From Octopus bimaculoides (lineage: Eukaryota): a stretch of DNA of 64,000 nt. The stretch is taken from assembly GCF_001194135.2 (NCBI RefSeq), contig NC_068990.1, forward strand, positions 10,491,716 through 10,555,715, written 5' to 3'. Of this stretch, positions 1 to 64,000 are shown piece by piece. A program made the position numbers and the translations under genes. The notes under the pieces are model-generated. The model worked only from the letters and a program-made list of their open reading frames with translations. It did no database searches and was not told the origin of the DNA. Position 1 is the stretch's first letter. The number at the start of each line of letters is the position of its first letter.

Positions 1-43
<43 letters not shown>

Positions 44-80
44 ATATATATATATGTATATGTATGTGTGTGTGTGTGTC
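1..80. repeat. (TA)n/(TG)n microsatellite
   Basis: Direct dinucleotide runs at the window start. Confidence 0.95.
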
Positions 81-614
81 TTTGTGTGTCTATATGGGTG
101 GGTATAGTTAATATATTAAGAATATAGATAGGTGTATTAGAATGTCACGATGTGTATGAGGTATAGCTTTTTGTTTGGGGATTTTTTCGGTAAAGACCGG
201 TTGTTTCGCTGAAGGCGGCTTTGTTTTGTTTACATTCGAAGAGTACATAGGTAAAGATGAGTTTGTTTGATTTTTTCAGTTTATTTATTTAATATTTAAT
301 GTATAATATATAAATTTATATATATGAGAGTATGTGTAGGTATAGTTAGAATATAGATAAGTGTAGTATGGAATTACAGTATGTGTGAGTTAGAATTTTA
401 TTGTAGGTCTTTTTTTTCACTGAAGACGGGTTTCTGTTCTTATTTACAATTTACGATAATGTAAATGTAATACGGATATTGAGATGTAATATAGCGTGTG
501 AGTACTGAGGTATATATTTTTTGCTGAATTGATATAAGATTAAATTTTATTTTCATTGTGTATATTGGTATGTGCTAGAGTTTTTTAGAGTGAATTTTAT
601 TTAAGAACATTATC

Positions 615-615
<1 letters not shown>

Positions 616-694
<79 letters not shown>
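616..694. repeat. (TTA)n microsatellite
   Basis: Near-perfect TTA run. Confidence 0.95.
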
Positions 695-822
695 CATTTA
701 AGTGTGTTTTTGTTTTACTGTAGTTTGAACGTTATAATTAAGAAATTCTTTTAAAAAATTGTATGGCAGGATTTCTTTCTTTCTTTCTTTCTTTCTTTCT
801 TACATTCTTTATTTATTTATTT

Positions 823-1403
823 NNNNNNNNNNNNNNNNNNNNNNNNNNNNNNNNNNNNNNNNNNNNNNNNNNNNNNNNNNNNNNNNNNNNNNNNNNNNNN
901 NNNNNNNNNNNNNNNNNNNNNNNNNNNNNNNNNNNNNNNNNNNNNNNNNNNNNNNNNNNNNNNNNNNNNNNNNNNNNNNNNNNNNNNNNNNNNNNNNNNN
1001 NNNNNNNNNNNNNNNNNNNNNNNNNNNNNNNNNNNNNNNNNNNNNNNNNNNNNNNNNNNNNNNNNNNNNNNNNNNNNNNNNNNNNNNNNNNNNNNNNNNN
1101 NNNNNNNNNNNNNNNNNNNNNNNNNNNNNNNNNNNNNNNNNNNNNNNNNNNNNNNNNNNNNNNNNNNNNNNNNNNNNNNNNNNNNNNNNNNNNNNNNNNN
1201 NNNNNNNNNNNNNNNNNNNNNNNNNNNNNNNNNNNNNNNNNNNNNNNNNNNNNNNNNNNNNNNNNNNNNNNNNNNNNNNNNNNNNNNNNNNNNNNNNNNN
1301 NNNNNNNNNNNNNNNNNNNNNNNNNNNNNNNNNNNNNNNNNNNNNNNNNNNNNNNNNNNNNNNNNNNNNNNNNNNNNNNNNNNNNNNNNNNNNNNNNNNN
1401 NNN
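823..1403. other. Assembly gap (one of ten: 823-1403, 10945-10979, 17129-17631, 29731-29850, 35748-36536, 38466-38723, 40879-41093, 43832-43989, 58205-58214, 62058-62281)
   Basis: N runs, mostly flanked on one or both sides by (TA)n or other simple repeats. Confidence 0.99.
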
Positions 1404-1460
<57 letters not shown>

Positions 1461-1559
1461 GTGTGTGTGTGTGTGTATGTATATTTAAAAAATTCTGCAA
1501 TAGCTCATGGAGCTATATGTCTTTGATGTATAGTGTATAATAATACATAACTTTCATAT

Positions 1560-3290
1560 AATCGATATTCAGAAAACTCGCCCGCGTTGGAGAGGTGATA
1601 GGGCTCATACTTCACATTTGGAAGTATGACCTGTTTCCTGTGCAAGGAGGAGGGTAACGTTCCCTCCCTAATGTTTGCAAATTTCGTTGTTGATGGTATA
1701 ATATGTGTATAATTTTATATCTTTATATTTTCATATGTGCATGCGTGTGTATATATATGTATACATCTGTAACTATAGGTATGTAATAGTATTTTCACAC
1801 GCGATAATTACAGAATTCATTAATGAGTTGTTAAAACTTATTCTTTTGCTATAATGTATAACGTCCTGAAATATATAAATGGATTTTAATGCCAAACAAT
1901 GCAGATTATAAAGAAGTGATTATACATTTCGATACTCAGTACTATTATTTAGTATTTCAGTATCTCATGCTTACCTTTGAATATGCCGATTTTACCTGGT
2001 GGTTCTATAATATCTTGGTGTTTAGTAAATGACTATAGGAAACCACTCTACATAAAGACTTTTTTAGAATTGCAACTTGTTGGTGATTTTGCTTCTTGAT
2101 TCTCTATATCTACTGCGTATCTTGTGGATCTCTTTTCCACATGTGGTCGTCTTAGCTCTGTTGTGCTTGTAGGATTTATAATATTCAAATAATTCCCTAC
2201 ATGCTGCGTTTATATAATAATTATTTGCGAATGTTTCGTGCATAGTGATTTTTATTTCAAAATGAAGCAGTTTTAAGGAATTGGTGTTACTGAAATGCTC
2301 CACTTCAAATTTTATATCCTCATGGATTTTGTTGAACATATTGTTATATTCTGAACGTATTCGCGAGATCATGATATCACCACGCATCTAGCTAATTATG
2401 AAGATGTCCTCCACACATGTAGCGAAAACGTCAAGGACAAGACAGTGTTGAATGCTCTGCATTCCAACTAGTCTCTCAATGTAGCGGCTCATAGACCTGT
2501 CGAGGTTTTCCTCATCAGCAGTTCTTTCTAAACGGACCGCTCGAATTGCAATAAAATATTTTCCATTATACTTCTTAAATGTTCGTGAATACCTGGAGCT
2601 GCGAGCACAAAGCAGCTATATGTAAGAGAGGCGGGAGTGTGTTCCATTAGTAAGTAGATAGATGGAGTCACCGGGACGGAGCTGCATAAGGAAACAACTT
2701 CTCAGCTAAAAATATGGATCGAAATCTTTCTGCTTGTTGCGGATTTCGGTGCAGGTTTCAACACGTCTGGCAAGGTTTGAAGTAGCGGCTAAAGAGTATT
2801 AGATGAATTGTAAGGGATTCAGTTGACGTTCCCTTTAATAATAGAGATAGGTCTAAATTTTAAATTTAATACTGATTTATTTGATGATGGTCGTATCTTT
2901 AAACTGTACATTATTTATATATGATGCCAAATGGGACAGATAATTGATAGAGTAGCCTTCCCGAATTATGTTCTCATTTCAAGTAGTATTGGCAAATATA
3001 GAGGGGGGAAATGGTCAGGAAGCAGAATAATGTTAATTATGATATGTTGAAATTGTTCTTAATTAGAACACGGTGAAGGAGGTATTAGAACCACATGTGA
3101 ATTTGTATTTCCTCTGAAATTCTGAAGATGAACCCAACAATCCGAAACGGAGGCTCTCCTGGTGGTAAATTTCTCAAATGTGCAAGATGGAACTTTAAAC
3201 AGTAGGCAAAAACATTAATTTGCCTGCTGAAATGTTAGAGTCGACGGGTGAATGTAGCCAGCATTTGTGAGGAATATGATAGGCAAGCGG
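1560..3290 (-). mobile_element. Degenerate Penelope-like retroelement, RT region
   Basis: Minus-strand translation with stops and frameshifts gives PLE RT motifs in order: KFRPISIIKG; FS*EVVSLCSSVPV (DVVSLYTSIP-like); CVEDIFII (YVDDIF-like); FNKIHEDIKFEVEH..NSLKLLHFEI (H.IKFT.E..L.FLD-like). Confidence 0.75.
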
Positions 3291-3932
3291 GCTCAAACCC
3301 CACAAAGTGAATACCACATAGCGTATGCAGAGATAAAATTATTCAATAGATAGATTGGTAGACACACACAGAGAAAGACAGATACACAGATACGCAGGCA
3401 CATAGACGAATGGACAGACATCAAGACAGGTAAACAGATAGACAGATCGTCAGAGAGAGAGAGAGATAGAGAGGGGGAGTGGGAGAGATCTTTCGATGTA
3501 CACGTGCAAGTATATTTCAATATATACGTTTGTATATGGTCATATATATGACTAGAAACAATGATATACAAACACCAAGACAGTTTGGAATTTGAAATCC
3601 GTGTAGCTTTTAGAAAATGAAAACAGATTAGACATAACAGCATATATCGGATAGAAAAAAATCAACAACAAAAGTAACTAAAACCGTTATTAACAAAATC
3701 ACTAACAGCAGTTATGCAAGAAATATTGATTGTATTCCCAGCAAAATGTTTGTGACAATCATCAGTGACAACAATTTCAATTAATGCCCTATATATGAAA
3801 AGAAATTGGGTAAACAGAGCATGAATTGTTAATCCACAGGTATATAAATGACGTCTATAAAACTAACCAATGTGAAAATATATTACTACAAAAAGTGAAC
3901 TGCATCCAGTATATATGAAATTAGTCTGAAAA

Positions 3933-3980
<48 letters not shown>

Positions 3981-4942
3981 ATTCACATGTATATATATAT
4001 ACATATATATATATAGTACAATTTATAATATAATATGCATATAACACACACACACGCATATATATATATATAAATATATGTAGTTATATAAGAATATATA
4101 CATACGTAGTAAATATTTGCATCCCCATATATATATATATATATACACATAGATATGTGTGTGTATGTGCATGTAGAGGTTTATGTACTTGCGTATTTAT
4201 ACGTGTGAGTTGCGTGTGCATTTAAGTATGTATATCACCCTGTATGGAGTTAATGACACAAAAACAATATATGCTATTCAATTAGACACAGAAAGTCGAA
4301 CATTACGAGACAACACACTAGCAGAAATTTCCAGAGGAAAAAAAAAGTAGTACCAGACAAAATGAATATTGTCATTTGCTCGGTGACAGTCATAAATAAT
4401 TAACGTTGATTACTTTTGACCATATATACTCTAATATACGCTAATATAAATGTATTATCTACTGCTAAGGTAAGTAAGATATATTGATCGTGCTGCCTTT
4501 TGATCTGCTTTGAACTATTTCCTTGCTTCAGTGTCCATTATTAACTATTAGTTTATATCCTTAAATTTAGTGCCGTTGGTTATTATAGAGACTAGACAAT
4601 GAATTAACTACCGCATTATATTTCAGTTAGTACGTCTGGAAGTAAGTCATAATATATATATTTTTGATATACATTAATCATGAGTGGACGCTAACCTGTT
4701 CTGAGTGTCGATAACCTGTTGATTGAAATATTCCTTTGGTTATTAAATTATATCTACAAACGTTATTATGTTTATTTTTTACCCTGCTTCCCAGACATTG
4801 ACCACCAATTCTTGTCACCTGTATTAAAATCCGCACGTCGAATTTCTAAACCTTCTATGGTATCATTCAAATACGGTAGTAGATTAATAATATTCTTAAG
4901 GACGCAATTTACTCACATGCAGCATTTTTCACGGCTTTGTCT

Positions 4943-6080
4943 CTAATTCAGTTCTTAATCAAATTGAAAACTGTTAACAGTTTTGAAAAGGACTGGTCCG
5001 TAGTTACATTTTGGAATAAAAAAATTGAGGTTTGTTCCAGGGAAAAAACCGTTTACATCAAAATATATAGCAACGTTATAGGAGAGGAACACCGTCAATC
5101 AAGTTTAGATCTGAATAACTTTTTTATTTTAAATGCAAATATATATTTATGCTAGCTTCGGTAATAAACGAAAGCATGAAGAATTTTATAGCTTTCATCC
5201 CATGCAACAAAAATTTGTATTCAAAAAGTAGCGAGGTAAAATATCATTAAAAAAATATAAAGGGCAAAAAATTGGATCTAAGTATAATTAACTCTTAAAA
5301 AAATATATATTTTTTTTAATTCAGCTTAAACGATTGAGCTGAATCACAGCAATTTCATGGTATCAATCTCATGCAAGGAAGTTTTAAAGGAAAACGTTAT
5401 GAGTGTTTGTGTCTCAAATTTCAGGGTAATAATATAATTCTATCCATTTTTATGAATATAGGTCTACAAGGGGACTTTTAATATATGTCACCGGCTTCAT
5501 TGAAGTAGGGAAAACATTGTCAATGACACTGCTAATTTGTAATTAGTTTAATTACGTCATCTGTATTAATTAATGCAATTATATCATGCAAATACAGTCC
5601 CGTAGTATGTGAGACGAGAAACAGAATCGTAATAGTTCACATTGACAGGAATATCTGGTTTTAAGACTTCTCAAAGAATCATTCGACTACAGAAGTAGTT
5701 TAATAATATTATTAAGGCTGCTATTAACTCCAACGTAACATCATTCAGGGATTTCTCACTAATTCAGTTCTTAAACAAATTGAAAACTCTTAACATTTTG
5801 AAGTGGAGTGGTCCCTGTAAATAACGCTTCCAATCAAGTTTAAATGAAAATCACATTTTTATTTCAAAAGCAAAATATATTTATCTTAGCATAGATGATA
5901 GAAGAACGCATGACGAATTTCATAGCTCTGGTTCCATGCAACAAAAATGCTATCAAATAGGGTGTGAGGAAAAATATGAAAAAAAAAAAACATAAGGGAA
6001 AAAATGGATTTAAGTATAATTAACGTTTTCGTTTTAAATACAAACTATATATTAATTAAGCTTAAATGATAGAGCTAAAT
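4943..6080 (+). repeat. Diverged local direct duplication (4943-5345 vs 5759-6080)
   Basis: Both copies start ctaattcagttcttaa.caaattgaaaact.ttaaca and share caatcaagttta, ccatgcaacaaaaat, aagtataattaac and gcttaaa.gat.gagct.aat in the same order. Confidence 0.8.
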
Positions 6081-6261
6081 TCGAGGAATTTGATTAGTAA
6101 AGCATTCAATAATAATCGTTGAATCACAAAATATAAAAATTAAAATATTTAAAAATTTATTAAATTTGTTATTCAGTTTTCAATAAGGTATAATCTTAAA
6201 TTATTAATTGACACATTATTCATTAGCACAACAGCGTAGCCTGGAAACAAAACATGGATAA

Positions 6262-7143
6262 CATGAAAAATGCGAGCAAGATAAATAATATTCTTAAAAT
6301 TAGAAACCTGGAAAAGTACCAGACAAGTTATTACACTTCGAAAAGTTCAAAATTTCAGGACAAGTTATTACATTTGGTAAAGTATAGAACAAGAAATTTT
6401 TACTCAAAACTTAGCAGGCAAGGATAAAATTTGAATATTAAACATTATTTGATTTTAATTAACAAAGTAATACTATACTTAATAATGTTACAATTATTTT
6501 GTTAAAATATTGACACAGAAGTAAACTTCAAAAATGAGAAACAGAAGTACCAATACAGCTAAAGTTTTATGCAGAGGTTAGAGTATATATGGTAGGCGAA
6601 TTCATTATGTAACAAATATGCTGTCAAGACTAACAATGTGAAGACTTGACAATAGCTTAGGCAACAAGTCAAGGAAATTTTACTGTGAATGTGTTGTTAT
6701 AGGTAGATCTTATTGTAATATATAACTATTTTTTGTATTATTCCAAATCTTGTTCTAATTATGTACTACTATTATCTTTATATCGTATTTTCAAATTTCT
6801 AATTATTGATTAATAATTTTAAAAAATGATTTTTTTAAAGTGCAAAATATATTTTAATTGAGTTTTTATTTTATTTTTAATACAATTAACAAGTAAAAAC
6901 AAACAGAAGTAATAACTTGTAATATTTTTTTTAGTTTTGATAAAATCTAATGTTCTCTTAATCTAAATAATTTATAAGAAATGTTATCGTGATCTGCAAT
7001 ATTTTAAGTAGAGATGTTCTTGTTCTGTACTTCACCAGATGTAATAACATATGTAATAACATATGTAATAACATAACTTGTCCAGAACTTTTCCAGGTTT
7101 ATAATCTTAAGAATATTATTTCTCTTGCTCGCATTTTTCCATG
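6262..7143. mobile_element. Fold-back/MITE-like element with ~170 bp imperfect inverted arms (6262-6432, 6979-7143)
   Basis: catgaaaaatgcgagcaag...cctggaaaagtaccagacaagtt matches the reverse complement of aacttgtccagaacttttccagg...cttgctcgcatttttccatg. Confidence 0.7.
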
Positions 7144-10069
7144 TGGAAAATACACAACGTTTACTGTATAACATGTCCCTCTTTAAAAACAAAATATTTA
7201 TAGATTGCAAAGTTGGGCAGCCACCACCAAACCAATTTGGTTAATGTACTGCATTTCCATTATCAAGGACTTTAATAACAAGTTTACTTAATAATACATA
7301 CGAGTGCTATTACTCAGTCTTTACCTTTTCTTGCAGCAGCATACATAAAGGTTTATTTTTGAAAACTAAAGTAAACTTAATAAAGTCCATTAACGACTGA
7401 TGAAGCATGGATTGTCAGCAAACTAGTGACGTTATTCGGACGAACAATCAGGTTAACTCTCAACAAAATATTATTGTCTATACGTGATTCACAAGATATC
7501 GGGACCGTGCATTTCGATCCAATACTTTGTCAATTACTGCAAAGGAGAACATGTTCAAATATATAGGGATATTTCACGTTACCAATGAACACATTCCCGT
7601 CATTCTCGTTTATGGTTAAGAAGAACAGCCTGTATCTTTCCGACAAATACCTAGCGCAGTATATAATGCGTATTTTATTGACATGTATAATGACATCTAC
7701 GTAGTTGTTTAACCTGCTAGAAAGAGTAACCATAATTTTCGAAAGGTAGAAAAACACTACTAGAGATATTGAAGATATTATTAGATAAATAGTACAAGAT
7801 ATCCCACCTTCTAACATACGTCAGAATCTTCATAATTGATATGTGTTACACACTAGATAAATAAGACGAGATGTCCAACCTTCTAACATACGTCAGAATC
7901 CTCATAATTGATATGGTGTTAAATACTGACGCAGCTATTAGCTGCTGTTCAATATAGTTGCTGGTTAGAGTGGTGCTTGTATCATTTCTTTTCTCTGCCG
8001 TAAGCATTATGAAATTGAATTTACGTGCTTTGTCATACGCAATGCATCACTAATCGACAGATCCAGCTGCGAGTATTTAACTAAATTGATAACGGGAAAA
8101 TGAAAATGACTCTTGTGTATATTTAATTATTCTCAACTTGTCAAGATTATGTTTTGTCAGTTTGTCTCCGTTGGTACAGCTTATTCTGTGAAACATCAAT
8201 TCAATAATGCTCTCTACAGAACAGTAATAACGGTTGAATATATTATTACCATCGTTGTTTGCAGAAGATTTAAAGCCAAGATGCCAGATATTCAACATGA
8301 AAAGATAGAACAAATATCGAAATCATATCTCAGTAACCGTGATACTGTATTCAATTGTCAAGAGAAAAAGAAAGGGAAAATTAACATGGAAGTGTACACG
8401 ACGTATATCTGAAGACGCAAAATTTTTGAATAGTATACAGGGATATATTTTGTCTACTCAAACATGAGATGGCTATTGTCCACAAATGTTGGTTTTGAAC
8501 TTGACAGGAGGCTCATTTACACACAGAAGAGCCGCATTGATTTCAACGCACTCAATGCACTATTCGTTCTTGCTATATCGACGACTGAAGCATCGCACAT
8601 CACAGCCGGTATTGAAATTTAAAGGAAAATCGAAAATATCTTAAAGCAGTAACGTTTCGCCGTTTTATCTTGATCATAAGCATTACACTAAACACGCTTA
8701 TAAGTATTCAGCGCTTACATAATGTATACATACGTATACACGCGAATATTTAAACACACACACACATTAATATATATGTATATATATTTACACACACACG
8801 CATATATATATTTATATATGTATATGCATATTTAACTGTGTGTATGTATATCTACATACATACATACATGCAAGCAGATATACATACCCATCTATATGTA
8901 TGATGGGAGCCTGTGTGTATGTTTACGCGTATGCTCATGTTTGTGTCCGTGTGTAAGTGAAGATGTGTATATATTATGAAAGTTTTCGAGTTTCTGATAC
9001 CTATTGAGGTAGAAACATGATTTTGCTACTATCTTATCTGAACAGAAGATAAGATATTTTCCTGCTATTTTCGTAAAAGTATTTTAAGTTTTGATGATTT
9101 TTTTAAATTCTTTATTTTGAGATTATATTCCCATCCAATGTGGAGATGTTCTCAATTGCAATTTGGTAATTGGAATTCGTATTCTATCGGCGGAAAAAAA
9201 ACAACTTTTAATTAATCAAAAAATGAGGTTGTAGGCAAATGATATAGTTGTAATTATGATTTTTCACATACCTGCTACTGGACATTCTGAAACATTTCTC
9301 TCAGCTCATTTTTATTTTTCGTTTTATGCATATTGATTAGGATGTAACTATGTTCCACTCGTTCTGTATATATTAATGTATATATTTATCTTCATTGAAT
9401 GCAGGAAATAAATTAGGGAAAGTTTTGTACTAAACACCAAGACTGAGGTAAAGACATATGTGCTCCAATCTCCATTTTTAAAACGATTCTGTACAAATTC
9501 AACATAAGCAGTAAATGTTACTGCTCTATGCACTATATACGTACTTTCAGTATTGCATTTGGGCTTATGAAGAGTGTGGTAAGATAACGGAGAAAACTGG
9601 CCTCAAAAAGAAGGAGTACGGTGAAACATTTATTTTGAATCCCTACAATTGTTTCAACGCAGTGTAGTTCTCCAGGCAATCTGTTATTTGAATATGCAAC
9701 CGTTTTCCTGCAGTATAAGATCTGGTATTTGTTCCCTCTGGTGATTTGTAAATATTGTCTCTATAAGTTCGAAATCCTTAGCTTCAAGAACATCCACTGT
9801 CTTTCGTGGCCTGGATTTAGTAGTAGTCGCTGAGTTTATCGGACTGTGTTGTAGCAGAAAGACCGTTCGCAAACTGCTTTAAATGTATAGATTCTAGCGG
9901 GATAGTGATTCTGATACTGTTAATATGGTTGCAGTTTTAAAGTCATCGGCATTTGATTTCTTCGTACTGTTGATTTGTTCTTCATGGTTGGTTGCACATG
10001 CGATTGTTCTAATCTGACCAGTAAAGATAAGCCCATACACACACACACGCACACACACACACACCCATA

Positions 10070-10134
<65 letters not shown>

Positions 10135-10459
10135 GTACATATATACATATATACATGCGTGTGTGTGTATGTATATACATGTGTGTATATATGCGTGTAT
10201 GTGTGTGTGAAAACATGTCCCAATGTCAGTCTCTATACGGATATATGAACGGCCATGTATGTTTAGAGCTGATACTTAAAGATCAGCTGAAGACGATGGC
10301 ATGTTTAACTAAGCATGAAGAAGAAATCAACAGTACAAAAAAACAACGAAACTAACCAGTCTTAGTTAATCATAGACGCGTTTCTGGATCAGAATGGTAA
10401 AAACCTTCATTTCCGTCACCAGTATGATATTCTAGTTTGCAAATTTGAAGATGCAGGCA

Positions 10460-10937
10460 ATTATGCATGCTCGACCAAGCGACATCGTGCATCGACATAA
10501 TATACGTAGCACCTTCGAACTTACATAGGCCAGTCAGTCCTTATCCCTCCTCAAGAATTATCATGTGCGTCACAAGATTTACCGCATACAATCTGCGGTT
10601 TACTATGAGGGAGTGAATGATTATTACAAATAAAAGGGTAAAGGATTATTAATTTATTAATAAATTAATGATTAATAATTTTTACCAACCACTTCGGTAT
10701 GTAAACACCATTATCGGTAAAGAACTTATTTAAAAGTTCTTATAAATTTATAAACATAATTATCGGATCAGCAACAGTTGCTTCATCACATACAGAAGTT
10801 CAGAAATAGCAGCTAAAGCGCTTGTGACACACATGGTAATTCTTGAGGAGGGATAAGGACTGACTGGCCCATGTAAGTTCGGAGGTGTTGCTTATATTAT
10901 GTTGATGCACGATGTCGCTTCGTCGAGCATGCATAAT
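10460..10937. mobile_element. MITE with ~117 bp terminal inverted repeats
   Basis: 10460-10576 (attatgcatgctcgaccaagcgacatcgtgcatc...cacaag) is the reverse complement of 10821-10937, with few mismatches. AT-rich non-coding interior; TA at both termini. Confidence 0.8.
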
Positions 10938-10979
10938 ATATATANNNNNNNNNNNNNNNNNNNNNNNNNNNNNNNNNNN

Positions 10980-11021
<42 letters not shown>

Positions 11022-12222
11022 GTATGTATACACACGTGCACATATTCGTACATGTGTTTGAGTGCTTGTGCGTGTGTGTATATGTGCATGCATATATATA
11101 AATATATTTATATATACATGTATATACACTATCGAATGATCGTTGATGCTTGCAATCAGCCACCTGCTCAATGAATTTGTACTTCATCATGAACGATTGA
11201 CAATAGTCGTTTTTTACCCATGACTAGAAAAGGCTGGGAACATCCCAGCTAAAAGTGAAACACAAATCAGTATATGAAGTTTAATATGTGTGTGTTAGCG
11301 TATGTATGTATGTATGTATGTATGTATGTGTGTATGTATGTATGTATGTATGTATGTATGTATGCGTGTATCCTTGTGCATGTATTTATAAAAAAACATA
11401 TTTATCCCACATGCCTTTTGTCATTTACGTTCCGGGTAGTAATGAAATATTTGTTCCAGCGTGTTTCAACGATATCAACCGCAGCTACCTCAAAAATGGG
11501 CCTGAATTTTGTGTCTGTAACAGATACCGTTATTATAAATGATACAAACACCACCTTATGTTTGAAGTAGTTGTAAACAAATGTAATATTGTATTATTTC
11601 ATCTAAGTAGGTGCTGCGTAAATATGCTTTTTAATATCAAGAATTACGACTAATCAGATTTAAAATACATAAAATGCCAAAAGAGTTTTTATTAATATAA
11701 TGATTAGATATGTAGATAAAAAATATATTTTCTATTTACTCACAATTTTTGCATCTACAACATTATAACATACATTAGATTCACTTTCACAAATGAAGTG
11801 TTCTTTTAAAAAACAATAGAGGTGAAAAATCGTTTCTCTTTACACTCATTCCCCTTCCTAGAATAGATAGACACAAGTACAATACAATAAAAAGAAAAAA
11901 GAAACGAACAAATGTTGCACAAAGTTAACTAGAAAAGAACAACTACATATATTTATGCAGAGAATTGATTCTGACAGACGAATGTAACCTTTTCCAGCTG
12001 ATTTCAATCTCTCTACCATTAAATCTTATCAAAAGTCAGTTTAATATGAACAAAAAACTGTACATCTTTAATTTATTATTTATTTTTATCGGAGAGCACT
12101 CCTACATTATAGATACAGCAAAACAAAAGATTGAAATAATGCTTTAGACATCAATAGATTATGATGAGAGATAAATTCTAAGCACGCATACATACACACA
12201 TAAGTGCATAAATACAACCTAC

Positions 12223-12283
<61 letters not shown>

Positions 12284-12661
12284 TTGTAGGTGTGTGTGCG
12301 TGTATATTCAAAGATAGTCAGATGAAGGCCTTTGTATTTTGGCACATTATATTATGCAGACAAACAAACCAAAACGTCCATTTTCTGATTCACGTCCGTG
12401 AAATATATATGCATCGCTGTCTGTGTGTCTGTCTAAAGAAATGATTGTATAATATCTGTAATCAGTCGCACTAAAGTATACTTAAATGTAAAATTCCATA
12501 CTCCATCGCTTTCGACATGCATTGTATCAGTTGTAGTGCAAAAGAGATTGCTGGCTCGGTAACTATGCTGTCACACGTGCATTTCACAGGTATTCGAACT
12601 GAAAACGGGATTGCGAAGCAGAGTCAATAGGAGATAGTGTGAGGATACTATTTCTTTAGAT

Positions 12662-12798
12662 TTAAGGTATAGTTTTTCCGGCTGCATTTCGCATATATCT
12701 TTTTTTCCATCGTTGACCAGAAATGTGAACTGGCACCAGTTTCCATTTAGAGAGATCGATCCGTGCTCCTGACGATTCAAAAGTGGATCTCGGAACTA
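12662..12798 (-). CDS. Candidate terminal coding exon, unknown protein (VPRSTFESSGARIDLSKWKLVPVHISGQRWKKRYMRNAAGKTIP*)
   Basis: GC-richer island, AG acceptor at 12800-12799 (or 12797-12796), open frame to TAA. No homology recognised; other frames and strands are also partly open. Confidence 0.22.
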
Positions 12799-12859
12799 CT
12801 TAGACGTGATTGTAAATTTTACGTACATACTGAATGAGTAATCGAAAAATACCATAGGA

Positions 12860-12955
12860 ATGAGAACCCTGGTTCGAAATTTCCCCTAGACACCTGATAA
12901 AGTTGTGTTAACAGCAGACAAGTTGAGGACAAATATCCATCAAATGTAAATAATT
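12860..12955 (+). mobile_element. Fragment of a PLE-type terminal repeat (same family as 46920-47075), hammerhead core internally deleted
   Basis: aaatttcccctagacacctgat-aaagttgtgttaacagcagacaagttgaggacaaatatcc matches the reverse complement of 46960-47075, lacking the stem-II segment. Confidence 0.6.
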
Positions 12956-13228
12956 TGATAGGCTTTGTTGATTAATTGTAATATTGTTTATAATATTTTT
13001 GCTCTTGGATGGGCAATGTGTACAGGCATTCCATCAGCCCATGTTTTTATGTGCAGTTTTGTGCTACTAAATAAAAATCACAATGCTTTTTTTTTTACCA
13101 TGTAATGTACTATGAATTTCCTTGAACATTTGAGAGGAATTTTATTTAATTATGTAATACGTAATTATAGCCAGAAAGAAAATATATGAACAAATGTTTT
13201 GACAATAAATGAACGCCTGTAAATTCAG

Positions 13229-13327
13229 CTTGTCATCGTCAATCAGTTGCTTCGTAAGAAGGACTGTGGTAACAACGGAATGAGTAACCTGGAACTGAAA
13301 ATAAGGTATCAAAACGCACTCTACTCG
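13229..13327 (+). CDS. Candidate internal exon (LVIVNQLLRKKDCGNNGMSNLELKIRYQNALYS), unknown protein
   Basis: ttcag| acceptor, TCG|gtaagt donor, 99 nt open in one frame only. The minus strand also has a 72-aa ORF here, so strand is uncertain. Confidence 0.2.
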
Positions 13328-13399
13328 GTAAGTGCAAAGGAAACGACGAACCGGACTCATTGATCATAAATGATTTCTATATATACCACCAGAAAAAGC

Positions 13400-14100
13400 G
13401 ACAAAGGAACTAGAGAGAAACCGTCGAAAAAAGAGTAAGTTCTTTTATGGAATTCGGAATATAAACGCATGAATCTGCTTACAGAAGCTGCTAGAACAAA
13501 TTAATTCATGAGAAAAATGGCTGTAGACCCGAACTACCAAACGCAGACAGATCCATAACGCAAGAATATAATATAAGGATCGGATAGAACAAACTGAACT
13601 ACACGAAGGGCAAATAAACTTTCAAGAAACAAAATGCAAGACACAAAGAAAGAGCGAGTAGAAAATACACAAGACACTCCAGAAGAATGACGTCAAAAGA
13701 GGCAAACCTAAAAGCGTCTTCAGAAGTCGAAAGAGCAGCAAACCAATTAAAAAAAAATTATAAACCAGAAATTCCAGCATCTGTAAATAAAAGGAATACG
13801 ATTTACATCAGGTAGGTGAAGCAGGGAGAGAAGTGCATAGGAGAGAAGAATCAAGTTTCGGAAACTCTGAGAACAAAATGATATGCAAGTGTTAAACGAA
13901 AATAATTCACATTAAAAGAGGGTAAAATCTGAAGGTACAGTTGAAGCTAAAGAGTACAAGCATCAAAGTACCGATAATCCCTGCACGACATGAGAGTCCA
14001 GAGTGATGACAGACAAAGTTAACAAGCGGATAGCAGAGGACATTTCGCATATGAAGTCAATAAATTGCGTATTAAAAATAGGTACAAAATAAATATATGA
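13400..14100 (+). mobile_element. Heavily degraded non-LTR retrotransposon segment, possibly a Dong/R4 N-terminal region
   Basis: A-rich, coding-like sequence with many stops. The fragment TDKVNKRIAEDISHMKSINCVLKIG resembles my recollection of Dong-type N-terminal regions. Confidence 0.35.
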
Positions 14101-14357
14101 CTAGAAAGAAACAATGCATGAAGCAATATATTTCAAACTGAACAAAATGATATATTTATGTTTGGGCAACCATGATAGAGTAACAATACATTTCGTTTCC
14201 TTAACGCACTCTACAATTCTGGATTTTCGCCACTGTTGATATTGAAACTTAGATAATAACAATTTTCTATACGTTGAACAAAAAAGTTGCTGAGGTAGCG
14301 TTATTTATAATAGTTCTAACATGAATATTCATAAAACAATCATATATGTTCATCTGC

Positions 14358-14441
<84 letters not shown>

Positions 14442-16172
14442 ATGTTCCCATTTCTATTATCACGTGATTATGTGACCGACCAGACTATCAGATGTTACAC
14501 ATAGCTGGTCACAATGTGTTTTGCATCGTTTTAACCATCCAATGACGCCACCCCACAGGCTAGGTAACCAGGCCAATATTCCCACTCACTAACAATCGAA
14601 AGGGAACTGGAGAAACGTGTAATGGAATTTTGGTTCAAGAAGATAATTTGCCGCCTGGTTTGGCAATCGAATTCACGATGTAGCGATCGTGAGTACAACA
14701 ACCTGACCCTTAAGCTATCTGCTGGTGTGTTTGAAATCATCTGCAACTCTTTATTACATGGTTTGGATTATGTAAGTGTCAAGAACGGAAAAATATATTC
14801 ATGGCTGTAGTAAATAGTCTCACACCAAACATTCAGTTACCAACATAGATTCAAATTAGCAACTATCTATTCTGTATTTGATATTCTGCTCGTTGCCTTG
14901 GTAACGATCGCTTTAATCACACAATATAAATTCTATGATTAGTACTCATTCCAGTGTCACTTTCATGATATACTATTTCTTTCCCTATTGGCCATGCTAA
15001 ATATATTATGTAATTAATGTATGCCTTGATTTAATATTATATTAATCAGATGCGTAAACAAGATGATACGCTTGTTATCATTATTCAGTCAGTAACATAT
15101 GGTTTTTGACATATCATAAATCTAATTGTTTAATTGAGCATAACATTCTAATATTGAATTTTTATATATCTACACCCCATCTGCCTATTTATTTATACTA
15201 TCAATTGGGTATATTTAGGTATAAATGTAACAATGTGAGAGCTTCTATAGTAAACTTTCTTCCACTTCGGTTTCATAATCTAGACCATCATACAGGAAAA
15301 AAATGGAACACAGTTACCTGTAATGTTTGAATTCATTTCTCTTATTTTTGTATAGGAATTCAGACTTCCATACACAATATACCTGCTGTTATACGCCTTC
15401 AAAAATTGAAATTTGTCTCACCAACTTGTAGTTACCGATTTTATCTAGTCTTTAGCAATATCAACCCACACTGAGGAAATCAAATACACAGCTACAATAG
15501 CTCGTGTGTAATTGTATATAGAGTGGAAGAAAAATTGCTTTCTGGTACTAAACTCTGAATCACATACTCATCGAATAATAGAAATATCTGTAAACATCTG
15601 TAAGACAACCAATTGCATTTGGTAAACAAGCAATGAAAGGCACAATCAATGAATTTACATAAATTGATTAACCTACTGTAACTCAGGTTAAACCTGTTGA
15701 AATTTTGAAGATAGTTATAAAAATAAGGAAAACAAACACACGGAGGTGTCTAGTTAACATTTGTTGCAGTAAAGAAACCAAATACAACGGCCATCAAACG
15801 AGGAAAGTGAGTTAATATAGTTCAAGGGAGCACGACTCGAACGATCGTGAACATAGGTTTTAGAAACTAGGACTGTTCGAGCTGAACAACATTTAATACT
15901 AGACAAAACACAAAGCTTCAATTAGCTTGTCGATGTCATGTTGTAATTTAATGAAACGGGTTCAAATTCGTCCATATTTCCTGAGGTAATGTTTAAGAGA
16001 ATAACGTATATTAATACAATTCTATGCAGGTATTGGTACTGAATGGTACTTTTATTGCCTTGTGAACGTAATTATATAGCTAGATAAATATGATTGGTGG
16101 TTCACAATTCCCTAATATGATATCCTAATCTCGACACACATACACACACACACACGCACACACACACATACG

Positions 16173-16244
<72 letters not shown>

Positions 16245-16345
16245 GACAGAGAGAGAGAAAGAAAGACACAGAGAACGATAGAGAGAGAAAGAGAGATGAA
16301 TATACATGTATATACTTATATATACACATGTATGTATATGTATAC

Positions 16346-16378
<33 letters not shown>

Positions 16379-17096
16379 AACACACAAACACACACCCACA
16401 CACATATATATATATACATACACACATATACATTTATATATACATACATGCATATTTACGTGTGTGTGTTTATATGTCTTTGTTTGTATTAGCGTGCGTA
16501 CTGCCCATATAGATATAATGGGTTCAGCAATTACATGTTAATAAGGAGATTATAATCAGGCAGAAAAGGCAGCTATAAAATCTAATGAGCTGATATAATT
16601 GGGGTTAAATGATTAGGGCAGCATTAACCAATGTAAAATGCCGTCTCAATTGAACTATTTCCACGTTTTCGCACTTAATCAATGATATATATCCTCTTGC
16701 CAATTATCACTACGGTTTGCAGCTGTAGCTAAGTTAATATAGGAAAGACAGGATGATGATAGCGATTATGATAATGTTAATATGCTAAAAATAATGATGT
16801 AATAGCTTGATTCAATAGGACATGTCGATATGGAAGCAGATATATTTGATTGATTTTATGCGTAGTGCATTATTGTTATTAATCTCTATATGCATCAGTG
16901 AACAACGCCCTTGCCAACATACAGTTGCAGATTTGATATAAGAAATAAAAAAATATATAATAAAAGAAGGCTACTGAAAATATGACATTCTTTTCGTTTA
17001 ATTATCCATTCTGCAGGGGTTTCATGTATACATTTACAAATACGAACTTCAGCCATACACATAGATATATGCATACAATTATACACACATACATAC

Positions 17097-17128
<32 letters not shown>

Positions 17129-17631
17129 NNNNNNNNNNNNNNNNNNNNNNNNNNNNNNNNNNNNNNNNNNNNNNNNNNNNNNNNNNNNNNNNNNNNNNNN
17201 NNNNNNNNNNNNNNNNNNNNNNNNNNNNNNNNNNNNNNNNNNNNNNNNNNNNNNNNNNNNNNNNNNNNNNNNNNNNNNNNNNNNNNNNNNNNNNNNNNNN
17301 NNNNNNNNNNNNNNNNNNNNNNNNNNNNNNNNNNNNNNNNNNNNNNNNNNNNNNNNNNNNNNNNNNNNNNNNNNNNNNNNNNNNNNNNNNNNNNNNNNNN
17401 NNNNNNNNNNNNNNNNNNNNNNNNNNNNNNNNNNNNNNNNNNNNNNNNNNNNNNNNNNNNNNNNNNNNNNNNNNNNNNNNNNNNNNNNNNNNNNNNNNNN
17501 NNNNNNNNNNNNNNNNNNNNNNNNNNNNNNNNNNNNNNNNNNNNNNNNNNNNNNNNNNNNNNNNNNNNNNNNNNNNNNNNNNNNNNNNNNNNNNNNNNNN
17601 NNNNNNNNNNNNNNNNNNNNNNNNNNNNNNN

Positions 17632-17676
<45 letters not shown>

Positions 17677-18264
17677 AATGCATTCATACGGGCGTATTGT
17701 GTGATGAAGTAAATCTACTAACATTATTAGAGATCGCAATAGTGTACTAATAGCTGTTGGACTTACAATACCTTTCTTCCGATACCTTTTTCTTACAATA
17801 CCTTTCTTCTTGTCTCTGTCATTTACACTCTGTGTAAGTTGATCCTAGTAATATAAATATCTCGTGAATTCTTTCAGCATAATGTCTGTACTACCCTGTG
17901 TGACTATATGGCCACAAAAACCCAGAATCTAAAAAGCCAACCAATTTGGAGTTATCACTAAGCAAACGGATATCAGATGTTTCTTTTCAATATTCTGCAT
18001 ATACACAGTGTTATAAGAGTCGTTCTGCAAGTTTGTCATCGAACAGAGCTGAGAAGATATATCAGCCGTTCAGTCTCTTCGAATCCTGTTGAATTCCTTT
18101 GAATCCCCATTTCATTCTCTCTGCAAAATGTTGCACATCCTAAATAGTATAGGGATTCAGGAAAAAAGCCAATTTAGAAAACAATACACATCTAAAAACT
18201 ATTATCTGTCTCCGTTTTGCTCAAAACCGTCCCTCAGGCAACTGAAATAAGAGACCATAGAAAC

Positions 18265-18370
18265 CTTTATTGGTGGCATATGTGTTGAGCAAACCATATT
18301 TTTTCTGTAATAGCTTACGAGCACGTGTGTTGAACGCCATCTTTCCATGCATCCTGGCGTTGATTTCAAA
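18265..18370 (-). CDS. Candidate internal exon (FEINARMHGKMAFNTRA[RKLLQKKYGLLNTYATNK]), unknown protein
   Basis: gtgtag| acceptor, phase 0; donors C|gtaagc (after 18319) or AAG|gtttct (after 18265). GC-richer than the flanks, with protein-like composition. Confidence 0.3.
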
Positions 18371-19304
18371 CTACACGTAAATATCAGACATACTTTACAA
18401 AATAAATTAACATTCAATATACGAAGATCATACTATATATCATGTAAGCCACCTTATAACTCTCCCTTTTGGAGTTTATGTTATCTCTGTCTGTGTTAAA
18501 TTTCGGATTTTGTTATTGGGCAATAGAAGAGAGTTTCATATGATATATCCATTCTATTCATTTTATATCCCGGCAGCAACCCTTTCTGAGTACTTCTGTT
18601 TGATAATCAATTGTATCGAGATTGAAGTAACTGTTCTTACTATTAATGTTACGCAATAATTACTGTTTGCTCATCATTATCGAGGGCAAACGTTTACAAA
18701 GTCAGCTTGTTCTTTAATCTCTGTATTTTGATTTAAACATTTCTTAGAATGATATACTTATTGAAAAACAAAGAGAAACTGCTACGTGAAATTGCTAGAA
18801 TAATTTTTTATTTTTCTAAATAAATATTTCTAGAAGATAATTGTTTTCAATGTCCAAATTAAAAGTAGAGACTTCTAAAATTCACCATGTCCTTGGTTTA
18901 GAAAATGAACATCAAAAACAATACCTTACACAAATAAATCGTTTTAACAATCGAAATCCTTGAGAACACCGTACACTTTAATACCGGCGGAAAATAATGA
19001 TAGTGATAATAACAATTTTAACGGTAACGACAAGCACTAGAACAACAACGAAAGAATAATAATGATGATGATGATGATGATGATGATGATAATAATAATA
19101 ATAATAATAATAATAATATGAACAAGAATTGGCACGCAAGCAAAGGAAAGGAAACACGTTGCAAACAGAAAACCAGACAAATTAAACAATTAGCAAGGAG
19201 ATATGTGAAGTGACGACGACAATATAATTTTCAAGTGTACGTGCGTGACCAGAGAGTTGGTGAGAATCAAACAGAGACATTGACACGCATACACACATAT
19301 ACAC

Positions 19305-19343
<39 letters not shown>

Positions 19344-20017
19344 CTTAAATACATATATGGTGTGTGTGTGTGTGTGCAGTAAAAGAGTGAGAGTGGGGTT
19401 AAGCAAGGTCAATGATAGAAAATCAATAAGAATGCAGACAACAGAGATATACGCAGGAAGCTGACGTGAAAGGAAGTGATGTGGCGGCAGTTCAGTCCGA
19501 TGCTTGAGTGAGTGCCATAGAAAATAACACATGTAATTGACTGTAAATTGTTGCGCCTAGAATATATTAATTTTTTCATTACTTAACTGAAGAGGTAGTA
19601 GCACCCATGACAATTTGCGTTCTAATTTCTAATGGTTAGATCGAAAAAAATGAGTATACTGATAAAATGTCGGCACCTTCGGTGACTTCCTATTTCTCTG
19701 AGAATTAAAGGAAGAAGTGCAAAGCAATGGCTTAAGGAAAGCAACTGCGATGTGTAATTGTTTCAAGCTACTAGTAGTTCTCACAGACAATGTAAAGAAA
19801 AATGCATTCACAGGCGTATCAATGTATCGCTAGACGGATACAGTAGCGTCAGGGAAAATTCCCGCAACGTGATGCAGTGACGTGGCGGGGTGGATTCGTA
19901 ATTAAATATATATCCTCCCGTGAATACGTATGCAGAGTTGTGGTGTATACGAAATTAGAGATACATAGATATCACATTTTGAAAAAAACGTATGCATGTA
20001 ATTTAGAATATCATTTA

Positions 20018-20084
<67 letters not shown>

Positions 20085-21060
20085 TGTATATAAAAAAATA
20101 TAAATGTCGATATGTGTATGCATAATAAAATTTATATCTTCGTAAGGGACTGGATAATATCTAAAAGCTATATAAGCTGGAGTTTTTCAGTTGTTATGTA
20201 TCAGTCAATTGACTAAATAAATATCCATAATTTTGTTTACCATGGTCTTAGGTTTCATGGCGGTAATGCTTTAGTTACTTTTATCTTTATATATGCCTGT
20301 GTATCTCTCTAATTATATATGCATAAATGCGTATATATGTGCATTTTATACAAATGCTCACACACACACACACATATATATGCGTAATTAAATGTATATG
20401 CATATATATATAATATTCTCCCAATTTCCTTTGGAGGCCTTGGCTGACACGGGTAGCAGAAACAAGTGTAAGCAATGTTAAAGTTTTGTATTAAAAAACA
20501 ATTAACCGATGGTAGTTAATCCATTTGTTGTTCAAAAGTTTTCTCAATTTTCTGCTCATTTTTAATTTGATTCCTCATAAACTCTTGTTTATTATATTAT
20601 TACCTGTATCCTATGAGCATACTATGCTTTCATATCCATGCCCAGGGTTAACATAGGTAATTTATACCGGTAGTAATAACGAACATTCTTATCCCTTAGA
20701 CCGTTATTCCAACCTGTAACTCTACTTACCTACACACACACACACACACACACCCACACATACACACACACACACATATGCATATGTGTGTGCGTGTGTG
20801 TGTATGTGTGTGCGTGTGTGCATCATGCATTCACACAAAGATAGCCACGCTTTGATTGAATTCCTCTGTAGATTAAGTACATACAATCGTTATGTATATT
20901 GCAAAGGTGTGAAATATCAATTACCATGATTAATGCTATTATCATTGCTGCTGTTCTTGTCCTTCTCATTGCTTCTATCATCAACAATTACTAGCAATCA
21001 TCATTAGTTGATGATATACATTGATATACATCGATATCTATATCTATCTATGTATCTATG

Positions 21061-21112
<52 letters not shown>

Positions 21113-21523
21113 CATCCATCGATATATATATATAGATGGCTACAGTGAATTTGCCTTTTAGCTGTTGAAATATGTCATCAATATATTTTAACTAACTTAA
21201 ACGTTCCTTATGCCTAAACACTGCTTGACTCTAATATTACGGTAATTTCCACGACCTGGCTGTATATTGACGCGAATCAATCAGTGTTGTTGACTGTATT
21301 TTATGTAACACTACACCTTAATATGTTCTGTCCAGAGTTGCTTGTCGATGCAATATGAAAGAATTGCTTGATTAACAGCTAAGGAGCTAGAAAATCGATG
21401 TCTGGGAAACCTAACAGATGGTGACACTGGACACATATGGTGTATTTACACCTATTTACTATAAGAATAATTTCTCCTTGGTAAGTAAATGAATTTGACT
21501 TTTGATTGTTGCAATGGTGAAAT

Positions 21524-23176
21524 GTGACACGGATATTTTTTATCACCTACACTTTGAATATATATATATATGGATCTAGGTCTTTTTTATCTAAAACGCT
21601 TTGGTCTAATGCACTATGGTCTAAAGTATCGTTGGTCTAAAGTGACTTTTGTATAAAAATACTATAGTCTCAAGACATTTTTGTCTAAATTCCCTTTAGT
21701 ATAAACACATTTTTGTCTAAACTCACTTTGGTCTTAGAAATGTTTTGTCTCTAGAAACTAAGAAAAAATGTAAATGATTTAAATAACTATGCTCGAATAA
21801 TCCTTTCTTGTGTAAAGAACTATCGTCCAATGATTATTTTGTTATAATGACTTGTTTGTTTTACGACACAAACTGTATAAATTTAAGTTTCCCAATAATC
21901 CTTTTTGTACAAAGAACTATCGTCTATTGATTATTTTGGTATAATGACTTCATTGGTTCACGACAATTAACTGCAGAAATTAGTTTCCCCGTAAGTGGTT
22001 TACATATATCTCAATGTTTTCGAGTCGTGAATCTTATTATACATTCTTCGTATTTTAGTTATGCTAGTGAAGTTGATCAAAAGAGAATTTTGATTTTTGC
22101 AGGATCATCATACTTGCAAAACCTAGGTTCATCAAAAAACCGGTCCCAAGATATTTTACCAAGTATATACATTCATACCGAAATCCACTGTGTAATACAT
22201 CCTGTTGTTTTTGTATTGCTACCAGAGTAGTCGGAAGAAATGTACGTTAAAATGTGTACGGTCTTGTAGAAGGGATGGAAGCTCACGATATTGACATAAC
22301 AGAGGTGATCATGGACTTTGAACTGGCAGCTCTAAACGATGTTAAAGCATGTATAATTAATTCTATTGAAGCATGACATAGGCGATGTTGTGTCTCAGAT
22401 CATATTCAAATCTATATAACGTTCTTGATGTTCTAAGTAGAGAAGAACAATTCATCAAAACAAGGTTATCTCATCTTACCGTAGAGAAAAACCCCAAGAA
22501 GAAAAGTACCAAAAGCAGCATGAAGAGTGAAAAGAATATTATAAGTTATTGCCAATTACCGGAATCGATCAATGAGACATTACCTTCGTAAAATTGCATA
22601 TAATCTGGGTTCTTTTTAAAATTTCATTTTCATTCGCATTGATGTCCTAAATGTCGATATAGTTGATACTTAAACATGAATGCTACAATTACGTCGCCAG
22701 GAATGGTCTACTGGTCTCGTCGATAGGAGATGGTATATCTTTGCTCTCCTGCTCAAAACTTTACCGTATGCAGCTGTGCATCGTTTACCACTTAGAGCTA
22801 TACTCTTCGGGTTAAACAATCGCAGTAGAATCCGATCGAACAGACAGCCATGTTAAAGTGGCTACGAATTTTACTTGCCATTTTCATTTTATTCTTATAC
22901 TGATAAATCTATATACTATCTCAAGCATATATATATTACGCATATTTGTAAGTTATTTATGAATAGATACAATCAAACATGTTTCGTTATAAGTGTCATT
23001 TTACCAAAGTATCATTATACCAAGGTGTCTTTAGATGAAAGTGTCCTTAGATGACTGAGATTTAGACGGATATGATTTAAGACAAAAGTGTCTTTTGACG
23101 AAAATGCTTTTCGAACAAAGTGTCTTAGACTAAATTGGTTTAGACCAAAGTGCTTCAGACCAAAGTGCCGTATCAC
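21524..23176 (+). mobile_element. Internally deleted Mutator-like (MULE) DNA transposon with repetitive subterminal inverted arms
   Basis: The interior translates to invertebrate MULE motifs: RILIFAGSSYLQNL; IYIH..HPVVFVLLPE*SEEMY; VIMDFELAALN; NSIEA*HRR (NNxxEGWH-like); YLRKIAYNL. Ends carry ~15-bp ttggtctaa-type repeats (21577-21740) mirrored by ttagaccaa repeats (23020-23176). Termini gtgacacgg / ccgtatcac. Confidence 0.8.
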
Positions 23177-23469
23177 ATATATATCTAATATATGTGATAT
23201 ACATATAATATCTATCACATATAATATCACATATAATATCTACCTGTTGTCTCCTTCTCATGTTTCGTTACGCCCCACATGATCTAATGTTTAGTCGATG
23301 AATGAGCGTTACTGGTACTATATATGAGTGTTTGCTTGTGTGCCTATGTGTGTGTGCGTGCTTGTGTGTGACTGTTGATGTTGAAACTGACTCTGATTTA
23401 ACGAAAAGTAGGATCAATTCTGTTTAGCGGGTTCACATTTTGGCAGAGGTCCACCAACTGCAGAGAAAG

Positions 23470-23612
23470 ATGCAAGTCGATAACATCAACCCCAGTGAAA
23501 AACTGTTACTTATTTTATCGAGTCTCTTGCGATGAAAGGCAAGATGAATCTTTGTGAACTCATAACTTAAGGACGGCTGCTGTTAAGCATTTTTCTGTGG
23601 TGCTATAGCATC
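23470..23612 (-). mobile_element. Degenerate tRNA-derived SINE, family A
   Basis: The reverse complement (aagcggcgatttggcggatgctatagcacc...tttcatc...tcgataaaataagta...ctggggttgatgttatcgact) matches the copies at 37106, 47158 and 61484. Confidence 0.65.
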
Positions 23613-24179
23613 CGCCAAATCGCCGCTTTACTCCATTCTGTATATTACTCTAATGTTGGTCGATTTAAAGACTGAATGTTACGCTGAACGAATATGAACA
23701 ACATATTTGCAGAGTAATATGATCAGAAAAGATGCCTACTCTGCAAGGGAACAACAGAAGAAATTGTGTAATTAAACAATACTTCAGTTGTTGATAGAAA
23801 ACGATAAGCATAAGCTACTAAATACAACGGAATATTCATGGGACATCCATGTTATATGTTTAGTAAATGAATTAGTACTAACAAGCATATCACTTATCTT
23901 CTTTTTAAAAACTGATGACATATACCTACATGCATTCCCACCATACACGCATACACACACACACACGCACGCATTAATATGTTAAACTTATTTAGAGTTA
24001 TGTGAGTTAAAATGCCCAAAATCAGAAGTATATCACGAAACCGTTGCTCGATAGTAACATTAGATAATAAATAATATAGTCTTGAAGCAATTATAGAAAC
24101 GAGGATATATATGTATGTATATGTGTGTATAAATGCATACTTACGTACGTATATTACATACAGCATACATACATATGTG

Positions 24180-24227
<48 letters not shown>

Positions 24228-24879
24228 AATAAGTATGTGTGGCTGTGTGTTTATATTTATATACTGTTATATGGGTGGGATAATGCTCAGCCAGTCTGTG
24301 AAGATTGGTATCAAATACTTCAAGCTAATCTCACAATAGACCGCTCTATTAATTTCATTTAATTTTGTCTTCATTGTACAGATGTATGAATAACATAATA
24401 ATAAAGAATGTGTCATAAATATATGTCCTAAAGACCGTTACATGATATTAAACTAAAGTCTACGGTGTGCAATTGAGTGTGGATTGTTACCTTGTCTTTT
24501 CAGGTTTGTTGCTAAGGATTACGGATTGATTAGAATTATATATACTCTTAGTTATCCCACCCTCCTTTGCTGAGTTGCTACCTCTTCCCTATCTTTTGTT
24601 TCTCTAGTGCAAACAATATCTGTTAAATATCTGTAACATCTAAATTTGCTACTTGCATGTCTAATGAACGTAGAGTACTCAATGGGCTTAATGTCGGTAA
24701 AATCTACATTAATTTCCACTTTACAACTCAATTGATACAATACAATGGCTGCACATATACGGAATGTTCAAGATTGGAGACCATTGATTGTAGGCTATTT
24801 CTGTGAAGATCAACCAGTAGCAAACAGCAACACCAACGACTAAGAGTGTTCCGAAAATATATCAAGAAAGATACCTGTT

Positions 24880-24965
24880 ATGTCTCAAGCTACTGCTATC
24901 TAGCACCTTCGGATGACCTCTACTCAACCGCTACACAACTGCTACTCGACTGCTACTCAACACTC
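24880..24965 (+). repeat. Dispersed repeat with 11-bp GCTACTC subrepeats (second copy at 42162-42258)
   Basis: tatgtctcaa(c)gctactgctatctagca.cttcggatga.ctctactcaaccgctacacaactgctactcgactgctactcaac is present at both sites. Confidence 0.85.
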
Positions 24966-25663
24966 CTACCACGGCCACAGTACATCTATTTATATGTCTT
25001 GGGAGATCATACTTCTTCGCCTGGGGGCGTCGACACAACAATACCGATAACATTTCCAGAGCTGGAAACATTTAAACTGATGATATTGGCCGAGATTTTA
25101 ATAGGTATTTAATCTGATCTTATTTGAAATATTTATTTTGATGAGACCTAATACGTTTCAGCGCATGCAGATATCATTTGCGTGTAGCATGATTACTTTT
25201 CCTGAAGAGTTGAAATTATTGCAAAGTGTAGTAAAAAAAAAAGAAAAAGATGCTGAAGCTTTATAATTACGGAATATACATAAATATATTTGCTAGTTAA
25301 AATATTTCATCTTTATATTTCCGATGTCTAGGCTTTAGAATTAATTTGAAGTTTGCGTTGGTGTAAGTAGCAATTTCTAATGAATGCTGTTCGTGTACAT
25401 CAGAAGTAATACTTTTCCTTTGATAAAAGCTTAATGAACCGTGAAACATGACATGAGAACTAGCTTTAAATAAAGTAAAGAAAGAATATATTTACATTTG
25501 TTTAAAGTTTTGCAGTAAAAGATTTATAAAACGTAGATTTGTTATTTAAAATTAGGTCTTAAACGTGACAGTTTTATAATGCATAAACATTTATTAATTA
25601 CTTAATGATGCCGTCAAAGACAAATTAGGTCAAGCATTAATGCTACCTTCAAATTAGTGTTTG

Positions 25664-25768
25664 ATTTAAATGTTAATCTAATGGATTTAAATGCTAATCT
25701 AATGGATTTAAATGTTAATCTAATGGATTTAAATGCTAACCTAATGGATTTAAATGTTAATCTAATGG
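25664..25768. repeat. 21-bp minisatellite x5 (ATTTAAATG[T/C]TAATCTAATGG)
   Basis: Five tandem units; T/C variants alternate. Confidence 0.95.
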
Positions 25769-28350
25769 TGTTGAGCTAATCGAATATTAATCTCATGGGT
25801 TTAAGTTCAGTCACTTTAAACCGACTTTTGTGGGCAGACGTATTCGTGTGTACATGCGCAATTTTGTGTGAACAAATGAACGAAACATATATTTATCTGT
25901 TTGATATTCCAAAAGTAAACGTGAGTTCCATTAACCACTGCACTTCATAAGTACTTCATATTTCTTACAGGTTCATACACACACGCACGCACGCACACGC
26001 ACAGCCACATGCACACACGCACGGACACACATACACATACACACACGCGCACACACATATACCCGCTGGTATAGACACTCATACAAACATAAACATCTCT
26101 TTATCTAGCTATTGGTATTATTACCAACATAACATTGCAATCGAAAGTTTCTGTCATTTAGCCCCAGGAGACATCGTCTCCAGCTGGCTATGTGACACGA
26201 TCTGTGCCGTTGTATTTTTTAACAATGCCGTTATAAGTAGTTTTGCGACGGAAACTAATGTCACATCAGTAGAAGGGAATAAAAAATGAATGACCCGATT
26301 AAAGTTAACCGGATGATTCACTTTTTATTTATTCATATTAATATGACAGTTCACATGAGTATAAACATATATTTGTATTATTGTACTACAATATTTGCAA
26401 AAAGACAACGTCGTTTTTTTTACTACAATCTTATGTTACAACCTGTAATTGATTATACCTTTTGATATGCAGGAAAACAAAATCGTACAGATATTTAGAG
26501 GGAGAACGTTCTCTGAAATATGTATGTTAGAAATCTCTTTAAAGAATAGCTATAAATGAAAAAACTCAACTAAAATCCCATTAAGGCATGAAGCAACGTT
26601 TTAAATGATTTAAAATAGGTTTTCCATGAAAAATAATTTCAATAGTATTACATCATTCACCTGATACAGATAGAGGAGAAAACATATTCTTGCAAACATA
26701 ATAAACATAAAGCAAATGAAGTTTTTGAAACAAAATTCTACATAGTTGTTCAAATCTGAAAGTAATATGTTTGAATCTTTAATAATATAGAAAAGCATCG
26801 TCATGCTCACTTACAACCTATAATTGTAGATGAATAAAGCCGTGTGCGGTTTGACTCCGGCCAGTACTGATTAGTTTCCAGCTGTGAAAGTTACGTTTAG
26901 TTCATTGATATTACAGTGCAGATCTACATAATTTAACTTCACATCGTTTGGATCTTAAAGATTGTTTGTGGAGTCAAACTGCAGATATTTGTATTATGTC
27001 AGAAACCTTGTTGGCTTATACCAAATAGTATTTCTCTTTTAATATATGACAATGTACCTATATATGAAATCGATATATAAGTGTATTTATATGCCAAATG
27101 AATAAGGTACAATTTAATTAAAATGTCAAAACTGTTCTTAAAGATTTGCCTGAATTTGCACAGGTGCGCAATAAGTCTTAAATATCTTTTAGCGTGTGTT
27201 GATGCTTCGGTGCATTTATGCGTACAAGAAAATTTTAGTGCGCTAGTATTTGCATTAATGTATATCAAGACATCTTACATTTATGGAACAGATGTAGACT
27301 TGATATGGAGGACTATTCGTAATGACTTCACTTCTCATTGACTTGCGTCTTAGTAGCTAAGTATTTCAAGATATTTTATGTTACCCAAACGGAACCATGC
27401 GCGTTATATGTTTCTGTGTATCGAATGTCTTCAATTGTAAATGTTTCCAACTATGCGTACACTGAAGGTCTGACATGAAAGGTTTGTGAGTGAAGTAGTA
27501 CGCTTATAAAATGATATTTTGTATGGATATACAGTAGAATGTTTAGTACGAGACGATAAAAATGATTTAAGAAAATCATTATCATTTATAATGTACTACA
27601 GAACGCTTTCTTCTATTCATAACTTCTTTTTAATTCAAAACTAATTTTTAATTCTCTTATCAACATGTCGTTTACATAATTTTACGAGTAATTAGAGGAA
27701 AATGTATGTCCTGGTAATGTGATAAAAAATGTTCATTTGCAAGCACGTTCTCTGCGGTAAAATCTCACTGGGAAAAAAACTCGGCCAACAGCTTGTAACA
27801 TAACCTTACTGCATATCAATTTGTATCGAACATATAGTTTTAAGTCTTGATGCGTTGCTTTTGGCCCTTCTTTAAAAACGATAGAACAGCTCGTAGTCAT
27901 ACAATATAAAATTTTTTTAATGCCCAATAACTGATTCTCTGAATACTGCAACACTAAATCGATATCACCGCATCAGATAGTAGACACTAGAGGTAAACAT
28001 TACATTTGAAAAGAAATTTACGTCTTTACATTTCTAACAATTCTAACATTACACTAACTTTTTTAATTTCTGCATTCTGCACTTTGTATGCTTTAGCATT
28101 GAATGATATGCATTTAATGCAAATGTTACGTTTGTTGATGTTGGCTTTTAGCACCAGTTGAACACTGAACAATCGGACTTATGACTAGAAGCCTTGATCC
28201 TGGAGTCACTCCCCATTAGTTTCTGTTTCTTCAAGGTGTAAAGATGCTGTTTTATAGATATATGTCTGATACGTCTAGGATCAGATTGAGTATACAATCA
28301 AAGCTCCATTAATGGGAGCCTACATTAGATTTTCATCTCATTACTTCAAG

Positions 28351-28391
<41 letters not shown>

Positions 28392-28422
28392 ATATATATA
28401 AAACAGAGTTTTGTGTATGTGT

Positions 28423-28620
28423 ATGTCTGTGTGTGTCTCTATGTCTGTGTGTGTCTCTATGTCTGTGTGTGTCTCTATGTCTGTGTGTGTCTCTATGTCT
28501 GTGTGTGTCTCTATGTATGTGTGTGTCTCTATGTCTGTGTGTGTCTCTATGTCTGTGTGTGTCTCTATGTCTGTGTGTGTCTCTATGTCTGTGTGTGTCT
28601 CTATGTCTGTGTGTGTCACT
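28423..28620. repeat. 18-bp minisatellite x11 (ATGTCTGTGTGTGTCTCT)
   Basis: Tandem units; source of the HRHRDT/VCVSMS pseudo-ORFs. Confidence 0.95.
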
Positions 28621-29515
28621 ATGTCTCGTGTGGTGCGTGCGTTCATTATGTATTCGAAAATTGAGTTGCTGATTTTGACGCATGCATTATCAAAAGATTC
28701 AGTAATCTTTCAGCTACCAAATGAGGTTTTTTTTTTTTTGCACAACTATTCTTTACTACAAATATAACTTCGAAAACGAGGTCTGGTCGCAGAATTTTGA
28801 GGTACTTTTCGAGCAATGTTTGGATTTGCTTCTGATCTACGTTGATAATATTTTTAAATGCACCAATGTACTAGAAGTGTTATGAGTGCATTTGCGATGC
28901 ACAAAACCTATTTGTCAACGGAAAATTGCAAAACAAAACATGCTTTTCTAGAAAAAAACATTGGTATATTTTCCGTCAATTATGACCTTTGTGTCACAAC
29001 TAAACTTCTACTGTGAACGTCTTCAGTATTCTATGATTAAACAATGTGTTTGAGGTATTGTGATATCATTCATTTTTTTGCACAAAGCCCTATTTTTGAA
29101 CAGAAATTTGCCTTATGAAACGTGTTTTGGGCATAATTATGAATGCTTCTATCATTACTACTGAAAATAATTTGTCCATGTAGATTTTCTTAGTAGCAAA
29201 CGACTCAGGAATGCTGAACGAGCGTTTTCAGGTTTAAATTCAGCAAAATTTTCGCAGGGTTTAAGCATAGGGAGAGACTATATTCGTTTAATTGTGGCAA
29301 AGACGTGAAGCAATGACTGAAATCTTTCGAGCTATTTTGCCTTTAACATTTCACTCTTTATTCAACCCAATTTTTGCAAAGTTGACTATTGTTATTAGTA
29401 TATAGTCATGCCTATTATTCATCCCATAAACGGCAAAGTTCGATTTTGCTACAATCTTCCTGTTTGTCACAGTCGTTTAGCGCGTACTATCATGCAATAG
29501 AAACAAATGTCTGAC

Positions 29516-29595
29516 CTGATAAAATTGGTCGGGATGCACACCGTGTTCATTGATTGGTACAACTTCAAATCTGTTTTCCCTACCAGAGACATGTA
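29516..29595 (-). CDS. Candidate internal exon (HVSGRENRFEVVPINEHGVHPDQFYQ), unknown protein
   Basis: attgcag| acceptor and CAG|gtcaga donor. Its phase-0 end fits the candidate exon starting at 18370. A plus-strand alternative with a gtgagt donor also exists. Confidence 0.25.
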
Positions 29596-29692
29596 CTGCA
29601 ATACTAGTTCGTTGTGATGTTATTGTCACCAAAGTCCTGGGCAACGTGCAATGTGTGCAGTGAGTACATTCCGCTCCAACTCGACAACTGAG

Positions 29693-29730
<38 letters not shown>

Positions 29731-29994
29731 NNNNNNNNNNNNNNNNNNNNNNNNNNNNNNNNNNNNNNNNNNNNNNNNNNNNNNNNNNNNNNNNNNNNNN
29801 NNNNNNNNNNNNNNNNNNNNNNNNNNNNNNNNNNNNNNNNNNNNNNNNNNATATATATGTATGTATATATATATATGTGTGTATATATATATACAACGAG
29901 AAACAATATCTGCCTCTTTTTATAGAAACAAAAGGGATTATAAGACTTCAAATAAAGAGCTCAAATACAAATGAAACGAAGATAAAGAAACATA

Positions 29995-32040
29995 GGTTAT
30001 AGAACAAACATTAAATCTGGGTCTACGACTTTACATACAACACCAACCCTCAAACATTTATTCATGTATTAAAATCACCATGGTTCCCAAACACATAAAA
30101 TGAAATACATATACATAAAATCACAGAAGATAAAAATCTACAATCGAATAAAATAGAAATAGAATGGCCTATCAAAAAGTTGAATATAAACGGCTAAAAA
30201 TCCAAAACTACCAAAACACCTAATAGACAAATATAAAATAAGTAAAGGGGAAAACAAAATAAAATAAAATAAAGGTCCACCAACTAAAAAAGTTTCATCA
30301 GGCAATTAAAATATTTTTAAAAATTAAAGCTTTTTTCTTATTTGAAAAACATTTGGAAAAAGTATTTTATTTCCCTCTTACAAGTATGTCTAAAGTTCAT
30401 ATGCAAACAGACTTCCACAGGTCAAATTCACATGCATCTTGAAGAACGTCTTTTACTCCCCTCACACAAGAACGTCCAAAAGTTCATAATAAGCAGACTT
30501 CACGGGTCAGATTCAACATTCACATATATCTATGGCCATTTCCGGAGCTCACCGTCCGGTTTTCGTCCACCTTTTTGAAAGTGTATAATTAAAGTAGATG
30601 TAATAAAATTGTTTAGCGTTACGAGGATTTGAAACCGGCGAGGTTGAATTTCTGTTAACTACAGCAACTTGAATGTTTTGCAATAGACTTTTTCTTTTTT
30701 TAGAAAATTTGGGATCTTTTTTAAAACGGGGGCCACATTTTTCATTAATGTTTTACGTAGTGCTTTTGGTACCGAAAGACTTCCAAACTTCGTATACTTA
30801 TCTATTTTGTGTTATAGAACAGAAAAATATTTTTGTATTTGAATTTATTTCATGTAAAAAATTGTCTTATTTCGATAATTTCAACCAATCACTGACGTCC
30901 ATTCAGCCGATATACATTAAGTGCCGACTACATAAACAAACGATTCTTCGTTTTATTTGCTTTTTTCATTTTAAATTTGCTTTAACCCTAACCCTAACCC
31001 TAACCCTAACCTTAACCCTAACTCTAACCCTAGGGTTAGGGTTAGGGTTAGAGTTAGGGTTAGGGTTAGGGTTAATTGTTTCAGAATCGTTTGTTTATGT
31101 AGTCGGCACTTAATGTATATCGGCTGAATGGACGTCAGTGATTGGTTGAAATTACAGAAATACGACAACTTTAACATGGAATAATTTATGGATTTCTTTT
31201 TTTTTTAAGAAGACTAAGAGAAAAAGATGTTTTATATGACACATTCTACCAGTGATCCAAGTTTCAAAGTGTTTCGTTAATGAAAAATGTGGCCCCCGTT
31301 TTAAAAAAGATCCAAAATTTGGACTGGGCCGCTGATGGTTTTTTTCTTTTCAATCATATAAGCTTTTCATACAAAAAAATTTGATCTGTGCGTGTTTCCT
31401 GATTCCTCTTTATCCTGATGAGAAGGTCATTACCGTGATACACTGTAGTGTAAATAAACTGCGGTGGTGAGCTCTCGAAATGGCCATATATATATATGTG
31501 AATGTGGAATTTCACCTATGAAGTCTGCTTATTATGAACGTTTGGAAGTACTTGGGGGAGGGGAGTAAAAAACGTTTTTCAAGATGTATGTGAATTTGAC
31601 CTGTGGAAGTCTGTTTACATATGAACTTTAGACGAACATATATGAGGGAAGAAAAAGGCTTTTATCAAATGTTTTTCAAATATTTAATTTTTTTTTTAAA
31701 TTGAAAAGGAATATTTAAAATATATTTTAATCGTCTGATAAAACTTTTTTAGTTGGTGGGCATTTATTTTATTTTATTTTATTTTCACCTTTACTTATTT
31801 TACGTTTAACTATTAGGATTTTTGGTAGTTTTGAATTCTTAGCTGTTTATATTTAACATTTTAATAGGCCGTTCTATTTCTCTTTTATTCGATTGTATAT
31901 TTTTACCTTCTGTGATTTTATGTATATATATTATTTTATGTGTTTTTCAACCATGGAGATTTTTATACATGATTAAATGTTTGAGGGTTGGTGTTGTATG
32001 TTAAGTTGTTGACCCAAATTTAAATGTTTGTTCTATAACC
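29995..32040. mobile_element. ~2 kb layered palindrome (fold-back element) centred on telomeric repeats
   Basis: The outer arms (29995-~30580 vs ~31470-32040) start ggttatagaacaaacatt and end aatgtttgttctataacc. There are perfect 37-bp (30712-30748/31277-31313) and 72-bp (30876-30947/31083-31154) inverted blocks; centre of symmetry 31031/31032. Confidence 0.85.
30983..31074. repeat. Interstitial telomeric repeat, (TAACCC)n followed by (GGGTTA)n
   Basis: Eight TAACCC-type units, then seven GGGTTA-type units; variant TAACTC/GAGTTA on both arms. Confidence 0.95.
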
Positions 32041-32081
32041 AATGCTGCTTTATATATATAATATATATATATATATATATG

Positions 32082-32189
<108 letters not shown>

Positions 32190-32202
32190 CATATATACAT
32201 AA

Positions 32203-32883
32203 ATATATATACCAGACGTTCAACACAAATCGACATAGAAAACCTAATACAAGTTCAACACAGCAACACACCTTCCCAGAAAATACTGCCGTACGTATCC
32301 ACATGCAACCACCAAAACAAAAAATCCTTCACCATCATCTCCCAAAATATACCAATGCTACATAAGGACCCCGAATTAAAGGAAATCTTACACATATATA
32401 AAATCATTAAAAGCCACAAACAACCGACATCACTAAAAAAGATCCTCACAAAGGCAAAATTAATTTCTAAAATAACGGATGCAAATTGAAAAAATGTGAT
32501 CGACCAAATTCCGCCACATGCCCGAACCTTCTAAAAGGATCAGAAATTCTTTTCAAAGGGGGACAAAAATTCAAAGCCAAATCTGATTTTACTTGTGCCT
32601 CAGAAAACCTGATTTATGTTATAAGATCCTCGGGCTGCCACCAAAACTACGTAGGGTCCACGGGAGTATTGCCCAGACGCAGATGCCCTCTGCACCGACA
32701 GCAGAATGCATTCCCAGAATACAGAATGATACCCTTTTGTGAACACTTTGAGAAATGCGCAAAGCAACTGCTACCACAATCTCTAATCACTCCATTTTCT
32801 CGATGTACCATTGCAACACCAACACTAGTTTGATTAAATAAAGAAACCTCCTTCATTGAAAATATAAGCCAAACTTAAACCAT
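32203..32883 (+). mobile_element. Penelope-like retroelement 3' part with GIY-YIG endonuclease (degenerate)
   Basis: Translation: LPYVSTCNHQNK..HKDPELKEIL..IIKSHKQPTSLKKILTKAK, then KCDRPNSATCP..FTCASENLIYVIRSSGCHQNYVGST..RRC.LHRQQ..PFCEH, ending KETSFI..YKPNLN. This is the typical PLE C-terminal order. Confidence 0.85.
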
Positions 32884-33220
32884 TTCTAGCTTTTTTTAAA
32901 TAAGGAAACTTACCACATTGAAAAAAATATAAAGCAAAACATAACCACTTCAGAAATTTTATTCTTTCTAAACCAAATCATGTTAAATTTATAAAACCTA
33001 ACCATTCCCAACATTTTTGATTATTTCCCTTATACCGAAAACATTGCTGATTACCTTCCCCTGTCTGGAACTCTCATACTTCACTTCATAGCAAATATCG
33101 GTAAAGAAATTTGAGGAACTGGAAAAGAAAATACCCTGCTGTATAAATATATATGCAGCTGTATAAATATATATAGATAGGGAGAGAGAGAGAGAGAGAT
33201 CAATAGATAGATAGATAGAT

Positions 33221-33267
<47 letters not shown>

Positions 33268-33774
33268 TAGATAGATAGATGTACACACATATATAAACAT
33301 ACATGGGCATATACATATATATATGTATGAATATATATCTTCATATGAGATTCATCTTTTAGCCATTCCCGAGACACGAATAAACGAATAAACCCATGCG
33401 TCTTGACTGAACATGATGTACGATAGAAATAATATGTATGATTGGTAAAGAGGATTTGATTAAGCATTTATCATGCAAATTGTTTTCTTTAAAACTTGAA
33501 AATAAGAATTTATTTCGTCCATACAAATCTATAATATGTGACATGACAAAGTTCATAGCTATTAACATATACTTATCTCCAATGAAATTGATACATTCCT
33601 TATAAAGCTGGCCAAAGTATTGTCTCTTAGCTATCTTAATGAAAAATAGAAAATGTAAAACATGTTTTCTGCGGCAGGAATTACATTAGAAGAACATTTT
33701 CCCTACAGACTGATTCAACGAAATCCTTTTCGTTCTTTATATAATATAAGTGTATTTTTTTCATAACTACTTAC

Positions 33775-33845
33775 CTTTATTATTACATTATAACTATAGT
33801 CAGTGACGCTTGATATTCGAGGTGGAGGATAAATGGTGAATATCA
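33775..33845 (-). CDS. Candidate exon (IFTIYPPPRISSVTDYSYNVIIK), unknown protein
   Basis: Strong ttctgcag| acceptor and AAG|gtaagt donor; one open frame. Phase links to the neighbouring candidates are unclear. Confidence 0.2.
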
Positions 33846-34822
33846 CTGCAGAACACAATATACGCTTGACACTATATATCTTTGATGTTATATCATTTGA
33901 GAGTTGTTCGTGTACCCAGCTTTGGGTATTACACAGAATCTATATTTCTGTCATTTGATATCTTTACAAACATGACAGGTGATCAATGACCAGATACAGA
34001 TTCAGAGAATGTGTGTTATTTTTTTGATAATGTTATGATATGAAGAAGTCTAGCGGCTGGACCCTACTGCTTGTGAAGAAAGGATAACAAAAACACAACT
34101 ATTATGAAGTTTTAGAGCGTTTAGCGGATTGGAGCTACTAATTATGCTGGGACACGTTATACAAAGTGAGATTTCAAACATGCTTGGATAATAGAATCGG
34201 ATATCATAAAAGTTTGAAATGTATAAATTTCACCTCAACTTAAACGTTTCGGCTGTTGCAAGATGTTGCAATACAATAAAGGAGGATCATCAATATTAAT
34301 GGGAAGACTTGCCGGAGTGAAATGCGTGTAAATTGTGTTTAAGACAAAAATTGTCAACAAAATAGGTTAAATGTGAAATAGGAGGAAACACAAGAAACAA
34401 ATTTGTGTTCTGCTTATTAGAGCATATTCAGATTTCTTTCAACAATCGAGTTAATTTTGTATTAATTTTAAAAACAAAAAAAATTAACTCTTAAGATATT
34501 AACTCTTAAGATATATGACTCATTAATACACAAGCCACTTCAAATTCAAGCTCACATAATTACACATATACATTCACACACAAACATACATATATATGTG
34601 TGTATATATATATGTGAGCCTGTGAGAGTGTGTGAGCGTGTGCATGAATCTGCATACGCGCGCGTGTCTGTAAGATGAAGTAACGAAGACGGAGAATTTC
34701 TTATGATGCGAAAATAGTTTTATAAGCATTTTTGTTTATATGTATTTCAGGCAAAACGCCTTTTGCCAGAAGTAAATAGTGAAGAAATAAGAGTCTAAAC
34801 AGAAGCAAGCGTATCTATCTAC

Positions 34823-34904
<82 letters not shown>

Positions 34905-34947
34905 GTCTAACTATGTATCTATGCATTTCTCTATCTCTAAGTATATG

Positions 34948-34998
<51 letters not shown>

Positions 34999-35003
34999 AT
35001 GTG

Positions 35004-35049
<46 letters not shown>

Positions 35050-35716
35050 TGTGTGATTTGTGTGAATTTATGTATGAATGTATTTCCATGTGTGTTTGTA
35101 TATAAGTAAATATACTAGTGTTCTTTCTGTTCGACAATTGTGATCTATTTTCTATCTAATAATGTAGATTTCTTTTTTGCAACTTTGTTTCCCTTCCGGC
35201 CGGCACCATTATCTGTCATTGTAAGAGAAAAATAACCATTAAGTATCTTCACACACTAAATTTCTAACTGCTGCACCAATTACCGAAGTGTTATATTATC
35301 TATTAGTATCCTCAAACCATATCACCGCGTCTATTAAGTACTATACTATTTTTTCAGTAACTTCAATTGTTTACGCACACAAACACGCTGCTATGCATAC
35401 ACATGCATCAGTTTAGTTTTAGGCGCATTAGTATCTCCAACAAAATACGGTAAAGGAAACAAATCCAGAAACGGGCAATGCTTGTATGTTTATTCTCGCC
35501 TCGACTAAAATATTTATACTGGTCACTGCGTTGACGAGAGCAGATTAGGGTTTAGTATGGGGAAAAAGTGCAAGGAAGTATTTATTGTATTCGACTAAAA
35601 TTATACACAAACAGAAAAACAACGGTTGATCGAAACAGAAGCCATAGAGATTAAGATATATTTCAAATAATAATGGCTAATACTAAAGCATGGCCATGTA
35701 CAGAGAAGCTCATTAT

Positions 35717-35747
<31 letters not shown>

Positions 35748-37105
35748 NNNNNNNNNNNNNNNNNNNNNNNNNNNNNNNNNNNNNNNNNNNNNNNNNNNNN
35801 NNNNNNNNNNNNNNNNNNNNNNNNNNNNNNNNNNNNNNNNNNNNNNNNNNNNNNNNNNNNNNNNNNNNNNNNNNNNNNNNNNNNNNNNNNNNNNNNNNNN
35901 NNNNNNNNNNNNNNNNNNNNNNNNNNNNNNNNNNNNNNNNNNNNNNNNNNNNNNNNNNNNNNNNNNNNNNNNNNNNNNNNNNNNNNNNNNNNNNNNNNNN
36001 NNNNNNNNNNNNNNNNNNNNNNNNNNNNNNNNNNNNNNNNNNNNNNNNNNNNNNNNNNNNNNNNNNNNNNNNNNNNNNNNNNNNNNNNNNNNNNNNNNNN
36101 NNNNNNNNNNNNNNNNNNNNNNNNNNNNNNNNNNNNNNNNNNNNNNNNNNNNNNNNNNNNNNNNNNNNNNNNNNNNNNNNNNNNNNNNNNNNNNNNNNNN
36201 NNNNNNNNNNNNNNNNNNNNNNNNNNNNNNNNNNNNNNNNNNNNNNNNNNNNNNNNNNNNNNNNNNNNNNNNNNNNNNNNNNNNNNNNNNNNNNNNNNNN
36301 NNNNNNNNNNNNNNNNNNNNNNNNNNNNNNNNNNNNNNNNNNNNNNNNNNNNNNNNNNNNNNNNNNNNNNNNNNNNNNNNNNNNNNNNNNNNNNNNNNNN
36401 NNNNNNNNNNNNNNNNNNNNNNNNNNNNNNNNNNNNNNNNNNNNNNNNNNNNNNNNNNNNNNNNNNNNNNNNNNNNNNNNNNNNNNNNNNNNNNNNNNNN
36501 NNNNNNNNNNNNNNNNNNNNNNNNNNNNNNNNNNNNTATATATATATATATGAGTGATCGTAAGGATAAGCATCATTAATCACCTTTCTGTGAACACCTC
36601 AAATGTAATACCTCTTCCCTGGAGACGGAGGATGATGATATCATATGATGCAAACAAATTAACAATCATCATTTTGAAAAACCAAGCCCCCCGAAAACAG
36701 CTGTTGGACTCGTAAAACTTTTATTCAACACCTTTAATTCCTGATATTTCTGTTCTGTGTAAGACGGACATTTTATATATAAACATACGTAACTTTGTTT
36801 GTATTAAATATATTTAATAGTTTTTGTATATCGAATTGCCGAACTTGCTTATCCTCTACATGCTCAAGTTTAAGCTATATAGGTTTTCTGTCGATCTAAT
36901 TTTGAGTTTATTAATGAATCCTTCCACGTTTCTACGATAGTGGGTGTTACTGAATCGTTCTTAATTAGAATTTCACAATGATTACTGTTCATCTCAGATA
37001 TGAAATTACGTTTCTTGTACTTAGGTTAATAAACATGTACATCGGAATACGCTCACAACAGCTTCAAAATAATCCCAGTGTTATTAATTGATAATTAGAA
37101 ATCAT

Positions 37106-37340
37106 AGGTAGCGAACTGGCAGAAACGTTAGCACGCCAGGCGAAGTGCTTAGAAGTATTTCCTCTGCCTTTACGTTCTGATTTCAAATTCAGCCAAGATC
37201 GACTTTGCTTTTCATCCTTCCGGGGTCGATAAATTAAGCACCAGTTACGCACTGGGGTCAATGTAATCGACTTAATTCATTTGTCTGTCCTTGTTTGTCC
37301 CTTCTATGTTTTGCCCCTTTGTGGGTAATAAAGAAATAAG
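37106..37340 (+). mobile_element. tRNA-derived SINE, family A
   Basis: aggtagcgaactggcagaaacgttagcacgcc...ttcaaattc...ggtcgataaattaagcaccagttacgcactggggtc...ttgtctgtccttgtttgtccc...aataaagaaataagaaa; A/B-box-like head; several copies in the window. Confidence 0.85.
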
Positions 37341-38229
37341 AAATCATTGGTGTGGATGAATTACTTTTAAGCTAAATGTACTTGTTTTATGACCACTGAT
37401 AATTTCCTATTTGATAATCCCAAAACAATTGTAAAGCATCTGCCTCATGTTTTTAGAAAGAATATCACTTGTAATTGAGAATGAGTTCTCAAATATTGTG
37501 ATGTCTTATCTGTTTAGATATATGTTTGATTTCTGTAGATATTAAATTCCCCTAAAAGGAAATTTGTCAAATAATTTCTAGTAAATCTCCAATTAATTGA
37601 AGTTAATCGAAACATTCTACTAAAACTGAGGCGTATTTCGGCTGTTGCATGTGAGTTGAAATTCGATTTCATGAGTCGCAGAAATGCGGAAGTCGAGTAA
37701 CACACATCGTTCCAGGTTCAATAAAAAGGTGTGAAAATTACATCGCTTACTTAGGTTGAGTAGAAGTATTCCTGTGTACGTGTGTAACCGTGCCATATAA
37801 GTAAAGTTGCCCTCACTTCTTTCTTTCTTGCTCTGTCTGTCTCCCTCCCTCCATCTCTTTCTCTCTCGCCCTTTTACCCTAAAATATTTTGGAAATCTGT
37901 AGCTGACCAACATCTCACGTAATGGCTGATTTCCTATCGAAAACTACGCTCACGTCAACGTGGCGTATAAAATGAGTTCGCAATATTATTATTTGGTTTC
38001 ACTTCATTATTTCAACTTTTACTCGATGCCTGCACAAACTCACCGATGTATACTCTGCTTTGTCTAAAACCATTCAGAATAGCTTGTTATATTTGAATCA
38101 AGTCGAATATTCTAATACTCTGCACCGCTTCTTACGCAAAACACAGTTTGTATGTGTATATATATATATATGGGAGAATATACGAAAAAACAACAACAGA
38201 CGAGGACAGGTGGTGTAAATAACAAAAGG

Positions 38230-38465
38230 ATGTATTAGTATGAAGCTCGGGAATACGGAAAGTCTTTGACGTTTCGAGCTACGCTCTTCAACAGAAAGAA
38301 TACGGAGACAAGGAGAAAAACACGGAGAAAAAAAATTGAATAGTGTCCAGTCAACGGTCAATCATAATAATGGCTGATCATAACAATGGCTGACCGGAAG
38401 TTAGAAATTCTTTTTTCAGGAGAGCTAAAAAAAAGGGGGAGATAACAAACGGTGATCGAAGAACG
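38230..38465 (-). mobile_element. PLE-type terminal-repeat fragment carrying a hammerhead-like motif
   Basis: The gacgtttcg...ctcttcaacag signature resembles PLE pLTRs; the fragment ends at an assembly gap. Confidence 0.5.
38263..38299 (-). ncRNA. Minimal type-I hammerhead ribozyme-like motif (A6U variant)
   Basis: The minus strand reads TCTTT-CTGTTGA-A-GAGC-GTA-GCTC-GAAA-CG-T-C-AAAGA: 5-bp stem I, core, 4-bp stem II, palindromic ACGU stem III, GUC cleavage triplet. Confidence 0.5.
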
Positions 38466-38723
38466 NNNNNNNNNNNNNNNNNNNNNNNNNNNNNNNNNNN
38501 NNNNNNNNNNNNNNNNNNNNNNNNNNNNNNNNNNNNNNNNNNNNNNNNNNNNNNNNNNNNNNNNNNNNNNNNNNNNNNNNNNNNNNNNNNNNNNNNNNNN
38601 NNNNNNNNNNNNNNNNNNNNNNNNNNNNNNNNNNNNNNNNNNNNNNNNNNNNNNNNNNNNNNNNNNNNNNNNNNNNNNNNNNNNNNNNNNNNNNNNNNNN
38701 NNNNNNNNNNNNNNNNNNNNNNN

Positions 38724-38760
<37 letters not shown>

Positions 38761-38761
<1 letters not shown>

Positions 38762-39994
38762 GAGGTTGTACCAAAAGCTTCTTGGACGAGTTTTGTTTAA
38801 AAAAATAACTTATTCACCTAAGTTTTAACATCTACTTCGAAATATATACACCGGTCCCAACTATACACCGGTCTCAGCGTTCCTGCTACTTTTGGAATCC
38901 GCTTTAAAAGTCATTTTCCTTCAGTGATTCTCTCCCAGCATCTCGACAACAGTGTTAAAACGGCGACCTTAGAGCTACATGTTCATCTTGGGGAAGACAT
39001 GGAAGTCCACAAGTACTATATCTGGCGAATAGGGTGACTTTGGAAGCCGTAACTTGTTGTTTTTGGCGAGAAACCCACGAGTGAGGAGGGCACGGTGGCA
39101 GGGTGCATTGTCACACGCCACAGATTGAATCGCTTTCGCCGAATGTTCTCCCACCTATACTTCAAAACGTCGTAGCAAAACTCTCGAATGCCGGCCCTAT
39201 GTGAGGAGTCCTCCATGCACAATACAGCGGATGTAAACAGAAATGATGAGCATACTCTTGATTGAGCTGCAGCGCTGTCGTGCCTCCTTCAGTCCTGGAG
39301 AGGGTGGGTTCCTCCATTATGAGGACTACTGTTTTGTCTACGTGTCGTATCCGTTGACCCAACTCTCGTTACCGGAGTTGATCCTCGACATGAAGGATGG
39401 TCCTGAGCGGCACGCTGATGGAAATCTTGACAGACCTCCACGCGGTGTTCTTTATTCCTAGTGGTTAAAAGGCAATGGTAAAGAATGGCAGACATTGGGA
39501 TTATCTGCAAGAACCAATAAGACAGACCAACAATATTGGCAGTGTCGTTGATTGTCGTCCAACGATCCCCATACACAAGCTGTTGAATTTCCCCCACATT
39601 TCCAGGGGTGACGCTTGTGGCAGATCTTCCAGGTGACTCATCATTTTGCAGCTACTTTCTTCTGCTTTTGAATTGCCTGTGCCACTGAAAACATTGTGCA
39701 CGACCCATTCTCTCGTCACGGAAACTTTGCCGAAATATTATATATTATCTCTGTATCAGACTTACCAAGTTTAACGAAAGATTTCACATTGGATCTGTAT
39801 TCCAAGTTCCTGCCCGGGAAAAAGCTCGCACACGAGGGTATACACGGGATCAGTTCGAAACGTAGACACAGCGATGTCACTCACAACACTGTCACATGAT
39901 GAACACTGCTAGTTCTCACTGTGCACACACTCATCTGCTGTCATCAGTTGACCCTCTACACAACTTGTCCAGAAACGTTTTTGATACTACCACG
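38761..39994 (-). mobile_element. Full-length degenerate mariner transposon (~1.23 kb)
   Basis: Imperfect TIRs cgaggttgtaccaaaagcttcttggacgagtt / aacttgtccagaaacgtttttgatactaccacg, TA-flanked on the left. Minus-strand transposase remnants: SRINSGNESWVNGYDT*TKQ (GDESW) and IRRKRFNLWR..HPIRQI. Confidence 0.85.
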
Positions 39995-39997
39995 AAC

Positions 39998-40048
<51 letters not shown>

Positions 40049-40550
40049 CATATATATATAAATATATACATACATACAGAATACAGACACGCATACATAC
40101 ACACAGTTATATATATATGTAGATATACATAAACGTGTGAGTATCTGTTTTTATGTATTAGAATTGCTATGTTTGTAGTTAGATAAGTATATATATACAC
40201 ACACACACTGCGATATATTTATAAATAAAACGATATTATCGTATACAAGCATATATAGCTAATAAAGCATATATACTTAACCCTACAGTTACATCAAACT
40301 ACAAACATGCGCTCTGTTAGGCACATGTAAACCCATGCATACGTTATAAAACGATTCCAAATATATAACTTAAAATATACAAATATATAGCACGACACAT
40401 GTATGGATATATACAACTATTCTCTAAATCATACTTTCTATGAAGCCCACGCGCAAACATAAACAAATATTTGTAATTCTAAATATGTATATATGCACAC
40501 ATACAGGGACACGCAGGCACACACATATACATAGATGAATATATATATAG

Positions 40551-40878
40551 GCGCAGGAGTGGCTGTGTGATAAGTAGCTTGCTTACCAACCACATGGTTC
40601 CGGGTTCAGTCCCACTGCGTGGCACTTTGGGCAAGTGTCTTCTACTATAGCCTCGGGCCGACCAAAGCCTTGTGAGTGGAGTTGGTAGACGGAAACTGAA
40701 AGAAGCCCGTCGTATATATGTATATATATATATGTATGTGTGTTTGTGTGTCTGTGTTTGTCCCCCCACCATCGCATGACAACCGATGCTGGTGTGTTTA
40801 CGTCCCCGTAACTTAGCGGTTCGGCAAAAAGAGACCGATAGAATAAGTACTAGGCTTACAAAGAATAAGTCCTGGGGT
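40551..40878 (+). mobile_element. tRNA-derived SINE, family B, with internal microsatellite
   Basis: gcaggagtggctgtgtgataagtagcttgcttaccaaccacatggttccgggttcagtcccactgcgtggcactttgggcaagtgtcttctactatagcctcgggccgacc...; an inverted copy lies at 63045-63385. Confidence 0.9.
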
Positions 40879-41750
40879 NNNNNNNNNNNNNNNNNNNNNN
40901 NNNNNNNNNNNNNNNNNNNNNNNNNNNNNNNNNNNNNNNNNNNNNNNNNNNNNNNNNNNNNNNNNNNNNNNNNNNNNNNNNNNNNNNNNNNNNNNNNNNN
41001 NNNNNNNNNNNNNNNNNNNNNNNNNNNNNNNNNNNNNNNNNNNNNNNNNNNNNNNNNNNNNNNNNNNNNNNNNNNNNNNNNNNNNNNNNNNNNTATATAT
41101 ATTGCTTTGCGTCTCTCTCTCTTAATCCATTCATTCACTCGGTCTCTAATTCTTGTGCGACGATCATTGCTATGGTTACGTTTCTCGATTCTCTGAAATC
41201 AACTGCAACATCAACGACTACGCTATATAAGCAAATTATGCGATAGTAACAGCCGCCTAATCAACAACGATGACGACCACAAATAGTGTCAATGGCGACA
41301 TTAAACACAAGAATAATAGTCATGTTATTTACAATTCTGCCGTGGACATTAATTCGCTCTTAATTTGCTTCGGGTTGTTTTTGTTTGTACGCCACAGCGA
41401 TACAAACTTTATACTAGATAATGAAGTGAGAAGGTAAATATAAATAAGATGATGATGACGACGACGACGATGTTGATGATGACGATGATGGTGATAATAG
41501 AGATGATGATAATTACGATGATAAGAATAATAATAGATGTTTTAGAGTTTTACTACGAGTAAAAGCCTGTAGCAAAAATAACCAGAGTTGTTATAGTCAC
41601 CTCCATAGGTAATAATGTGGAAATTATATTTAGAACTGCTTGAGTGACAGTAGAAAATAGGGAACCAAAACTTCACTAATCTATACTATAAAAGGAAAAC
41701 GAACAAGGTTATCGCGCTGGCAAAATAGGGATTTGCATGGTAAATTTTAT

Positions 41751-42040
41751 ACGGTGCCGTGTTTTACAATCTTGTAAATAACAATAATGGTATTTTTATA
41801 TAAGCTTAAAGATTATGGTGATCACTGCAAAGACTAAGAAAAATAGATGACATATAAGATGACGTATAAACCCTCGGATGTCACGCGGATACAAGAAAGA
41901 AGCCTTTTTTTCTGTCGTGGGCTGATATGCTCCTTTATTAGGCTATTTTCCTAAGTCATTGCACGCTGATAGCAATAATATTTAAGCTTATATAAAAATA
42001 CCATTATTATTATTTATAGGATTGTGAAACACGGCGCCGT
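41751..42040. mobile_element. ~290 bp MITE with ~65 bp TIRs
   Basis: acggtgccgtgttttacaatcttgtaaataacaataatggtatttttatataagcttaaa (41751-41810) is mirrored by tttaagcttatataaaaataccattattattatttataggattgtgaaacacggcgccgt (41981-42040). Confidence 0.8.
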
Positions 42041-42642
42041 TTCAAAAGACCATTCGCAACGAAAGCATATAGTTCTTAAATTTACGTATCATAATAGGCA
42101 TTACGAATTTACATCTTTTTACGTTGAAAGTACTTTTCTGAAGATAAGCTTTTCTTATTCTTATGTCTCAACGCTACTGCTATCTAGCATCTTCGGATGA
42201 TCTCTACTCAACCGCTACACAACTGCTACTCGACTGCTACTCAACCGCTACTCAACACTTTCTTTGTTCGGCACTACGGTCACAACACAGAGGGGGACGA
42301 TACTAGGAGAGACACAACACTAAAGGTGGTGTTGAAACATGGCTGCAGTCAAATGACTGAAACATATAGAAAAGAAATTAGAGAAAATGCATTTTCATTT
42401 ATATGCATGCAAATGTACATCCACACAGATTCAAAAATTTATATAGATAAAATCATTGTGTGTCAAATCATTAAGTAATCGTGCTGACAAGGAAAATTAT
42501 ACATGATCATACAACCAATAAAAAGTGTTGACAAATATGTTCCCACTGTCATATTCTATGCTGATATCCTATCAGAGTTTCTCTTCAACACAGGCAGAGA
42601 CACACAGAGATGCACACACACACAGACACACACAGACATACA

Positions 42643-42715
<73 letters not shown>

Positions 42716-43989
42716 GTATCTACTTCCTGTGAAAATAAAATAATTAAAATCCTGTATTGCTGACAGTTGAAATGAATACTGCTCCACATTATTTCTACCT
42801 CCCTATTGTGCATGTTTCTCCCACAGAAAGAAATCAAATTATTCTATTCAACATTGTACATGGTTTTCTCAGGAAACACATAACAGATATGAGTTTCTAT
42901 ATATATTTCTTTCAAACAATGCTTGTTGTCAGTATCTTAATAATTTAGTAATTTAGTAAATTTGGGGCAAAAAGAAATGACTCATTGGGGATTATCCGTT
43001 CATTGGAATGAGGTAGCAAATATTTAGCATGGACGCTGTCAAAACACTGAAAGAAATAAAATACTAAAAGAATAAAGTATATGTTGTTCCCACTATTTGC
43101 TGAAGACGTCTACCCAAAATTTAGAGGGCTTTGTTAATGCTATTGAAAGTACTCCAATGGCATTTCAGTTCTCCCACACTGACAGAAATGAAATAAAAGA
43201 AAATATTTGTAGATTGAAGGAGTGTCACCTCAAGTCTTGTCTGTGACCACAAAAAAGGATTAATGTTAGCATTTCTAAATTAGATACATCCATAACAGAG
43301 ACCGGAATCACTATCGTACTCAGAGTGAGAAAAGGTGATAAAAATAAAAGAAAACAAGAATAAATGATTTTCGATAGATAGGCTATACCAGCACTTACGC
43401 TGTGCGTCCCTCTAACTGATCCAATCCAATTTAATACATAGATGTACACTGTCAAATGGGAGTATAGGAAATATATATGTTTGTTTATACATGGATGTGT
43501 GTGAATATGGCATGCATGGATTTGTGCACAATAAGGTTTGTTTTCAGTTACTAATCTAATAGAATTTATTCGTGAGGAACTGTTTTGTTACGTAGACGTG
43601 TCAATATGAGTAATGGATAGGTTCACGTCTTCGAGCGTAATATTCTATAGGAAATGTCCAATACACTATGCATTAAATGTATCAATATATTCGGTTCATT
43701 AAGAAGCAGAAACCGTTTCTGCTAGTGTATAGGATGTCAATGCAATGAAATTAGTGTATGAATATTAACGGAAATAGAAATATATGCTACGCTATGATAT
43801 GATATATATATATATATATATATATATGTATNNNNNNNNNNNNNNNNNNNNNNNNNNNNNNNNNNNNNNNNNNNNNNNNNNNNNNNNNNNNNNNNNNNNN
43901 NNNNNNNNNNNNNNNNNNNNNNNNNNNNNNNNNNNNNNNNNNNNNNNNNNNNNNNNNNNNNNNNNNNNNNNNNNNNNNNNNNNNNNNNN

Positions 43990-44022
<33 letters not shown>

Positions 44023-44051
44023 CATACATATATGCACGTCATATATATACG

Positions 44052-44827
44052 TGGACTGTTGTCATTGTAACAACTCTAAAGTACGCAGAGTAAAGCCACT
44101 CGGTACAGATTGACCTTGAAATCTGCTGCGCATGTGCACTGAGGTTTTGGGTTCTAGCTCACTTCCACTTTTTATAGCAGTGCTTGAAACCTGTGATCGT
44201 TGCATTGAACATGACAAAGTTGAGCAGATATTCAGCATTAAATTTTGCTAACATCTTGGCGATAACTGCTCAGGAGCCTACTCAAAGTTTTCTAAATTTT
44301 TCATCGTTCTGTACACAACCTAGATCCTGTGCAACTGAACCCGACTGTTTTTGAGGTCATCTGAAAGAAGTTTCTGCAGACACTTGCCGAGCACGCTTCT
44401 GAAATAACCAGTGATAACTGAACCGTAATTAATCTGTACAGCTGCACCACCATGTCCGATTTTTTTCAAGTTCTGCTGCTTGCAGGTCTGCCAGAGCGTT
44501 CGTTAATATCGGCATTTTTTCGGCCACATTTGAAACATTCTCACACTTGTTTGCGGATCTTGCACACTTTTCTATACACTTTCTGCAACTTTGCCTGAGA
44601 TTCTGAGCAGATATAGCCATGACAAGTTTCTCTATCATGGTGAAGGCGACGATCACACACTACATATTTTCCTTCCAGACACTGCTGTAAAGATTGCGCT
44701 AGAACAATGAAACTTAGTTCGCATGCACAGCGGATTCAAATATCAATCTTTGCAGAGCAGCTTTAGTCTGCTGCTTGCATTAACTTCGTTACTATGGGAA
44801 CAGTCCAGATACTTATTCATCAGACCT
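44052..44827. mobile_element. Two mariner 5' halves in inverted orientation
   Basis: Plus arm (44052-~44305) encodes MT.VEQIFSIKFC*HLGDNCSGAYSKF. Minus arm (44827-~44310) starts with the TIR aggtctgatgaataagtatctggactg and encodes AKLQKVY..NERSGRPASSRT..QKLLSDDLKNSRV. The 5' leaders are homologous (tggactgtt..gcaga.taaagc..tgtgatcgt.gc). Confidence 0.7.
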
Positions 44828-45499
44828 TATATATACATATGTATATATATGCGTATAGATATAGATAGATAGATGGATAGATCGGTAGATAAAAGAGAAA
44901 TAGACTGTTATATATGTATGTGTGTGCGTGTGTGTGTGTGTGTGTGTATGTGTGCGTGTGTGTGTGTGTGTATGCATACGTGTTTTGTTGTGTGTATGTA
45001 GCTACCTAGCTATGCATTTGATGATTATGAATATTTAGTGTATGTTAGAATAGCTGTAGCGCTGATAAACTATCAATATTGTGTTTCTCCTACTGCCGAT
45101 CAGTAGTGGAAGAAACGAAATTAATCTAAGTAAGAAGTGAAAATGCATGACAGATGTTTCCCATTACTAAAGTGCCTCTTGCTTAGCAGAATTTCTCCTC
45201 TTGATCACTTGGTGATTGAGACATAAATTGAACTCTGAGCAATCAAAACACAGGATGCACTTTTTATCCAGTAAAGCGTTAGCCAAAATTATATATTTTC
45301 CCTTGTCCACCGGGCATAATTATCTGATAAGAAACATAGTGTGTCTTTGTGTGTGCATATGCAAGTATATACAAGCATGCATACCTATTTGTGTGTGTGT
45401 GTGCGCGCATGTGTGTGTGTGTGTGTGCGTGCGTGCGTGTGTGTTTGGGTGTGCGTTGTGTGCGTCTGTGCGATTGTGTGATACCAACAACGATTATTC

Positions 45500-46745
45500 G
45501 TCTGCTCTAGTTGTTTCCAGAGTGTATTCTCTCGGTGATATTGCTATCATTGTTGTTAGTTTAGTAGGTATGGAATCTATTGTTTACCCATATCTTCTAA
45601 TGTTACTCAAACTTGTTGTTTAATTTCATATTTCTACCTTGTTTAGTGTTTTAGAGACGTTGGTGCTTTGCGTTCTTACTCGTTGTTTGATTTTAGCTCA
45701 TAATTTAGATCCCTCTTTCGCTTGAATCATTTTATCAGTACAAATATTGTACTTACTTGCATTCCATTGAGGAGTATACTCCGTCTCAAATGTCCACCAT
45801 TATGAATAGCTATGTGTGGTAGATAAGGTTTGGAATGGTTTCGAACATTTAATGATTCATTTCAATTAAGAGCGATACCCTCAACGCTGTCCAAGAAACC
45901 TGGCGCAATTTCCGTAACTGTTTGTTATATTAGTCACTCACGTCTTGGATAAGATGGCCGCTGCCAGACATAAACAGTCCTAACTGATAGTCTTATTTCG
46001 CTTCAATTTCGTGCAAAGGTTTGTGTGTTCGCAATCCTCGTTTATCACTGCTGTTATTCAATGTTTTCAAACATCAAATTCTAAATATTGTTTAACGTCC
46101 TATGTTGCGACTGAAGAAGTTATGATTTTCCCAGACGTGATGACAACATCCATTCATTTTTGTTTGGATCATCATTTCTGTCTATTAATTATTTCTAGGT
46201 GTGCACCAGTGTTTTGGCTTTCTCAAGAAATATGTATGAGGCTGTTAGTATAACATTTGTCTTTTCAAATCTCTTTGCAAATCTTCAGCGGTTCTATGGT
46301 TCGTTTATTTAATATTGAACAGGAAGTGAATACGTCGATTTTGACTTCAATGTTTTTTTCTATAGAAAAACACCGAGATGTTATGATGGCGTGGTGTGTT
46401 TGTTGTTGCTGTTGTTGTTGTTGTTGGTGGGGGGGTAGTGGTGGTGGTGTGGTGGCCGACATCATTGTGTACCACTTTGCGATTCAGAGTTTCTTCACTA
46501 ATGATCTCTTTGAGCAGTTTAATTTGCAAGAGAACATCGTCAAAATGACTTTCCATCGCGACACAGGTATCTTCTAAAATATTATCAAACAAGTGATCAG
46601 GTGGCAAAATCCCCTGAGATGAAAACAGGAGAGCAAATCTGGAAATAGCAAGAGGTGGTAGAGCATTGAAAAAAACCTGTGGGAGCGGGACCGTTGTAAA
46701 GAAATTGAAGTAATCTTCCATGATTTTCTGCAATATTCAGTAAAA
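45500..46745 (-). mobile_element. Degenerate Penelope-like retroelement, RT region, split by a (TTG)/(GTG) microsatellite
   Basis: Minus translation NFFTTVPL (SLFTNVPL-like), LFDNI..VAMESH (GVAMGS-like), IHFLFNIK (IPFLD-like), NTGAHL (TNTG.YL-like). Confidence 0.55.
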
Positions 46746-46919
46746 AAGGAATATGATAGAGCTGGATTTACGGGTACAATACAGAAATTCGATCAGTGAA
46801 AATGCAGAGAGTAATACGAATAATTAACTTCCCCAAACACAATCTTACAGTAGTCTCGCTCCTTCAGTAAACGCAAGCACAGGCACATACATACACTCAT
46901 CTCTCTCACTTAAGTATCT

Positions 46920-47074
46920 TCTGATTTACAAGTAACGTATGCAGTTCTGTTTTTAAGAGATGAGAAATTATGTACATTATTTACGTTGCGCGAATATCTG
47001 TCCTCATCTTGTTTCTCGTTAACACAACGTTTCCGCTGATATACCTTCCAGCTCTCATCAGGTGTCTTGCGGAA

Positions 47075-47075
<1 letters not shown>
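46920..47075 (-). mobile_element. PLE-type terminal repeat with degenerate hammerhead core
   Basis: acaacgtttccgctgatataccttccagctctcatcaggtgtc signature, lying next to the 5' side of the 45500-46745 PLE; related fragment at 12860. Confidence 0.55.
47021..47066 (-). ncRNA. Degenerate hammerhead-like motif
   Basis: GACAC-CTGATGA-GA-GCTG-(GAAGGTATAT)-CAGC-G-GAAA-CG-T-T-GTGTT; the base of stem II is mismatched. Confidence 0.35.

Positions 47076-47077
<2 letters not shown>

Positions 47078-47152
<75 letters not shown>
47078..47152. repeat. (TTA)n microsatellite
   Basis: Perfect run; source of the poly-I/Y/N ORFs. Confidence 0.95.
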
Positions 47153-47157
47153 ATAAT

Positions 47158-47352
47158 AAGGCAGGCGAGTTGGCAGAAACATTAGTGTGCCGAAAAAAAT
47201 GCTTTGCTGCATTTCGTCTGTCTCTACGTTCTAAGTTCAAATTCCTCCGAGGTTGACATCGCCTTCATCCTTGCGTACCAGGGCTGATCTAATCGACTGC
47301 CCCACCCTCCAAAAAATTTAGGAATTGTGCCTATAGTAGAAAGGATCATTAT
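47158..47352 (+). mobile_element. tRNA-derived SINE, family A (second tail type, partly deleted)
   Basis: aaggcaggcgagttggcagaaacattag...ttcaaattcctccgagg...ccctccaaaaaatttaggaattgtgcctatagtagaaagg. Confidence 0.8.
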
Positions 47353-47399
47353 TACTAGCAATATCGATATTGGTATTGTTATAGATATTTCTTTTTATT

Positions 47400-47847
47400 A
47401 CAGGTTTTGCTGGAACTGCTGGAGTCTGGCATGCGTTGCGAGCTTGCTACCTGCATCCTACGGTGCCATGGTATTCTTTCCTTTCAACTATTTAATACTT
47501 ACCTGATGAATCTAGCCGTTCAATGAGGCAAACCTTTTCTAACAGTTCTTCTTGGCACTTTATTCCAACTTCCTTTATATTTTTTTTTATGACTTCTATA
47601 CCCAGGGACACAGCATTAAATGGCACTCTCTTCACCTTCTTTATTTTCCAACGCTGGGCTATTTGGTACTGAAGAAGATTGTATTTATCTATTTTTACAC
47701 CTTCATTCTTGACTCTTCGTGTGTCAAAGGGAACGGACACGTAACCTCATCTGTAGAGCACATGTGGTGCATCTTGTCGACTACCAGTTAAACCTGCTTG
47801 CTATGCTCTAGCACCTGATCTGTTTGTATTGGGAAGTCCCAATTTTT
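47400..47847 (-). mobile_element. 3' fragment of a Dong/R4-like non-LTR retrotransposon (REL endonuclease)
   Basis: Minus translation with frameshifts: WDFPIQTDQVLEHSK.D.LVVDK..C..DEVTCPFDTR...KIDKY.LL...W.IKKV..VP..LG..LLEK. This is a PD-(D/E)xK-type REL motif set; the 5' end abuts (TAA)n. Confidence 0.8.
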
Positions 47848-47866
47848 ATTATTGTTATTATTATTA

Positions 47867-47944
<78 letters not shown>

Positions 47945-48069
47945 CATTGTTATTATATGAAAACCCACAGCTTATTTTACTGGGTATGATGGAAAGCGTC
48001 AGCTGTCCACAGCCAACAGACAAATGTCTACTGGTCATGCTTCAGGAATCCTGCTTCATATTGTTATTA

Positions 48070-48110
<41 letters not shown>

Positions 48111-49586
48111 GGTGTCGATTTTGTTGTTATTACTATCATCATCATTTTTATTTGATTGATCTGGCATATTTTTCTTAATATTACAGATATTTATTATTGT
48201 TTTCTATAACCTTGTTTCGCTAATGATATTCATTCAAAATATGACGATGCTATCTAATAATTTCTGATGAACTATATTCAATAGCAGGATCATCGTTATT
48301 AAAGTAAATCTGTATTATTAACAATGAATGACAAGCAACATTTTGGATTTCTGATTTCCTGTTTTCTTCGTTCCTTTTCATTTTTCTTAATGTTAATAAT
48401 TTAGGATTTTTAATAAAATTCATTGTGCCATTTCGCACAAATGATTTTACGTAAATGTTCTATTGATTTGTTCATTGTTGATTCTTCTATTCAAATATGT
48501 AGCTGATTTTTTAAATTATTTTTTTATGTTTCTAAATAACTTTTAATTATGCTTCTTGTTCATATTTTTTGCGTGTTATATCCATCGTTTCTTCTGGTAT
48601 TTTTTTTTGTTTTCCTTCGATATTTATTACGCCATCACCACACATTATAAATTAGGATTTGTGTAATTTTCTTTTTTCAAGATAATAAAACGTCAAATGT
48701 TTCCTATGTTATAGTTTATAGGTTTTTTTAATGTCCTTTCTGTATGTTTATTAATTTGCTGCGTTATTGTTTATTGTTTTAAATGTATAGCTCTCTTATC
48801 GTCACTGTTGAACCATTTTCAAAACCACCCACCTCTATCATTACACAACATCGACTACCATCCAACACGACTATAATTATTATCAAGGCTGCTGTAATAA
48901 TCATTAACATACAATTTATTCAGCCAACAACATCACATCCATTACCACTAAAACTACATTAATTAGTAGGACTACAACTAACATCAGCCATCATTGATAG
49001 AACGTCAACGTGGTCACTCAGTTTGCCACTTAAAACAGCTTGATCAAATCATGCGTTGCCACTTGTAAATCATCTCCCAAAAAGCCTCCGGCTGAGATGC
49101 CTTAATTCTAGGTTTAGTCAGTCTGTACTAACGTAAAACCAAGCAAAAATTACAAGAAGATCTAAAAATAACTCTACGCAGACATAAAGGTCTTATCTAC
49201 CTCGTGTCGAAGTCAATGTACTCCTATAAACTCTGCAAAGATCACATTGTCAACAAGCAAAATGCAGTTATATCTTTCATGAGGCTCAAACCATGCTGAG
49301 CAGCAACCGTTTAACATTACAATTATTAAAAATTCTTTCTGAACACAGAGCAGAGATTCTCTAGGTAGTCACGCATCGTTGTAAATATTGCACACAAAAC
49401 TTCCTTCCGTTATATAGCAATTTTCAAAACAATGATTGTTTTTTGGATAAGGTATGCAGGTTATATTCCGGCAAAACATAATCATGGTTACATGGTTTAT
49501 ATGTTCCATTAAATCTAATCTGGGTAGAATGGATCACAGCAACTTCAAACATAGAAAGAAAAAGATATGAATTTTCGAAACCGTAC

Positions 49587-49641
49587 TTTGAGTGTATACT
49601 CAATACTAGGAATAAAATAGAGCGGGATAACCTCGTAGCCA
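49587..49641 (-). CDS. Candidate exon (GYEVIPLYFIPSIEYTLK), unknown protein
   Basis: Very strong tttttttctttcag| acceptor; AAA|gtacgg donor; phase 2 to 0. Confidence 0.25.
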
Positions 49642-50907
49642 CTGAAAGAAAAAAATTACAGAATTAACGAGACTTGTGCTATCAACTGGGATTTATTTTA
49701 TGAACTCATGAATGATGAATTGCGATGGTGACCTCAGCGAGTAACGGACTAAATACCGCTGGGAAATTAGCAAAGGAGTTCTAATAATTTTGTCAATCTC
49801 AATCACTTATCATGACCATATATTTCTAGAGCTGTCTGCGACCACAAGGGAGCTTCTATGCAGTCACTGGAACAGCTAGAAATCATATGAAGTTTTTTCA
49901 AGCAAATCATTTTATATCTAAATAGGTGAAGTGTATTTTATGCAGCATAATCCTTGATATATTTCTCTCTGCAAAAAAAAAAAAAAAGAAAGAAAATATT
50001 GCTACACAAGGAATGATTCTACTTTTGGCGGATTAATGTTGATTCTGGATTAAATTACATTAATAAAAGCAAACGTAACAACCATTATTAACGCTTTATA
50101 ACAAGTATTAATCTTGTCTCAATTACTATGCGCTTTAAACTAACATTAATTATTCATATTGCAAACAAGGGAAGCATATTTTCAACAGGCACCAACGTCA
50201 AACACTACGGAAACGAAAAAAAATAGACGTAAAAAACAAAAAAAAAAAACAGAACAAAATATTTTCTTCAGATAGAATACTATAATTTAGAAAATTGAGT
50301 GTAGGAGGGTGTAAATAGCATAATGCAGTTTGATTCTGAAAATGAGACGGGATTGCGATGATTTGGCTATAAAACTCTTTAATTTCATCAGCATAGTAAA
50401 AACAATGAATTGCATTATCTTTTACGAAGCTGCTGTAATTATCCTATCATTACATACTATTTACACACCGCAGTACTAACATATTATCATTATCATAGTT
50501 ATTGTCATTTTGTTTCTATCTTACTATCAACACCATTATGTACATCATCATTCTCAAAATAGCTGAATTTGATAATGAAGATATAGCTCTTTAATATAAG
50601 CAAACGTGTAAGATACTATGAGGTTAGAGGTTTTGCTAGACATACTAGCAAAATCACTTTCCAATCAAGACTCTACTCATGAGAAAAGAGAATGATGTAT
50701 TTTGTAAAGTAGTCGCAGATGAATTATGCTAAACAGAAAATATTTTGATGTTTAAGGTGGCTTTCATTGTATTTGTTTTCCGAATAATTATTATATTGGT
50801 CATATTCTGTTCACATTCAAAATAAAACTTTATCAAAATAGTCGATTATTTTGTATCTTTTTTTTTTTGTGCGAAAGTTTCGTTATTAACAGGAGAGATT
50901 ATTTTAA

Positions 50908-50908
50908 G

Positions 50909-50939
<31 letters not shown>

Positions 50940-51014
50940 GTACTACTACTGCTGCTGCTACTTCCACTACTACTACTACTACTACTGCTGCTACTGATGT
51001 TGCTGCTGCTGCTA

Positions 51015-51074
<60 letters not shown>
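50908..51074. repeat. (TAC)n/(TGC)n compound trinucleotide repeat
   Basis: Direct runs; source of the poly-T/poly-V ORFs. Confidence 0.95.
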
Positions 51075-51075
<1 letters not shown>

Positions 51076-51189
51076 AAAGAGAGGAGAGAGAGAGAGAGAC
51101 GAGGTGGAGAGAGCGGTTAAGCTCAGTGTGTTAGAGCTATCTGTCACTCGGGAGTCAGTATGCCTTGGTTGAATGTATCCTGCGTTTAA

Positions 51190-51470
51190 TAAATGTTTTA
51201 CGTTCGTACGTAGTCGTGGTTTTGATATTTTATCGTCCCCTTTCCACTTGGGCCTTTGCAAGAACTAGAATTCGGCATATGAAAGCAAAGAAAGCATCAG
51301 CATTGGAGCCGTACACATTAGAGCGGATTGTACTGGAGGAAAAAAAAATACACATGGCTCCCACCGCTTGAAGAAATGAACCAATGATCATATATTTTGG
51401 GACCGAGTATCCCGACAACTAGCCATCACATCATGACACATGGAGACAATGTTGAAAGCAAGCAAATAAA
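51190..51470 (+). mobile_element. Possible RTE-like LINE endonuclease fragment
   Basis: KKYTWLPP..NQ*SYIL resembles the APE C-terminal motif YTW.SP...NQIDYIL; highly decayed. Confidence 0.35.
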
Positions 51471-52422
51471 ACATTGCTTTTAAACAGGTTTAAACGAAAT
51501 CCTCCCATGCATTTCAACGTAGTTTTGATATATCAAATAACGCCTAAGAGATTAGAGGCGTATCCTAAGTAAGGAATATTAGCTATAAATAAATGAATTT
51601 TAAATTTTTATCTTCAGTTAATTTTAGACGCCGAACATTCAAAATATTGTATAAATGCTACATTAATCATTATTGTATTTCTGCTAGTTTTGTGGAAGTC
51701 AAATATAAGATCGTTGTTCATGCTATTGTATAGTACGTGATAAATCTACTGGGAATGTTAATGAAACCGGGACATTTTCATCACAATTGAGAGACTGGCA
51801 ATGTTTTATTTGATTAAACGTTGTTCATTTGAATGATTATATATGTGAATGGTACTAGGTTATTAATTTCAAGCTTTCTTACTGTAAATCTTATACCCGA
51901 TAATTGATATCACATGCATACGTCATAGTGTAAAGTTTAAAATTTGTATATTACAAGTTAGAAGTGGGTCAAATTCTAAAAGAAGATGATATCTTAAATT
52001 GATTAATAAATTGTCAGAGTAAAGACACTATATTTTGCGAGTTAACGTACGTAAAACATTTGAGATAGTGTATTACAAGCTATTGCAATTTATTAGATTT
52101 ACATGTCAAATATCTAACTACTAGATGTCTACGGAGTTCGATATTTCCAATCTTTTACGAGTGTATAACATGCTATATTTAAATTCAATATATCTTTCTC
52201 GTAGTAGTTCAAACACATTCGTAGAAACTAAACATTGTTATATGTAGATTTCCTTCGCAAACACATTTTACTATTTTACTTTCATAATATTATATCATTT
52301 CAAAATTTTCTATTTATATGTGTATGTGTGCGTATACTGTGTGTAAACATAACCAATGTACATATGTATATGCTCGTGTGTGTGTCTGTACATCTGTATA
52401 TATTTATGCATGTGTATATACT

Positions 52423-53657
52423 TTGGGTCATCCCATAAATAATGCGGTCTTTTTTATACTTCTTTTATTTTTCAAGATGAATATACATTAAGTTCTTTTT
52501 TAATCTAAAATCTACTCTCCTTCGTTTTCTACACTGCTCTTCCATCTATCTGGTAGACATGCAAGGACCCTCTTCCGAAACTCACTTGTCTGTGACGAAA
52601 AATACTCCTCCGGTAAGTACTGTTCTGACCTAATTCACAGAATTCATATTTTCTCGTCTAAATGATTTTGAAGATTGCGGAATATATGATAATCAGATTA
52701 GGCAAAGTCCGGCAAATATGGTAGGTGGGGAATCGCTTCCCATTCAAACTGCTCCAGCCTTTGGAATATCATCCTCGCTGTATGTGGCCGAGCATTATCG
52801 TGATGGAAGAACAACTTTCGTGTTGAAACCAAAGATGGTCGTTTTCCTTGTAGAGCTGACTTAAGCTGCTGAAGCTGCTCGCAGTAGATTCCCTTTGCTA
52901 TCGTTTTGTTTGAGTTAAAATTTGAAAGTGGACTAAAACGTTCATATCCCATCAAACAGATAACAACAACTTACGTGGTTGAAGATCTTTAGCCTGGGCT
53001 GTCGCTGTTTCTCGCTTGACATCTTTATAGAGAACCCATTTCTCGTCATCAGTCACTATTCGATCACAAAAAGGTTCATTGATGAGACATGACAGCAAAG
53101 AGGAACACATAATCACTTTCTCTGAGCGATTAGTTTATGAGGAACCCATTGACTGAAATTTCTGGTTTTACCGATGACATACAAGCTTCGATGAATGGCC
53201 GAATAACGAAATCCAAGCTTCTCTTCTTGTCCCTCAAAAGCTACGATGGTATTTTGCTCCACCAGAGTTTGCAGGACATCCTCGAAGACGTGGTTCTTCT
53301 CCTAGGTTGTAGTTTCCGGCTCAGAATTTCTGGAACCAACGTTGAGACAGGCATACGCATATCGTCATATCCCCATATACTACATTGATAATCCTCACAC
53401 TTCTCGTTGCATTGTTGCCTTTATTAAAATCTGAAAGAAAAATATGCCAACTATTCTCGTTTGTCACTTCTATTATAGCTTTGATAAAATAACTTGCTAA
53501 AATCAAACTGTATTCTTCAAAACTTGCACAAAGCATAAGTATAAGGTAAAATTACTATCCCCGTTTTTAGCAAGTTGATGCAAGTAGTTTACTCCGTCCC
53601 CCTCCGACTTTTAGTCCATGTAATTGAAGTAACCGCCTCATTTATGGTATGACCCAA
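52423..53657 (-). mobile_element. Full-length degenerate mariner (DD34D) transposon (~1.23 kb)
   Basis: TIRs ttgggtcatcccataaataatgcggt / accgcctcatttatggtatgacccaa, TA at the right end. Minus translation DRIVTDDEKWV, FHHDNARPH, HLPYLPDFA, SDYHIFRNLQNHLD. Confidence 0.9.
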
Positions 53658-53677
53658 TATGTGTGTGTGTGTCTGTT

Positions 53678-53720
<43 letters not shown>

Positions 53721-53916
53721 TAAATGAAATGAGACAACAAAGCCAACGCTGTGTGGAATTTTCAGGACATTTATAAAGAGAAAGAAATATTTTCAAATCA
53801 CTCTGTATAATATAATTTTTAATATATTTGGCAAAGAGTGTTTCTTCGTTCGTAATTAATTAGGCATGTAAAAAAAAAATAAAGAGCTACATTTAAACTT
53901 AATTCAAAGTATAATT

Positions 53917-54977
53917 AATTATAAGGAGTGTTTGACTCAGTTCAAATACTTTAAATTCCATGCAGGAGTAACAGTAGTTATTTATATTCAGTATGTTCTC
54001 TTTCAACTACGATCATCTATGGCGACTGAATTCGTGTAATGACATCAGTTCTCAAATATTGTTGTGAATGAATTGATGAAAATTAAGTGTCCTTTAGTCG
54101 AAAACTGAATATACCTTAGCCTGGATACGAATTTTATGATTATTTCAATCCAAAAGCGAGAAAAATATCCTGCAACGAAACTAGATTATACTCAAGTGTT
54201 TCGGAAAGAGAGGAATTGAAGTGAACTAAGGCACGTCATTAAGCTGTATCTGTGTATTTAGGTAAATTGATTCTTTTCTAATATTTTCTTACTTTTCGTA
54301 TTTCAGTTATAAAATAAAATGTATTTATTATAAATGTCCTGAAAATTTCATGCAGCCTTGTCTTTCTTGTCTCATTTTATTTAACGTATACATGATCACA
54401 CTAGACCCGCGTATGAATCCTCATTCGTATTATTATCGAACGGAAAATGTAACTAACTTCCATAGCACTTGTGTTTGTGTGTGTGTGAGTACTAGAATAT
54501 GTATAGATGTGTACGTGTTGAGAGAATATCACATTAAATTCAGAATAACACATTCGCTCTACGAATATTATTGATTTCATACCTGAAATGCGAAAAGCAA
54601 AAAAAAAAAAAAAAAGAAAAGAATGCATTTACCTAAATACATAGGTAGAGCTTCGTGAAATGCCTCAGTTCACTTCAATTCATCTATTTCAGAAACGTTT
54701 CAGAAGAATCTAGTTTCGTTGCAAGACATTTCTCTCGCTTTGGGATTGAAGTAATCAACAAATGAGTATCCAAGCAAAGGCATATTCGTTTTTCGACTAA
54801 AGGACATTTAACTTTCTTCAAATAATTCACAACAATATTTGAGAACTGATGTCATTACACGAATTGAATCGCCATAGATGATCGGAGTTGAGATAGAACA
54901 TGCTTAATATAAATAACTACTGTTACTCCAGCATGGTATTTAAAGTATGTGAACTGATTCAAAAAGCCCTTACAATT
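53917..54977. mobile_element. Fold-back element with ~350 bp inverted arms (53917-54266, 54628-54977)
   Basis: gatcatctatggcga.t.aattcgtgtaatgacatcagttctcaaatattgttgtgaat...gtcctttagtcgaaaa...tgcaacgaaactagatt...gtatttaggtaaa is mirrored on the right arm. Confidence 0.85.
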
Positions 54978-55271
54978 ATATGTTAGATTTAAATTTACCT
55001 TTTATCTTTTACATAACTAATGAATTATCAACGAAGAAAAACTCTTTGCCATATATGTGCAAAATTATATTATACAGATAGATTTGCAAATATTTCTTTT
55101 TCTTATTAAAACAATACTACTAATATTATGTAAATAATATATTTACTAGCGCCTTCACTACTGTGTTATATTTTATGTGCTGTCGGGGTATCGACACTAC
55201 TGCACGCAATGCAGTAAACATATTTATGCATTTGTTATATTAACTATTAGATTCTAAGAATACGTTTTTTA

Positions 55272-55563
55272 GTGGAGGCGCATAGCCTAGTGGTTAGATC
55301 AGTGGATTCCTGGTTGAGGAATTTCAGACCGGGTGATGTGCGTGTTTATGAGCGAAACACCTATAATCCACGCGCCTCCAGCAGAAGATAATGGCAAACT
55401 TCTGCTGACACTTTCACCACAACTTTCTCTCACTCTTTCCTCCTGCATCTAGCAGCTCACCTGCGACGGACTGGCCTCCCCTCCAGGTGGGGAACCTATA
55501 CATCAATGAAACCCCGAAACTGGCCCTTATGAGCCAGGCATGGCTGGAGAAGGAACAAACAAC
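55272..55563 (+). mobile_element. tRNA-derived SINE, family C
   Basis: A-box head gtggaggcgcatagcctagtggttag, central cacctgcgacggactggcctcccctccaggtgggg segment, tail ending aaggaacaaacaac. Confidence 0.7.
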
Positions 55564-57142
55564 ATAAATTCTATGTTATATGTATTATGATTACATAGCA
55601 TGATCCGATTTCAAAACATGATCTGATTTCACTATCATTATATTCATTTCGTCTCAGTTATTTCTAGCCTTTCCTAGTCAAATTCGAGCCGAGTTAATAA
55701 TCCTCTTAAACATTTAAGCCGATAGTTTGATTTAAACCTCAGTTTCATTGTTCATCAGTTATTGTAGTTGTGAGCTAATTTAACAAACACTTTATTGTCA
55801 TTGTCATCATCTCATTTTAAGGTGGTTACGTATACTTTGGAGGGGGGGGGGCATCTGGCTGTTGTACTTATCAGTTAGAACAGCATATTTGGTATTCATC
55901 ACCAATAACAAAAATTTTGATTTTAAATATCATAGTATAGTTTCAATTTTTGTTAGTTTTAAAGATTCGTCTGTCATTATATGGATTCCACATCAATATG
56001 TTTGATAGTATTAATACAACACTCGCAAATGTTCTAATATGTTGAATTATAGTTGCCAACATAAAATTTTCAGATAACCTAAATGTTTTGAATATATAGT
56101 CTCATATTTTCTGCTGCTTTTATTTTGGAATCTTCGACAATTTCCCTCCCGGCAATCTGTATTCAAATTATTATTGATACAGCGTAAGGAGTACAATGAT
56201 ATGTGTATTGTTATATAGTGCTACGTTCTTCGAGCTGAACAAACTAAACAGCAGAGGTCAAATAAATATTGCTATTGTTTGAGTAGGATATATTGCCTTT
56301 TAACAAAAAGGATAGCTCGTAGACAAGATGCGTAGCTTCTGTTAAGATGCAAGTATGACTTTTACAATGCTTCACTTTGATACACTCATCATTACTTTTC
56401 CTATCCTTACTATATATACATACGAGCATGCATGTATACATACATATATGCATTCATGTATACTCGCATACATACATACAGATATAAATACATACATACA
56501 TACATACATACACACGCACATATATACATACGTACATACAGCTTACATATACATCTTGAAACTTTGTGTCACCCTGATCTAATATTAGCAATTGTGAGAC
56601 TACACGATAATACAGGGTGGCTAAATTTTGTTAGGAAATAATTTTCTACTAACATTAGTAGTAAAACAGACATAATCGACTCCAAATCTGTCGCCATTGA
56701 TATAATGAACTGTAGCAAATATAATGAATGCTATAAAACCAATATATTGAACTGTAATGCAAATTCAGTATAAAGAAAACAGAAGCAAAAGGAAGACAAT
56801 GGTTTACACTATTCAAATTATACTTTATATCATATTATTTCAATTAACAGCACACACATACGGCAAAATGGAAAACGACTTGTGGTCTGAGTAGTTACGG
56901 TATGTATGAAGAGCGAGAATGATGTGATATGTATGTTGATAGTGTTGTAGCTGCCACTTAGCTTCACATGGTTCTTGACACATGTTGAGGGAAATTTTTA
57001 ATTAATACAGATTGTTACCTTTTAAAATGTATGGCCATATATCCTGTGACGTTGCTGATAATTTCATTACAATATTTATGACATTGTACCACGTTTACGT
57101 TTTATTTGATTCTGTTTTTAATATTTGTAAATATTATAAATG

Positions 57143-57144
57143 AT

Positions 57145-57197
<53 letters not shown>

Positions 57198-57212
57198 AAA
57201 TAATAATAAAGA
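57143..57212. repeat. (TAA)n microsatellite at the 5' flank of the Dong-like element
   Basis: Direct run. Confidence 0.9.
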
Positions 57213-59230
57213 AAGCAAAAATGATAAGATACGACCGAAAAATGAAGGGTTACCACCATAATAGGTTATTCGGAGTAGATCAAAAGAGATTCTATAAAGA
57301 AATAAATGGAGAGTGTACAGAAGAACAGTCGATACCAGATAACATTGAAAGTCAAACGTTTTGGAGTGATATCTGGAGAAAAGACAGGGAGCACAAGAAG
57401 GATGCCGAATGGTTGCAAGAACTGAAAAAAACACTAGTCTGTCCAAAACAGGCAGAACTATTCATTTCAGTTGGAGAAGTGAAGGAAATCGGCCAAGAAA
57501 ATGAGCAACTGGAAGGCTCCGGGACCAGATGAACGAAGTTCAAGGCTACGGGATCAAAAGATTTGGTAAATGTCCTGCACGAATAGCTTCGCAACTCAAA
57601 ACCTCGTTAAATGCCGACCAAGTGATACCAGAATGGTTGACATTGGGTAGGACAGTGATGTGCCTGAAAAACATCGGAAAAACATCGGAAAAGGCAATAC
57701 GGTGGACAATTACAGGCCGATATCCTGTTTGCCGTTTATGTGGAAGTTATTGACTGGAATACTCGCAGAGTCAAAGTACGAACATCTGGAAAAACGGATT
57801 CCTGACACTTGAGCAGCTGGGCTGCAAGCGTAAGTGCAGAGGTGCCAAGGATCAACTCCTGATAGACAAAACTGTACTCAGAAACTGCAAGAGGAGGAAA
57901 CGTAGCTTAGCCATGTCATGGATCGACTATCGTAAGGCGTACAATATAATCCCACATTCTTGGATTATGGAGTGTATGAACCTGTTTCGTATTGCATCGA
58001 ATGTTGAGCGATTGCTGGGAAAAAGTATGGCGAATTGGAGGATGGACCTGACAGCATACGGAAGAAGTTTAGGGAAAGCAGAAATTAGGAAGTGTATCTT
58101 CCACGGGGACTGCCTGTCCCCACTGATCTTTGTACTGTGCTTGATACCACTAACACTGATTCTGAGGAAAGCAAAAGCTGGGTATGTATTCAAAAGCCGC
58201 CAGCNNNNNNNNNNACTGATTCTGAGGAAAGCAAAAGCTGGGTATGTATTCAAAAGCCGCCAGCAAAAAGTCAACCATTTGTTATTCATGGATGACCTAA
58301 AACTTTAAAGATGGAGCCCAAGCCAGTTCCCTCGTTGATACAGTGTATACCTTCATTGCTGATATCAGAATGGAGTTCGGTCTGAGAAAGTGTGGTGTGC
58401 TAGTCTTGAAGAGAGGCAAAATAAAATGTATGGACAGGCTAACGATACCGTCGGCAGAGGTAATGAATCAGATAGAAGAGACAGGCTATAAGTATTTGGG
58501 GATTTTGGAAATGGACAAATTGATGGAGAAAGAAATGACAGGTAGAGTACTTGCACAAATTTAAGGTGGACTACTTGTACAGACTGAGACTGATCCTTAA
58601 GTCGAAATGAAACGGACGGAATAAGATCGAAGCTTTCAACACCTGGGCGGTTTCACTCCTTAGATATGGAGCAGGGGTAATTGCATGGACAGTAGACGAA
58701 GTAAACAGGAAGACAAGGAAGTTGCTAACTATATATGGGTCACTACTCCGAAAAAGTGACACAGACAGACTGTATGCTCCAAGAAAAAGAAGGGGAAGAG
58801 GACTTATTGGATGCGAACACAGCATTAGAGCAGAAGAAAACAATATAGCATGGTATGTAAAACATGCCACAGAACCGCTATTATTAGACGTATGAAGGTC
58901 AGACTTGTGTAGGATGAACGATTGCTAAGACAAAGCACTATACAGGAAATTAAAAACGAATGAAACTGAAAATAGGTGGGTAAAGAAAAGTGTGCATGGT
59001 CAATTTCATAGAGATGTTGAACATAAGACAGAGAAAAAAGATGGTTGTGGATGACTAAAAGTGATTTAAAACCGGAAACGGAGGCTCTAATCTGTGCTGC
59101 CTAAGAGCAAGTACTAAGCACAAACTACAAAACATACCGAATAAACAACACAGCAGAAAGTGTTAAGTGCAGAATCTGTGGACAAAACGGTGAAACCGTA
59201 TCGCATATTACCAGCCAATATACGCCACTA
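57213..59230 (+). mobile_element. Truncated, frameshifted Dong/R4-like non-LTR retrotransposon (RT and start of the CCHC region)
   Basis: Motifs in order: NRLF.VDQKRFYKEI; NWKAPGPD; [10 protein letters not shown]; [17 protein letters not shown]; [15 protein letters not shown]; [13 protein letters not shown]; [10 protein letters not shown]; HLLFMDDLKL; MEFGL.KC; YKYLGILE; RLY.PRK..GRGL; CRICGQNGETV.HI. Confidence 0.92.
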
Positions 59231-59924
59231 GTCCTCGTCTTACAACAAATAAGAGCATAATCCCAATGATTTCTTCCGATTTCTGAGTATTTTATGATTA
59301 AATCAGATCAGGGCCAAAAGGAAGAAAATGAGCATTAACAGCAGCAAATCATGGTAGATGACACTGCTGAGTGAAGACTAAATGTCTCTCATTCGACGTT
59401 GTAAAGGATTCCGTTGGTTTGCTTTCCAGGAGTTAAAAAGGAAGACATGGAGCTCTCTACTGCAGATCTGACCACAAATTAACAGTTAGAAATATATGCG
59501 AAAATAGAATTCGGGTTTAGCAGTGAAGTCATATTTTCATTTTAACGTTCGTGAAACAGTTTCTCTTTTATCAGGTAAGGCGATGGTGTTTTGCACATAA
59601 ACAAATAATAAATAAATACTACAGAGTTATTTGTTCTTCAGTTTAGAACATCGATTCATTGTTTACACCTGTATATAGATATGAGGCATGGATATTAATT
59701 CCTACGTCTACAAATAACTTATACATATATAAATACACACATACTTGCAGACACCACACAGGTATGCACACACATAATACACACATACACACGCACACAC
59801 ACATATGCGTTTGTATGTATGTCGACGTTAGTTTCTCGTAGTTCGAGAAAGACAGTTCTGCGATTTCATACAGAACAGCCTCCACAGATGATTTGTTTAT
59901 AGTGATAAGGTATATGTGCTGTAC

Positions 59925-60000
59925 ATTAGATGAAACCCTCCATGAAATCGACGTTTCCCGGACGCGTGCACGATGTAGCACAGGCCAGGTGTTGCAATCC
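59925..60000 (-). CDS. Candidate exon (IATPGLCYIVHASGKRRFHGGFHL), unknown protein
   Basis: Strong acttttctgcag| acceptor and a GC-rich island, but the donor (gtacag) is weak. A longer ORF in another frame and a plus-strand alternative (59841-59908) exist. Confidence 0.22.
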
Positions 60001-60567
60001 CTGCAGAAAAGTATAAGATTGAAGTGGTTTGCCTATGTTTACCCAAGAAATGAAACTAGGATCTGACAAGCATGCGTGCAATACACCAAGCTGTAGGCCA
60101 TGTACCCTTGGTATATATATACATATATATGTACATGTATGTATGTGTGTGTGTGTGTGTGTGTGTCTTTATGTGTGTGTGTATGTCTGTGTTTTTCTGT
60201 ATGTGTAGTAATGCCAGCACTAAAAGCTATGATGAAGGAAGGAAAGCGTGGAATATGAAATGAAAAAGAAGAAATGCAAGAGAGAATCGAAAAGTAGGAA
60301 GAAAATGTAGAAAAACGTGAATAGTTGAGAAAGAAAAAAAAAATATATCGTTTCGATTTAAACTATTGCCGTATATTTCAGCTGTAATCGTTAATTCGAA
60401 AACTTAATTGCCACAGACAATTAATTAATTATTAATACAGAGAAAATTAATCAATAGAATGATGTCATTAATATAGGTCGAATATATTATGTAGGAAAAG
60501 AACGATGATTTACAGCGTAAGCACAAATATTCGTATGCACACGTATTTCTATGTGTGTGCGTGTATT

Positions 60568-60606
<39 letters not shown>

Positions 60607-61483
60607 ATATGTGTGTGTGTATTCATATATGTACACATATACATACATGAACACAATGCTTTAAGTGGATGTACATGCAAAGTGCATAAGTGTGTGCATG
60701 TGTGCGTGTGTGCGTGTGTGTGTGCAAGCGTGAGTTTGTGTGTGTGTACGCATTTACTCAACCAGACGTATGCGCACGCACACATGTATTTGAGTAGATA
60801 GATGTGAAGTTTTTAAAAATTATTTCAGAAATCTGAACGCGCTTTATTTCTGCACTTCTGTGGTCATCCAAAATATAACCGTCGTGGAAATTATACAGAA
60901 GTTTACTGAATTTGATGTGCTGATCTCCCAACACTATACAATTTGGACAAAGCCGAGAAAAAGATCTTGTCGGAAATTTCCCAAATTTAAATCAAATTTC
61001 TTTCATATTTTATAAATTTATGCTTTAACAATGTGACATGACGCAGTCTACTTTACCTTTTGAGTTCTAGAATTACATCAGATTTAAAAATATGTTCATA
61101 TTAAAGTACACACAACATTAAATACTTTTCAGTGATTTCAGATGTTATCTCGTTAAATTGGCTAATTAAAACAGAAATCAGCTACCTAGTAAATTATTCA
61201 GTTTATCGTGTTAAATTGTATAATTGTTTTGCATTAAGGTGTCAAATAGTGTTCACTGTGCTGCAAACTAGAAACGTTAAATTTATAGATTAACACCATG
61301 AAATTCAACAAGGTTTAGTTGAAGGCTCGAGAGATTCACGCACCTCATTCAAACTGTCAAAAATGATGAGAAAATAAAACTTCTTCCAATTCGCATATTT
61401 GCAGCATCTAATTGTGCATCGCTTACATCGAAGACTATATTGAAAACAATTCCAGCTTTAAGCATCTAATATTATACTCATGC

Positions 61484-61851
61484 AAGGCAGCGAGCTGACA
61501 GAAACGTAAGCACGCCGGGTGAAATGCGAAATTTGAGTTCAAATTCCGCCAAGGTCAACTTTGCCTTTCATCCTTTTGGGGTCGATCAAATAAGTACAAG
61601 TTACACACTGGGATCTATATAATCGACTTAATCCGTTTGTCTGTCCTTGAAATAAGAAACGTTAGCACGCCGGGGGGAAAGCTTAGCGGTATTTCGTCTG
61701 TCTTTACTTTCTGAGTTCAAATTCCACCGAGGTGTACTTTGCCGTTCATCCTTTCGTGGTCGAAGAATTAAGTACCATTTGCGTACTGAGGTCGATCTAA
61801 TCGATTAACACCGTCCCCAAAAATTCGGGCCTTCTGCGTAGAGTAGAAAAC
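61484..61851 (+). mobile_element. Tandem dimer of family-A SINEs flanked by a 17-bp direct repeat
   Basis: Two head-to-tail monomers (61484-~61657, ~61655-61851); aatattatactcatgca occurs at 61468-61484 and 61852-61868. Confidence 0.85.
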
Positions 61852-62756
61852 AATATTATACTCATGCATTCATTATATACTAATACATTTTCCATTGTCT
61901 CATGTCATAGGAATGTCGATTGATTGGTGATTCGGCTGCCGATTCTGTTCGCCCGGGCGCACATTATATCTTCATCAGGCAGAAGGCAAGCTAATTGCTT
62001 GTGTCTGTCTTGACACAGACACACACATAGACACCCCCATATATATATATATATATANNNNNNNNNNNNNNNNNNNNNNNNNNNNNNNNNNNNNNNNNNN
62101 NNNNNNNNNNNNNNNNNNNNNNNNNNNNNNNNNNNNNNNNNNNNNNNNNNNNNNNNNNNNNNNNNNNNNNNNNNNNNNNNNNNNNNNNNNNNNNNNNNNN
62201 NNNNNNNNNNNNNNNNNNNNNNNNNNNNNNNNNNNNNNNNNNNNNNNNNNNNNNNNNNNNNNNNNNNNNNNNNNNNNNNNNTATATATATGTATATGTAT
62301 CTATGTGCCTACATAAATGTGTGTGTGTGTTTGTGTAAAGGCAACATACGAGAATCGAAGTGTAGGAAGTTAGTGAGCTTCAGGCAATCCGTAGAAGATA
62401 TTAAAAACAACTTTGAAGTAGAACAGTGGTGTATTGGCACAGAAGGTTGTGACGTTTTTCCATATCAAAGTACGACAAGCTAAAAAGAGTTAATTGTATA
62501 CCTCACGGTTATCAACAGATTGCATATGCGATTATGCATGTGCGAATATGCATATGCGAATAAATATTTAACAATTGAGGAATGGAGTATATAAAATGCA
62601 GGCAACATGTTTCATAACTAGCGGAACCTCGGAAATAGTAAATTATTCAAACGAGGAGTAGACAGCAAGCTACTCTACAGGCCAAAGATACCTAGATTAT
62701 ATGATATTTACATTGTCGTTTGATCCCAAGTTAACTCATTGGACATTCAATAGAAA

Positions 62757-62880
62757 TGTGTGGCTGTGGAGTAAGCAATTATTTCCTAAGCACATGGTTA
62801 TGGGTTCAGTCCCACCTCGACTCAGTAGCACCTTTTGCAAGTGTCTACTACTTTAGATACGACCCAAACAAAGACTTTTG
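62757..62880 (+). mobile_element. Degenerate 5' part of a family-B SINE
   Basis: gtgtggctgtggagtaagc...cacatggttatgggttcagtccc...gcaagtgtctactact...gacccaaacaaagacttt. Confidence 0.6.
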
Positions 62881-63044
62881 ATCAAAGTAGCAGTTCGGGT
62901 AAATGCTGAGAGAATATATTCTAAGCTTTACAAAAATAGGTACTGGGTTAGAATCTAAATTTTAGAGTGTGTTTCTTCTCTTGATTTGTTTCCAACAAAC
63001 GATCCCCCCACAAAAATATTCTTTTATTCTTTTATTTGTTTCAG

Positions 63045-63385
63045 TGACTGCGGTCCTTATGGGGCACCGGCTTTAGCCGAACAAATCGACCTCAGGACAT
63101 ATTCTTTCAAGCCTAGTACTTATTCTATCGGTCGCTTGCCGAACCGCTCAGTTACGGGGAGATAAACACACCAACATCGGTTGTCAAAATGATAGTGGTG
63201 GGACGGATACATATATACACAAACATATATACACGCACATATATACATAAATTCAGTTTCTGTCTACCAAATCCACTTACAAAGCTTTCGTAGTCCCGTG
63301 GCTATAGTAGAAGACAGTTGCCCAAGGATCCACGCAGTGGGACTGAACGCGGATCCATGTGGTTTGTGAAGCAAACTTCTTGGAC
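63045..63385 (-). mobile_element. tRNA-derived SINE, family B
   Basis: The reverse complement matches 40551-40878 (ttcagtcccactgcgtgg..ttgggcaa.tgtcttctactatagcc..gtagac.gaaactgaa..gaataagtactaggctt). Confidence 0.85.
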
Positions 63386-63839
63386 ACGTATGCATGTCTG
63401 AATGCGTGTACGTATTGGTGAGTGTGTCGTTTTGTCTACATATGTGTAGGTGTTCATTATTAAAACATTTTTGTAATAATCATTTTCGCTGTTTCATGCT
63501 GTTCGCGTCAGCATAAATAAATTGGCAAGTATCATATAAGAACACAATTATTCATTCTTGCATTTTTCTTGGCAAGCTGCTAAAACGTAAAGGAAATCAA
63601 GATTCCTACTGTGTCATGTTCAGAATCTTTGGTGAGGATCCGAGTCGGAAGTGTTGTTCCTCTGTCATACAGCATTGTGTTCTGCTGTCTTTGAATGTAC
63701 ACTGCATGTATACTGTCGACATCTACATTCATCTTTCACCTTTATCCCGTCATTTATTACGTACATAACCAACCACGCACACGCCATGTACATTTGCTCT
63801 CATATTTAAGCATAAAAACCGCTCAATCTGCCAAATTAC

Positions 63840-63887
63840 CAAATTTCTCGCCACGGAGGACGCTGCTGAGACCAACGCCGCAAGCAT
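63840..63887 (-). CDS. Candidate first coding exon (MLAALVSAASSVARNL)
   Basis: ATG at 63887-63885, TTG|gtaatt donor, GC-richer context near the window end. The downstream partner exon was not established. Confidence 0.18.
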
Positions 63888-64000
63888 AATTTATGAGACG
63901 ATCCTTGACCGTAAATATTATCGCATTCATCAAAACTGAAATCTTAGGCTACCTTTCCAAAGGGCTCCTCGTTTTTTCTCGTGCTCCTCCACCCGTCTTT

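What the first reader, a model, noticed from the sequence alone, without database searches (positions are those of the whole stretch)
29995..32040. 2-kb layered palindrome built around back-to-back telomeric repeats
Seen: the block is symmetric about 31031/31032 (TAACCCT|AGGGTTA). Its centre is (TAACCC)n then (GGGTTA)n, the opposite orientation to a telomere-telomere end fusion. The variant unit TAACTC/GAGTTA occurs on both arms but at different distances from the centre, so both arms share a template and the centre was trimmed unequally. Outward, matching blocks (72 bp perfect, 37 bp perfect, ~590 bp imperfect outer arms) alternate with unrelated segments. The terminal motif GTTATAGAACA recurs internally at ~30811. 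No TSD or ORF is evident. Inference: a non-autonomous fold-back element using telomere-type repeats at its hinge (options: two Helentron/HINE-like ends head-to-head, a Crypton-like palindromic element, or nested elements). It could extrude a cruciform or long hairpin with telomeric G-rich and C-rich strands at the tip.
Basis: partly seen in the sequence, partly recalled or inferred. Interest (0 to 1): 0.8.

Follow-up and report, generated by a model that had tools for sequence, protein, structure and literature searches.

The report
Decayed palindrome hinged on telomere repeats
A real 2-kb non-coding DNA palindrome whose centre is two back-to-back runs of the telomere repeat; it most likely arose when a DNA end folded back on itself and was copied, and whether it is one copy of a mobile repeat family could not be tested here.

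Summary
Bases 29995-32040 (possibly 29982-32053) form an imperfect palindrome centred at 31031/31032, with (TAACCC)8 followed by (GGGTTA)7 at the hinge. These are the only telomere-type repeats in the 64-kb window.

The arms match over about 560 bp at the outside (88% of aligned bases), a 44-bp block (98%) and a 106-bp block (93%, with 72 perfect bases). One "unrelated" pair (93/89 bp) is in fact homologous at about 70%. Only the 151/145-bp pair is truly unrelated.

The hinge has the "outward" orientation, and its junction CCCTAGGG is the commonest junction reported for outward telomere fusions in human tumours that use the ALT pathway. There it is explained by a (CCCTAA)n 3' end folding back on TA microhomology and being copied. 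I adopt that origin.

The element has no ORF with homologues, no Rfam family and no tRNA. Only a TA target-site duplication is possible, and it is uninformative. There is no second copy in the window. The Helitron/Helentron, Crypton and Kolobok hallmarks that I could test are absent.

It is a moderately interesting variant of known fold-back structures, not a demonstrated new transposon class.

The parts
29982..29994 (.). Possible 13-bp outward extension of the left arm (pairs with 32041-32053, 10/13)
   Evidence: Self-BLAST of the window extends the arm pair to 29982/32053; termini shown
29995..30553 (+). Left outer arm (A), 559 bp; terminus GGTTATAGAACAAAC
   Evidence: Pairs with 32040-31466, E=4e-160; 489 matches, 65 mismatches, 8 gap events
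30554..30704 (.). Left segment L1 (151 bp), no detectable homology with R1
   Evidence: Global alignment against the reverse complement of R1 gives z=1.7; direct orientation gives z=0.1
30705..30748 (+). Left block B (44 bp, 43/44 identical to its partner; 37 bp perfect)
   Evidence: (I15)
30749..30841 (+). Left segment L2 (93 bp), a diverged homologue of R2; holds the internal copy of the terminal motif (TGTTATAGAACA, 30810-30821)
   Evidence: z=7.6, 70% over 63 aligned columns; motif found
30842..30947 (+). Left block C (106 bp; 72 bp perfect at 30876-30947). Contains CCAAT (30885-30889), TGACGTC (30893-30899) and the TATA-like ATATACATTAA (30910-30920), in the order of a promoter pointing at the hinge
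   Evidence: the motifs were read from the sequence, and a promoter function is inference only
30948..30981 (.). Left spacer L3 (34 bp) between block C and the repeats; its partner R3 is only 7 bp (indel)
   Evidence: Alignment
30982..31031 (+). C-strand telomere repeats (TAACCC)8, with variants TAACCT and TAACTC
   Evidence: TRF; pattern search with 0 expected by chance
31032..31075 (+). G-strand telomere repeats (GGGTTA)7, with variant GAGTTA. The junction ...AACCCT|AGGGTT... gives a 16-bp perfect palindrome with no spacer
   Evidence: (I20)
31076..31082 (.). Right spacer R3 (7 bp)
31083..31187 (-). Right block C' (105 bp); mirror motifs GACGTCA (31131-31137) and ATTGG (31141-31145)
31188..31276 (-). 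Right segment R2 (89 bp), a diverged homologue of L2 with a degenerate copy of the terminal motif
31277..31320 (-). Right block B' (44 bp)
31321..31465 (.). Right segment R1 (145 bp), unrelated to L1
31466..32040 (-). Right outer arm (A'), 575 bp
32041..32053 (.). Possible 13-bp extension of the right arm; it abuts the (TA)n/(GA)n/(GATA)n microsatellite at 32051-32211

Best explanation
The block is the decayed product of one fold-back (hairpin) duplication whose axis lay in an interstitial telomere-repeat tract.

Proposed sequence of events:
1. A stretch X of about 1 kb ended in (CCCTAA)n, read 5'->3'.
2. A break or a stalled fork inside that tract left a 3' end ...CCCTA.
3. The end snapped back on the self-complementary TA/CTAG of the repeat and primed synthesis along its own complement.
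4. Replication of the hairpin gave X-(CCCTAA)n(TTAGGG)n-revcomp(X), with the spacer-free junction CCCTAGGG.
5. The palindrome then decayed. It accumulated about 12% substitutions between the arms, many small indels, unequal slippage of the two repeat arrays and a 27-bp indel next to the hinge. One segment of about 150 bp was replaced.
6. The inner blocks stayed, or were kept, more alike, probably by arm-to-arm gene conversion.

The element encodes nothing and I assign it no present function.

What is shown: the architecture, the orientation, the junction and the pattern of decay. What is inferred: the fold-back event itself, and every step after it.

Open sub-question (roughly even odds): the fold-back may have happened at this locus, for example by replication template switching with a second switch back. 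Alternatively it happened once in the master copy of a dispersed, non-autonomous long-inverted-repeat ('foldback-type') element, and this is one insertion of that element.
For: 1. The orientation 5'-(CCCTAA)n(TTAGGG)n-3' excludes telomere-telomere fusion. It also excludes telomerase healing of the inner arm ends, which would put (TTAGGG)n at the 3' end of each arm (logic applied).
2. The junction ...CCCTAGGG... is the commonest junction class of 'outward' telomere fusions (22% of pure ones). The authors explain it by fold-back of a (CCCTAA)n 3' end on TA microhomology, fill-in and replication of the hairpin (PMC10762111).
3. The inverted homology continues from the repeats into about 1 kb of unique flank on both sides. 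It includes L2/R2, which looked unrelated. A copied fold-back predicts this.
4. Both repeat arrays carry the same rare variant unit TAACTC.
5. There is no spacer at the axis, and the central palindrome is 16 bp and perfect.
6. Substitutions are spread evenly along the outer arms (0.84-0.92 per 50 columns, apart from one indel-rich patch) with transitions roughly equal to transversions (32:33). That looks like neutral decay from once-identical arms.
7. Fold-back inversions through single-strand hairpins are established in yeast and human germline and somatic genomes (abstracts of PMC7467729, PMC3907307 and PMC11724301, listed).
Against: - L1 and R1 (151 and 145 bp) are unrelated yet nearly equal in length and symmetrically placed. 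Simple decay does not predict this. It fits two different subfamily copies, or a nested insertion, better.
- Identity is heterogeneous: 88% in the outer arms, 95% in blocks B plus C (Fisher p=0.023), and 70% in L2/R2.
- A chromosomal fold-back normally gives very large palindromes with loss of the distal arm. A 1-kb arm needs a second switch, or an extrachromosomal or transposon intermediate, and I have no evidence for either.
- The precedent for outward junctions is somatic and tumour-associated, not germline and interstitial.
- This is a single locus from a gapped short-read scaffold (an N run at 29731-29850 lies 145 bp from the left end).
Confidence: 0.5

Rival explanations
1. It is one copy of a mobile, non-autonomous foldback-type (long terminal inverted repeat) DNA transposon family. 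The two arms are its terminal inverted repeats, the conserved blocks and the repeated terminal motif are transposase-binding sites with constrained spacing (as in IR/DR elements), and the telomeric hinge is inherited from the master copy. This overlaps with the best explanation on how the hinge arose. It differs in claiming mobility and constraint.
For: - Both ends are sharp, symmetric termini.
- The terminal motif TTATAGAAC recurs in direct orientation inside the left arm (30812), degenerately in the right arm, and 75 bp outside the left end (29920). With one mismatch allowed there are 7 hits in the window against 2 expected.
- Conserved blocks alternate with poorly conserved stretches of matching length (151/145 and 93/89 bp).
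- The same 64-kb window holds three more inverted-repeat structures (53770-55110 at 83%, 41745-42047, 10460-10937). Long inverted-repeat elements therefore look common in this genome.
- A TA duplication is compatible with the extended ends.
Against: - No other copy of any part exists in the window.
- There is no informative target-site duplication. TA is trivial next to a (TA)n microsatellite.
- No transposase remnant is present.
- The arms are not built of tandem subrepeats, unlike the Drosophila FB element.
- Copy number could not be tested.
Confidence: 0.3
2. The arms are two independent full-length copies (different subfamilies) of a dispersed repeat of about 1 kb that ends in (TAACCC)n. 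The second copy inserted tail to tail into the repeat tail of the first. The repeat would be, for example, a retroposon with a telomere-repeat tail, as in the telomere-primed Athena-type Penelope-like elements, or an element that targets telomere-type repeats.
For: - A mosaic of conserved and unrelated segments, with L1 and R1 unrelated, is what two subfamily variants would show.
- Arm identity of 84-88% is typical of two old copies.
- The unit 5'-X-(CCCTAA)n-3' has the polarity of an RNA that could prime on a telomeric G-overhang (my knowledge of Athena-type Penelope-like elements).
- A Penelope-like fragment lies 430 bp away.
Against: - Priming on the repeat tail of a resident copy gives head-to-tail arrangements, not tail-to-tail (strand logic).
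- The exact symmetric register CCCT|AGGG and the shared TAACTC variant would both be coincidences, roughly 1/6 and 1/10.
- There are no telomeric repeats at the outer ends, no hammerhead ribozyme or any Rfam hit, no reverse transcriptase in the arms, and no similarity to the neighbouring Penelope-like fragment.
Confidence: 0.08
3. It is a nest of palindromic elements. An older element (outer arms plus a 296-bp unique centre made of L1 and R1) received a younger 616-bp palindromic element (30705-31320) exactly in its middle.
For: - It explains why L1 and R1 are unrelated, and why the inner part is more alike (95%) than the outer part (88%).
- The inner 616 bp are homologous in inverted orientation along their whole length.
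Against: - The insertion would have hit the midpoint within about 3 bp (151 vs 145), a chance of about 0.5-2% without a targeting mechanism.
- There is no target-site duplication at 30705/31320 or at 30842/31187 (read).
- It still needs a separate origin for the telomeric hinge.
Confidence: 0.06
4. It is an assembly artefact: a false fold-back join in a gapped short-read scaffold.
For: The window has ten N runs, one of them 145 bp from the left end. The hinge is a low-complexity perfect palindrome.
Against: - Artefactual fold-backs give identical arms. Here the arms differ by 65 substitutions, more than 8 indels and a 150-bp unrelated segment. The two repeat arrays also differ in length and in the position of the variant unit.
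- The arms cannot be two true chromosome ends joined by mistake, because the repeat polarity relative to each arm is the reverse of a terminal telomere.
Confidence: 0.03
5. It is a functional hairpin-RNA locus. The perfectly conserved promoter-like blocks (CCAAT, TGACGTC, TATA-like) drive convergent transcription into the hinge and yield a telomere-repeat hairpin of about 45 bp, a source of telomeric small RNAs.
For: - The motif order and spacing point at the hinge on both arms, and conservation is highest there (72 bp perfect).
- The hinge folds as a perfect stem, and several microRNA-precursor models match it weakly (39 bits against gathering scores of 74-90).
Against: - The motifs are short and could be chance.
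- All Rfam matches are far below threshold and simply reflect any hairpin.
- There are no expression data, and there is no evidence of conservation in other species.
Confidence: 0.03

Closest known systems
'Outward' telomere fusions (ALT-associated) made by intra-telomeric fold-back inversion (Muyas et al. 2024, PMC10762111)
   Same: The orientation is the same, 5'-(CCCTAA)n(TTAGGG)n-3'. The junction is the same, ...CCCTAACCCTAGGGTTAGGG..., with TA microhomology. The proposed hairpin-and-copy mechanism also predicts inverted flanks.
   Different: Those events are somatic, found in human tumours and cell lines, sit on telomeric or extrachromosomal fragments and consist of pure repeat. This one is in a germline assembly, is interstitial, has only 8 and 7 repeat units, carries about 1 kb of unique inverted flank on each side and is old (about 12% arm divergence).
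Fold-back inversions / inverted duplications through single-strand hairpins (yeast PMC7467729; human PMC3907307; short templated inverted insertions PMC11724301)
   Same: A 3' end folds back on short self-complementarity and is extended, giving a head-to-head duplication.
   Different: The known products are either very large (chromosome-arm scale, with terminal deletion and often a spacer) or very short (5-34 bp). A spacer-free palindrome with 1-kb arms embedded between normal flanks is an intermediate size that needs a second switch or a mobile intermediate.
Foldback-type transposons with long terminal inverted repeats (Drosophila FB, C. elegans Tc4, Galileo; from my own knowledge, not tested against their sequences)
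   Same: They are kilobase-scale elements that are almost entirely two inverted arms, are non-coding in most copies and form hairpins.
   Different: Those elements have defined target-site duplications, many copies and, for FB, arms built of tandem subrepeats. None is known to me to have telomere repeats at the hinge. None of these features could be shown here.
Telomere-bearing transposons TBE1 (Oxytricha) and Tel-1 (Tetrahymena), and telomere-targeting Paramecium Helitrons (discussed in PMC13085455)
   Same: Mobile elements physically joined to telomere-type repeats.
   Different: There the repeats sit at the outer ends or flank the element, with normal telomere polarity or on both sides in one polarity. 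Here they are only at the inner hinge, in the reverse polarity, and the outer ends have none.
Short interstitial telomeric sequences inserted during double-strand-break repair, including TERC-ITS (PMC7215372, PMC8537989; abstracts seen)
   Same: A short internal run of the native telomere hexamer.
   Different: Those are single-orientation tracts added by telomerase to a 3' end. The polarity here is wrong for that on both arms, and the tract is mirrored.

Membership tests
Outward telomere-repeat fold-back junction | C-strand repeats followed by G-strand repeats on one strand | tested here: met
   (TAACCC)8 at 30983-31032, then (TAGGGT)7 at 31031-31074
Outward telomere-repeat fold-back junction | Junction with TA/CTAG microhomology (CCCTAGGG) and no spacer | tested here: met
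   ...TAACCCT|AGGGTTA..., a 16-bp perfect palindrome; the same junction is the commonest class in PMC10762111
Outward telomere-repeat fold-back junction | Sequence beyond the repeats is an inverted copy of the other side | tested here: met
   About 1 kb of inverted homology on each side
Outward telomere-repeat fold-back junction | Arises at terminal telomeres in cells using the ALT pathway, on DNA fragments | not testable with these tools
   Here the tract is interstitial in a germline scaffold, and there is no information on its history
Foldback-type / long-TIR non-autonomous DNA transposon | Long terminal inverted repeats making up nearly the whole element, with no coding capacity | tested here: met
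   The only ORF longer than 100 aa has no Pfam hit and no homologue
Foldback-type / long-TIR non-autonomous DNA transposon | Target-site duplication flanking the ends | tested here: inconclusive
   No 3-10 bp direct repeat at 29995/32040 or at 29982/32053. Only TA is possible, and the right end abuts (TA)n
Foldback-type / long-TIR non-autonomous DNA transposon | Multiple copies at unrelated loci | not testable with these tools
   None in the 64-kb window. Exact 24-mers are absent from the metagenome and prokaryote collections. ORF-based searches were empty, but the source genome is evidently not represented
Drosophila FB-like foldback element | Arms composed of tandem subrepeats | tested here: not met
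   TRF finds no tandem array in the arms apart from the hinge repeats
Helitron / Helentron / HINE | 5'-TC and CTRR-3' termini (Helitron), or insertion within TT with short asymmetric terminal inverted repeats (Helentron); no long terminal inverted repeats | tested here: not met
   The ends are A|GGTTATAG...CTATAACC|A with 560-bp inverted arms. The definitions are as summarised in PMC13085455
Helitron / Helentron / HINE | Rep/helicase ORF, or similarity to one | tested here: not met
   No ORF with Pfam hits in the element
Crypton | Tyrosine-recombinase ORF and no terminal inverted repeats | tested here: not met
   No such ORF, and the element is all inverted repeat
Kolobok | TTAA target-site duplication | tested here: not met
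   No TTAA at either boundary
Telomere-bearing transposons (TBE1 / Tel-1 type) | Telomere repeats at the outer termini with natural polarity | tested here: not met
   No telomeric repeat at 29995 or 32040, or anywhere else in the window. The repeats are at the hinge with reverse polarity
Penelope-like element (including the telomere-primed Athena type) | Reverse transcriptase (with or without GIY-YIG) ORF | tested here: not met
   No such ORF in 29995-32040. The GIY-YIG fragment at 32471-32830 shares no sequence with the arms
Penelope-like element (including the telomere-primed Athena type) | Hammerhead ribozyme motif in the repeat | tested here: not met
   No hammerhead hit even at E<=10 with permissive filters
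Penelope-like element (including the telomere-primed Athena type) | 3' end carrying reverse-complement telomere repeats | tested here: inconclusive
   Each arm read toward the hinge ends in (TAACCC)n, which has the right polarity. Nothing else supports an RNA-derived unit
microRNA / hairpin-RNA gene | Match to a curated family at its gathering score | tested here: not met
   Best hits are mir-1258 at 39 bits (gathering score 74) and mir-7973 at 39 bits (gathering score 90), both on the repeat hairpin itself

The most novel reading that the evidence does not exclude
The palindrome is one copy of a dispersed family whose functional core is the conserved inner part: blocks B and C plus the telomere-repeat hinge. 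Such a foldback element would be generated through a telomere-repeat hairpin and would perhaps propagate through one. Its convergent promoter-like blocks would transcribe the hinge into a telomeric-repeat hairpin RNA.
Probability: 0.08. Interest if true: 0.8.

Novelty: new variant of a known kind. Interest (0 to 1): 0.4.

Why it matters
If the fold-back reading is right, this is a fixed germline example, in an invertebrate, of the 'outward' telomere-repeat junction so far described in human ALT tumours. It comes with the copied flanks still attached, so the hairpin-and-copy mechanism can be read directly from the sequence.

It would also show that short interstitial telomere tracts can seed kilobase palindromes, which are known sources of instability, hairpin RNAs and new inverted-repeat elements.

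If it turns out to be a multi-copy family, it would be a foldback transposon with a telomere-repeat hinge. My literature searches found no description of such an element.

Tried and rejected
1. Other copies in the window: BLASTN of the element against all 64 kb found only itself. No further inverted layers lie beyond the flanking microsatellites.

2. Reaching copies elsewhere through translated ORFs: the inner ORF (30673-30981) and the outer-arm ORF (30321-30575) had no homologue. The neighbouring Penelope-like fragment also found nothing in that index, although it has 543 relatives in the exhaustive search. The source genome is therefore not represented there, and these nulls say nothing about copy number.

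3. An exact 24-mer of block C against the metagenome and prokaryote genome collections gave 0 hits.

4. The exact outward junction against viral contigs gave 0 hits. A viral-terminus origin was not pursued.

5. The exact outward junction in metagenomes gave 13 loci. They are short (34-46 nt) telomere-like palindromes whose flanks are not palindromic beyond 17-24 nt, and they share nothing with this element. They are not relatives.

6. Rfam at the gathering threshold over the whole window, and at E<=10 over the element, found no real family, no hammerhead and no snRNA. ARAGORN found no tRNA-like head.

7. Segment inversion (flip/flop) as the reason for the unrelated segments: L1 and R1 are also unrelated in direct orientation.

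8. Telomerase healing, telomere fusion and misjoined chromosome ends were all rejected on repeat polarity.

9. A telomerase-RNA gene or a TERC-derived insertion was rejected. There are eight template-like repeats, and the arm homology runs through the promoter-like block, which an RNA copy could not contain.

10. Fetching cephalopod DNA through relatives of the Penelope-like fragment gave only contigs of 0.9-2.6 kb, which were of no use.

11. Paper searches for the element's own sequences found no match for blocks B and C or for the terminus.
Full report
**What is there**

The window is AT-rich (34% G+C) and rich in microsatellites. It has ten N runs, so it comes from a gapped scaffold of a eukaryote. 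I could not verify the species. TTAGGG is the only experimentally determined cephalopod telomere motif (PMC13218726 and PMC6160780), and it is also the motif of many other animals.

Bases 29995-32040 form an imperfect palindrome centred between 31031 and 31032. From outside to centre, the left and right parts are:

| Part | Left | Right | Relation |
|---|---|---|---|
| Outer arms | 29995-30553 | 32040-31466 | 489 matches, 65 mismatches, 8 gap events; 88% of aligned bases, 84% counting gaps |
| L1 / R1 | 30554-30704 (151 bp) | 31321-31465 (145 bp) | no detectable similarity in either orientation |
| Block B | 30705-30748 | 31320-31277 | 43/44 |
| L2 / R2 | 30749-30841 (93 bp) | 31188-31276 (89 bp) | homologous, about 70% over 63 columns plus indels, z=7.6 |
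| Block C | 30842-30947 | 31187-31083 | 98/105, with a 72-bp perfect run |
| L3 / R3 | 34 bp | 7 bp | indel |
| Hinge | (TAACCC)8 | (GGGTTA)7 | |

They are not. The inverted repeat may also extend 13 bp further, to 29982/32053. Telomeric repeats occur nowhere else in the window, and none is expected by chance.

**What it is not**

- It encodes nothing. The only long ORF crosses the hinge, partly translates the repeat, and has no Pfam hit or homologue.
- No Rfam family reaches threshold. The weak microRNA-precursor hits (39 bits against gathering scores of 74-90) merely reflect the hairpin. There is no hammerhead ribozyme and no tRNA-like region.
- The ends (A|GGTTATAG...CTATAACC|A) lack the Helitron termini 5'-TC and CTRR-3', the TT target of Helentrons and the TTAA duplication of Kolobok. 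There is no tyrosine recombinase as in Cryptons.
- No 3-10 bp target-site duplication is present. TA is possible but trivial, because the right end abuts a (TA)n array.
- It is not an assembly fold-back. The arms differ by 65 substitutions, many indels and an unrelated segment of about 150 bp, and the two repeat arrays differ in length and in the position of the variant unit.

**The hinge is the informative part**

Read toward the centre, each arm ends in the C-rich strand. Three origins are excluded on polarity:
- Telomerase healing of an arm end would add the G-rich strand there.
- An end-to-end telomere fusion would read (TTAGGG)n(CCCTAA)n.
- True subtelomeres have the opposite polarity.

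A text search for the junction sequence found Muyas et al. 2024 (PMC10762111). That paper describes 'outward' telomere fusions, 5'-CCCTAA...TTAGGG-3', in tumours that use the ALT pathway. The most frequent junction there (22% of pure events) is ...CCCTAACCCTAGGGTTAGGG..., the junction seen here.

The authors' mechanism has four steps. A break in the repeat is resected. The ...(CCCTAA)n 3' end folds back on the self-complementary TA. Synthesis fills in the hairpin. Replication of the hairpin gives the outward junction.

This mechanism also predicts what is seen beyond the repeats, namely an inverted copy of the adjoining unique DNA. Both arrays carry the rare variant TAACTC, at unit 2 on the left and unit 4 on the right. 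That fits one array that was mirrored and then changed by slippage, although the chance of coincidence is about 0.1. Fold-back inversions through single-strand hairpins are well documented in yeast and in humans (PMC7467729, PMC3907307, PMC11724301).

**Best explanation**

One fold-back event took place at an interstitial (CCCTAA)n tract and was followed by long neutral decay. The decay left about 12% arm-to-arm substitutions with transitions roughly equal to transversions, spread evenly along the outer arms.

The inner blocks are more alike than the outer arms (95% against 88%, Fisher p=0.023). A 72-bp perfect run is unlikely at 88% identity (about 0.015 by my estimate). Some arm-to-arm gene conversion or constraint near the hinge is therefore likely.

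The weak point is L1/R1. These are two unrelated segments of nearly equal length at mirror positions. They would be more natural if the arms came from two subfamily variants, or if a younger 616-bp palindrome had inserted into the centre of an older one. The nested reading needs an insertion within about 3 bp of the midpoint and shows no duplication at its borders.

**Mobile or not**

This is unresolved.

In favour of a foldback-type non-autonomous transposon:
- The ends are sharp and symmetric.
- The terminal motif recurs in direct orientation at 29920 and 30812, and degenerately in the right arm.
- The spacing between the conserved blocks is preserved, as in IR/DR-type elements.
- The same window holds three more inverted-repeat structures, one of them 1.3 kb long with arms at 83%.

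Against it:
- There is no second copy in 64 kb.
- There is no informative duplication.
- There is no transposase remnant.

I could not reach the source genome. Two ORF-based searches and two exact-word scans were empty. The neighbouring Penelope-like fragment was equally invisible to the word-indexed search, although it has 543 relatives in the exhaustive one. These nulls therefore carry no weight.

A chromosomal fold-back normally produces huge palindromes. A 1-kb arm implies either a second template switch or a small extrachromosomal or transposon intermediate. That keeps the mobile-family reading at roughly even odds with a local event.

**Function**

I assign none. As a single strand, the inner 346 nt fold into a hairpin of -140 kcal/mol (z=-27). 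The axis is a 16-bp perfect palindrome without a spacer, so cruciform or hairpin formation is physically plausible.

Block C carries CCAAT, TGACGTC and a TATA-like element. Their order and spacing are those of a promoter pointing at the hinge, and they are mirrored on the other arm. Convergent transcription would give a telomere-repeat hairpin RNA. This rests on short motifs only and is the low-probability novel reading.

**Comparison and verdict**

In how it works, the closest known thing is the outward telomere fusion or fold-back inversion. The orientation, the junction and the inverted flanks were all tested and met. The size class, the interstitial germline setting and the age differ.

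In form it resembles foldback transposons, but the defining features of duplication and copy number could not be shown.

It is a new variant of a known kind and moderately interesting. A simple genome-wide BLAST and one orthologous locus would settle its nature.

Noticed in passing
window 32212-32870, ORF 32471-32830 (+): A 5'-truncated Penelope-like retroelement lies 430 bp to the right of the palindrome. Its C-terminal zinc-finger plus GIY-YIG endonuclease has 543 relatives, and the full-length ones (about 745 aa) carry RVT_1 plus GIY-YIG. The fragment starts right at the (GATA)n microsatellite. It has no sequence similarity to the palindrome.
   Followed up: yes
window 53770-55110: A second long inverted repeat has arms of about 505 bp at 83% identity and a spacer of about 335 bp. 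A 74-bp piece of its left flank, including the edge of a (TG)n array (53703-53776), is present in inverted orientation inside the spacer (54328-54401). A possible 3-bp ACA duplication flanks it. The arm divergence is similar to that of the telomeric palindrome.
   Followed up: partly
window 41745-42047 and 10460-10937: Two smaller MITE-like inverted-repeat structures: 80-nt arms at 86%, and 117-nt arms at 92% (the latter ends at an N run). No clear target-site duplication.
   Followed up: partly
window 52701-52970 (-) and 39292-39651 (-): Remnant of a mariner-type transposase. The first ORF has the motif HDNARPH and a weak Pfam Transposase_1 hit (E=5e-4, below the cut-off). The second looked like an N-terminal part by eye but has no Pfam hit.
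   Followed up: partly
window 57140-58892 (+): Three ORFs of 87-130 aa that look like retroelement remnants by eye. Pfam gave nothing meaningful, so this is unverified.
   Followed up: partly
window 29731-29850: A 120-bp N run flanked by (TA)n lies only 145 bp left of the palindrome, so the contig holding the palindrome starts at 29851. The structure is worth confirming with long reads.
   Followed up: no
L001-L013 (JGI metagenome contigs), e.g. L003 7922-7959, L001 3659-3772: The exact outward junction CCCTAACCCTAACCCTAGGGTTAGGGTTAGGG occurs in 13 metagenome contigs as short telomere-like palindromes of 34-46 nt. Most belong to one repeat family of an unknown organism of about 42% G+C. Two recurrent kinds of flank are joined in different combinations, sometimes with two junctions 42-62 bp apart. 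In L001 the motif sits between long ORFs in a gene-dense contig. These may be elements with telomere-like terminal inverted repeats that insert next to one another.
   Followed up: partly
window 28422-28632: An 18-bp minisatellite (TATGTCTGTGTGTGTCTC, 11.7 copies, 97% matches) lies 1.4 kb left of the palindrome.
   Followed up: no
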